A DNA stretch of 43,593 bases, taken from assembly GCA_902782895.1 (NCBI GenBank), contig CACZPA010000178.1:1-43593 (forward strand), in the 5' to 3' direction. A program made the translations under genes and the position numbers. The notes beneath the pieces were generated by a model, which was given only the letters and a program-made list of their open reading frames with translations, was not told the origin of the DNA and did no database searches. Origin of the DNA: an uncultured Eubacteriales bacterium. GTDB taxonomy: Bacteria; Bacillota; Clostridia; Lachnospirales; Bianqueaceae. Shown here piece after piece: positions 1-43,593 of the stretch. Position 1 is the first letter of the stretch. Every line of letters starts with the position of its first letter.

Positions 1-1
1 C

Positions 2-1567
2 CCCAAGACCAGCCTGACGAGTACAGGCGACATGGATGAGAGAAGATATTTCGCGCAGGGGCCGCAAGAGGCTTTTCCGATTGAAATAGACGGCGATGAG
101 GTCTGGTTCGGGACGGATATCCTGCTGCGGGATGTTTCCGACAGTACGTTTGCTGTCGGAGCAGAGATCGGGACGGATCTCGTGGGTGTGGATACGCCGG
201 CTTCTTACGCGGCAGCCGCGGGAGCGACTGTCATCGTGAATCTGTACGCGGGAAGTGAATATGCCGGCGCCTCGGATCAGCTGGTCCGGCGCGTACTTGG
301 CTGTTCCGCGGATTATCACTGCGGATATGTGCTTGCCGGAGCCGGAAGCGGAGAGTCGTCGACCGATCTTGTCTATGCCGGACACAGCCTGATCGCGGAG
401 AGCGGTTCGCTGCTGGCGGAGAATGCTCTGTTCGAGGATGGGCTGATCTATAGTGAGCTTGACACCGACAGATTGACGAGAGAACGTACAGCGGATTCGC
501 TGTGGTACGCGGTGCAGGATGAATATATTGAGGTACCGTTTGAAGTACAGGAACAGGACACAGAGCTTATCCGTTCGATAGATCCGGAGCCTTTCATTCC
601 TGAATCAGAGCAGAAGATCGCGGCTTTGCTGGAGATACAGGCAAGAGGCCTTGCCCGCAGACTTTCCCATACACACAGTAAACGGGCTGTTATCGGTGTA
701 TCCGGAGGTTCGGACTCAACTCGCGCGATGCTGGTCGCTGCCAGAGCAGCCGATATTCTCGGCTGGGAACGCGATAAGATTCTGGCGGTAACAATGCCGT
801 GCTTCGGGACTACGAAACGCACACGCTCCAACGCGGAAATCCTTGCGGAGAGCCTGGGAGCGGAGCTTCGCACGGTTGATATCTCGGAATCGGTACGAGT
901 GCACTTCGCGGCAATCGGTCATGATGAGTCCGATCACAGTGTTGTCTTTGAGAACGCACAGGCAAGAGAGCGGACGCAGGTCCTGATGGATATCGCGAAC
1001 GGATGCTCCGGACTTGTGGTCGGGACCGGCGATCTGTCGGAGCTCGCTCTCGGCTGGGCAACCTATAACGGCGATCATATGGCGATGTATTCCGTTAACG
1101 CTTCCGTACCGAAGACGCTCGTACGCAGGATCATCCGGGCGGAGGCGGCGAAGCATCCCGGAACCGCGCTGGAAAAGACTTTGCTCGATATTTTGGATAC
1201 GCCGGTCTCTCCGGAGCTTCTCCCGCCCACGGAAGGCGGTCAGATCGCTCAGATTACGGAGGATCTGGTCGGTCCATACGAGCTGCATGATTTCTTTATC
1301 TATTATTGTGTTAAGTACGGCTTTTCGCCGGATAAGATCGAATGGATGGCGGGCAGAGCGTTCGAGGGACAGTACGATCCCGCGATAATCCGTCATTATC
1401 TGGAGTTCTTCTACAGAAGATTCTTTTCACAGCAGTTTAAGCGTTCCTGCATGCCGGACGGACCCAAGGTGACAGAGATCTCACTTTCTCCGCGCGGTGC
1501 GTTCCGGATGCCCAGCGACGCTTCCAGCAGGGATTTTATGAGCCGGCTCTCCGATCATTCGGAATAA
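2..1567 (+). CDS. nadE: NAD+ synthase, two-domain type (CN-hydrolase domain + PP-loop synthetase domain); 5' end cut by the window edge
   Basis: The frame is open from base 2, with no stop before the ATG at 32. PP-loop motif VIGVSGGSDST is present. The glutaminase-domain block GESSTDLVYAGHSLIAESGSLLAE and the C-terminal synthetase blocks (LALGWATYNGD, PKTLVR) are recognisable. Stop at 1565-1567. Confidence 0.9.
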   Translation, partial: PKTSLTSTGDMDERRYFAQGPQEAFPIEIDGDEVWFGTDILLRDVSDSTFAVGAEIGTDLVGVDTPASYAAAAGATVIVNLYAGSEYAGASDQLVRRVLGCSADYHCGYVLAGAGSGESSTDLVYAGHSLIAESGSLLAENALFEDGLIYSELDTDRLTRERTADSLWYAVQDEYIEVPFEVQEQDTELIRSIDPEPFIPESEQKIAALLEIQARGLARRLSHTHSKRAVIGVSGGSDSTRAMLVAARAADILGWERDKILAVTMPCFGTTKRTRSNAEILAESLGAELRTVDISESVRVHFAAIGHDESDHSVVFENAQARERTQVLMDIANGCSGLVVGTGDLSELALGWATYNGDHMAMYSVNASVPKTLVRRIIRAEAAKHPGTALEKTLLDILDTPVSPELLPPTEGGQIAQITEDLVGPYELHDFFIYYCVKYGFSPDKIEWMAGRAFEGQYDPAIIRHYLEFFYRRFFSQQFKRSCMPDGPKVTEISLSPRGAFRMPSDASSRDFMSRLSDHSE

Positions 1568-1585
1568 GCCGGGAAGGAGGTCTAT

Positions 1586-3613
1586 ATGGCAGGTAAAAAA
1601 GCAGGCGGCAACCATAAGAATGTCCGCGTTTTGCTGACGATTCTGGGCGTGATTGCCATACTTGCGGCGGGAAGCGTCGGATATGCGATGATCACCGGCA
1701 GGATCGGCGGTAAGCCGTCGCAGGATTCTGCAATTGAGGAATCCAAGAGCGTCGAGAATTCTACGGAAGCATCCAAAGAGGATATTTCTAAACCCGACAG
1801 TTCGGCTGCGGACAGTTCCAAAACAGAATCATCCAAAACAGAGTCATCCAAGACAGAATCGTCCAAAACAGAATCATCCAAGGAAGATTCATCAAAGGAC
1901 GATTCTTCCAAACAGGACAGTTCTGTGAACGATTCTTCGACCGCAGAGTCTTCCGCGGAGGATTCGAAAGAAGAATCTTCTGAGGAAGAGGGCGAAGAAT
2001 CGACCACACAGCAGGCGGAAGAATCTTCCCGGGAAGAGGAGCAGGAGGAATCCAGGGAAGACGCTTCTTCGCATGAGACCACGGAGCCTTCCGGTGAGCA
2101 GTATTCCAGCGACTACCTCGTCCGCGTCAATCTGTCCACCAATGTCGTAACGGTTTACGCTAAGGACAGCGATGGCAGCCACACGATTCCTGTCAATGCT
2201 ATGCTTTGTTCCCCTGGACCGGCTACTCCCATAGGAACCTTTGAGATGGCCGGAAAGTGGAGATATCTGGAGCTGGTCGAGAATATGACGGGACAGTATA
2301 TTTCTCAGATTTTGGGAGACTATCTGTTCCATACGGTTCCTTCCTATGGCTGGGACAATGATAATGTCGAAGGGACAGTTATCGTAGACGAGTTCAGAAA
2401 ACAGGGAACCTCCTGCTCGCACGGATGCATTCGTCTGTACGCGGGAGACGCTGCCTGGATGTACTATAATACCGTTGGAAACTGGACTTCCTATAATCCG
2501 ACGATGATCGAGATCGGATATTTCGGCGCCGGAGCGGATCCGTGGGGCACACCGGCAAAACTGGGAGTGCCAGGCTATTATACCGATTATACCATGTGGG
2601 ATCCGACCGATCCGAGCGACAGCAATCCGTGGAAACATCCGTCGATCGAGATTCCGGAGGATCAGCAGACCATAACGCTGAATGTCGGAGATTCGGTTCC
2701 GGATATCGATGTCAAGGGCTATGACGGCTGCGGATATGATATTTCGGGAGATATTTCGATAAGCAGCAATGTGAATCTGTGGGCCCCGGGAGACTATACG
2801 ATTACCTATTCGCTGACAAATTATTACGGGTATTCGACTTCCAAATCCGTATCGGTTACGGTCAAAAGCAATCCCGTAACAGGAGTTGAAGTAGACGGTA
2901 CTGTTTCCGTAGAAGCCGGAAGCAAAGCAGACCTGACGGTCAAGGTCCTGCCGGAGAACGCATCCAATCAGTATGTTTTGTTCGCTTCTGAGGATGAGAG
3001 CGTTGCGACTGTCGATGAAAACGGGACCGTAACGGGTGTCGCCGCGGGAACGACGACGATTGTCGTAACCAGTGACGATAACAGTGAAATCACGGCGAAG
3101 TGCACGGTAACGGTCACTGCCGCTCCGGAACCTACGGAAGAGAGTTCCAACGCGCCTGCCGAGAGCTCAGAAGAGTCAAAAGAGAATTCAGAGACACCTT
3201 CGGAGAGCTCTGAAGAGAGTACTGCGCCGGAAGAATCAAATGAATCCAAGGAAGATTCGACGGAGTCAAAAGCGGAATCCTCTGAGAGTTCTTCGGAGAT
3301 GGAAGAAAGCTCCGCAAGCGGAACCGGCAGCTCGGAAGCTGAGTCAACGAACGAGTCTCAGCAGACAGAAGAATCTGTGACAGAATCTACAGAATCGTCA
3401 GCGGAACAACCGGCGGAATCGTCTGCTGAAGAAACATCCGCAGCGGAATCTCAAGGATCTGCGGAAGAGCCGGAAGGAGCTTCGTCTGCAGAAGATAACG
3501 CGTCTGCTGAGGATAACACGTCCGTCGAAGAGAGCCCTGCAGATGAGACAGCAGAAAGCGAAGGAACCGAAGGCGAAGGAACCGGATCAACAGAGACGCC
3601 TTCCGCACCGTAA
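1586..3613 (+). CDS. Membrane-anchored L,D-transpeptidase (YkuD domain) with Ig-like domains (DUF5011-like and Big_2-like) and long Ser/Glu-rich low-complexity segments
   Basis: RBS GGAAGGAGG lies just upstream of the ATG. There is an N-terminal TM helix (VRVLLTILGVIAILAAGSVGYAMI) and the YkuD catalytic motif SCSHGCIRLY. A Big_2-like block runs VTGVEV...TAKCTVTVT. Acidic S/E-rich stretches precede the catalytic domain and follow the Ig domains. I saw no LPXTG motif. Confidence 0.8.
   Translation: MAGKKAGGNHKNVRVLLTILGVIAILAAGSVGYAMITGRIGGKPSQDSAIEESKSVENSTEASKEDISKPDSSAADSSKTESSKTESSKTESSKTESSKEDSSKDDSSKQDSSVNDSSTAESSAEDSKEESSEEEGEESTTQQAEESSREEEQEESREDASSHETTEPSGEQYSSDYLVRVNLSTNVVTVYAKDSDGSHTIPVNAMLCSPGPATPIGTFEMAGKWRYLELVENMTGQYISQILGDYLFHTVPSYGWDNDNVEGTVIVDEFRKQGTSCSHGCIRLYAGDAAWMYYNTVGNWTSYNPTMIEIGYFGAGADPWGTPAKLGVPGYYTDYTMWDPTDPSDSNPWKHPSIEIPEDQQTITLNVGDSVPDIDVKGYDGCGYDISGDISISSNVNLWAPGDYTITYSLTNYYGYSTSKSVSVTVKSNPVTGVEVDGTVSVEAGSKADLTVKVLPENASNQYVLFASEDESVATVDENGTVTGVAAGTTTIVVTSDDNSEITAKCTVTVTAAPEPTEESSNAPAESSEESKENSETPSESSEESTAPEESNESKEDSTESKAESSESSSEMEESSASGTGSSEAESTNESQQTEESVTESTESSAEQPAESSAEETSAAESQGSAEEPEGASSAEDNASAEDNTSVEESPADETAESEGTEGEGTGSTETPSAP
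1817..1921 (+). repeat. In-frame 15-nt tandem repeat (unit TCCAAAACAGAATCA = SKTES): four near-perfect plus three degenerate copies
   Basis: Read directly: tccaaaacagaatca / tccaaaacagagtca / tccaagacagaatcg / tccaaaacagaatca, then tccaaggaagattca, tcaaaggacgattct and tccaaacaggacagt. It encodes SSKTESSKTESSKTESSKTESSKED... Confidence 0.85.
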
Positions 3614-3662
3614 GTTTTTTGTCGGGCACATTGTCTTTTTTCAAAATTAACGAAATTGGCTC

Positions 3663-3691
3663 TTTACAAATCGGGAAGATTCCTGTATAAT
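3663..3691 (+). promoter_or_regulatory. Sigma-A-type promoter candidate for tRNA-Val (TTTACA-17-TATAAT)
   Basis: TTTACA at 3663-3668, a 17-nt spacer, and TATAAT at 3686-3691, about 15 nt before the tRNA 5' end. Confidence 0.5.
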
Positions 3692-3706
3692 AGGGTCAGT
3701 TTCTGC

Positions 3707-3780
3707 GGGATTATAGCTCAGTTGGTTAGAGTGCCACGTTGACATCGTGGAGGTCACTGGTTCGAGCCCAGCTAATCCCA
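3707..3780 (+). tRNA. tRNA-Val (anticodon GAC)
   Basis: Cloverleaf read by eye: acceptor GGGATTA/TAATCCC, D arm GCTCAGTTGGTTAGAGT, anticodon arm CCACG-TTGACAT-CGTGG, T arm with TTCGAGC loop, discriminator A. No CCA is encoded. Confidence 0.9.
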
Positions 3781-3786
3781 CTACAT

Positions 3787-3816
3787 CCCAAAGGCAAGCC
3801 TTTGGGAATTTTTTTT
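3787..3816 (+). terminator. Rho-independent terminator-like hairpin (CCCAAAGG-CAAG-CCTTTGGG) followed by a T-run
   Basis: Perfect 8-bp stem at 3787-3794/3799-3806, followed by AATTTTTTTT. The T-run runs directly into the GGGAGG RBS of the next CDS. Confidence 0.75.
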
Positions 3817-3828
3817 GGGAGGCGTACA

Positions 3829-5943
3829 ATGGAAGCATACAAAGACGAAGCTCTTTCCTTTGAGACAAGAGCGCTGGATTTGCTGAATCGCATGACTCTT
3901 GAGGAAAAACTAAGCCAGATGACATTTGAATCCAAGGCGATTGAGAGACTCGGCGTACCGGATTATAACTGGTGGAACGAAGCGCTGCACGGTGTCGCAA
4001 GAGCGGGCGTATCCACGATGTTTCCGCAGGCCATCGGACTTGCGGCAATATTTGACGACAAGTTTCTGAAAAAAGTGGCGGACGTCATTTCGACGGAAGG
4101 ACGCGCCAAGTACAAAGCCTATCAGGAAGAGGGCGATCATTCGATCTATAAGGGCCTGACCTTCTGGTCACCGAACGTCAATATCTTCCGTGATCCGCGT
4201 TGGGGACGGGGACAGGAGACCTACGGAGAGGATCCGTACCTGACATCCCGCCTGGGAGTCGCTTTCGTAGAAGGCCTGCAGGGCGACGATCCGAAGTATC
4301 TGAAGGCCGCGGCCTGTGCCAAGCATTATGCGGTACACAGCGGACCGGAAGCGATCCGCCATGAATTCGACGCACAGGCAACGCCCAAGGACATGATGGA
4401 GACCTATCTTCCGGCCTTTGAGGCTTGCGTTAAGGAAGCGAAAGTCGAAGCGGTCATGGGCGCCTATAACCGGACGAACGGCGAACCCTGCTGCGGCAGC
4501 CAGGAGCTGCTCGTCAAGATCCTGCGCGGCAAATGGGGCTTCGCGGGACATGTGGTTTCCGACTGCTGGGCAATCAATGATTTCCACGCGCATCATCATG
4601 TGACCGATACGGCTCCGGAATCCGCTGCTCTGGCGCTGAAGGCCGGCTGTGACGTGAATTGCGGAGTGACTTACATTTACCTGAAGGAAGCGCTCGAAGA
4701 GGGACTGATTACAGAAGAGGATATCGACAAGAGCCTGCTGCGCCTGTTGATCACACGTATGAAGCTCGGCATGTTCGATGATCCGTCCCATGTACCGTAC
4801 GCTCAGATTCCTGTGACGGCTAATAATACCAAAGAGCATAAAGCTCTCAATCTGGACGCTGCCCGCAAGAGCCTTGTATTGCTGAAAAACGCGGACAATG
4901 CGTTGCCCCTTTATCCGGAGAACCTGCGCCAGATCGCCGTTATCGGACCGAACGCCAACAGCCGTCTGGCTCTGATGGGCAATTATTTCGGCGACGCGGA
5001 CCGCTATACCACGGTTCTGGAAGGCATCCAGGACGCGCTCGAAGGGACGGATGTTCAGGTCGTCTATTCGGAAGGCTGCAAAGTGACGGACCGTCATAAG
5101 GCTGCCGAGGATCAGTATATCTATGAGGCGACAGGCCTTGTGAAACGCTCGGATGTGACGGTTCTCGTGCTTGGACTTGACGAGACGCTGGAGGGCGAAG
5201 AGCACCAGGACGGTTCCGGCGATAAGGCGGATCTGCATTATCCGGAGATCCAGGAGAAGCTTTTTGATGCCGTTATCGAGGCCGCGGCCGGTAAACCTGT
5301 CATTCTGATCAGCATGACCGGAAGTGCGATGGATCTGAATAAAGCAACCGAGAAGTGCGCCGCGATCGTGCAGGCCTGGTATCCGGGCTCTCGCGGAGGA
5401 GAGGCGGTTGCGGATCTGCTTTTCGGCAAGTTCAGCCCGTCCGGACATCTGCCGGTGACCTTCTACCGTACACTGGAGGAACTGCCGGAATTCACGGATT
5501 ATCATATGGAGGGCAGGACCTATCGCTACATGAAGAACGAAGCGCTGTATCCGTTCGGATTCGGCCTTTCCTACAGCCATTTCGCCTACAGTCCGGTCAG
5601 TTTTGAACGCAAGGACGATCAGGTAATCGTAACCGTGTCTGTGCAGAATACAGGCAAGATGGATGCCGACGAAATCGTCCAGCTCTATACGATCCACAAG
5701 AGTCCGGTGCTTTCGTCGCCGAACTGTTCGCTGCGCCGTTTTGAGCGCGTCAGCCTTGCGTCGGGCGAGAGCAGGAATATTACCTTTATGCTTGACAGAG
5801 CTGATCTCGAAATGATCGACAATGACGGTGAAAGAGTCCTCGAATCCGGTCTCTATACGGTCACTGTCGGAGGAAGCCAGCCAGACCGCCGCAGCGAAGA
5901 GCTGACGGGAAGTCCGGTCGTCCGCTGGGACTTCGAACTCTGA
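3829..5943 (+). CDS. Glycoside hydrolase family 3 (beta-xylosidase/beta-glucosidase type)
   Basis: Start moved to the ATG at 3829 (RBS GGGAGG at 3817-3822); the track ORF start at 3739 lies inside tRNA-Val. GH3 motifs SPNVNIFRDPRWGRGQETYGEDP and the nucleophile region KWGFAGHVVSDCWA are present. The C-terminal Fn3-like region contains PSGHLPVTFY. Confidence 0.9.
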   Translation: MEAYKDEALSFETRALDLLNRMTLEEKLSQMTFESKAIERLGVPDYNWWNEALHGVARAGVSTMFPQAIGLAAIFDDKFLKKVADVISTEGRAKYKAYQEEGDHSIYKGLTFWSPNVNIFRDPRWGRGQETYGEDPYLTSRLGVAFVEGLQGDDPKYLKAAACAKHYAVHSGPEAIRHEFDAQATPKDMMETYLPAFEACVKEAKVEAVMGAYNRTNGEPCCGSQELLVKILRGKWGFAGHVVSDCWAINDFHAHHHVTDTAPESAALALKAGCDVNCGVTYIYLKEALEEGLITEEDIDKSLLRLLITRMKLGMFDDPSHVPYAQIPVTANNTKEHKALNLDAARKSLVLLKNADNALPLYPENLRQIAVIGPNANSRLALMGNYFGDADRYTTVLEGIQDALEGTDVQVVYSEGCKVTDRHKAAEDQYIYEATGLVKRSDVTVLVLGLDETLEGEEHQDGSGDKADLHYPEIQEKLFDAVIEAAAGKPVILISMTGSAMDLNKATEKCAAIVQAWYPGSRGGEAVADLLFGKFSPSGHLPVTFYRTLEELPEFTDYHMEGRTYRYMKNEALYPFGFGLSYSHFAYSPVSFERKDDQVIVTVSVQNTGKMDADEIVQLYTIHKSPVLSSPNCSLRRFERVSLASGESRNITFMLDRADLEMIDNDGERVLESGLYTVTVGGSQPDRRSEELTGSPVVRWDFEL

Positions 5944-5950
5944 TATAAAA

Positions 5951-6601
5951 ATGATTACCGCATCCGGTATGGCATTGGGACTGTACTGCGCGCTTTCCGT
6001 ATTTGAGTGCTGTCAGGCGGAAAGACACAGCTCCTTCCATTTCGTTAAAACCTTATTGATGCCGGTTCTGACAGCTTTTTATCTGCTGACTTCCCGCCAG
6101 CTCGGGAAGCCGGTGTTCCCGTTTGCAGTATTGGCGCTTGTTTTCGGCTGGGCAGGGGATGTGCTGCTCCTTGGCAAAGGGGACAGATTCTTCCTGTCCG
6201 GCCTTATCAGCTTCCTGTTGGGACATGTTTTCTATGCAATCCTGTTTGTGACGCAGATTGCGCACGGGATGACGCCTGTTTACGCCTGGCTGATGATCGC
6301 GGGTTTCATGATTTATGCCGCGATTGTCGTCCGTTTCCTGATGCCGCATGTCGGAAGTGCGATGCGGATACCGGTCATCGCATATCTTGGCATCATTCTG
6401 CTGATGAATGTCGGTGCAGCATTGCGGGCGGGATCCGTTGCGCTCGTGTCATCCGTCCTGGTGTCGGCAGGAGCGGTGTTTTTCATGATATCCGATACGA
6501 TACTGGCGTTCTCGGTCTTCGGAGGACGCAAGGACCGCGGCGTGATGGAAACGTATACGGCAGCGCAGCTTCTGATCATTACGGGACTGTTATTTGTTTA
6601 A
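5951..6601 (+). CDS. YhhN-family integral membrane protein (lysoplasmalogenase family)
   Basis: Polytopic membrane protein of 216 aa with YhhN-like signatures (GWAGDVLLL, FFMISDTILAF). It starts 8 nt after the GH3 stop. Confidence 0.7.
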   Translation: MITASGMALGLYCALSVFECCQAERHSSFHFVKTLLMPVLTAFYLLTSRQLGKPVFPFAVLALVFGWAGDVLLLGKGDRFFLSGLISFLLGHVFYAILFVTQIAHGMTPVYAWLMIAGFMIYAAIVVRFLMPHVGSAMRIPVIAYLGIILLMNVGAALRAGSVALVSSVLVSAGAVFFMISDTILAFSVFGGRKDRGVMETYTAAQLLIITGLLFV

Positions 6602-6620
6602 CATTATTTCTCTTATATAC

Positions 6621-6649
6621 TTGATTTTTTATTGCAGATACGATAAAAT
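6621..6649 (+). promoter_or_regulatory. Candidate promoter of the gap operon (TTGATT-17-TAAAAT)
   Basis: TTGATT at 6621-6626, a 17-nt spacer, and TAAAAT at 6644-6649 in an AT-rich intergenic region. Confidence 0.4.
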
Positions 6650-6700
6650 ATTTTAAGATGTGGTTCGCTGTGCGCAGCCCGCATGGCAGAAAGGAAGAAC

Positions 6701-7693
6701 ATGGCCAGAATAGCGATTAACGGGTTTGGACGGATCGGAAGGAACGCTTTTAAGATCGGCCTTGAGAAAGGCCTTGATATTGTTGCGGTCAATGATCTGA
6801 CCGATGCCCATACGCTTGCGCATCTTCTGAAATATGATTCCTGTTTTGGCAAGTACTCCGGCGCGGTAGAAGTCCGCGGGACGGATCTTGCCGTTAACGG
6901 CAGACCGATCCGTATTCTTGCCGAGAGAGATCCCGCGAACCTTCCCTGGAAGGAAATGGGGATCGATATCGTGATTGAGTCGACGGGTCTTTTTGCGTCT
7001 GCGGATAAGGCAAAGGCGCATTTGGACGCCGGCGCGCGCAGGGTCATCATTTCCTGCCCGGCCAAGGGTACGAAGTCTTTCGTGATGGGCGTCAACCAGC
7101 AGATGTTTGATCCGGAGACGGATTATGTCATCGATAACGCGTCCTGCACGACAAACTGCCTGAGCCCGATCGTTAAGGTTCTGCAGGATCATTTCGGGAT
7201 CCGTAAGGGCATGATGACGACGGTCCATTCGTACACCAATGACCAGAAGATCCTCGATCTGCCGCATAAAGATCTGCGCAGAGCAAGAGCGGGAGCGCTT
7301 TCCATGATTCCGACGACGACGGGCGCGGCACAGGCTGTGGCAAAAGTCATTCCGGCAATGGAGGGCAGGCTTACCGGCATGTCCGTCCGGGTGCCCACGC
7401 CGACGGTCAGTCTGGTGGATTTTGTCGCGGAGCTTGAGCGCAACGTGACCGTACAGGAGATCAACAGCACGTTCAAGAGCGAAGCGGACGACCACATCCT
7501 CGGATACAGTGAGGAGCCGCTTGTTTCGATCGATTACAAGCAGGATTCGCGTTCCTGCATCATCGACGCGCTGTCCACACTGGTTACCGGCGGCAACATG
7601 GTTAAGGTTGTCGGATGGTATGATAATGAATGGATGTATTCGAACCGGATCGTGGATCTGGCGAGATACGTCGCGGAGCGCTGCGGCTACTAA
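6701..7693 (+). CDS. gap: Glyceraldehyde-3-phosphate dehydrogenase, type I
   Basis: The internal ATG at 6701 is preferred (RBS GAAAGGAAG, then [15 protein letters not shown]); the track start is 6683. The catalytic motif SCTTNCL and the C-terminal WYDNEW are present. Confidence 0.95.
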
Positions 7694-7720
7694 GCACAGC
7701 AGCGGTTACAGAGGTTGCTA

Positions 7721-7738
7721 CAGACAGCAGACTGTCTG
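7721..7738 (+). other. Intercistronic stem-loop between gap and pgk
   Basis: CAGACAG-CAGA-CTGTCTG, a perfect 7-bp stem with no T-run. Confidence 0.35.
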
Positions 7739-7773
7739 AACAATATAGAAAAAGCCGAAAGGGGAATGTAAAG

Positions 7774-8985
7774 ATGCTGAATAAGAAGACCGTTGACGAT
7801 ATTCAGGTCAAAGGGAAAAAGGTCCTTGTACGCTGTGATTTCAACGTCCCGATGAAGGATGGCAAGATCACGGACGAAAACAGAATTGTGGCGGCTCTGC
7901 CGACAATCCGCAAGCTGATCCGTGAAGGAGGTAGAGTAATCCTGTGTTCTCATCTTGGAAAGCCCAAGAACGGACCGGAAGCGAAATTCAGCCTGGCCCC
8001 TGTTGCGGTAAGACTTTCCGAGCTGCTCGGACAGGACGTCGTATTTGCGGATGACGATAACGTAGTCGGAGAGAACGCCAAGGCTGCTGTCGCTGCTATG
8101 AAGGACGGAGACGTCGTGCTGCTGCAGAATACCCGTTTCCGCAAGGAAGAGACCAAGAACGAAGACGCGCTGAGCCAGGAGCTTGCTTCTCTGTGCGACG
8201 GCATTTTCGTAAATGACGCTTTTGGTGCTGCTCATCGCGCACATTGCTCGACTGTAGGCGTTACCAAGTATGTGGATACCGCGGCTGTCGGATATCTGAT
8301 GGAGAAAGAGCTTGCCTTCCTCGGCAATGCTGTTGACGATCCGGTACGTCCCTTCGTCGCGATCCTTGGTGGAGCTAAGGTTGCGGACAAGCTGAACGTT
8401 ATCTCCAATCTGCTGGAGAAGTGCGACACCCTGATCATCGGCGGAGGTATGGCTTATACCTTCCTGAAGGCCAAGGGCTATGAGATCGGACAGTCTCTGC
8501 TGGACGAGACCAAGATCGAGTACTGCCGCAACATGATGGACAAGGCCGCGGAGCTTGGCAAGAAGCTGCTGCTTCCGGTTGATACAGTTGTTACTGATTC
8601 CTTCCCGGATCCGATCGACGCGGAGATCGCTATCGACGTTGTGGATTCCTCCAGAATCCCGGCCGATAAGATGGGTATGGATATCGGACCCAAGACCGTT
8701 GAGCTGTTCAGCGACGCGATCAAGAACGCGAAGACGGTTGTCTGGAACGGACCGATGGGCGTCTTTGAGAATCCGATTCTCGCCAAGGGAACCAAGGCGA
8801 TCGCCGCTGCGCTTGCAGAGACGGACGCGACCACGATTATCGGCGGCGGCGACAGCGCGGCTGCTGTTAACCAGCTTGGCTATGGCGACAAGATGAGCCA
8901 CATCTCCACTGGCGGCGGAGCTTCCCTGGAATTCCTGGAAGGCAAGGAGCTGCCGGGTGTTGCGGCTGTTGACGACAAAGACTGA
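7774..8985 (+). CDS. pgk: Phosphoglycerate kinase
   Basis: Start set to the ATG at 7774 (RBS GAAAGGGG). The product begins [27 protein letters not shown], a typical Pgk N-terminus. The track start at 7630 overlaps the end of gap. Confidence 0.95.
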
Positions 8986-9000
8986 TCATTAGCTCATTAC

Positions 9001-9037
9001 ATTCAGGCGGTTTCCACTACCAGGCAGCCGCCTGAAT
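9001..9037 (+). other. Intercistronic stem-loop between pgk and tpiA
   Basis: ATTCAGGCGG (9001-9010) pairs perfectly with CCGCCTGAAT (9028-9037) across a 17-nt loop. It is followed by TTTATAAC, which is only a weak U-tract. Confidence 0.4.
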
Positions 9038-9061
9038 TTATAACAGAAAGGGATTATAACC

Positions 9062-9808
9062 ATGCGTAAGAAAATCGTTGCGGGTAACTGGAAGATGAAC
9101 AAGACGCCTAAGGAAGCTCTGGAGCTGATCGAGACTCTGAAGCCCCTGGTAGGCGGACAGGATAAGGTTGAAGTTGTTTTCTGCCCTCCGGCTGTGGATC
9201 TGGTGATCGCTTCCGAGGCTGTTAAGGGAACCAATATCAAGATCGGCGCGCAGAACATGTACTGCGAAGAGAGCGGTGCCTACACCGGTGAGATCTCTCC
9301 GGCGATGGTTAAGGAGAGCGGCTGCGAGTACGTTATTCTCGGACATTCCGAGCGCCGCGGTTATTTCGGTGAGACCGACGAGCTGATCAACCAGAAGGTC
9401 AAGAAGGCTTTCGAGCATGATCTGACCCCGATCATCTGCGTTGGCGAGAAGCTCTCCGAGCGCGAGCAGGGCATTACGATCGATCTGATCCGTATGCAGG
9501 TCAAGATCGCTCTGAAGGACATCGAGCCCGAGAACGTTAAGAAGACCGTTATCGCTTATGAGCCCATCTGGGCGATCGGCACCGGCAAAACCGCGACCAG
9601 CGTTCAGGCTGAGGAAGTCTGCTGCGCGATCCGTGAATGCGTCAAAGAGCTTTACGGTGAGGAAGTAGCCGATGAGATCCGTATCCAGTACGGCGGAAGC
9701 GTCAATGCAGGAAACGCGGCTGAGCTTTTCGCTATGCCCAATATCGACGGAGGTCTTGTCGGCGGAGCAAGCCTGAAGGCTGATTTTGCCAAGATCGTCA
9801 ATTACTAA
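9062..9808 (+). CDS. tpiA: Triosephosphate isomerase
   Basis: Motifs AGNWKMN, GHSERR and [10 protein letters not shown]; 248 aa. Confidence 0.95.
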
Positions 9809-9813
9809 AGATT

Positions 9814-11235
9814 ATGCGGATCTATAATACGCTTTCCAAAACTGTCGAAGATTTTGTTCCGAACAATCCTCCGCAGGTCAAGATGTATACCTGCGGCCCG
9901 ACCGTGTACCATTACGCGCACATCGGAAACCTCCGCAGCTACATCATGGAGGATGTTCTGGAGAAATATCTTCGCTATGCCGGATATGACGTGACGCGTG
10001 TCATGAATATCACGGACGTCGGCCATCTTTCCAGCGACGGAGATACCGGCGAGGACAAGATGGTTAAGGGAGCGGAGCGTGAGCACAAAACGGTCATGGA
10101 GATCGCGGAGTTCTATACGAACGCGTTCTTTGAGGACTGCAAGAAGCTCCGCATTAAGCGCCCTGACATCGTACAGCCCGCGACAGGCTGCACGGACGAG
10201 TTCATCCAGATGATCGAGACGCTGCTCGGCAAGGGCTATGCCTATAAGGCCGGCGAAAATATCTATTTCGATACTTCCAAGGTCAGGGATTATTACTGCC
10301 TGACCGGACACAGCGCCGATAACCTGATGGTTGGCGTGCGAGATGATGTCGACGAGGATACCAATAAGCGCAACCGCGCGGATTTCGTGCTCTGGTTCAC
10401 CAAGTCCAAATTCGCGAATCAGCAGCTGAAGTGGGACAGCCCCTGGGGCGTCGGATATCCCGGCTGGCACATCGAGTGCTCCTGCATCGCCTGCAAGTAT
10501 CTGGGCGAGTATCTCGACATCCATTGCGGCGGTGTGGACAATATCTTCCCGCATCATACCAATGAGATCGCTCAGAGCGAGGCCGCTTTCGGCCATAAGT
10601 GGTGCAAGTACTGGTTCCATGTACAGCACCTGAATGAGCGCGGCGGCAAAATGAGCAAATCCAAAGGCAATATCCTGACCGTTTCCGTTCTGGAGGAGGA
10701 AGGATATGATCCGATGGTTTATCGTATGTTCTGCTTGCAGTCCCATTACCGCAAACCGCTGGAGTTCAGCTATGACGTTCTGGATAACGTCAAGACGACC
10801 TATGAGAGCCTGCTGAAGAGGATCAAAGCGCTGAAGCCCGAGGGTGAAGCGGATATGGACAAGGTTCTGGAGTACAGACAGAAATTCACCGACGCGGTCG
10901 GAGAGGATCTGAATACTTCTCTTGGCATCACGATTCTCTATGAGCTGCTCAAGGATAACGTTTCGGACGCGACCAAGGCGGAAGGTATTCGTGATTTCGA
11001 TAAGGTCCTGTCGCTCGGGCTGGCTGAGGCTTTGGAAGAAGCCGCGGCCGGAGCAGGCACAGAGGCCGGTGTGGACGCGGACCTTGCAGCATATGTCGAA
11101 GCTAAGATTCAGGAACGTCTGCAGGCCAAGGCCGCCAAGGATTACGCCAAAGCTGACGCAATCCGTAATGAACTGGCTGCTTCCGGGATCCGCCTGAAAG
11201 ATACAAAAGAGGGCACGACCTGGGAGAAGGCCTGA
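9814..11235 (+). CDS. cysS: Cysteine--tRNA ligase
   Basis: Class I signatures HIGN ([10 protein letters not shown]) and KMSKS. Length is 473 aa. It starts 5 nt after the tpiA stop. Confidence 0.95.
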
Positions 11236-11254
11236 TTTTAAGAAGGAGACCGTT

Positions 11255-12337
11255 ATGAAAGATTTCAGGGTAGGGATCATCGGAGCTACGGGTATGGTCG
11301 GACAGCGCTTCGCGACGCTGCTCGAGAATCATCCGTGGTTCCACGTTACAGCGCTTGCCGCGTCCGAGAGGAGTGCCGGCAAGACATATGAAGAGGCAGT
11401 AGGCAGCCGCTGGGCGCTGAATGTGCCCATGCCGGAATCCATGAAGAAGCTGCCGGTTTACGATGCGGAAGCCGATCTCGATAAGATGAAAGAGCTGGTC
11501 GATTTTGTTTTCTGCGCGGTAAATCTGCCGAAGGCCGAGGTTAAGGCTCTCGAGGAGATGTACGCGAAGGCGGAGATCCCCGTGATCTCCAACAATTCCG
11601 CGAACCGCGGGATGCCGGATGTACCGATGATCGTTCCTGAGCTTAATCCGGAGCACGCGGACGTTATCCCGACGCAGAGGAAGAGACTCGGAACCAAGAG
11701 AGGCTTTATCGCGGTTAAATCCAACTGCTCGCTGCAGTGCTATGTACCGTTGCTTTCTCCGCTGCGTGAACTGTACGGACTGAACAAGGTTCTCGTCTGC
11801 ACGTATCAGGCGATTTCCGGTGCCGGCAAGACATTTGAGCGCTGGCCGGAGATGGTCGACAACCTGATCCCGTACATCGGCGGAGAGGAAGAGAAGAGCG
11901 AACAGGAGCCCATGAAGCTGTGGGGCAAGGTGGTCGACGGCGTGATCGTGAACGCTGAGCGTCCGCTGATCACGGCACAATGCCTGCGCGTTCCGGTAAC
12001 GGACGGCCATACGGCCGCTGTTTTCGCGTCCTTTGATAAGAAGCCCGATATCGAAGAGATCAAGAAGATCTGGGATTCCTATACGAGCATCGCGCAGGAG
12101 GCAGGACTTCCTTCCGCTCCCAAGAAATTCATTCATTACTTTGAAGAGAACGATCAGCCGCAGATCAAGACCGCCAGAGACCTCGAAGGCGGCATGGCGA
12201 TCTCGGCCGGACGTCTGCGTCCCGATACGCAGTATGATATCAAATTTATCGGAATGGCGCACAATACGCTGCGCGGAGCGGCCGGCGGCGCTGTCGAGAT
12301 GGCAGAGCTGATGGCTGTGAAGGGGTATCTGGATTGA
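11255..12337 (+). CDS. asd: Aspartate-semialdehyde dehydrogenase
   Basis: N-terminal Rossmann motif IIGATGMVGQRF, active-site region KSNCSLQC, and RBS AAGGAG upstream. Confidence 0.9.
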   Translation: MKDFRVGIIGATGMVGQRFATLLENHPWFHVTALAASERSAGKTYEEAVGSRWALNVPMPESMKKLPVYDAEADLDKMKELVDFVFCAVNLPKAEVKALEEMYAKAEIPVISNNSANRGMPDVPMIVPELNPEHADVIPTQRKRLGTKRGFIAVKSNCSLQCYVPLLSPLRELYGLNKVLVCTYQAISGAGKTFERWPEMVDNLIPYIGGEEEKSEQEPMKLWGKVVDGVIVNAERPLITAQCLRVPVTDGHTAAVFASFDKKPDIEEIKKIWDSYTSIAQEAGLPSAPKKFIHYFEENDQPQIKTARDLEGGMAISAGRLRPDTQYDIKFIGMAHNTLRGAAGGAVEMAELMAVKGYLD

Positions 12338-13719
12338 GCAGACAAGGCAGTCAGATGGATCTGTTCAGCGACGCGGAGACAGAGCCGGCGAGACCCTTGA
12401 GTGCTCCGCTTGCGAGCCGCCTGCGTCCGGAGACACTCGCGGATTATGTCGGGCAGACGCATCTGGTCGGCCCGGGCAAGATCCTTGAGCAGCTGATCCG
12501 GAACGACCGGATTTCTTCGATGATCTTCTGGGGGCCTCCGGGAGTCGGTAAAACGACGCTCGCGCGGATCATCGCACACGAGACGAAAGCGGATTTTGTC
12601 GAGTTTTCGGCTGTCACGAGCGGGATCAAAGAGATCAAAGAGGTCATGAGCCAGGCGGAATCCAACCGCAGGGCAGGCCGCAGGACGATCCTTTTCTGCG
12701 ACGAAATTCATCGCTTCAATAAAGCGCAGCAGGACGCTTTTCTGCCGTATGTGGAGAAGGGAAGCATCATCCTGATCGGCGCGACGACTGAAAATCCTTC
12801 CTTTGAGATCAATTCCGCTCTGCTGTCGCGGTGCAAGGTCTTTATCCTCAAGGAACTGGGAGAAGAGGACCTTGTGAAGCTGCTGCGGCACGCAGTGCAG
12901 GATCCGAAGGGCTACGGCGAGATGGACGTCCAGATCACAGACGACCAGCTCGGGGTGATCGCGAGATTCGCGAACGGCGATGCCAGAACAGCGCTGAATA
13001 CGCTGGAGATGGCTGTGCAGAATACACAGCTGGACGCGGAAGCGCGGATCGTGGTTACGGATGATATCCTGTCCGAGTGCATGAACCGCAGATCCCTTCT
13101 TTATGATAAGAAGGGGGAGGAGCATTACAATCTGATCTCCGCACTGCATAAATCCATGCGCAATTCGGATCCGGACGCCGCGGTCTACTGGATGTACCGG
13201 ATGATCGACGGCGGTGAGGATCCATTGTACATCGCCAGAAGGATCGTACGTTTCGCGAGCGAAGACGTCGGCATGGCGGATTCCAACGCGCTGAATGTCG
13301 CGGTCAATTGTTATCAGGCCTGTCATTTTCTGGGGCTCCCGGAGTGTGACGTGCATCTGGCGCACGCGGTTGTCTATATGGCGCTTGCGCCCAAGTCCAA
13401 CGCTCTGGATGTCGCCTGTCTGCGCGCAAGAGAGGATATCGCGGCATCGCCGGCCGAGCCGGTGCCGCTGCAGATCCGCAACGCGCCGACACAGCTGATG
13501 AAGAACGCGGGTTACGGCGCGGGTTATATCTACGCGCACGATACGGAGGAGAAGATTTCCTCCATGCAGTGCCTGCCCGATGCGCTTGTCGGCCGCCGTT
13601 ATTACGAACCGGCCGGACAGGGACAGGAAAAATACCTGAAACAAAGGCTGGAAGAAATCATTGCCTGGAAGTCGGAACATCCTTTGCCCGGACTTCAGGC
13701 AGAAACAAAGAAAGGGTGA
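12334..13719 (+). CDS. rarA: Replication-associated recombination protein A (AAA+ ATPase RarA/MgsA)
   Basis: Walker A GPPGVGKTT, Walker B ILFCDEIHRF, and the MgsA C-terminal blocks (LHKSMRNSDPDAA, YAHD). The track start is a TTG overlapping the asd stop; the ATG at 12355 is an alternative start. Confidence 0.9.
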   Translation: MSRQGSQMDLFSDAETEPARPLSAPLASRLRPETLADYVGQTHLVGPGKILEQLIRNDRISSMIFWGPPGVGKTTLARIIAHETKADFVEFSAVTSGIKEIKEVMSQAESNRRAGRRTILFCDEIHRFNKAQQDAFLPYVEKGSIILIGATTENPSFEINSALLSRCKVFILKELGEEDLVKLLRHAVQDPKGYGEMDVQITDDQLGVIARFANGDARTALNTLEMAVQNTQLDAEARIVVTDDILSECMNRRSLLYDKKGEEHYNLISALHKSMRNSDPDAAVYWMYRMIDGGEDPLYIARRIVRFASEDVGMADSNALNVAVNCYQACHFLGLPECDVHLAHAVVYMALAPKSNALDVACLRAREDIAASPAEPVPLQIRNAPTQLMKNAGYGAGYIYAHDTEEKISSMQCLPDALVGRRYYEPAGQGQEKYLKQRLEEIIAWKSEHPLPGLQAETKKG

Positions 13720-13723
13720 AGAG

Positions 13724-13987
13724 ATGGTAGAACAGAGCATCGAATTCCGTTATGACACGCAGCTGCTCCTGGAAGGCGAGAACCTCGACGAGGACGATAT
13801 CCGGGACTATATCATGGAACACTTTGAAGGCGACTGTCTGCTTGTCGTCGGAGATGAGGACCTGATCAAGCTGCATTTCCATACGAACAGACCCTGGGAG
13901 ATCCTGGAGTATATGCGTTCGATGGGTGAGATCTATGACATTGTTGTGGAAGACATGGACCGTCAGTCCAGAGGATTAAAAGGTTAA
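13724..13987 (+). CDS. Small stand-alone protein resembling the central domain of YloV/FakA-type DAK2-fusion kinases
   Basis: Start set to the ATG at 13724 (RBS AAAGGGTGA); the track start at 13661 overlaps rarA. The block GDCLLVVGDEDLIKLHFHTNRPWEILEYMRSMGEIYDIVVEDMDRQ resembles the GDS-LLVV-D---KVH-HT--PG...IKIENM--Q block of YloV, as I recall it from memory. Confidence 0.6.
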   Translation: MVEQSIEFRYDTQLLLEGENLDEDDIRDYIMEHFEGDCLLVVGDEDLIKLHFHTNRPWEILEYMRSMGEIYDIVVEDMDRQSRGLKG

Positions 13988-14003
13988 GGAGGAATTTAAC
14001 AAG

Positions 14004-16046
14004 ATGGAACAGATGAAGAGTGCGGTGCCGAACCTGGCATCCAAACTTGACAGAATCGGAAACAAGACCGCGGAAGGCGAGAAGACGATCAATTCGATCC
14101 GTGTTCTTTCCGCAGAAGCAATTCAGAAGGCCAACAGCGGCCATCCCGGACTTCCTCTGGGAGCGGCTCCTGCGGCGTACGCGCTGTGGCAGTATGAACT
14201 GAAGTGCAATCCCAATAACCCTGAATGGAAGGACAGAGACCGTTTCGTTCTTTCCGCCGGCCACGGCAGCATGCTTCTTTACAGTCTGCTGCATCTGTAC
14301 GGATATGGACTGACCATCGAGGATCTGAAGGGATTCCGTCAGTTCCATACTCTGACCCCGGGACATCCCGAATACCGTCACACCAAGGGCGTTGAGATTT
14401 CCACCGGACCTCTGGGACAGGGTATCTCCAGCGCGGTTGGTATGGCACTGGCTGAGAAGCATCTGGCAGCTGTTTTCAACAAAGAGGGATATCCTGTTGT
14501 TGATCACAGAACCTATGCGCTCGTCGGCGACGGATGCCTGATGGAAGGTATCTCCGGTGAGGCTTCCTCTCTTGCGGGGACATGGAAGCTCGGCAAACTG
14601 ACCGTTCTGTATGATTCCAATGGAATCAGCATCGAAGGAAGCACCGACATCGCTTTCACAGAGGATGTCGCGAAGCGTTATGAAGCTTACGGATGGCAGG
14701 TCATCGACAATCCGGACGGCAACGACGTAGATGCGATCTACGCTGCTCTGAAGGAAGCCGAGAAGGATACCGAGCGCCCGACACTGATCATCAACCACAC
14801 GATCATCGGATACGGCTGCGATGCCAAGCAGGGCACAGCGGCTGTACACGGCGCGCCTCTGGGCGAGGACAATGTCAAGGCCATGAAGGAGAAGTTCGGC
14901 TGGCCGGTTGACAAGGATTTCTATGTTCCGGAAGAAGTTTACGAGAACACCAAGAAAGCCATCGACTGCAGCGCGGCTGCAGAAGAGAAGTGGAACGCGA
15001 TGTTCGCGGAGTACTGCGAGAAGTATCCGGAAATGGCCAAGAAGTGGAATGACTACTTCGAGGGCAACGGCTACAATCCGTGGGAAGATGAAGAGCTCTT
15101 CACCAAGCCTGAGAAGGATCTTGCGACCCGTCAGACTTCCAACATGGCTCTGAATATCCTATGCACCAAGATCCCGAACATGTTCGGCGGATCCGCGGAC
15201 CTTTCTCCGTCCAACCTGACGATCATGAAGAACCGCGAGTATTTTTCTCCGGAGAATCCGAGCGGCGCGAATGTACACTTTGGCGTACGTGAACATGCGA
15301 TGGCCGCGATCACCAATGGTGTAGCGCTGCATGGCGGACTGTTCCCGTACTGCGCGACCTTCTTCGTATTCTCTGATTATATGAAGCACAGCATGCGTCT
15401 TGCGGCGATGATGAAGCTGCGTGTTCTGTATGTTCTGACACATGACTCCATCGGCGTCGGCGAAGACGGACCGACCCATGAGCCTGTTGAGCAGCTGGCG
15501 ATGCTTCGTTCCATCCCGGGCATGACGGTTATCCGTCCCGCGGATTACGGCGAGACCGCGGCGGCTTACGCTTTCGCGGCTACGCATGAAGGACCGACCG
15601 CTATCGTTCTGACCCGTCAGGGACTGCCGCAGCTGGCAGAGACCGGCAAGGACGCCTGCCGCGGCGGATATATCCTGCGTGATAGCAAGAAGGAAGTTCC
15701 GGACATACTGCTGATCGGTACCGGTTCCGAAGTCAAGCTTTGCTATGAGGCTTATGACGAGCTGCAGAAGGAAGGCATCGACGCTCGCGTAGTCAGCATG
15801 CCGTCCTTTGAACTGTTCGACGCGCAGGATGAAGCTTACAAAGAGAGCGTTCTTCCGAAGGCTTGCCGCAAGAGACTGGGCGTTGAGGCTGCTTCTCCTC
15901 TTGGATGGGGCAAGTACATCGGCCTGGACGGCAAGACCATCACGATGGATACTTTCGGCGTATGCGGACCGTACAAGGTAGTATTCCCGGCATTCGGATA
16001 TACCACCGAGAACGTCGTTGAGACAGCTAAGAGTCTTCTGAAATAA
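14004..16046 (+). CDS. tkt: Transketolase
   Basis: Motifs KANSGHPG and GDGCLMEGI (ThDP motif region) plus the C-terminal transketolase blocks. Length is 680 aa. RBS AAGGAGG upstream. Confidence 0.95.
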   Translation: MEQMKSAVPNLASKLDRIGNKTAEGEKTINSIRVLSAEAIQKANSGHPGLPLGAAPAAYALWQYELKCNPNNPEWKDRDRFVLSAGHGSMLLYSLLHLYGYGLTIEDLKGFRQFHTLTPGHPEYRHTKGVEISTGPLGQGISSAVGMALAEKHLAAVFNKEGYPVVDHRTYALVGDGCLMEGISGEASSLAGTWKLGKLTVLYDSNGISIEGSTDIAFTEDVAKRYEAYGWQVIDNPDGNDVDAIYAALKEAEKDTERPTLIINHTIIGYGCDAKQGTAAVHGAPLGEDNVKAMKEKFGWPVDKDFYVPEEVYENTKKAIDCSAAAEEKWNAMFAEYCEKYPEMAKKWNDYFEGNGYNPWEDEELFTKPEKDLATRQTSNMALNILCTKIPNMFGGSADLSPSNLTIMKNREYFSPENPSGANVHFGVREHAMAAITNGVALHGGLFPYCATFFVFSDYMKHSMRLAAMMKLRVLYVLTHDSIGVGEDGPTHEPVEQLAMLRSIPGMTVIRPADYGETAAAYAFAATHEGPTAIVLTRQGLPQLAETGKDACRGGYILRDSKKEVPDILLIGTGSEVKLCYEAYDELQKEGIDARVVSMPSFELFDAQDEAYKESVLPKACRKRLGVEAASPLGWGKYIGLDGKTITMDTFGVCGPYKVVFPAFGYTTENVVETAKSLLK

Positions 16047-16069
16047 ACTATTTCCGGGGGTATTTATAA

Positions 16070-17518
16070 ATGTTCGACGTTGCAATCATCGGAGCCGGTG
16101 TGATCGGTGCGATGACAGCCAGAGAGCTTTCCCGTTACCAGCTGAAAGTTGTGATCCTGGAGAAGGAGAACGACGTCGCCATGGGAACGACCAAAGCCAA
16201 CAGCGCTATCGTCCACGCCGGCTTCGACGCCGAACCCGGAACGCTCAAGGCAAAACTGAACGTTGCCGGATCGGAGCAGATGGAAGAGATCTGTCAGGAG
16301 CTCGGCGTGAAATACCGCCGCAACGGATCTCTTGTTGTGGCATACAGTGAAGAGGACATGCCGAAAGTACAGGAACTGTACGACCGCGGCATCGCGAACG
16401 GCGTCAAGGAGCTTTCCATCGTCGGTAAAGACGAGCTGAAAGCACTCGAGCCGTCCCTGTCCGATACGGCAGTCGGCGCGCTTTACGCGAAGACCGGCGC
16501 GATCGTATGCCCTTATGAGCTGAACATCGCATCCGTCGGCAACGCGATGGATAACGGTGTCGGGCTGATGCTCAACTATGAAGTCAAAGCGATCGATGCT
16601 GTGGAGGACGGGTATGTGATCCATGGCAGCGGCGAGGACGTCAAGGCGCGTTTTGTTGTGAACGCGGCAGGCGTTTATTCCGATAAGATCGCGGAGATGG
16701 TCGGGGATCATTCCTTTACGATCACTCCGCGCAAGGGCGAATATATGCTGCTCGATCATGACTGCGTCGGAGACATCACGCACACGATCTTCAATGTGCC
16801 GACCAAGATGGGCAAGGGTATCCTTGTATCTCCGACAGTCGACAATAACCTGCTGCTCGGGCCCACGGCCGTGAATCAGGAAGACCGCGACGATAAGAAT
16901 ACGACTCCGGACGGACTGGCCATGGTAGAGAGCAACGCGCACAAGGTAATTCCGAATATCAATACACGTGGAGTAATCACGCAGTTCGCGGGACTCCGTG
17001 CGGTCGGCAATACCGGAGATTATATTCTGACCAGTCCCCGCAAGGGCTTCTGGAACGCGGGCGGCGTGGAGAGTCCGGGACTGTCCAGCGCGCCGGCCAT
17101 CGCGCAGTATCTGGTAGAACGGATGGCAGAGGAAGGCCTTGCACTGATTCCGGATGAGACATTCAATCCCTGCCGTAAAGCTCTTCACAAATTCTCCGAG
17201 ATGACGATGGAAGAGAAAAACGAAGTCATCAAAAAGAATCCGCTGTACGGTCATATCGTGTGCCGCTGTGAGACGATCAGCGAAGGCGAGATCGTAGACG
17301 CGATCCATATGAATCCTCCCGCGAGGGACGTTGACGCCGTGAAAAGACGCACACGCGCCGGTATGGGACGCTGCCAGGGCGGTTTCTGCGGCCCGATGGT
17401 AACGGAGATTCTCGCGAGAGAATGGAAGATTCCGATGGAGCAGGTAACGAAGTTCGGCAGAGAGTCCTATCTGAACTACGGAAAGACCCGGGAGGTGACA
17501 AGCCATGACGAAGGTTGA
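16070..17518 (+). CDS. FAD-dependent oxidoreductase (glycerol-3-phosphate dehydrogenase/oxidase-like DAO family) with a C-terminal BFD-like [2Fe-2S] domain
   Basis: N-terminal dinucleotide fold FDVAIIGAGVIGA. The C-terminal Cys pattern is CRCETISEGEI...RAGMGRCQGGFC. Confidence 0.8.
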   Translation: MFDVAIIGAGVIGAMTARELSRYQLKVVILEKENDVAMGTTKANSAIVHAGFDAEPGTLKAKLNVAGSEQMEEICQELGVKYRRNGSLVVAYSEEDMPKVQELYDRGIANGVKELSIVGKDELKALEPSLSDTAVGALYAKTGAIVCPYELNIASVGNAMDNGVGLMLNYEVKAIDAVEDGYVIHGSGEDVKARFVVNAAGVYSDKIAEMVGDHSFTITPRKGEYMLLDHDCVGDITHTIFNVPTKMGKGILVSPTVDNNLLLGPTAVNQEDRDDKNTTPDGLAMVESNAHKVIPNINTRGVITQFAGLRAVGNTGDYILTSPRKGFWNAGGVESPGLSSAPAIAQYLVERMAEEGLALIPDETFNPCRKALHKFSEMTMEEKNEVIKKNPLYGHIVCRCETISEGEIVDAIHMNPPARDVDAVKRRTRAGMGRCQGGFCGPMVTEILAREWKIPMEQVTKFGRESYLNYGKTREVTSHDEG

Positions 17519-18755
17519 TCTTGTCGTTATCGGTGGAGGCCCTGCCGGAATGGGAGCCGCTGTAGCGGCTTATGACGCCGGAGTGCGGGATATTCTGGTT
17601 CTGGAGAGAGACGTAAGACTCGGAGGAATCCTGGAGCAGTGCATCCATAACGGATTCGGACTGCACCGTTTCAACGAGCAGCTGACCGGCCCGGAGTACG
17701 CGTGGCGTTTTGAGAAGGAACTGCATGCGCGCAATATCGCGTACCGCCTGAATACAATGGTTCTGGATATCACAGAGGATAAAGTCGTTACGGCGATGAA
17801 TTCCGAAGAAGGTGTTTTCCAGATTCAGGCCGGTGCTGTGATTCTGGCGATGGGCTGCCGGGAGAGACCGCGCGGCGCTCTGAATACGCCCGGCGCGCGT
17901 CCCGCCGGTATCTACACAGCCGGTACCGCGCAGAGATACATCAATATTATGGGCTATATGCCCGGTAAAAAGGTCGTTATCCTGGGTTCCGGAGACATCG
18001 GACTGATCATGGCCCGCCGCATGACGTGGGAAGGCGCTGAGGTCAAGATGGTTCTGGAGCTGATGCCGTATTCGGGCGGATTGACCCGTAATATCGTGCA
18101 GTGTCTGCAGGATAACAATATTCCACTGCTGCTGTCCCATACCATCGTTGATATTCACGGTAAGGACAGAGTTACGGGCGTAACGATCGCGGAAGTCGAT
18201 GAGAACCGCCGTCCCAAAATGGAGACAGCGCAGGAAGTCGAGTGCGATACGATCCTGCTGTCGGTTGGACTGCTTCCGGAGAACGAGCTGACCAAGAAGG
18301 CGAATGTTCCGTTGGACCGCCTGACGAACGGAGCCTATGTCGATCAGCGCAGAATGACGGAGATTCCCGGTATTTTTGCCTGCGGAAATGTCCTGCATGT
18401 GCATGATCTGGTCGATTACGTTAATGAAGAGGCCGATATCGCCGGTCAGGGAGCCGCTCAGTATCTGAAGGACGGAGCGGAGGATACCGCGAAGATCACG
18501 GTCAAGCCCGGCAATGGCGTGCGTTACACGCTTCCGCAGCGGATCAGCGCTGTGGAGAAGACAACCGTTTTCTTCCGCGTTACGGACGTGCATAAGGCTG
18601 TAAAAGTCAATGTTAAGAACGACGAAGGGACAGTTCTGCTTTCCAGACGCCGTCCGCGTGTAGCACCCGGTGAGATGGAGACAGTAGTTCTGACAGAAAA
18701 GATTCTTGCGGAGAATGTCGGCAAGACGATCTCTGTCGAGCTGGAGGAGGTGTAA
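17505..18755 (+). CDS. NAD(P)/FAD-dependent pyridine-nucleotide-disulfide-family oxidoreductase
   Basis: Two Rossmann motifs (LVVIGGGPAGMGAA and VVILGSGDIGLIMA) plus ACGNV near the C-terminal part. It overlaps the upstream gene by 14 nt. Confidence 0.8.
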   Translation: MTKVDLVVIGGGPAGMGAAVAAYDAGVRDILVLERDVRLGGILEQCIHNGFGLHRFNEQLTGPEYAWRFEKELHARNIAYRLNTMVLDITEDKVVTAMNSEEGVFQIQAGAVILAMGCRERPRGALNTPGARPAGIYTAGTAQRYINIMGYMPGKKVVILGSGDIGLIMARRMTWEGAEVKMVLELMPYSGGLTRNIVQCLQDNNIPLLLSHTIVDIHGKDRVTGVTIAEVDENRRPKMETAQEVECDTILLSVGLLPENELTKKANVPLDRLTNGAYVDQRRMTEIPGIFACGNVLHVHDLVDYVNEEADIAGQGAAQYLKDGAEDTAKITVKPGNGVRYTLPQRISAVEKTTVFFRVTDVHKAVKVNVKNDEGTVLLSRRRPRVAPGEMETVVLTEKILAENVGKTISVELEEV

Positions 18756-18758
18756 GAC

Positions 18759-19115
18759 ATGGAACAGAGAGAAATCATCTGTACAACCTGCCCGATGGGA
18801 TGCCATGTTACCGTCACGATGGAGGACGGAAAGATCCTCGATGTGAAGGGCAACACCTGTCCGCGCGGAGACGCATATGCCCGTCAGGAAGTGACGGATC
18901 CCCGCCGTGTCATTACGACGACGATCGGTCTGACAGACGGCAATGTGCTTCCGGTTAAATCCGACAACGCGGTCTCCAAGAACCGTATTCCGGAATTCAT
19001 GCAGAAGATCCATCATGTCGCGGTTAAACCTCCTGTTCAGATCGGGGATGTACTGATCCCGGATATCGACGGAGAGGGCAATAATATCGTAGCTACACAG
19101 AACGCAACCGCATGA
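18759..19115 (+). CDS. DUF1667 domain protein (small Cys-rich partner of the two oxidoreductases)
   Basis: 118 aa with motifs CTTCPMGC and GNTCPRG. It starts 3 nt after the preceding stop. Confidence 0.8.
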   Translation: MEQREIICTTCPMGCHVTVTMEDGKILDVKGNTCPRGDAYARQEVTDPRRVITTTIGLTDGNVLPVKSDNAVSKNRIPEFMQKIHHVAVKPPVQIGDVLIPDIDGEGNNIVATQNATA

Positions 19116-19930
19116 ACGATATCGAATTATATGTGCTGGACATGGACGGGACGATCTATCTGGGAAACAATCTGTTCCCGGAGACGCTTCCGTTTCTGGA
19201 GAGGTGCCGGCAGCACGGGAAGAAGTATATTTTCTTTACCAATAATTCCTCCCGCTCGCCGGAGACCTATGTCAAACGTCTGAACGGAATGGGGATCCGG
19301 GCGTCAAGGGAAGATATCGTGACTTCCGGAGACGTGATGATTCATTTTCTGAAGACGCACCGGCCTGGTCAAACCGTCTATCTGGTCGGGACGCCGGATC
19401 TGGAAGCAAGCTTCCGGCAGGCCGGAATTCCGCTTGTAGAAGACGGACCGGAGGATTCTCTGCCCGCGAACTGGAAGACGGAGATTCCAGATATCGTGCT
19501 GCTGGGATTTGACACGACACTGACCTATCACAAACTGGAGCGCGCGTGCCATTTTCTGCGCAGCGGCGCGGAATTCCTGAGCACACATGAGGATATCAAC
19601 TGTCCTACGGAATACGGATTTATGCCGGATTCCGGCGCCATGGCAGCACTGATCACGATGTCGACGGGAGTAAAGCCGCGTTTCACCGGCAAACCGCATG
19701 AGGAAGTTCTGGAGATTCTGGAAGCACATACCGGGATTTCGAGAAGCCGCATGGCGGCGGTGGGAGACAGGCTTTATACGGATATCGCTCTGGGAGCGAA
19801 GAATAATGTCACTTCCATTCTCGTGATGTCCGGAGAAACGACACCGGAAGATCTTGCTGTTTCGGAGATCAAGCCAACGCTTGTTGTCCGGAATATCGGC
19901 GAGCTCGAGAGGGACGGATCGGATCAATGA
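19112..19930 (+). CDS. HAD-IIA (NagD-like) sugar/polyol phosphate phosphatase
   Basis: HAD motif I LDMDGTIY, a conserved C-terminal GD motif (AVGDRLYTDI), and an ATGA overlap with the DUF1667 gene. Confidence 0.8.
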   Translation: MNDIELYVLDMDGTIYLGNNLFPETLPFLERCRQHGKKYIFFTNNSSRSPETYVKRLNGMGIRASREDIVTSGDVMIHFLKTHRPGQTVYLVGTPDLEASFRQAGIPLVEDGPEDSLPANWKTEIPDIVLLGFDTTLTYHKLERACHFLRSGAEFLSTHEDINCPTEYGFMPDSGAMAALITMSTGVKPRFTGKPHEEVLEILEAHTGISRSRMAAVGDRLYTDIALGAKNNVTSILVMSGETTPEDLAVSEIKPTLVVRNIGELERDGSDQ

Positions 19931-19936
19931 TTACAG

Positions 19937-19966
19937 AAAGGATGCCTTTGTAGGCATCCTTTTTTG
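19937..19966 (+). terminator. Rho-independent terminator
   Basis: AAAGGATGCC-TTTGTA-GGCATCCTTT, a 10-bp perfect stem followed by a T-run, 6 nt after the HAD stop. Confidence 0.85.
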
Positions 19967-20017
19967 ATCCATCTGATCTGCGACAAATATATGTAAACCT
20001 GCTTTTTGAATTTGTAG

Positions 20018-20046
20018 TTGACGATCTGATGAGACAGCGATAAACT
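20018..20046 (+). promoter_or_regulatory. Candidate bioY promoter (TTGACG-17-TAAACT)
   Basis: Hexamers at 20018-20023 and 20041-20046 with a 17-nt spacer. Confidence 0.4.
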
Positions 20047-20080
20047 GCTCTTGTTGTTACAAACAGGAGGAGATTAAAGA

Positions 20081-20626
20081 ATGAAAAAGAACGTTACGAT
20101 TTACCTGATCCTGACGGCGCTGTTTACAGCGCTTGTCGCCGTGTGCTCGCAGCTTAAAATCGATCTGCCGTTTGTGCCGATCAACCTTGCGCTTTTCGCG
20201 GTTCATCTGTCCGGCCTGCTGCTCGGACCGGTGTACGGAGGCTTAAGTATCCTGATTTACCTGCTGCTCGCGGCAGTCGGAGTCCCTGTCATGGCCGGCT
20301 TTAAGGGCGGAGTCGGGGTTCTTTTCGGCATGACGGGAGGATACGCGATCGGATACCTGTTCACCGCTGTGCTTGACGGAGTTGCGGTGAAGTATTTCGG
20401 GCAGAAAAAGGTTCTGCTTTTCCTTGCGATGTGCGTGTCCGTACTGGTCTGCTATCTGTTCGGCACGATCTGGTTCATGGTTCTAACGGGCAATACGGTC
20501 GGTTACAGTCTGCGGTATTGCGTACTGCCGTTCCTGCCGGGCGACGCGATCAAGATCCTGCTCGCGGAGTTCCTGTACTATCGGCTGCGCGGTCCGCTTG
20601 CGTCCATCCTGCAGAAGCATCTGTAA
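20081..20626 (+). CDS. bioY: Biotin transporter BioY (ECF S-component type)
   Basis: 181 aa with about 6 TM segments. BioY-like blocks are present (PFVPINLALFAVHLSGLLLGP, GVPVMAGFKGG, GGYAIGYLF). RBS AGGAGG. Confidence 0.85.
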   Translation: MKKNVTIYLILTALFTALVAVCSQLKIDLPFVPINLALFAVHLSGLLLGPVYGGLSILIYLLLAAVGVPVMAGFKGGVGVLFGMTGGYAIGYLFTAVLDGVAVKYFGQKKVLLFLAMCVSVLVCYLFGTIWFMVLTGNTVGYSLRYCVLPFLPGDAIKILLAEFLYYRLRGPLASILQKHL

Positions 20627-20665
20627 ACGATCTGTAAAAACCTGGACTCTGAAGCAAAAAAAGAG

Positions 20666-20695
20666 TTGACTTTTTCCTGCTTTAGAGACTATAAT
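20666..20695 (+). promoter_or_regulatory. Sigma-A-type promoter (TTGACT-18-TATAAT) driving the structured leader
   Basis: TTGACT at 20666-20671 and TATAAT at 20690-20695. Confidence 0.55.
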
Positions 20696-20702
20696 AAGAT
20701 GA

Positions 20703-20792
20703 TTTCAGGGGAGTAGTCAGCATCCAGATGCTGTTAAATCAACAACCGTCGCGGAGTTCCGCTTCTGGTTTAACATGAAAAGACAAGACCTG
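20703..20792 (+). promoter_or_regulatory. Riboswitch-like aptamer resembling the yybP-ykoY (Mn2+) class
   Basis: GGGGAGTAG at 20708-20716 and CAAGACC at 20784-20790 are bracketed by the closing helix CAGG (20706-20709) / CCTG (20789-20792). A hairpin CAGCAT-CCAG-ATGCTG lies at 20718-20733. A long hairpin TTAAATCA...TGGTTTAA (20734-20741/20767-20774) has an asymmetric internal loop and a GCGG-AGTT-CCGC cap (20751-20762). Confidence 0.55.
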
Positions 20793-20821
20793 TATCGTAT
20801 CGAGCGATACAGGTCTTTTTT
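20785..20821 (+). terminator. Intrinsic terminator (expression platform) overlapping the 3' strand of the aptamer closing helix
   Basis: AAGACCTGTATCG (20785-20797) pairs perfectly with CGATACAGGTCTT (20805-20817). It is followed by a T-run ending at 20821 and lies about 40 nt upstream of the CDS start. Confidence 0.85.
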
Positions 20822-20859
20822 GACCGTGTATCGCGAAACCAATCATAGTGGAGGGTATC

Positions 20860-21993
20860 ATGCAAATTTTATTAGAAGGTTTCTTGTCCGTAACCTGGCA
20901 GCAGATCGTAATGTATTGTGTCGGCGGACTACTGATCTGGCTTGCGATTAAGAAACAGTTGGAACCGGCGCTGCTTCTGCCGATGGGCTTCGGAGCGATC
21001 CTTGTCAATCTGCCGAATTCCGGTGTCCTGAATCAGATGATGGCCGGCAATATCGAAGCAGGCGGTATTATCGAATGGCTTTATAATGTAGGAATCGGAG
21101 CGGCGGAAGCCATGCCGATCCTGCTGTTCATTGGAATCGGAGCGATGATCGATTTCGGACCGCTGATCGAGAATCCGAAGATGTTCCTGTTCGGCGCGGC
21201 TGCGCAGTTCGGTATCTTCGCGGCGCTTTCTGTCGCGACGCTTCTCGGTTTTGACCTCAAGGACGCGGCGTCTATCGGAATCATCGGCGCAGCGGACGGT
21301 CCGACCTCCATCCTGGTTTCACAGGTTCTGGGTTCCAATTACATGGGCCCGATCGCGGTCGTCGCCTATTCGTACATGGCGTTGGTTCCGATCATTCAGC
21401 CCGCCGTCATCAAGATGATCACGACGAAGAAGGAACGGGCGATCCATATGGAGCATGTAGCATCCAAGCCGGTGAGCAGGACGACAAGAATCCTTTTCCC
21501 GATCATTGTTACGCTGATCGCGGGATTTGTCGCGCCGATGTCGATCGGTCTGGTAGGGTCGCTGATGTTCGGCAATCTGCTCAGAGAGTGCAAGGTCCTG
21601 GACAATCTGTCCGAGACCGCGCAGCACGAGTTCACGAATATCATCACATTGCTTCTCGGACTTACCGTCGCGTTCAATATGAAAGCGGCTCAGTTTGTAA
21701 CCTGGCAGACGCTCCTGATCATGCTGATCGGCCTCGCGGCGTTTGTATTCGATACGATTGGCGGCGTAATGTTCGCGAAGCTGCTGAATCTCTTCAGCCG
21801 TAAGAAGATCAATCCGATGATCGGAGCTGCCGGCATATCCGCGTTCCCGATGTCAGCGCGTGTTGTAGAGAAGCTCGCGGTAGCAGAGGATAAGACCAAT
21901 CATCTTCTGATGGAAGCCGTCAGCGCGAATGTCTCCGGACAGATCGCTTCCGTCGTTGCCGGCGGTATGATTCTGCAGTTCTTCATGCATTGA
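20860..21993 (+). CDS. Sodium-ion-translocating decarboxylase beta subunit (OadB/GcdB/MmdB family)
   Basis: Start set to the ATG at 20860 (RBS GGAGGG at 20850-20855). There is extensive collinear similarity to OadB blocks: GAMIDFGPLIENPK, GAAAQFGIF, GIIGAADGPTS, AYSYMALVPIIQP, FGNLLRE, KINPMIGAAGISAFPMSARV. Confidence 0.9.
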   Translation: MQILLEGFLSVTWQQIVMYCVGGLLIWLAIKKQLEPALLLPMGFGAILVNLPNSGVLNQMMAGNIEAGGIIEWLYNVGIGAAEAMPILLFIGIGAMIDFGPLIENPKMFLFGAAAQFGIFAALSVATLLGFDLKDAASIGIIGAADGPTSILVSQVLGSNYMGPIAVVAYSYMALVPIIQPAVIKMITTKKERAIHMEHVASKPVSRTTRILFPIIVTLIAGFVAPMSIGLVGSLMFGNLLRECKVLDNLSETAQHEFTNIITLLLGLTVAFNMKAAQFVTWQTLLIMLIGLAAFVFDTIGGVMFAKLLNLFSRKKINPMIGAAGISAFPMSARVVEKLAVAEDKTNHLLMEAVSANVSGQIASVVAGGMILQFFMH

Positions 21994-22031
21994 TTGTGCA
22001 GAAGAACGGATAACAGAAAGGAGCAGACAGA

Positions 22032-22202
22032 ATGTTTTTACTTTCGACTTTTACGGATTCGTTGAATATTATGGGAACCGGGATGCTGGGGATCTTCTTC
22101 GTGCTTGGCGCGATCGCTCTTGCCATCTATGCCGTCTCCGCAATCGATCATAAAGCGCAGGCTAAAAAAGAGCAGGAGCAGCAGGCGGAAGAGAACAGCT
22201 GA
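22032..22202 (+). CDS. Small membrane protein, OadG-like decarboxylase gamma subunit (56 aa; below the ORF-track cutoff)
   Basis: ATG at 22032 with RBS AAAGGAG. Translation is MFLLSTFTDSLNIMGTGMLGIFFVLGAIALAIYAVSAIDHKAQAKKEQEQQAEENS. It has a single TM with a GMxxxF-type core and a charged tail, typical of the OAD_gamma family. Stop TGA at 22200-22202. Confidence 0.6.
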   Translation: MFLLSTFTDSLNIMGTGMLGIFFVLGAIALAIYAVSAIDHKAQAKKEQEQQAEENS

Positions 22203-22212
22203 CAGAATACAG

Positions 22213-22233
22213 CTGTCAGGACGTACCTGACAG
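22213..22233 (+). terminator. Stem-loop after the beta/gamma pair (weak or atypical terminator)
   Basis: CTGTCAGG-ACGTA-CCTGACAG, an 8-bp perfect stem. The downstream T-content is poor (GACTCATTTG). Confidence 0.3.
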
Positions 22234-22306
22234 GACTCATTTGACCGGATACGGAAGCAGCTTCTGTACAAATTCTGATTTCGTTCAAATTTTTCTAAAA
22301 ACAGTC

Positions 22307-22335
22307 TTGACAGAAATGCTTTTGTAGAGTATAAT
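22307..22335 (+). promoter_or_regulatory. Consensus sigma-A promoter of the tRNA array (TTGACA-17-TATAAT)
   Basis: TTGACA at 22307-22312 and TATAAT at 22330-22335. A leader hairpin GCAGACG...CGTCTGC lies directly before the first tRNA. Confidence 0.65.
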
Positions 22336-22376
22336 CGTTATTGCATTCGCAGACGGGCCCGGTTACGTCTGCACAT

Positions 22377-22448
22377 GGCCCCCTGGTCAAGCGGCTAAGA
22401 CGTCGCCCTCTCACGGCGAAAACGGGAGTTCGATTCTCCCGGGGGTCA
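22377..22448 (+). tRNA. tRNA-Glu (anticodon CTC)
   Basis: Acceptor GGCCCCC/GGGGGTC, D region GGTCAAGCGGCTAAGAC, anticodon arm TCGCC-CTCTCAC-GGCGA, T arm GGGAG-TTCGATT-CTCCC. Confidence 0.9.
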
Positions 22449-22454
22449 TTCTTG

Positions 22455-22528
22455 GGGCCTTTAGCTCAGTTGGTCAGAGCAGCCGGCTCATAACCGGTCG
22501 GTCCCGGGTTCGAGTCCCTGAGGGCCCA
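22455..22528 (+). tRNA. tRNA with CAT anticodon, Ile2 (lysidine)-like rather than elongator or initiator Met
   Basis: Acceptor GGGCCTT/AGGGCCC and anticodon arm GCCGG-CTCATAA-CCGGT. The overall sequence resembles ileX-type tRNAs (CTCATAA loop). The T stem CCGGG/CCCTG has one C-U mismatch. Assignment as Ile2 rather than Met is an inference. Confidence 0.8.
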
Positions 22529-22529
22529 T

Positions 22530-22603
<74 letters not shown>

Positions 22604-22647
22604 CTGTTCTCCTAGCGGAGTGATCCAGAGAACAGATACGGTTGTTT

Positions 22648-22721
22648 GGCGGAGTAGCTCAGCTGGCGAGAGCACGCGGTTCATACCCGCGGTGTCGGCA
22701 GTTCAAATCTGTCCTCCGCTA
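22648..22721 (+). tRNA. tRNA-Met (anticodon CAT), elongator type
   Basis: Acceptor GGCGGAG/CTCCGCT, anticodon arm CGCGG-TTCATAC-CCGCG, T arm GGCAG-TTCAAAT-CTGTC. Confidence 0.85.
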
Positions 22722-22725
22722 CTGT

Positions 22726-22797
22726 GCGCGAGTGGCTCAGGGGTAGAGCATCGCCTTGCCAAGGCGAGGGTCGCGGGTCCGAATCCCGTCTCGCGCT
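22726..22797 (+). tRNA. tRNA-Gly (anticodon GCC) with an atypical T-loop (TCCGAAT)
   Basis: Acceptor GCGCGAG/CTCGCGC, anticodon arm TCGCC-TTGCCAA-GGCGA, T arm GCGGG-TCCGAAT-CCCGT. Position 55 reads C instead of the near-universal U. Confidence 0.8.
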
Positions 22798-22806
22798 TAT
22801 CTCACG

Positions 22807-22837
22807 CGGTGCCGCGTTATTGCAGCACCGTTTTTTT
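22807..22837 (+). terminator. Hairpin plus T7 run after the tRNA array
   Basis: CGGTGC (22807-22812) pairs with GCACCG (22825-22830) and is followed by TTTTTTT (22831-22837). The next base begins an ATG. Confidence 0.55.
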
Positions 22838-24103
22838 ATGACAGAAAGGATGAATGCATTGCCGGATAACTATAAAGAGTTATTATCAGCCCTCGACGCG
22901 TTGATCGACGTGACGGAGCCGGTACAGACAGGTCTGTCGAATGCTTCTGCATTGATTTGGCAGAATCTGTCGTCGCTGAACTGGGCCGGATTCTACCTGG
23001 TCCGCGGCGGAGAGCTTGCTCTCGGACCTTTTCAGGGCAAACCGGCCTGTACGATGATCGGTAAAGGCAAGGGCGTCTGTGGTACGGCTTGGCAGGAGGA
23101 TCAGACGATCCGGGTAGAGGATGTTCATGCTTTTCCCGGGCATATAGCCTGTGATGCCGCGTCCCGATCCGAGATCGTGATCCCGCTGCATGACTCTAAC
23201 GGCCGTGTGATGGGAGTTCTGGATCTGGACAGCTTCCTGCCGGCGCGTTTTCTTCCGGAGGATCAGGAAGGGTTAGAAGCAGCGGCAAAGCTGTTAGAGC
23301 ATAAACTGTTTAATTTTCAGGATGCAGCCTTCTCGCAGAATTCCGATGCGCCTGTCGGGATTGTCGATTCCGGGCTGGGCGGCTTAAGCGTTCTGAAAGA
23401 AATGATCCGTCTGATGCCGGGAGAGGATTTCCTGTATCGCGGTGATTCGCTGCACGCGCCGTACGGGACCAAGACACCGGAGGATGTGCAGCGGTACACT
23501 TTCGCAAACGTTTCCTATCTTATGGAACGCGGGATCAAGGCGCTTGTCGTCGCATGCAATACGGCAACGAGCGTCTGCATCAGCCGCTTAAGAGAACAAT
23601 ACAGCGATATGCCCGTGATCGGTGTTGAGCCGGCGCTTAAACCGGCCGTTCTGCATTCGGAGGGCGGTAGAGTTCTGGTTATGGCGACGCCGATGACCCT
23701 GCAGGAGCATAAATTCGCGGAGCTGATGGACCGGTACGGTCGTGAAGCTACGATCGTCAAGGTCCCCAGTCAGGGATTGATGGAGTATGTGGAGCGGGGG
23801 ATTCTGGAAGGGCAGGAGCTTGACGGTTTTCTTGCCGATCTGCTGAATCCGTATCTTCCGGCCGATTCGATCGTCCTTGGATGTACGCATTATCCCTTCC
23901 TCGCGGACGCGATCCGCAAAGCCGCGGGAGGGTCCGTACAGATTTACGATGGCAGCGAAGGGACCGCAAGGGAGCTCAGAAGGAAGCTGGAAGAGAATCG
24001 TATTCTGCGTGAATCGGCTCATCAGGGGAAGGTAGAGATCCTCAACAGCAAAGATTCAGCGGAGCTTGCCGCACTGGCGGAAAGGCTTTTGTATGGCTGT
24101 TGA
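22838..24103 (+). CDS. murI: Fusion protein: N-terminal GAF-domain free methionine-(R)-sulfoxide reductase (fRMsr/MsrC-like) + C-terminal glutamate racemase
   Basis: The track ORF (22724) starts inside tRNA-Gly. The first plausible starts are the ATGs at 22838 and 22850. The N-terminal half matches E. coli YebR/MsrC blocks (NWAGFYL, GPFQGKPAC, GKGVCGTA, VEDVHAFPGHIACDAAS, EIVIPL). The C-terminal half carries MurI motifs (VDSGLGGLSV, VVACNTAT, VLGCTHYPF). It is a single uninterrupted frame. Confidence 0.85.
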   Translation: MTERMNALPDNYKELLSALDALIDVTEPVQTGLSNASALIWQNLSSLNWAGFYLVRGGELALGPFQGKPACTMIGKGKGVCGTAWQEDQTIRVEDVHAFPGHIACDAASRSEIVIPLHDSNGRVMGVLDLDSFLPARFLPEDQEGLEAAAKLLEHKLFNFQDAAFSQNSDAPVGIVDSGLGGLSVLKEMIRLMPGEDFLYRGDSLHAPYGTKTPEDVQRYTFANVSYLMERGIKALVVACNTATSVCISRLREQYSDMPVIGVEPALKPAVLHSEGGRVLVMATPMTLQEHKFAELMDRYGREATIVKVPSQGLMEYVERGILEGQELDGFLADLLNPYLPADSIVLGCTHYPFLADAIRKAAGGSVQIYDGSEGTARELRRKLEENRILRESAHQGKVEILNSKDSAELAALAERLLYGC

Positions 24104-24938
24104 TCTGCATATGCATTCGGTAAATTCCGACGGCACCAGGACGCCGCGGGAGCTTGTCGGGATGTCCAAGGATCTGGGACTTACAGTAATCGCGCTGACC
24201 GACCATGATACAATGGGAGGCGCGGAAGCGTTTCGGCAGGCAGGGCACGATTATGATATGTGCACGGTAGAAGGCGTAGAGCTTTCCTGTGTGTATGGGA
24301 AGAAAGAGATTCATGTTCTGGGATACGGCAGAGCTTCGCGAGAGTTTGACGCTTTTCTTGCGCCGCTGCGGGACAGCCGTAAGATCCGTAACACACGGAT
24401 GATCCGCAGGCTGCAGGAGCTGGGGTATTCGATCACAGAGGATGCCGTAGCGGCTCGTGCCGCCGGTAAATCCGCTTCCCGCGTTCACATTGCACAGGAG
24501 CTTGTCGAAAACGGCTATGCGGAGTCGATCTCAGATGCTTTTGAAAGGCTGGTCGGCAATGGCCGTCCCGGCTATATACAGCGAGAGACGCTTTCCGTGG
24601 AAGAAGGCGTGGACAGCCTGGTGCGCTTTGGCTTTGTGCCGGTTCTGGCGCATCCGATGGAGTATGATCTGACGGATGAGGAGCTGAATACACTGCTTGC
24701 GCTTCTGATCGCGCATGGGCTTGAGGGCATGGAAGTCATCCATTCGGAATGCACTTACAAAGATCATCTGAAGCTTGCCGCCAAGGCGGACGCGCTTGGC
24801 CTTCTGAAGACCGGCGGCAGTGACTATCACGGTGCCAATAAGCCGGATGTCCCGTTGGGAGTCGGAATGGACGGACAGCTGATTCCCGACGCGTACGCGG
24901 AAGCGCTTCTTGACAGGCTCCACAGTAAAAGAGTATAA
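24093..24938 (+). CDS. PHP-domain phosphoesterase (TrpH/YciV-like)
   Basis: Start set to the ATG at 24093 (product MAVDLHMHSVNSDGT, PHP motif). Further blocks are ALTDHDT, GVELS and GGSDYHG. It overlaps the murI-fusion stop by 11 nt. Confidence 0.85.
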   Translation: MAVDLHMHSVNSDGTRTPRELVGMSKDLGLTVIALTDHDTMGGAEAFRQAGHDYDMCTVEGVELSCVYGKKEIHVLGYGRASREFDAFLAPLRDSRKIRNTRMIRRLQELGYSITEDAVAARAAGKSASRVHIAQELVENGYAESISDAFERLVGNGRPGYIQRETLSVEEGVDSLVRFGFVPVLAHPMEYDLTDEELNTLLALLIAHGLEGMEVIHSECTYKDHLKLAAKADALGLLKTGGSDYHGANKPDVPLGVGMDGQLIPDAYAEALLDRLHSKRV

Positions 24939-25001
24939 TCTGTAACGTGTTTTTGCAATACAAGAGAGAATTCATCATCGATCCGGAGGAAGAAACTGGA
25001 A

Positions 25002-27374
25002 ATGAAGAGTATTAAAAATGTACTGATCCTGTTGCTTGTAACAGCGGTCATCGTATGTACGTCGCTGTTTGCTTTTATCGGGCTTGACAGTGCCAGAGTC
25101 GGCATGAAGAACATCCATCTGGGACTGGATCTGGCCGGCGGTGTCAGCATTACCTATCAGGCCAAGGAGGCCAATCCGACGCAGAATCAGATGGACGGCG
25201 CTCGCGCGATCATCAACAATCGTCTGTCTTCTCTTGGCTATACAGAAGCGACAAGCTATCAGGACGGTACGAACCGGATCCGTGTAGAGATCCCCGGCGT
25301 ATCCGACGCGAATGAAGCTGTTAAGCAGATCGGTAAGACCGCCATGCTGACATTTGTCGGCCTGGATTGGAGCCAGCTGGTTTCCGCAGGCTTGACGGAT
25401 GGATATGTTGATTCGCTGACAGAAGAAGTCATGAGCGACCTGGAGGAGACCGGAGATTCCACCTACAGCGAGGCTACGGTCAAGGATATGGTCGTACAGT
25501 ATCTCAGCAATCCCGGAACCGCTTACTACATGTTCCCGGACGCCGCGTCTGAGATCCTGCAGAGTGCGATCGACCAGGGACTTGCCGAAATCGTTCTGGT
25601 CGGCGATGACGTAGCAGACGCTACCGCACAGCACGGACAGACGACTTCGACCGGTATCGCGGAGGATTATGTACGTCTTACGCTGACTTCCTCCGGCAAG
25701 GATAAGTTTACGGACGCCACCACCCGTTATCTGAACAGACAGATCGCGATCCGTCTGGATCAGACAATCGTCAGCATTCCGACCGTAAACGCGACGATCA
25801 GCGACGGTGTCGCGATCATTACCGGTATGTCCGGCGTGGATGAAGCAAAACAGCTTGCTTCCGATATCCGCGGCGGTGCGCTGCCTGTCGAGCTTGAAGA
25901 TATCGAGCATAACAGCGTTGGCGCGACATTGGGACGCGACGCGCTTTCCACCAGCCTTAAAGCGGGCTTGATCGGCTTTATTCTGGTGCTTGTTTTCATG
26001 ATCATCATCTACAGGGTGCCCGGTGTTGTCGCGAGCCTCTCTCTGGTTTTCTATATCTCGGCGGAAATCCTGCTGCTCAATCTTTTCAACGTCACACTGA
26101 CGCTGCCGGGAATTGCCGGTATCCTGCTTTCCATCGGTATGGCGGTTGACGCGAATGTCGTTATCTATTCGCGTGTCAATGAGGAGCTTTCCGCTGGACG
26201 CCTTATTCAGGCGGCTGTTGCTTCCGGTTATCGTAAATCGCTGTCCGCGATCATCGACGGCAACGTGACGACCCTGATCGCCGCAGGTGTTCTGTGGTTC
26301 CTGGGAACCGGTACGGTTAAGGGCTTTGCGCTGACACTGGCTCTTGGTATTCTGCTTTCCATGTTCACAGCGCTGGTTCTTTCAAATCTGATCCTCAAGA
26401 ACATTACGTCGGTCCTTCCGGAGAAACCCGGTCTGTACAGATCCGCTGATTTCTTCAAGAAGATCAAAGAAGTTCATATCATCGAGAAGACAAAACTGTG
26501 GCTCATTATTCCTGCCTGCATCGCCGTGATCGGACTTGGTTTTATCCTGTTCAAGGGAATGAATCTGGACATCGACTTCAGAGGCGGATCCATGATGCAG
26601 GTCAATATGGAGAAGGAATATGACAATGATAAACTGACCCAGATCGTGAAAGACGTCACCGGAGACACCAATCCGATGGTGCAGTCCGTCAGCGGCGCAG
26701 GTCAGGAGAATTACGTTCAGATCAAAGTCAAACAGACGGATACGACCCAGATGGGAGAACTTTACGATAAGATCGCTGCGGAATTCGGTCTGGATCCGGA
26801 GGGCAGCAATCTTGTGTCGCAGTCTTCCATCAGCCCGATGATCAGTGGAGAGATGAAGTCCTCATCCGTTATTTCCACACTTGTCGCCGGTCTGTTGATG
26901 CTGATCTATATCACGATCCGTTTCCATGACTGGAGATTCGGCCTGAGCTCCATTATCGCGCTGCTGCATGACGTGATTATCGTAATCGCGGTATATGCGA
27001 TCTTCCGCGTTCCGGTTAATTCTAACTTCATCGCCGCGATTCTGACGATCGTCGGTTATTCGATCAACAACACGATCGTAGTATTCGACCGTGTCCGCGA
27101 GAATCAGCATTTCTACAGGGCCGATCAGACAGCCCAGCTTGTCAATGACAGTATCAAGCAGACGATGGGACGTTCTCTGTCCACGTCTATCACCACAATT
27201 CTGATGGTCATGATGCTTTTCATTCTTGGCGTCGACAGCATTCGCTGGTTCGCGTTCCCACTGCTGGCCGGATTTATCGCCGGAACTTATTCCTCGCTTG
27301 TCATCGCGGGTCCGGTCTGGGTACTGATGAAGGGCGGACGTAAAGTAAGAAAAACAACCGTTAAGAAATCTTGA
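25002..27374 (+). CDS. secDF: Fused protein translocase subunit SecDF
   Basis: 790 aa with the SecD P1 head region followed by two six-TM bundles. SecD/SecF-like blocks are present (LGLDLAGG, GPTLG-like ATLGRDA, IAGILLSIGMAVDANVVIYSRV, VGYSINNTIVVFDRVREN). Confidence 0.9.
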   Translation: MKSIKNVLILLLVTAVIVCTSLFAFIGLDSARVGMKNIHLGLDLAGGVSITYQAKEANPTQNQMDGARAIINNRLSSLGYTEATSYQDGTNRIRVEIPGVSDANEAVKQIGKTAMLTFVGLDWSQLVSAGLTDGYVDSLTEEVMSDLEETGDSTYSEATVKDMVVQYLSNPGTAYYMFPDAASEILQSAIDQGLAEIVLVGDDVADATAQHGQTTSTGIAEDYVRLTLTSSGKDKFTDATTRYLNRQIAIRLDQTIVSIPTVNATISDGVAIITGMSGVDEAKQLASDIRGGALPVELEDIEHNSVGATLGRDALSTSLKAGLIGFILVLVFMIIIYRVPGVVASLSLVFYISAEILLLNLFNVTLTLPGIAGILLSIGMAVDANVVIYSRVNEELSAGRLIQAAVASGYRKSLSAIIDGNVTTLIAAGVLWFLGTGTVKGFALTLALGILLSMFTALVLSNLILKNITSVLPEKPGLYRSADFFKKIKEVHIIEKTKLWLIIPACIAVIGLGFILFKGMNLDIDFRGGSMMQVNMEKEYDNDKLTQIVKDVTGDTNPMVQSVSGAGQENYVQIKVKQTDTTQMGELYDKIAAEFGLDPEGSNLVSQSSISPMISGEMKSSSVISTLVAGLLMLIYITIRFHDWRFGLSSIIALLHDVIIVIAVYAIFRVPVNSNFIAAILTIVGYSINNTIVVFDRVRENQHFYRADQTAQLVNDSIKQTMGRSLSTSITTILMVMMLFILGVDSIRWFAFPLLAGFIAGTYSSLVIAGPVWVLMKGGRKVRKTTVKKS

Positions 27375-29104
27375 AAGAAAACTGGAGAATCTGCAACAGC
27401 AGTTATAAAGAAATACAGGAAAAATACCATCTGGATCCGATTCTCGCGAAAGTGATCGCGAACCGGACGGATACCGCCAGCGCATCCGATTATATCGATC
27501 GGGAAGGGCCTCTGCGTGATCCCATGACGATGAAAGGAATGCCGGAGGCGATCGCACTGATCCGTGATACGATTGCAAAGGGACGAGCCATTACCGTCAT
27601 CGGAGATTATGACGTAGACGGGATGACTTCCTCAACGATCCTGTATCAGGCGATTACAAAGGCAGGCGCATCCGTGCGGGTCCGGATTCCCGACCGTGTA
27701 GAGGACGGTTACGGGATGCGGCCGTATATGGTCGAGGACTGCGTGGAACATGGGGATGGTCTGATCATTACATGTGATAACGGCATCCGGGAATTTGAAG
27801 CCGCGGATACGGCGCGGCGTCTCGGGATTCCGTTGATTATTACGGATCATCATTCCATCGCGGAAGAGGACGGTATGGAAAAGCTCCCGGACGCGGATGT
27901 TGTCGTCAATCCGCATCAGAAGACGGATCCCTATGGATTCGAGAATCTCTGCGGAGCAGGCGTTGCCTATCAGACTGCACGGGCCTTGATGCAGTCGTTT
28001 GGCATGCCGGAGGATCCGGACTGGATCGGATACGCCGCGCTTGGCACAGTCTGCGATGTAATGGAGCTTATCGGGGAGAACCGCAAGATCGTCTATCAGG
28101 GACTGCGCCGATGGAACGCGCATCCGCCGGCCTCGATTCAGGCCTTGATGCGGCAGGGAAGCTGTGAGAAGCTGGACGTTTACGCGTTTGGCTTTATTAT
28201 CGGGCCGATGATCAATTCCGGCGGCAGACTCGACAGTCAGCAGAATTTCATATCGGTTATGCTTTCCCAGAATCCGGTACAGGCAGAGACTGCCGCCAAG
28301 AAGCTGTTTGAGCTGAACAGGCAGAGACAGCTTCTGACCGATGAAGGGATGGAGCAGGCAGCTGCTCTTTGTGAGAAGCAGAAAGAACAGACCGTACAGG
28401 TTATCTATCTGCCGGAACTGCATGAGAGCCTTGCCGGGCTTGTTGCCGGTAAAATCAAAGAGAAGTATTACAGGCCGACGTTTGTACTGACGGGAACCGC
28501 TGATGCAGTGAAAGGCTCCGGCCGGTCCATTCCGGCATATAATATGTTCGCGGAGATGAACGCGGTGCAGGACTGCTTCAGCCGTTTTGGCGGGCATCCG
28601 ATGGCTGCGGGACTTTCCATGGATGAATCCAGAATCGGAGAGCTGCGGGACAGACTGAACGCGAACGCTCATCTGACAGAGGAAGATCTGAAGCCTGTCG
28701 TCATGATCGATATGGCGATGCCGCTCCGATACGCGAACGCGCATACAGCGGACGTTATCGCGGAGCTTGAGCCTTTTGGGACCGGCAACGCGGATCCGAT
28801 GTTCGCGGATAAAGGCCTGCTGCTCGAGCGGGTCCGGTGGATGGGCAACCGGAAGAAAGCCGCGAATCTGTTCTTCAGCAAGGACGGAGAGATCTACGAG
28901 ACCGTAACATTCCGCATCGAAGCTTTGCATGAATGTATCGCGGAGTCGGCCTCCGAAGAGGTCTGGGAGCGCCTGTATCTGGACGGTACGCTGGAGAAGC
29001 CGATCCCCATGGACATCTGCTATCATGTCGGATGGAATGTTTTCCGCGGGAGGAAGCACCTGCAGATCAATGTGTCGCATCTGCGTCCCTCCGTTGTAAT
29101 CTGA
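27371..29104 (+). CDS. recJ: Single-stranded-DNA-specific exonuclease RecJ
   Basis: DHH-family motifs VIGDYDVDGMTS, ITCDNG and ITDHHS, plus the DHHA1 region GGHPMAAG. The TTG start overlaps the secDF stop. Confidence 0.9.
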   Translation: MKENWRICNSSYKEIQEKYHLDPILAKVIANRTDTASASDYIDREGPLRDPMTMKGMPEAIALIRDTIAKGRAITVIGDYDVDGMTSSTILYQAITKAGASVRVRIPDRVEDGYGMRPYMVEDCVEHGDGLIITCDNGIREFEAADTARRLGIPLIITDHHSIAEEDGMEKLPDADVVVNPHQKTDPYGFENLCGAGVAYQTARALMQSFGMPEDPDWIGYAALGTVCDVMELIGENRKIVYQGLRRWNAHPPASIQALMRQGSCEKLDVYAFGFIIGPMINSGGRLDSQQNFISVMLSQNPVQAETAAKKLFELNRQRQLLTDEGMEQAAALCEKQKEQTVQVIYLPELHESLAGLVAGKIKEKYYRPTFVLTGTADAVKGSGRSIPAYNMFAEMNAVQDCFSRFGGHPMAAGLSMDESRIGELRDRLNANAHLTEEDLKPVVMIDMAMPLRYANAHTADVIAELEPFGTGNADPMFADKGLLLERVRWMGNRKKAANLFFSKDGEIYETVTFRIEALHECIAESASEEVWERLYLDGTLEKPIPMDICYHVGWNVFRGRKHLQINVSHLRPSVVI

Positions 29105-29159
29105 GCTTTATTGTGCTATACTTAATATAATTAAACGGTGCGAAAGAGAGGTTATTATC

Positions 29160-29681
29160 ATGAATCTTGCTAAACTGGTACGTACAATTCCCGATTTCCC
29201 GAAGGAAGGGATCATGTTCCGCGATATCACGACAATTCTGAAGGATCCGGACGGTCTTTCCGAATCGATCCGCCAGTTAAGAGAAGCGGTAAAGGACCTG
29301 GAGTATGATGTAATTGTCGGACCGGAATCCCGCGGCTTTATCTTCGGAGTACCGATTGCCGTTGAAGAGCATAAGGGTTTTGTACCGGTCAGAAAACCGG
29401 GCAAGCTTCCGGCGGCTGTCTATTCTCAGGAGTATGATCTGGAATACGGCACTTCTACACTGGAGCTGCATAAGGACGCGCTTCAGCCGGGACAGAGAGT
29501 TCTGGTTACCGATGATCTGCTTGCGACCGGCGGTACAGCGGAAGCTATCGCCAAGCTGGTAGAGCAGGCCGGCGCCAAAGTCGTCGGATTCGCTTTCCTG
29601 GTAGAGCTTGTAGATCTCGGCGGAAGAGACAAGCTTAAGGATTATCCTGTTCGTACACTGATCCAGTACGAGGGCGAATAA
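29160..29681 (+). CDS. apt: Adenine phosphoribosyltransferase
   Basis: 173 aa with the PRPP-binding motif VLVTDDLLATGGT and the N-terminal block IPDFPKEGIMFRDIT. Confidence 0.95.
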   Translation: MNLAKLVRTIPDFPKEGIMFRDITTILKDPDGLSESIRQLREAVKDLEYDVIVGPESRGFIFGVPIAVEEHKGFVPVRKPGKLPAAVYSQEYDLEYGTSTLELHKDALQPGQRVLVTDDLLATGGTAEAIAKLVEQAGAKVVGFAFLVELVDLGGRDKLKDYPVRTLIQYEGE

Positions 29682-29693
29682 TACGCAATCGCT

Positions 29694-30536
29694 ATGAAAG
29701 AACGGCATTTTTTCCGTAAGGCGGCAGCCGCCGCGGCGTTTACCTCGACCCTGGTGTCGTGGTTTTTGCGCCCCGGCAGAGAGCATCAGGAAGAGATCGC
29801 TGTGCTTTCGGCTGTCGATTATGCTCACAGAGGCCTGCACGACGCGAAGGCAGGCATTCCGGAGAATTCCCTCGCGGCCTTCAGAAGAGCGGCGGAGCAG
29901 GGATTCGGCATGGAGCTGGACGTGCATCTCACAAAGGACGGAGAGTTTGTTGTCATCCATGATCACGATACCGTGCGGATGACGGGCTATGTGGGCAAGG
30001 TTGAGGAAATGACTTTGGCAGAGCTGCGCGGCCTTAAGCTTGCGGATACCGACGAACCGATTCCGACATTCCGGGAAGTTCTGGATTGTGTGGACGGCAA
30101 GGTGCCGCTGCTTATCGAGATCAAACCGCTCCGCTACAATATGGAAGAGCTGACGGAGAAAGTCTGCACGGCTCTTGCGGAGTACAAGGGACCGTACTGC
30201 ATCGAATGCTTTGACCCCCGCGTTGTAGCCCTTCTGCGGCGCAATCATCCGGAGATCGTGCGCGGACAGCTGCTGATGTATCTGCATAAGAATAACGAAT
30301 TCAGCCAGCCGGCTGTTGTGGATTTTTCTCTGCGGAATCTGTTGACCAATTTCTGGACAAGACCGGATTTTATCGCGTATCACTTCCCGGAGAAAAAGAA
30401 TCTGACCCTGCGCCTTTGCCGGAAACTGTTCCATGTATGGGAGCTCGACTGGACCGTTACGGACGAGACACAGTATCAGGCGGTCAAACAGGACGGATGC
30501 ACAGCGATTTTTGAACAGTTTATTCCGAAGTGTTGA
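29694..30536 (+). CDS. Glycerophosphodiester phosphodiesterase family protein with an N-terminal hydrophobic segment
   Basis: GDPD blocks HRG...ENSLAAF, GMELDVHLTKDGEFVVIHD and IPTFREVL. The RBS is weak, so the exact start is uncertain. Confidence 0.8.
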   Translation: MKERHFFRKAAAAAAFTSTLVSWFLRPGREHQEEIAVLSAVDYAHRGLHDAKAGIPENSLAAFRRAAEQGFGMELDVHLTKDGEFVVIHDHDTVRMTGYVGKVEEMTLAELRGLKLADTDEPIPTFREVLDCVDGKVPLLIEIKPLRYNMEELTEKVCTALAEYKGPYCIECFDPRVVALLRRNHPEIVRGQLLMYLHKNNEFSQPAVVDFSLRNLLTNFWTRPDFIAYHFPEKKNLTLRLCRKLFHVWELDWTVTDETQYQAVKQDGCTAIFEQFIPKC

Positions 30537-30561
30537 AATCCGGAGAAAAAACCTTTATAAT
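30533..30561 (+). promoter_or_regulatory. Candidate promoter TTGAAA-17-TATAAT overlapping the GDPD stop codon
   Basis: TTGAAA at 30533-30538 and TATAAT at 30556-30561. The predicted TSS falls inside the 5' arm of the downstream hairpin. Confidence 0.4.
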
Positions 30562-30563
30562 AG

Positions 30564-30598
30564 AACCATCCATCGGAAAATGGATGGTTTTTGTTTTT
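30564..30598 (+). terminator. Rho-independent terminator between the GDPD gene and relA
   Basis: AACCATCCA-TCGGAAAA-TGGATGGTT, a 9-bp perfect stem followed by TTTTTGTTTTT. Confidence 0.8.
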
Positions 30599-30623
30599 AC
30601 AGTTAAGAAAGGGGTGCGGCTCT

Positions 30624-32885
30624 ATGGAAGAGGATCTGAGATTCGAGACAGAAGAGACAGAGAAACTGTATCGTACGATGATGGACAAGATCCGCGAGTA
30701 TCATCCGACGTCCAATCTGGACAAAGTCAAACTGGCCTATACGGTCGCGAATGATGCGCACAGCGGCCAGCTGCGTCAGTCCGGCGAGCCATATATTATT
30801 CATCCGCTGCATGTCGCGATTACGCTGGCGGATCTGGAGATGGATCTGGAGACAATCGAAGCGGGTCTGCTGCACGACGTTCTGGAGGATACAAAGGTTA
30901 CGTCAGATGAGATCCGCAGCCAGTTCGGAGAGGATGTTACCAGGCTTGTCGAGGGCGTTACCAAGCTGAAGACGCTGACCTATACGTCCACGGACAAAGA
31001 GGATATCCAGGCGGAGAATTACCGTAAGATGTTCATGGCGATGGCTAAGGATATCCGTGTCATCGTCATCAAGCTGGCGGACCGTCTGCACAATCTGCAG
31101 ACCTTGGAATACAAGAGCAAGGAAAAACAGCTGGAAAAGGCTCGGGAGACGCTTGATATCTACGCGCCGATCGCGAACCGCCTCGGTATTTCCAAGATCA
31201 AGATCGGTCTGGAGGATCTTTCGCTGAAGTATCTGGATCCGGAAGCCTATGATTCGCTGACGCGCCAGATTAACCGCAAGAGAGAGGACCGCGAGGAGAT
31301 TATCTCCGGCATCTGTGCCTATCTGAAGCAGAAGCTCCATGAGGGTGGCATTGAGGCGGTGGTAGAAGGCCGTCCCAAGCATTTCTTCAGCATCTACAAG
31401 AAGATGGTCAACAAGGGCAAGACCCTGGATCAGATCTATGATCTGTTCGCGGTGCGCGCGATCGTGGATTCCGTGAAGGACTGCTATGGCGCGCTCGGTA
31501 TCATCCATGATCTGTATACACCTGTCCCCGGACGTTTTAAGGACTATATCGCGATGCCCAAGTCCAACATGTATCAGAGTCTGCATACGACCCTGATCGG
31601 ACCGACCGGCGAGCCTTTTGAGGTGCAGATCCGTACCTGGGAGATGCACCGTGTAGCGCAGTACGGTATCGCCGCGCATTGGAAATATAAAGAAGACGCG
31701 AACGGCAATATCAGCAAGCGCGCGGAAGAAGAAAAGATGGTCTGGCTCCAGAAGATCCTGGAGTGGCAGAACAATCTGCAGGATAATAAAGAATTTGTCA
31801 GTACGATCAAGCAGGATCTGGACGCTTTTCAGGATTCCGTATTCGTATTCTCGCCGAAGGGCGATGTCATCGAGCTGCCGGCCGGCTCTACACCGATCGA
31901 TTTTGCGTATCAGATCCATAGCGCTGTCGGCAATAAGATGGTCGGAGCCCGTGTGGACGGACGTCTTGTGACGCTCGACTATCAGCTGCGCAACGGCGAG
32001 CAGGTCGAGATTATCACTTCGCAGAACAGCAAAGGCCCCAGTCAGGACTGGCTCAACGTGGTCAAGACGACACAGGCCCGCAATAAGATCAATCAGTGGT
32101 TCAAGAAGGAATCCAAGCAGGAGAATATCGCCCGCGGACGCGAGCTGATGGAGAAATACTGCAAGAGCCATGGCCTGCCGGCGCTTTCAGAACTGCTGAA
32201 GCCCGAATGGATGGATATCGTTCTGAAGAAGTACGGCTTCCAGGACTGGGACAATATTACCGCGGCCATCGGACACGGCGGCGTCAAAGAGGGACAGATC
32301 GTCAACCGTCTGTATGAGGAGTATCGTAAAGAGCATCTGGGCAGCATGACGAATGACGACATTCTGCATCTCGTTTCGGAAAAAGCGGCAGAGAATCCTT
32401 CCGTACAGGCGACCAGACGCAGGAACAGCGGAGCGATCATCGTCAAAGGTCTGCACGATCTTGCCGTTCGTTTCGCAAGATGCTGCAACCCGGTACCGGG
32501 CGATGAGATCGTCGGATTCATTACGCGCGGCCGTGGTGTTACCATCCATCGCAATGACTGCATCAATATGATGTGTCTTCCCGCGGAGGAACGCATGCGT
32601 CTGATCGAAGCCGATTGGGAGGTCAATACGGCGGAAGGCATGAAGTTCCAGAGCTCGGTCCAGGTTATCACCGAGGAACGCAACGGTGTGCTGGTCGAGA
32701 TCAACCAGGCGATCAATGATGCCGGCCTTTCGATCCAGTATCTGGACGGAAGAGTCAGCAAAGACCATATGCTCGATACGTTCAATATTACGCTGGAGAT
32801 TTCTTCCAAAGAGCAGCTGGAGGCGCTTTCCAACCGTCTCATGCAGATCCGCGGCGTAAGAGACGTAATCCGTACATCCAAATAA
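30624..32885 (+). CDS. relA: Bifunctional (p)ppGpp synthetase/hydrolase (long RSH, Rel/RelA)
   Basis: Start set to the ATG at 30624 (RBS AAGAAAGGGG). Features seen: HD hydrolase motifs (IIHPLHVA, LLHDVLEDT), synthetase blocks (RPKHFFSIYKKM, DLFAVRAIV, YQSLHTT), a TGS region and a C-terminal ACT-like region. Confidence 0.95.
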   Translation: MEEDLRFETEETEKLYRTMMDKIREYHPTSNLDKVKLAYTVANDAHSGQLRQSGEPYIIHPLHVAITLADLEMDLETIEAGLLHDVLEDTKVTSDEIRSQFGEDVTRLVEGVTKLKTLTYTSTDKEDIQAENYRKMFMAMAKDIRVIVIKLADRLHNLQTLEYKSKEKQLEKARETLDIYAPIANRLGISKIKIGLEDLSLKYLDPEAYDSLTRQINRKREDREEIISGICAYLKQKLHEGGIEAVVEGRPKHFFSIYKKMVNKGKTLDQIYDLFAVRAIVDSVKDCYGALGIIHDLYTPVPGRFKDYIAMPKSNMYQSLHTTLIGPTGEPFEVQIRTWEMHRVAQYGIAAHWKYKEDANGNISKRAEEEKMVWLQKILEWQNNLQDNKEFVSTIKQDLDAFQDSVFVFSPKGDVIELPAGSTPIDFAYQIHSAVGNKMVGARVDGRLVTLDYQLRNGEQVEIITSQNSKGPSQDWLNVVKTTQARNKINQWFKKESKQENIARGRELMEKYCKSHGLPALSELLKPEWMDIVLKKYGFQDWDNITAAIGHGGVKEGQIVNRLYEEYRKEHLGSMTNDDILHLVSEKAAENPSVQATRRRNSGAIIVKGLHDLAVRFARCCNPVPGDEIVGFITRGRGVTIHRNDCINMMCLPAEERMRLIEADWEVNTAEGMKFQSSVQVITEERNGVLVEINQAINDAGLSIQYLDGRVSKDHMLDTFNITLEISSKEQLEALSNRLMQIRGVRDVIRTSK

Positions 32886-32903
32886 AAACAACGGGAGGCC
32901 TGC

Positions 32904-33374
32904 ATGAGAGCAGTAGTACAGAGAGTTACAAAAGCGTCCCTGACTTCAGACGGAGTCCCTTTTTCGAGTATCGGAAAGGGACTTGCTGTTTATATCGGAT
33001 TCGGCCCGGAGGACACGGAGAAGGAGTATCAGTACATGCTGGACAAGATCCTCGGACTTCGGATTTTTGAGGATGAAGCCGGCAAAATGAACCTGTCGGT
33101 ATGCGATATCGGTGGAGATATCCTCTGGATTCCCAATTTCACGTTATACGGAGACTGCCGGACGGGACGAAGACCCAGCTATTCTTTTGGAGCGCCTGCG
33201 GATGCCGCAAGAGAGATGTTCGGCAGATTTCAGCAGATGGCGATAATCTCCACGGAACAGAAAACCGGACAGGCCGGGCACTGCGCGTTCGGCGTATTTC
33301 AGACGGATATGCAGATTACGCAGGTCAACGACGGACCGGTAACGCTGCTGATCGACAGCGGAAAGGCTTTCTAA
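32904..33374 (+). CDS. dtd: D-aminoacyl-tRNA deacylase
   Basis: The N-terminus MRAVVQRV and the C-terminal NDGPVTLLI block are typical of Dtd; 156 aa. Confidence 0.9.
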   Translation: MRAVVQRVTKASLTSDGVPFSSIGKGLAVYIGFGPEDTEKEYQYMLDKILGLRIFEDEAGKMNLSVCDIGGDILWIPNFTLYGDCRTGRRPSYSFGAPADAAREMFGRFQQMAIISTEQKTGQAGHCAFGVFQTDMQITQVNDGPVTLLIDSGKAF

Positions 33375-33375
33375 A

Positions 33376-34032
33376 ATGATTATCCGCAGAGTTGAGGTCG
33401 GGGCATACGCGACCAACTGTTATCTCGTCGAACAGAACGGAACAAAAGTACTGATCGATCCGGGCGACGCGGACGGGCAGGTATTGCCTTTTCTCGAGAA
33501 ACAAGGCTTTATCCCGGAGGCGGTGCTCGTGACGCATGGTCATCTGGACCATTACGGGGATGTACCGTCGATCTGCGCGGCTTATGATCTGCCGGTATGG
33601 TTCCCAAGGGATGAGGTATCCTATCTGGCCGAAAGCGACGTGCAGGGAGGACCCTGGAACGCGGACAAAAGGGACGCTTTTCTTAAGGTTTTGGAGACGA
33701 ACGGCAGACTGGTGGACCACGGGGATGAGATCCGGATCGGAGAGATCTGTTTTGAAGCACGGATGATCGAACATCATACGCGGGCCGGGATGTGCCTGTA
33801 CAACGCGGAGAATCAAGTGCTTTTCAGCGGGGACAATCTGTTCCGCGGGAGCATCGGAAGGACGGACCTCTATAAAGGGGACACAAAAGGCCTGTGCGAT
33901 GGGATTCGCAGGCAGCTTCTGACCCTGCCCGACGATACGAAAGTCTATCCCGGACACGGCGACGCGACGACTATCGGCGTGGAGCGGCGTTCCAATTATT
34001 ATCTGACACATGACCCGGAGGCGTTATGGTAA
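33376..34032 (+). CDS. MBL-fold metallo-hydrolase
   Basis: HxHxDH motif THGHLDHYG, a later PGHG block, and GR(T)D. It starts 1 nt after the dtd stop. Confidence 0.85.
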   Translation: MIIRRVEVGAYATNCYLVEQNGTKVLIDPGDADGQVLPFLEKQGFIPEAVLVTHGHLDHYGDVPSICAAYDLPVWFPRDEVSYLAESDVQGGPWNADKRDAFLKVLETNGRLVDHGDEIRIGEICFEARMIEHHTRAGMCLYNAENQVLFSGDNLFRGSIGRTDLYKGDTKGLCDGIRRQLLTLPDDTKVYPGHGDATTIGVERRSNYYLTHDPEALW

Positions 34033-35492
34033 AATCATTTGCGGTCGGCGGAGAGAAGATGAGCGAATCCCGCCGATATGAACTCAGCATGCTGGCCAAG
34101 GAATTCTTTCCGGAAGCGGAGATCTCTGAAGATGCTCCGGAGTATCTTTTTGTATATTCGGACGCATGCTGGAGCCTATACGGCCCGGTAACGGCAGCTT
34201 CTGCTGACAGTGAGGTGCTGGCGAAATATCTGAACGGGCAGATTCCTCCGATGACCTTTGCCGGTGGAGATCCGCTGAAAAACCGTATGAAACAAGGCTT
34301 GTACGGTTTATTATCCGAATGGACGGGCCGTGCGCTGCCGTGGGGTATCCTGACCGGCGTAAAACCGGTCAAGCTGGCCGTTTCGATCCTGAACGCGGGC
34401 AGGAGCAGGACAGAGACAGAAACGATTCTGCAGGATGAATACCGGTTATCGCCAAATAAGACAGATCTGCTTCTGGAGACCGCTTCCCGGGAGATCGAAC
34501 TGCTTTCCGGCGACAGCAGAGACGGCAGAGAGTGGGCGATCTATATCGGTATTCCGTTCTGTCCGACACGCTGTGCCTATTGTTCTTTTGTATCCTATGA
34601 TTATCATATGCTCGGAGACCTGATGGACCGCTATGTGGAAGCGCTTATCGAGGAGATCCGCGCCTGCGGTGAGCTTGCCGCGGGCCGCAGGATTACGAGC
34701 CTGTACATGGGCGGAGGGACACCGACATCGCTCTCGGCACAACAGCTGGACAGAGTCCTGACGGAGGCTGACAGAGCTTTTCATCTGGATCAGATTCCGG
34801 AGGCAACGGTGGAAGCAGGTCGTCCCGATACGATTACCGTCGACAAGCTAAAGGTTCTCGCGGCACACGGGATCGGAAGGATTTCCGTGAATCCGCAGAC
34901 AATGAATCAGAAAACGCTCGACCGGATCGGCAGACGACATACCGTGGAGGACGTGATCCGCGCCTATGAGATGGCAAGATCCGAGGGCTTTGATAATATC
35001 AACATGGATCTGATTATGGGACTTCCCGGTGAAACCGTACAGGACGTGCAGCACACAGTGCAGGAGATCCGCAGGCTGGCGCCGGACAGCCTGACCGTAC
35101 ATTCGCTTGCCATCAAACGGTCTTCCCGGCTCAAAGAGACAGGACTGTATTCGGACGCGCCGGCAGAGGCGATTGAGCAGATGCTTGCTTTAGGGCAGGA
35201 GACAGCTGCCGAGCTCGGCATGAAACCGTACTATCTGTACCGGCAGAAGAATATGGCCGGCAATTTTGAGAACACAGGCTATTGCACTCCCGGTAAGGAA
35301 TGCATGTACAATATCGAGATTATGGAAGAGAAACAGAATATCTGCGCCATGGGGGCAGGTTCGGTCAGCAAAGTCTATGATCCTTCGCGGGACCGAATCG
35401 ACAGAATCAGCAACGTCAAGAATGCCGGAGATTATATCGGCAGACTGGCAGAGATGATCGGGCGCAAGAGAAAGGGGTTCGGCGGCTTATGA
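34026..35492 (+). CDS. Radical SAM protein of the HemN/HemZ-like (oxygen-independent coproporphyrinogen oxidase-like) family
   Basis: CxxxCxxC motif CPTRCAYCSF, a GGGTP block (YMGGGTPTS) and about 490 aa, similar to HemZ-type proteins. It overlaps the MBL gene by 7 nt. Confidence 0.8.
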   Translation: MVKSFAVGGEKMSESRRYELSMLAKEFFPEAEISEDAPEYLFVYSDACWSLYGPVTAASADSEVLAKYLNGQIPPMTFAGGDPLKNRMKQGLYGLLSEWTGRALPWGILTGVKPVKLAVSILNAGRSRTETETILQDEYRLSPNKTDLLLETASREIELLSGDSRDGREWAIYIGIPFCPTRCAYCSFVSYDYHMLGDLMDRYVEALIEEIRACGELAAGRRITSLYMGGGTPTSLSAQQLDRVLTEADRAFHLDQIPEATVEAGRPDTITVDKLKVLAAHGIGRISVNPQTMNQKTLDRIGRRHTVEDVIRAYEMARSEGFDNINMDLIMGLPGETVQDVQHTVQEIRRLAPDSLTVHSLAIKRSSRLKETGLYSDAPAEAIEQMLALGQETAAELGMKPYYLYRQKNMAGNFENTGYCTPGKECMYNIEIMEEKQNICAMGAGSVSKVYDPSRDRIDRISNVKNAGDYIGRLAEMIGRKRKGFGGL

Positions 35493-36418
35493 CAAGAGAA
35501 GAAGTGTCAACGGAACTCGGACGGATGGAGTTTACGACGGGACAGATCCTTGGGATTTCAGGAAGGATCCTTTTTGAAAACATGGGAATGTGGCTTCTGT
35601 TTTCCCTGGTCGTCTTCCTGCCGACCGGAGCGCTCTTGCAGGCGTTGTCTCTGCAGATACCGACAAAAGAACTGCTGAAGATGCTGCAGGAGGGGAATCT
35701 GGATATTCTGTCTCGTCAGGATCTCCTGAAACCGATTCTGGTAATGAATGGGGCGCAGGTACTGCTGATGTTTGTCCATGTGCTTACCAATATCGCGGCC
35801 TGTCTGTTTACGGACAAATGGCTGCAGAAATCAGCCGCGCTGCCAACCATCGGCATATTGGCGGAAGATACGCTGAAAAAGTGGCCAAGAGCTTTGCTGA
35901 TCACGCTGATCTATATCCTGGGAGTGGCCGGTTATCTTCTTTTCACCGTTCTGACAGCGTCCTTCGGACTGGTCTTTCTGCTGTTATTCGCACTGATCCT
36001 TCTTGCCTTCTACTGGTCAGTCCTGTATTATTACTCCGTTTCGGCTACATCGATCAGACCGTATGTTGGCATGGCCGCTTTTAAATTCGCGTCCTCCATG
36101 ATCCGCAGACGGACAAGTCTTGCCATCGGCCTGATCCTGACCTGCATTCTGATCAATGCGCTGTTTTCGGCCTTATTGCAGCTGCTGACGACATCTTTTA
36201 CTGTACTGATCGTGCATCCGGTTCTGCTGTGCGTCGCGTCAGGACTTGTCAGCGTTGTCGCGAATCTGCCGAATTTCCTGATTTCGATCGCGGCGACGAT
36301 CTATCTGGTCAATCAGGAGCAGTTTTCCATGCAGATCACGGCGGGGATGAACCCTGTTCCGGAGACAGAAGACATCGACCCTTTTATCGATCCGGATGAT
36401 TTCTCAAAAAAGGCTTGA
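35489..36418 (+). CDS. Hypothetical polytopic membrane protein
   Basis: 309 aa with five to six hydrophobic helices and an acidic C-terminal tail. There is an ATGA overlap with the radical SAM gene. I recognised no family motif. Confidence 0.55.
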   Translation: MTREEVSTELGRMEFTTGQILGISGRILFENMGMWLLFSLVVFLPTGALLQALSLQIPTKELLKMLQEGNLDILSRQDLLKPILVMNGAQVLLMFVHVLTNIAACLFTDKWLQKSAALPTIGILAEDTLKKWPRALLITLIYILGVAGYLLFTVLTASFGLVFLLLFALILLAFYWSVLYYYSVSATSIRPYVGMAAFKFASSMIRRRTSLAIGLILTCILINALFSALLQLLTTSFTVLIVHPVLLCVASGLVSVVANLPNFLISIAATIYLVNQEQFSMQITAGMNPVPETEDIDPFIDPDDFSKKA

Positions 36419-36443
36419 CTTGCGGGCAATAAGCCTTTATAAT
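36415..36443 (+). promoter_or_regulatory. Consensus-like promoter of tig (TTGACT-17-TATAAT)
   Basis: TTGACT at 36415-36420 (it contains the upstream stop codon) and TATAAT at 36438-36443. The spacer is flanked by the inverted repeat AAGGCTT/AAGCCTT. Confidence 0.6.
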
Positions 36444-36508
36444 AGCATGATGGACGAGTTGTACAGACGTTAAAAGACACGTCAAGATATTTTCAGGAGG
36501 ATACGAGA

Positions 36509-37789
36509 ATGAGTCAGTTGGAAAAGCTCGAGCATAATATGGTCCGGATCACAATGGAAGTCAATCCGGAGGATTTTAATAAGGCGATCGAACGTGTATA
36601 TAACAAGCAGAAGAATCAGATCGCGATTCCCGGATTCCGTAAAGGCAAGGCTCCCCTTAAGATGGTCGAGCGTTTCTATGGTGAAGAGGTTTTCTATGAG
36701 GATGCCGTTAATGACGTCCTTCCCGATCTGTATACAAAGGCTCTCGATGAGCTTGAGGTAGACGCGGTTTCCCGTCCGAAGATCGATCTGGACGAGATCA
36801 AGAAGGGTGAGCCTGTTGTCGTTAAGGCGACGCTGGCGGTTCGCCCCGAGGTTACTCTCGGCGAGTACAAGGGACTGGTCGCGGAGAAGGAGACGATCGC
36901 GGTTACAGAGGATGACGTTATGAATCAGCTCAAGCAGGAAGCGGAGAGAAACGGACGTCTTGTTGACGTAACGGACCGCGCGGCGGCTGACGGAGATACC
37001 GTAACGATCGATTTCGACGGATATGTTGACGGAGAGGCTTTTGACGGCGGCAAATCCGAGAATTACAAGCTGGTGCTTGGCAGCCACAGCTTTGTCGATA
37101 CCTTCGAGGAGCAGATCGTCGGACACAATATCGACGACGCTTTCGATGTAAATGTAACATTCCCGGAGAACTATGCCGAGAATCTTGCAGGCAAGGCAGC
37201 GGTATTCAAGGTTGTTCTTCATAAAATCCAGGTTAAGGATCTCCCGGCTCTGGATGATGATTACGCAAAGGATTATTCCGAATTTGAGACACTGGAAGAG
37301 TACAAGGCCGACATCCAGAAGAAGCTTCTGGACAGCCGTCAGAAGGCAGCCGACGACAAGCGCGCCGGTGAGCTTCTGAAGAAGGCTGTTGAGAACGCCG
37401 TGATGGATATCCCCGAGGCTATGATTGACGAGCAGACGGACAGCATGATCCAGAATTTCGCCAACAACCTCCAGTATCAGGGCATCTCGATGGATCAGTA
37501 CCTTCAGATGACCGGTTCCAATATCGCAGCGCTCCGCGCGAATGTCCGCCCGGATGCCGAGACCGCTATCAAGAACTCACTGGTTCTGGACGCGATCGTC
37601 AAGGCTGAGAATCTGGAAGTAACGGACGATGATTTCGAGAAAGAGATCGAGCGTCTCGCGGATATGTACAAGATGGAGAAGGATAAGCTCAAGGATACCA
37701 TCTCCGACGCAGAGAAGGAGCGCATGAAGGATGAACTGAAGACCAGAAAGGCACAGGAGCTTCTGGTCGCGGAATCCAAAGAAGCATAA
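36509..37789 (+). CDS. tig: Trigger factor
   Basis: N-terminal ribosome-binding signature GFRKGKAP, a central FKBP-type PPIase region (GDTVTIDFDGYVDGEAFDGG), 426 aa, and RBS AGGAGG. Confidence 0.95.
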   Translation: MSQLEKLEHNMVRITMEVNPEDFNKAIERVYNKQKNQIAIPGFRKGKAPLKMVERFYGEEVFYEDAVNDVLPDLYTKALDELEVDAVSRPKIDLDEIKKGEPVVVKATLAVRPEVTLGEYKGLVAEKETIAVTEDDVMNQLKQEAERNGRLVDVTDRAAADGDTVTIDFDGYVDGEAFDGGKSENYKLVLGSHSFVDTFEEQIVGHNIDDAFDVNVTFPENYAENLAGKAAVFKVVLHKIQVKDLPALDDDYAKDYSEFETLEEYKADIQKKLLDSRQKAADDKRAGELLKKAVENAVMDIPEAMIDEQTDSMIQNFANNLQYQGISMDQYLQMTGSNIAALRANVRPDAETAIKNSLVLDAIVKAENLEVTDDDFEKEIERLADMYKMEKDKLKDTISDAEKERMKDELKTRKAQELLVAESKEA

Positions 37790-37817
37790 AGTAATCGTCT
37801 TGTTTGAGAACTGTCCG

Positions 37818-37841
37818 GGACTGAGCGCGTGCGCCCAGTCC
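37818..37841 (+). other. GC-rich stem-loop between tig and clpP
   Basis: GGACTG (37818-37823) pairs with CAGTCC (36-41 of the same decade block, i.e. 37836-37841). The interior is the palindrome GCGCGTGCGC. There is no T-run. Confidence 0.35.
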
Positions 37842-37868
37842 TATTGACTATTATAAGGAGGTTTCGTA

Positions 37869-38468
37869 ATGGATAATTTTAAGAATGTACTTTCCATTCC
37901 ATATGTCATCGAGCAGTCCAGCCGCGGAGAGCGCAGCTATGATATCTATTCCAGACTTCTGCAGGATCGGATCATTTTCCTCTCGGAAGAAGTCAACAGC
38001 ACAACCGCGAGCCTTGTAATCGCGCAGCTGCTGTACCTGGATTCCGTTGACAAGGACAAGGATATCGCTTTCTACATCAACAGCCCGGGAGGATCCATCA
38101 GCGATGGAATGGGCATCTATGATACGATGCAGATGGTTCACGCGGATGTGGCGACTTACTGCGTCGGCATGGCCGCGAGCATGGGCGCTTTCCTGCTGGC
38201 AGGCGGAGCGAAGGGCAAGAGATACATTCTTCCGAACGCGGAGGTCATGATTCATCAGCCGAGCGGCGGCATGCAGGGCCAGGCAACCGATATCAAGATC
38301 CAGGCAGAGCATATCGCGCGTATCAAGAAGCGCATGAATCAGCTCCTCAGCGAGAATACCGGTAAGGAGCTCTCCGTTATCGAGCAGGATACCGAGAGAG
38401 ACAACTGGATGACAGCGGAAGAGGCCGTCGCGTACGGAATCGTAGATTCCATTATCACGAAGCCCTGA
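37869..38468 (+). CDS. clpP: ATP-dependent Clp protease proteolytic subunit
   Basis: Blocks [29 protein letters not shown], catalytic Ser (GMAASMGAF), His (MIHQP) and Asp (DTERDNWM). Confidence 0.95.
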
Positions 38469-38508
38469 TTACAGGGACAGCCGAATCGGAAAGGAATAGC
38501 AAGAGAAT

Positions 38509-39810
38509 ATGGCGAACAAGTCAGATCCCAGGAAAAAAGTCATTTGCTCCTTCTGCGGCAGGAGTTCGGATCAGGTCAAGCGAATGGTCGCGGGCAACGG
38601 CGTATATATCTGTGATCAGTGCATCGCGCTGTGTTCCGATATCATGACCAAGGAGATGGCAGCGGAAGCGCCTGCGATGGAGCCCGGCGCCGCTCCCAAT
38701 TTCATGACGCCCAAGGAGATCAAGACATTTCTGGATGAATATGTAATCGGACAGGAGAGCGCGAAGAAGGCGCTTTCCGTAGCCGTATACAATCATTATA
38801 AGAGAGTTTTTGCCAAACGCGCCGGCATGGTCACGGATGACGTTGAGCTACAGAAGAGCAATATCATCATGCTGGGCCCGACCGGAAGCGGCAAAACCTA
38901 TCTCGCGCAGACACTTGCGAAGATCATCAATGTTCCGTTCGCGATCGCGGACGCGACTTCTCTTACGGAAGCCGGTTATGTCGGCGAGGATGTTGAGAAT
39001 ATCCTGCTGAAGCTGATCCAGGCGGCGGATTATGACATTGAGAGGGCGGAGCTTGGAATCATCTATATTGATGAGATCGATAAAATCGCGCGCAAGTCCG
39101 AGAATCCCTCTATTACCAGGGATGTCAGCGGAGAAGGCGTGCAGCAGGCTCTGCTTAAGATCCTCGAGAGCACGGTGGCGTCCGTGCCTCCGCAGGGAGG
39201 GCGCAAGCACCCGCAGCAGGAATTCATTCAGAGCGATACGACCAATATCCTTTTTATCTGCGGCGGAGCTTTTGACGGACTGGACAAGATCATTAAAGCC
39301 AGAACCAACGAGAAAACCATGGGATTCCTCGCGAAGAACGATACGATTTCAGAGGATCTGGACGTTTTAAGCCTGCTGGAGCCCAGAGATCTGCTGAAGT
39401 TCGGCCTGATTCCTGAATTTGTGGGACGTCTTCCCGTGATGGTCACGCTGCAGGATCTGAATGAAGAAGCGCTTGTACGGATTCTGACAGAGCCTCGGAA
39501 TTCACTGGTCAAGCAGTACCAGTCGCTTCTTGCCATGGACGGTGTGGAGCTTACTTTTGAGGAAGACGCGCTGACGGAGATCGCACATGAGGCTTTGCTG
39601 CGCAAGACGGGAGCACGCGGCCTCAAGGCGATCATAGAAGGCGTTATGGAAGACGTTATGTACGAGATTCCTTCCATGGACAGGGCAGAACGCTGCATTA
39701 TTACCAAGAGCGCTGTACAGAAGCAGGAAAAAGCACAGATCATCGAAGGCGTGACCGCAAAGAAGGATCGGCGCAGACTAAAACAGTCGGAAGGCGCGCA
39801 GACCGCCTGA
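38509..39810 (+). CDS. clpX: ATP-dependent Clp protease ATP-binding subunit ClpX
   Basis: N-terminal zinc-binding CSFCG...CDQC, Walker A GPTGSGKT, Walker [10 protein letters not shown], and an IGF-loop-like MGF. Confidence 0.95.
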
Positions 39811-39863
39811 CAATATCGGCCGCCTGACAAGACAGAACGTGGCTTTTTCCGGAAAGAATATAA

Positions 39864-42224
39864 ATGATGGAAGAAAACCAGAGAAAAGAGTATCATACGG
39901 CAGATTCGATCATTCTGCCGATCCTTCCGACCAGAGGATTCGTTGTATACCCTGGTCAGAATGTCAATTTTGAAGTATTCCGTCCGCAGTCTCTGCGGGC
40001 GCTTGAAAGAGCGATGTCCCTCGGGACCATGGCTTTTCTGGGGATCCAGAAGAACGAGATGACGGAGAATCCCGAGCAGGATGATCTGTGGGACATCGTT
40101 GTTTCGATGAAAATCGAAAAAGTATTTAAAGAGCAAAAGGATGTGCGCGTTCTCGGCCTGATCGGGAAGCGGTACCGTTTGCTTCGTTTTGATACCGTAA
40201 AGCCTTATTATGAGGCGGAAGCGGCACCGATCGAGGAGACCGTATATGACGCGGATACCGAGATCGCGATGTGCCGTATGCTGAAGGATGCTTTCCGCGA
40301 CTATGCGCAGAACGCGGATGTGGTTCCGCACGCGCTGTATGTCGCTTCTCATCTGAACGAGATGGGAGAGGTCGCAGATGTGATCGCGGCGAATCTGCCG
40401 GAGTCCGAGTTCAGCAGGATGGAGCTTTATCTGGAGACGGATCCGCAGAAGCGGGCAAGTAAGATTCTGGCGAGGATCGACCGGGAGAAGAAGATCTCGG
40501 AGATGCGCAGATCTCTGCAGCAGCAGGTTGGCCGCGAGATGCGCGACATTCAGAAAGAGAGCTTCCTGCGGGAAGAGCTGGAGATTATTCATCGCGAACT
40601 GGGGGATGAGCCCGGTTCCGATGACACGGATCCCAGGATTTCCGAGCTTTTGCAGAATCCGAACGTCCCCAAGGACGTTGTCGAAAAGGTCAAACTGGAG
40701 CAGAAGCGTCTGGACAATATGCAGCCGATGTCTCCGGAATACGGACTGATCGAGGATTATCTCGAGCGGGTCGCTTCGGTCCCGTGGACCGATAAAGCTG
40801 TTCAGAACGCGGATACCGTGTCTGTACGCAATGTTCTGGATGAGGCTCATTACGGGATGAAGCGCGTCAAGGACCGCGTTGTAGAGTTCGCAGCGGCGCG
40901 CAAGCTGAAAAAGGACCTTCCCTGCCCGGTGCTTTGCCTTGTAGGCCCTCCGGGAATCGGCAAGACCTCTGTTGCTTCTTCGATCGCCGAATCACTGAAC
41001 CGTCCGTTTGTCCGGGTTTCCCTGGGAGGCGTACGCGATGAGGCGGAGATCCGGGGACATCGCAGAACATATGTCGGCGCGATGCCCGGCCGTATCATCA
41101 ATGCTTTGATTCAGGCTAAAAAAGCCAATCCGGTCATGCTCCTGGACGAGATCGACAAGATGGCCTCCGATCTGAGAGGCGATCCGACCGCGGCACTGCT
41201 GGAGGTTCTGGACAATTCTCTGAATTCGGCTTTCCGCGACACTTATCTGGAGCTGCCGGTCGATCTGTCCGATGTCTTCTTTATCACGACCGCGAATACA
41301 CTCGAGGGAATCCCGCTGCCGCTGATCGACAGAATGGAGATTATCGAGATGGAGAGCTATTCCCGCGAGGAGAAGCTCGAGATCGCCGTGAAGTATCTGC
41401 TGCCGAGACAGCGTGCGGTATACGGGCTCAAAGCGACACAGCTGAGGATTACAAGACCGGTCATCAGCCGCATCATTACCGAATATACACGGGAAGCGGG
41501 CGTGCGTGAGCTGGAGCGTCTGCTCGGAGCTCTTTGCCGTAAGGCTTCTGTAGCCATCGTAGAGAAGGGCGAGACCGGGATCCGTGTTACCGAGAAGAAT
41601 CTGGCTTCCCTGATGGAAGATCCTCCGATCATTGAGGATTCCGAGAAACGTGAGCCGGAAGCAGGCGTCGTTAACGGACTGGCCTGGACAGCGCTTGGCG
41701 GCGAGGTCCTGACGATCGAGACCGCGGTCCTGACCGGAAACGGCCGTCTGGAGATGACGGGGCAGATGGGCGGCGTTATGAAAGAATCCGCGCAGATCGC
41801 GCTCAGTGTCGTACGGGGATACCCGATCGACGGCAAGGACGCAGAGTTCTATAAAGAACATGATCTGCATATTCATATTCCGGCCGGAGCAGTCCCGAAG
41901 GACGGTCCGAGCGCGGGTGTAACCATGGCAACAGCCATGTATTCCGCGCTTTCCGGACGTAAGGTCCGTTCCGACGTCGCGATGACGGGAGAGCTGAGCC
42001 TGCGAGGAAGAGTCCTGCCGATCGGCGGACTGAAGGAAAAGCTGCTGGCTGCCCGTGAGAAGGGTCTGATGGAGGTATTTGTACCAGAGCTGAACCGTGA
42101 AGACGTCGAGAAGCTGCCGGAGCATGTGACCAAGGACATGCGGATCCGATATGTGACGCATATCGATACGATCCTGGAGAACGTTGTCATAGGATTCCCC
42201 GGGCGGGAGACGGCACAGGCATGA
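39864..42224 (+). CDS. lon: Endopeptidase La (Lon protease)
   Basis: Lon N-domain (ILPILPTRGFVVYPGQ), Walker A GPPGIGKTS, and the protease Ser-Lys dyad region PKDGPSAGV ... GGLKEKLLAA. Confidence 0.95.
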   Translation: MMEENQRKEYHTADSIILPILPTRGFVVYPGQNVNFEVFRPQSLRALERAMSLGTMAFLGIQKNEMTENPEQDDLWDIVVSMKIEKVFKEQKDVRVLGLIGKRYRLLRFDTVKPYYEAEAAPIEETVYDADTEIAMCRMLKDAFRDYAQNADVVPHALYVASHLNEMGEVADVIAANLPESEFSRMELYLETDPQKRASKILARIDREKKISEMRRSLQQQVGREMRDIQKESFLREELEIIHRELGDEPGSDDTDPRISELLQNPNVPKDVVEKVKLEQKRLDNMQPMSPEYGLIEDYLERVASVPWTDKAVQNADTVSVRNVLDEAHYGMKRVKDRVVEFAAARKLKKDLPCPVLCLVGPPGIGKTSVASSIAESLNRPFVRVSLGGVRDEAEIRGHRRTYVGAMPGRIINALIQAKKANPVMLLDEIDKMASDLRGDPTAALLEVLDNSLNSAFRDTYLELPVDLSDVFFITTANTLEGIPLPLIDRMEIIEMESYSREEKLEIAVKYLLPRQRAVYGLKATQLRITRPVISRIITEYTREAGVRELERLLGALCRKASVAIVEKGETGIRVTEKNLASLMEDPPIIEDSEKREPEAGVVNGLAWTALGGEVLTIETAVLTGNGRLEMTGQMGGVMKESAQIALSVVRGYPIDGKDAEFYKEHDLHIHIPAGAVPKDGPSAGVTMATAMYSALSGRKVRSDVAMTGELSLRGRVLPIGGLKEKLLAAREKGLMEVFVPELNREDVEKLPEHVTKDMRIRYVTHIDTILENVVIGFPGRETAQA

Positions 42225-42817
42225 TGGAGATCCATAATGTGACGCTCGCTTCGGTATGCGCGGTTCCCCGCCAGATACCGGAGCAGAAGCTGCCGGAAGT
42301 GGTTTTTGCCGGCAAGTCCAATGTCGGCAAATCCTCTCTGATCAACTGTCTGCTGAACCGGAAGAAGATGGCGCGTGTCAGTTCTTCGCCGGGTAAGACC
42401 GTTACCGTGAACTTCTATTCCGTGGAGAACAAATGGATGTTTGTGGATCTGCCGGGATATGGATACGCGGCCGCGGGCAAGGCGGAACAGGAACGTTTTT
42501 CAAAAGTTACGGACCGCTATCTGAAGTCCGGACGGGAGATCCTGCGGCTTTTCCTGCTTGTGGATATCCGCAGAGAACCTTCGGACAACGACAGAATGAT
42601 GCTCGCGTTTATCCGAAGCTGCGGATACACGACGGTGGTCATCGCGACCAAGGCGGATAAGCTGAGCCGGATGCAGCAGCAAAAAAGCCTTTCCGTTATC
42701 CGGAAAGGCCTGGATCTGCAGGAGGATGAGCTCCTTGTTCCGTTTTCATCCGAGACGAAGGCGGGTCGGGATGCGGTCTGGGATCTGATCACGAATCCGA
42801 GTTCAGACCGTTCATGA
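42221..42817 (+). CDS. engB: Ribosome biogenesis GTPase YihA/EngB
   Basis: G1 motif GKSNVGKSSLIN, G3 DLPGYG and G4 TKADK. There is an ATGA overlap with the lon stop. Confidence 0.9.
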   Translation: MMEIHNVTLASVCAVPRQIPEQKLPEVVFAGKSNVGKSSLINCLLNRKKMARVSSSPGKTVTVNFYSVENKWMFVDLPGYGYAAAGKAEQERFSKVTDRYLKSGREILRLFLLVDIRREPSDNDRMMLAFIRSCGYTTVVIATKADKLSRMQQQKSLSVIRKGLDLQEDELLVPFSSETKAGRDAVWDLITNPSSDRS

Positions 42818-43316
42818 GATTACGGTAGAGGACAAGGCCGCGTTCGAGCCAGCGTCTGCGGATCTCAGCGGCTTCTTCCTGAGAACTGACGTGAAAAACC
42901 AGTTCGAAGAGGTGCGTATCGTAATCCCGGACATGGCAGGTAACGGCATAACGTCCGTCGGACTCCTGTTCAAGGGAGACGTCAAGTCCCATCGTGGAAG
43001 AGCGCTCAATCGCGTCGATCTCTGCGTATTCCAGGATCTCGCGGCGTGTGCTGTGAGGGATCCGGAGCTGGAAAAGATCCAGAGTCTCGCTGCCCTGATG
43101 GGTAATGCTGTAGCGGATCTGGCGGTCACTCTCGGAAGAGAGGATCAGCCGGGACGCTTCCAGTTCGGAGAGAAGCTGATCCATCTGAAAATAATCCATA
43201 TACTTATGATAGATCACATAATCCGACAGATCCGGACGGCTGATTTGGCCTTTCTCCCGGATCACATAGAGTAAGATCAGTTTATTTAAGGTAAAATCGT
43301 TTTGCTGAGTATCCAT
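42789..43316 (-). CDS. DUF4364-like winged-helix (PadR-like) family protein
   Basis: This is the only convincing minus-strand gene. It is 175 aa, with RBS AGGAAG upstream on the minus strand. The N-terminus LNKLILLYVIREKGQISRPDLSDYV... resembles DUF4364 proteins of Clostridia; the family call is from memory. Confidence 0.65.
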   Translation of the reverse strand: MDTQQNDFTLNKLILLYVIREKGQISRPDLSDYVIYHKYMDYFQMDQLLSELEASRLILSSESDRQIRYSITHQGSETLDLFQLRIPHSTRREILEYAEIDAIERSSTMGLDVSLEQESDGRYAVTCHVRDYDTHLFELVFHVSSQEEAAEIRRRWLERGLVLYRNLMNGLNSDS

Positions 43317-43428
43317 TTCGCTGCTTCCTGTAGGTAGAGATTTGCGAGGAAAAATCCTGTACAGATATTGTAGACGAAACGGACGGTTTTGTAAAGACAG
43401 AGGAATCAGATTTTAAGGAGGACTTCCC

Positions 43429-43593
43429 ATGATTACGCAGGCTCCCAGAGGAACAGGGGACATCTACGGCGCGCAGATGGACCGGTGGCATTATGTTGAG
43501 TCAGAGATCGCTTCTCTGATGAAAGCATGGCATTACGGAGAGATCCGTACACCGATGTTTGAGCATACAGAGCTCTTCCAGCGCGGCGTAGGC
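43429..43593 (+). CDS. hisS: Histidine--tRNA ligase, N-terminal 55 codons (3' end outside the window)
   Basis: ATG at 43429 preceded by RBS AAGGAGG. Translation MITQAPRGTGDIYGAQMDRWHYVESEIASLMKAWHYGEIRTPMFEHTELFQRGVG matches the HisRS motif-1 region (PRGT-D, EIRTP-FE-TELF-R-VG). Confidence 0.85.
   Translation, partial: MITQAPRGTGDIYGAQMDRWHYVESEIASLMKAWHYGEIRTPMFEHTELFQRGVG

Follow-up and report, generated by a model that had tools for sequence, protein, structure and literature searches.

The intergenic region between bioY and oadB raises the question of whether a manganese riboswitch can stand in front of a Na+-pump gene and, if so, whether it still responds to manganese. A first-pass annotation of the window (the whole 43,593-nt stretch of DNA that was analysed) had read the leader as an aptamer of yybP-ykoY type, placed before oadB/oadG and coupled to a terminator that cannot form alongside it, and that reading is borne out: the L1 loop, the L3 C-A, the C-G pair and P1.1 are present, the helices covary and the overlap of aptamer and terminator is conserved. 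Judged from its sequence, the leader (20703-20822) belongs to the three-way-junction subtype of the yybP-ykoY (Mn2+) riboswitch family, with UGAAA standing in for P4, and it very probably acts as a cis-acting, transcription-terminating ON riboswitch of this subtype upstream of oadB-oadG. The anatomy, family membership, helix covariation, terminator overlap and oadB cargo were all computed here. The predicted parts of the leader, in window coordinates, are as follows.

20666-20695, + strand: sigma-70-type promoter, with -35 TTGACT (20666-20671), an 18-nt spacer and -10 TATAAT (20690-20695); 11 of 12 consensus positions match.
20706-20709, + strand: P1.1 5' strand CAGG, the switch helix, partner 20789-20792 (constrained fold).
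20708-20716 and 20784-20790, + strand: hallmark blocks GGGGAGUAG and CAAGACC, with flanks CAGG (20706-20709) and CCUG (20789-20792).
20710-20715, + strand: L1 5' strand GGAGUA, which with G20708-G20709 makes the hallmark GGGGAGUAG; invariant across the aligned leaders.
20716-20718, + strand: P1.2 5' strand GUC, pairing with GAC (20782-20784).
20719-20732, + strand: P2 hairpin AGCAU-CCAG-AUGCU, from the fold; five of five pairs covary.
20733-20774, + strand: long hairpin with the asymmetric internal loop ACAACCGUC / UUC and the tip GCGG-AGUU-CCGC.
20733-20741, + strand: P3.1 5' strand GUUAAAUCA, pairing with UGGUUUAAC (20766-20774).
20742-20750, + strand: L3 bulge ACAACCGUC, facing UUC (20763-20765); register set by the invariant C-G pair.
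20751-20762, + strand: P3.2 hairpin GCGG-AGUU-CCGC, from the fold; the helix covaries.
20776-20780, + strand: UGAAA joiner in place of P4 (UNAAA motif), read from the sequence; U.AAA is conserved in the family alignment.
20782-20792, + strand: 3' strands of P1.2 (GAC, 20782-20784), L1 (AAGA, 20785-20788) and P1.1 (CCUG, 20789-20792); AGAC is invariant in the alignments.
20785-20821, + strand: intrinsic terminator, whose 13-bp stem (20785-20797 with 20805-20817) encloses a 7-nt loop and is followed by a U-run to 20821.

The near-consensus promoter, both hallmark blocks with their CAGG/CCUG closure, the short hairpin and the long hairpin with its tip had each been correctly placed in the first-pass annotation. 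Transcription would start at about 20702, 4-5 nt 5' of P1.1, a spacing typical for a riboswitch leader. The leader folds with an energy z-score of -3.6, and the motif pair GGGAGTAG-N50-80-AAGACC is found once in the window, where none is expected (100 shuffles). P1.1 is only 4 bp long in the window. The L1 internal loop of the family (GGGAGUAG on the 5' side, (A/G)AGA(C) on the 3' side) is represented by GGGGAGUAG (20708-20716) and AAGAC (20785-20789) and is invariant in more than 120 leaders. Within it G20710 and G20711 correspond to G16 and G17 of the S. pneumoniae mgtA riboswitch and A20712 to its A-minor adenosine A18, while the P3.1 pair C20740-G20767 is the family-invariant C-G pair (36/36 and 80/80 sequences) that serves as the A-minor receptor (PMC6649816). 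This pair is followed by A20742, C20743 and A20744, the last two matching the metal-contacting C/A of characterised aptamers (C49/A50 in S. pneumoniae, A41 in L. lactis; PMC6649816), and the A at bulge position 3 is conserved in at least 97% of the aligned leaders. L3 itself is longer than usual in the window, a 9-nt by 3-nt internal loop and not a clean 7-nt bulge. An alternative register, with P3.1 as GUUAAA/UUUAAC and L3 as UCAACAA, keeps a UCA of streptococcal type; it was rejected since the invariant C-G pair aligns with C20740-G20767, so that P3.1 ends in UCA/UGG and L3 begins with ACA, as in clostridial mntP leaders.

No P4 helix is present in the interval from P3 to P1.2, which holds A-UGAAA-A alone, so that the element is not a four-way junction. 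The first-pass annotation had noticed this gap of about 9 nt between the long hairpin and CAAGACC (A-UGAAA-A-GAC, 20775-20784) and thought it unusual; the absence stands, the novelty does not, because the S. pneumoniae mgtA Mn2+ riboswitch is already a three-way junction with an invariant UNAAA in place of P4 (PMC6649816). Neither P2 nor P4 is essential in the family, whose validated three-way-junction members include mgtA without P4 and alx without P2 (PMC6649816, PMC12153347). With mgtA the window shares the three-way junction, the UNAAA, the L1 GGGAGUAG ... AGAC, the C-G receptor pair and the L3 C-A. It differs from mgtA in the 9x3 internal loop of L3 and in the closure of P3.1 (UCA/UGG with a bulge starting ACA, against GCG/CGC and UCA in streptococci), and also in its host, a clostridial gut organism, and its cargo, oadB-oadG instead of a PII-type ATPase. 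The L1/L3 metal-site architecture and a P1.1 that overlaps the expression platform are likewise shared with the RF00080 members L. lactis yoaB, E. coli mntP and B. subtilis yybP/ykoY. In RF00080-type four-way-junction members Mn2+ activates the downstream gene (PMC12153347, PMC8632737); unlike them the window lacks P4, and their known cargo consists of Mn2+ exporters and TerC, not a decarboxylase subunit.

An Rfam search and a covariation analysis of homologous leaders had been proposed as checks, and they fared differently. A permissive Rfam scan of 20620-20870 (E<=10) gave no match to RF00080 (gathering score 45 bits); the same window is matched over its full length by SSRC10 (RF02617) at 45.4 bits and E=1.3e-7, below the gathering score of 56. 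At gathering thresholds Rfam returns only tRNAs and unrelated riboswitches for the window and 40 homologous loci. Weak matches to the RF00080 'Manganese' model (24-25 bits) are seen in a close relative of the window, L024, and in an mntP leader, L083. As RF00080 also misses leaders of the same subtype ahead of mntP and ATPase genes (<=25 bits), its failure reflects model coverage. Model R1, seeded with 14 oadB leaders outside the window's subgroup and with the window and its close relatives excluded, scores the window full-length at 42.3 bits (E=7e-9 to 9e-8) and recovers 47 of 80 metagenomic oadB loci together with all 80 leaders retrieved from named genomes. A MAFFT alignment of all 21 leaders (A1) was dropped for structure, P2 and P3 being out of register, and was replaced by a 14-sequence seed checked against individual folds.

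The covariation check came out clearly: every helix covaries across more than 100 homologous leaders. In alignment A3, 93.5% of cells are paired and 26 of 28 pairs show double changes (score 0.564 versus 0.19 for shuffles), and in A5 91.3% are paired with double changes at 23 of 28 pairs (0.591 versus 0.22 for shuffles and 0.05-0.11 for slid controls); none of 500 shuffles attains the observed scores, which come from alignments fitted to the model's structure and are to be read with that caveat. The switch helix P1.1 is double-changed at 7/7 pairs in A3 and 6/7 in A5, and P1.2 varies across oadB leaders as GCC/GGC, GCU/AGC, GUC/GAC, GCA/UGC and GCG/CGC. A relative that is 96% identical (L001) differs from the window in the P2 loop, the P3.2 tip (with the hairpin kept), the terminator loop and one terminator-stem pair (U-A to U-G).

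The perfect 13-bp terminator that had been described as overlapping the 3' closing strand is also confirmed, its hairpin folding at -19.0 kcal/mol. Since its 5' arm includes the 3' strands of L1 and P1.1, aptamer and terminator are mutually exclusive, and since the promoter sits 3' of the bioY stop codon, the terminator is part of a new transcript. The same overlap with the P1.1 3' strand recurs in 32/35 oadB leaders and 75/80 genomic leaders, and this near-universal capture of the strand argues for the ON logic, with read-through upon ligand binding, that the first-pass annotation had anticipated; the direction of regulation, like the ligand, is taken from characterised members. The arm starts at the L1-3'/P1.1-3' strand in S. 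pneumoniae mgtA and SSRC10 too, and S. pyogenes SSRC10 aligns with the window end to end, over positions 1-113 and with the terminator included. A weak promoter-like site (20820-20849, 9/12 matches) lies between the terminator and oadB and counts against control by the leader. A 58-aa ORF at 20775-20951 and a weak Thr_leader match (18.6 bits) were treated as spurious.

Downstream of the terminator lie the following features.

20850-20855, + strand: oadB ribosome-binding site GGAGGG.
20860-21993, + strand: oadB, Na+-translocating decarboxylase beta subunit, 377 aa; Pfam OAD_beta, E=1e-149.
22032-22202, + strand: small oadG-like membrane peptide, 56 aa; Pfam OAD_gamma, E=4e-7.

OadB aligns with PDB 6IVA/6IWW at E=5e-89 with its Na+-site motifs retained, the alignment to 6IVA keeping the Asp (ADGPT), Tyr (AYSYMALVP), Asn (KINP) and Ser/Arg (G-V/I-SA ... 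ARV) residues, whose functional roles we take to be those generally assigned in Klebsiella and Salmonella OadB. A neofunctionalised OadB, considered as the primary explanation, was unsupported, though conceivable, every Na+-pump motif being retained. An identical-protein look-up of OadB returned no record. The oadG-like ORF is probably co-transcribed with oadB, and many homologous loci likewise have a small TM ORF, of 45-57 aa, behind oadB. Genes for the carboxyltransferase alpha subunit or a biotin carrier were found neither within the 43-kb window nor adjacent to oadB in any of 80 metagenomic loci; oadB-oadG form an orphan pair whose partner subunits may lie elsewhere in the genome.

Across Clostridia this RNA subtype is found ahead of mntP (29 cases), P-type ATPase genes (14-15) and Na_Ca_ex genes (7-8) as well as OAD_beta genes (9, or 12 by tblastn, in named clostridial genomes). 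In these named genomes oadB follows 15% of the RNAs of this subtype, and the leader is present at about 60% of the closest OadB homologues. The mntP, P-type ATPase and Na_Ca_ex leaders (L081-L160) resemble that of the window in their R1 scores (36-74 bits), P1.2 GUC/GAC, joiner, type II L3 and terminator overlap; they differ from it only in the downstream gene and are likewise unannotated by Rfam. The accessible literature, which leaves out the gene-neighbourhood tables of Dambach 2015 and Price 2015, makes no mention of a decarboxylase cargo. The RNA class is known; its oadB cargo is new and recurrent, in many gut Clostridia, and the link between a Mn2+ riboswitch and oadB appears to be undescribed.

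This recurrence bears on the alternative that the fold is the same and the ligand has changed, so that oadB-linked aptamers would sense Na+, Li+ or only Ca2+. In its favour are a cargo that pumps Na+ and the Na+-I riboswitches known to govern some oxaloacetate decarboxylase genes, which show that a Na+ logic exists in nature (PMC9337991); the S. pneumoniae mgtA riboswitch, moreover, binds Ca2+ as well as Mn2+ (PMC6649816). There is also one oadB-only lineage with a distinct L3 bulge (type III, N(C/U)ANCAC), in which 8/8 leaders precede oadB. As a signature of oadB-specific ligand recognition this bulge was rejected, however: the 8 leaders have a common P3.1 sequence and so represent a single lineage, not an independent association. 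The L3 type of the window (ACANNNN after UCA/UGG) also occurs upstream of mntP and P-type ATPases, and the ATPase leader L133 has a P3.1/L3 sequence identical to that of the window, including GUUAAAUCAACAACCG. All three L3 types, including the streptococcal/lactococcal UCANNNC, are found among oadB leaders, the L1 strands, C-G receptor pair and L3 adenosine are unaltered, and the DUF1646 and nhaA-I models are unmatched. A ligand switch is possible for the type III lineage and unlikely for this window, and for oadB-linked aptamers generally we hold a changed ligand to be improbable. Because the same subtype fronts mntP, P-type ATPase and Na_Ca_ex genes and the L133 loop is identical, we prefer an undescribed member of the Mn2+ regulon. 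Of the two alternatives that the first-pass annotation had offered, the comparison of sequences thus favours the undescribed gene association over altered ligand specificity or Na+ sensing. By analogy with characterised members the ligand is most likely Mn2+, with Ca2+ possible as in the streptococcal relative.

The SSRC10 match raises a second alternative, that the element acts in trans as an sRNA, transcribed from a promoter and ended by a terminator of its own, and has no part in controlling oadB. This best Rfam match is typed 'Gene; sRNA', SSRC10 is a discrete transcript of about 113 nt in S. pyogenes by Northern blot and RACE (PMC3675131), and the element in the window has its own promoter and strong terminator. 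A terminated riboswitch leader is nevertheless expected to give the same Northern pattern. SSRC10 itself lies directly upstream of a P-type ATPase gene, annotated 'calcium transporter' in S. pyogenes (PMC3675131), the presumed orthologue of the riboswitch-controlled S. pneumoniae mgtA (PMC6649816), and from this position we infer that SSRC10 is the leader RNA released when the mgtA-type Mn2+/Ca2+ ATPase riboswitch of streptococci terminates transcription. Moreover, at all 128 loci a transporter or oadB gene follows the element directly on the same strand, and P1.1 and the terminator of the element compete. An sRNA acting in trans is therefore very unlikely.

A Na+-I (DUF1646) or Li+ (nhaA-I) riboswitch has hardly any claim on this locus. 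Oxaloacetate decarboxylase genes occasionally go with DUF1646 RNAs, and Na+-I, as is predicted for the leader here, is an ON switch at the level of transcription in which a terminator competes (PMC9337991). Neither model, though, finds a match in 20620-20870 at E<=10, or in 40 homologous loci at gathering level. Na+-I RNAs, which take a monovalent ligand, are described as having two extended base-paired elements only, P1 and P2 (PMC9337991), against the multi-helix junction here, and it is by this published description and by model score that the two are set apart. Chance resemblance, in which an ordinary promoter, two hairpins and a terminator (such as that of bioY) happen to carry two short motifs, could appeal to hallmark blocks of just 9 and 7 nt and to unmet curated Rfam thresholds, but is effectively refuted by compensatory changes in every helix across more than 100 homologues, with two covariance models at E<=1e-7, the motif pair in 0/100 shuffles and a promoter 3' of the bioY stop codon, and is scarcely credible.

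Under the preferred reading, a Mn2+-family ON riboswitch, the leader would be transcribed from near 20702. When ligand is scarce, the AAGA and CCUG strands would be drawn into the 13-bp terminator (20785-20817 and the U-run), and transcription would stop before oadB. Abundant divalent metal would instead bridge the phosphate-rich L1 (GGAGUA/AAGA) and L3 (ACA...) loops, docking the P1-P2 leg on P3 and stabilising P1.1 (CAGG/CCUG), so that the terminator would be blocked and polymerase would read through into oadB-oadG. Points that weigh against this reading are the lack of an RF00080 match and the sub-threshold SSRC10 score, a cargo that is no known Mn2+ exporter, the enlarged L3, the short P1.1 and the weak promoter-like site before oadB.

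What an orphan OadB-OadG pair would do in such a regulon can be proposed only tentatively. It could belong to a Mn2+/Ca2+ stress response of gut Clostridia, either by Na+ pumping that energises Na_Ca_ex or through a beta-gamma module that itself moves divalent metal. As Na_Ca_ex is under the same subtype in these taxa, we would prefer the former, in which extra Na+ extrusion supports Na+-coupled Mn2+/Ca2+ efflux. If true, either version would be an unrecognised coupling of manganese homeostasis to sodium bioenergetics. The recurrent association is itself a concrete lead, open to testing, to the way in which anaerobes reliant on Na+ gradients handle an excess of Mn2+ or Ca2+.

For annotation, the bioY-oadB intergenic region becomes a defined regulatory element with base-level parts, and a blind spot comes to light: RF00080 passes over the entire three-way-junction subtype of Clostridia, even where the leader precedes a bona fide mntP or P-type ATPase gene, and the streptococcal version is filed apart as an 'sRNA' (RF02617). 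With merged or re-seeded models, many Mn2+ riboswitches that now go unannotated in gut metagenomes would be found. For the family, the Mn2+ riboswitch regulon would gain a bioenergetic gene that is not an exporter, in an association that is recurrent and not a one-off.

The leader of about 120 nt between a near-consensus promoter and oadB carries every feature listed in the first-pass annotation, each located at its assigned position when the sequence was inspected directly.

Features of the bioY-oadB region (window coordinates, forward strand)
20081-20626, bioY (Pfam BioY, 1e-35)
20666-20695, near-consensus promoter TTGACT-18-TATAAT in the bioY-oadB intergenic region
20706-20709 and 20789-20792, closing strands CAGG and CCUG
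20708-20716, hallmark block GGGGAGUAG
20719-20732, short hairpin
20733-20774, long hairpin with asymmetric loop ACAACCGUC/UUC and tip GCGG-AGUU-CCGC
20776-20780, UGAAA joiner at the P4 site
20784-20790, hallmark block CAAGACC
20785-20797 with 20805-20817, 13-bp terminator, then a U-run to 20821
20860-21993, oadB, ATG start (Pfam OAD_beta, 1e-149)
22032-22202, OAD_gamma-like ORF of 56 aa, 3' of oadB

The hallmark motif pair had no match in 100 shuffles and is thus not expected by chance, and the fold of the leader has a z of -3.6. A weak promoter-like site (TTGACC-18-CATAGT, 9/12) at 20820-20849, between the terminator and the oadB start codon, would if active allow some oadB expression independent of the riboswitch.

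At curated thresholds Rfam gave nothing in the window leader. In a permissive scan of 20620-20870 the Mn2+ (RF00080), Na+ (DUF1646) and Li+ (nhaA-I) models, suggested at first pass for comparison, were all unmatched even at E<=10, while RF02617, 'Streptococcus sRNA 10' (SSRC10), matched over its full length (45.4 bits, E=1.3e-7; gathering score 56). The S. pyogenes transcript that defines SSRC10, ~113 nt long, lies directly 5' of a 'putative calcium transporter' (PMC3675131), a position from which we infer that it is the streptococcal P-type ATPase leader. Its S. pneumoniae counterpart is the mgtA yybP-ykoY riboswitch characterised by Martin et al., a three-way junction with an invariant UNAAA in place of P4 and then a terminator, which binds Mn2+ and Ca2+ and in which read-through is activated by Mn2+ (PMC6649816). 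The SSRC10 family seems to represent this mgtA-type Mn2+ riboswitch of streptococci in its terminated form. The window UGAAA lies exactly at the place of UNAAA in mgtA; P4 is indeed absent, as had been noticed, but the architecture is therefore an already described subtype and not a new one.

RF00080 has a gathering score of 45 and misses clostridial three-way-junction leaders, to which it gives 25 bits at most even before mntP and P-type ATPase genes (24-25 bits on the mntP leader L083 and on L024, a relative of the window leader); the model simply lacks coverage of the clostridial subtype. P2 and P4 are dispensable according to the literature, and the validated mgtA and alx riboswitches are three-way junctions (PMC6649816, PMC12153347). 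By all sequence and structure criteria that could be tested the window RNA belongs to the yybP-ykoY family, save that it lacks the four-way junction of that family and scores below the Rfam gathering scores. One oadB leader (L062:2759-2870) keeps a P4 hairpin (GGUAUAGAACGGUACC) in a four-way-junction form, and links the two forms within one gene context.

Comparison of the OadB protein with metagenome contigs gave 80 loci (62-96% identity). The covariance model R1 (91 positions, 28 base pairs) was seeded with an alignment of 14 leaders, none of them in the window's subgroup, that had been checked against constrained folds of each. It returned 48 significant full-length matches, each on the oadB strand directly 5' of the gene: one is the window, at 42.3 bits, and the others fall in 47 of the 80 loci. 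Of the loci left unmatched, several have no upstream DNA. An unfiltered R1 scan of the window found a single copy (E=7e-9). The helices covary among homologous leaders: in an alignment fitted to the model, standard pairs occupy 93.5% of cells (71% after shuffling), both partners vary in 26 of 28 pairs, and the covariation score is 0.564 compared with 0.19 for shuffled alignments (reached in 0/500) and 0.07-0.13 for slid partners. P1.2 alone occurs as GCC/GGC, GCU/AGC, GUC/GAC, GCA/UGC and GCG/CGC. Compared with the window, the 96%-identical relative L001 is altered in the P2 loop, the P3.2 tip (where the hairpin still folds), the terminator loop and, by one U-A to U-G change, the terminator stem.

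In the oadB leader L032:639-734 the otherwise invariant L1-3' AGAC is AGGC with the terminator intact, and this leader may be a decayed or retuned copy. A human-gut group (L004-L018, 71% OadB identity) has a much longer P2 and aptamers of 135-138 nt, positioned ~180 nt 5' of oadB with a called, probably spurious ORF of 47-78 aa in the spacer. ZMP/ZTP riboswitches lie a few kb 3' of oadB in the human-gut group (L004:5971-6113, L010:6763-6905, L020:6153-6235), and a lysine riboswitch lies just 3' of oadB in two loci without the Mn leader (L036:4479-4648, L039:4481-4650).

Named genomes were scanned with the pattern GGGAGTAGTC-N45-75-TNAAANGACRAGAC, anchored on L1, P1.2 and the joiner with P2, P3 and L3 free, and 80 loci were taken from at least 120 matches. 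Almost all 80 are from Clostridia (Oscillospiraceae, Acutalibacteraceae, Christensenellaceae, Lachnospiraceae, Ruminococcus, Marasmitruncus), with a few from Erysipelotrichaceae and Eggerthellaceae. R1, trained on oadB leaders only, recognises all 80 at full length (36-74 bits), and these leaders are 91.3% paired with a covariation score of 0.591 (0.22 shuffled). The oadB and genomic leaders are one family.

Genes downstream of the leader (among the 80 listed loci of at least 120)
MntP, 29 loci
PII-type P-type ATPase, 14-15 loci
OAD_beta, 9 loci by first ORF, 12 by tblastn
Na_Ca_ex, 7-8 loci

In a Christensenellaceae MAG (L147) a second Mn-riboswitch-like element (5655-5744, R1 28 bits) lies ~1.4 kb 3' of the mntP riboswitch. 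It has no terminator and is followed by an A-rich spacer, an RBS and a 338-aa ORF (5781-6797, starting MLALDIFLLVLGLALLVEGADWFVDG) that looks Na_Ca_ex-like; the switch may here act on translation.

The metal-site bulge L3 takes three forms; in each of them position 3 is an invariant A, and an invariant C-G pair comes before the bulge.

Forms of the L3 bulge
Type I, GCG followed by UCANNNC, as in streptococci and lactococci
Type II, (U/C)CA followed by ACANNNN, with ACAUACU in mntP leaders
Type III, UCG followed by N(C/U)ANCAC

All three are found among oadB leaders. Type III, which was oadB-only (8/8) among the leaders compared, was considered as a sign of a changed ligand, but its members have one common P3.1 sequence and thus form a single lineage, giving no independent evidence for such a change. 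The window bulge is type II (ACAACCG...), and GUUAAAUCAACAACCG is identical in the window and in L133, a P-type ATPase leader. The invariant pair, C20740-G20767 in the window, fixes the register so that C20743/A20744 are the counterparts of the metal-contacting residues C49/A50 of S. pneumoniae and A41 of L. lactis (PMC6649816). The first-pass annotation had offered either an undescribed gene association or a specificity switched to Na+ or another cation; for the window aptamer the evidence favours the association, with the same ligand, over a switch.

The AAGA and CCUG strands sit inside the 5' arm of the window terminator (-19.0 kcal/mol). Among 35 non-redundant oadB leaders, 32 likewise have a stable hairpin and U-run that start within the L1-3'/P1.1-3' strand, as do 75 of the 80 listed genomic leaders. 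Characterised Mn2+ riboswitches that act on transcription are built in this way, and there P1.1, once stabilised by metal, blocks termination (PMC6649816, PMC12153347); from this likeness we infer, with good support, the ON logic that had been proposed: metal-stabilised P1.1 would prevent the terminator from forming and allow read-through into oadB.

Window OadB aligns with Salmonella OadB (PDB 6IVA/6IWW; E=5e-89) and retains ADGPT, AYSYMALVP, KINP and G(I)SA...ARV, which we take to be the Na+-translocation motifs of Klebsiella/Salmonella OadB. Like the OAD_gamma-like ORF here, a small TM ORF of 45-57 aa comes after oadB in many other loci. No carboxyltransferase or biotin-carrier gene was found within the 43-kb window, a housekeeping region (gap-pgk-tpi, tkt, glpA-like genes, secDF, recJ, relA, tig, lon), or adjoining oadB in the 80 metagenomic loci. 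What the leader regulates is thus a beta-gamma pair on its own, an orphan whose decarboxylase partners are presumably encoded elsewhere. The decarboxylase holoenzyme is biotin-dependent, which makes it suggestive that bioY lies directly 5' of the riboswitch-oadB unit, an adjacency confined to the window and L001; the stretch from bioY to the leader promoter showed no terminator. Directly after oadG a 12/12 promoter (22307-22335) drives five tRNA genes (22377-22797), and an ORF with GAF and Asp/Glu racemase domains, listed at 22724-24103, begins inside the final tRNA gene; its real start must therefore be further downstream.

As a reason for control by a Mn2+ riboswitch, we prefer the idea that OadBG extrudes Na+ and so energises Na+-coupled Mn2+/Ca2+ efflux, given that in these taxa the regulon also includes Na_Ca_ex exchangers. 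That OadBG itself transports divalent cations is possible but unsupported. A need to keep the membrane subunit in step with a metal-dependent alpha subunit is weak as an explanation, since the alpha gene is not co-regulated here.

The first-pass reading of a yybP-ykoY-type aptamer and terminator before oadB is supported, with two amendments: the three-way junction had been described before, and an unchanged ligand is favoured. In the accessible literature the Mn2+ riboswitch regulon consists of exporters or transporters and no mention of oadB cargo was found, though the supplementary tables of two 2015 discovery papers might list it. As a mechanism the switch is ordinary. The oadB cargo recurs across loci, and with it the regulon gains a widespread, unannotated and physiologically unexpected member, and the failure of RF00080 on clostridial three-way-junction leaders shows where the standard model library is blind.
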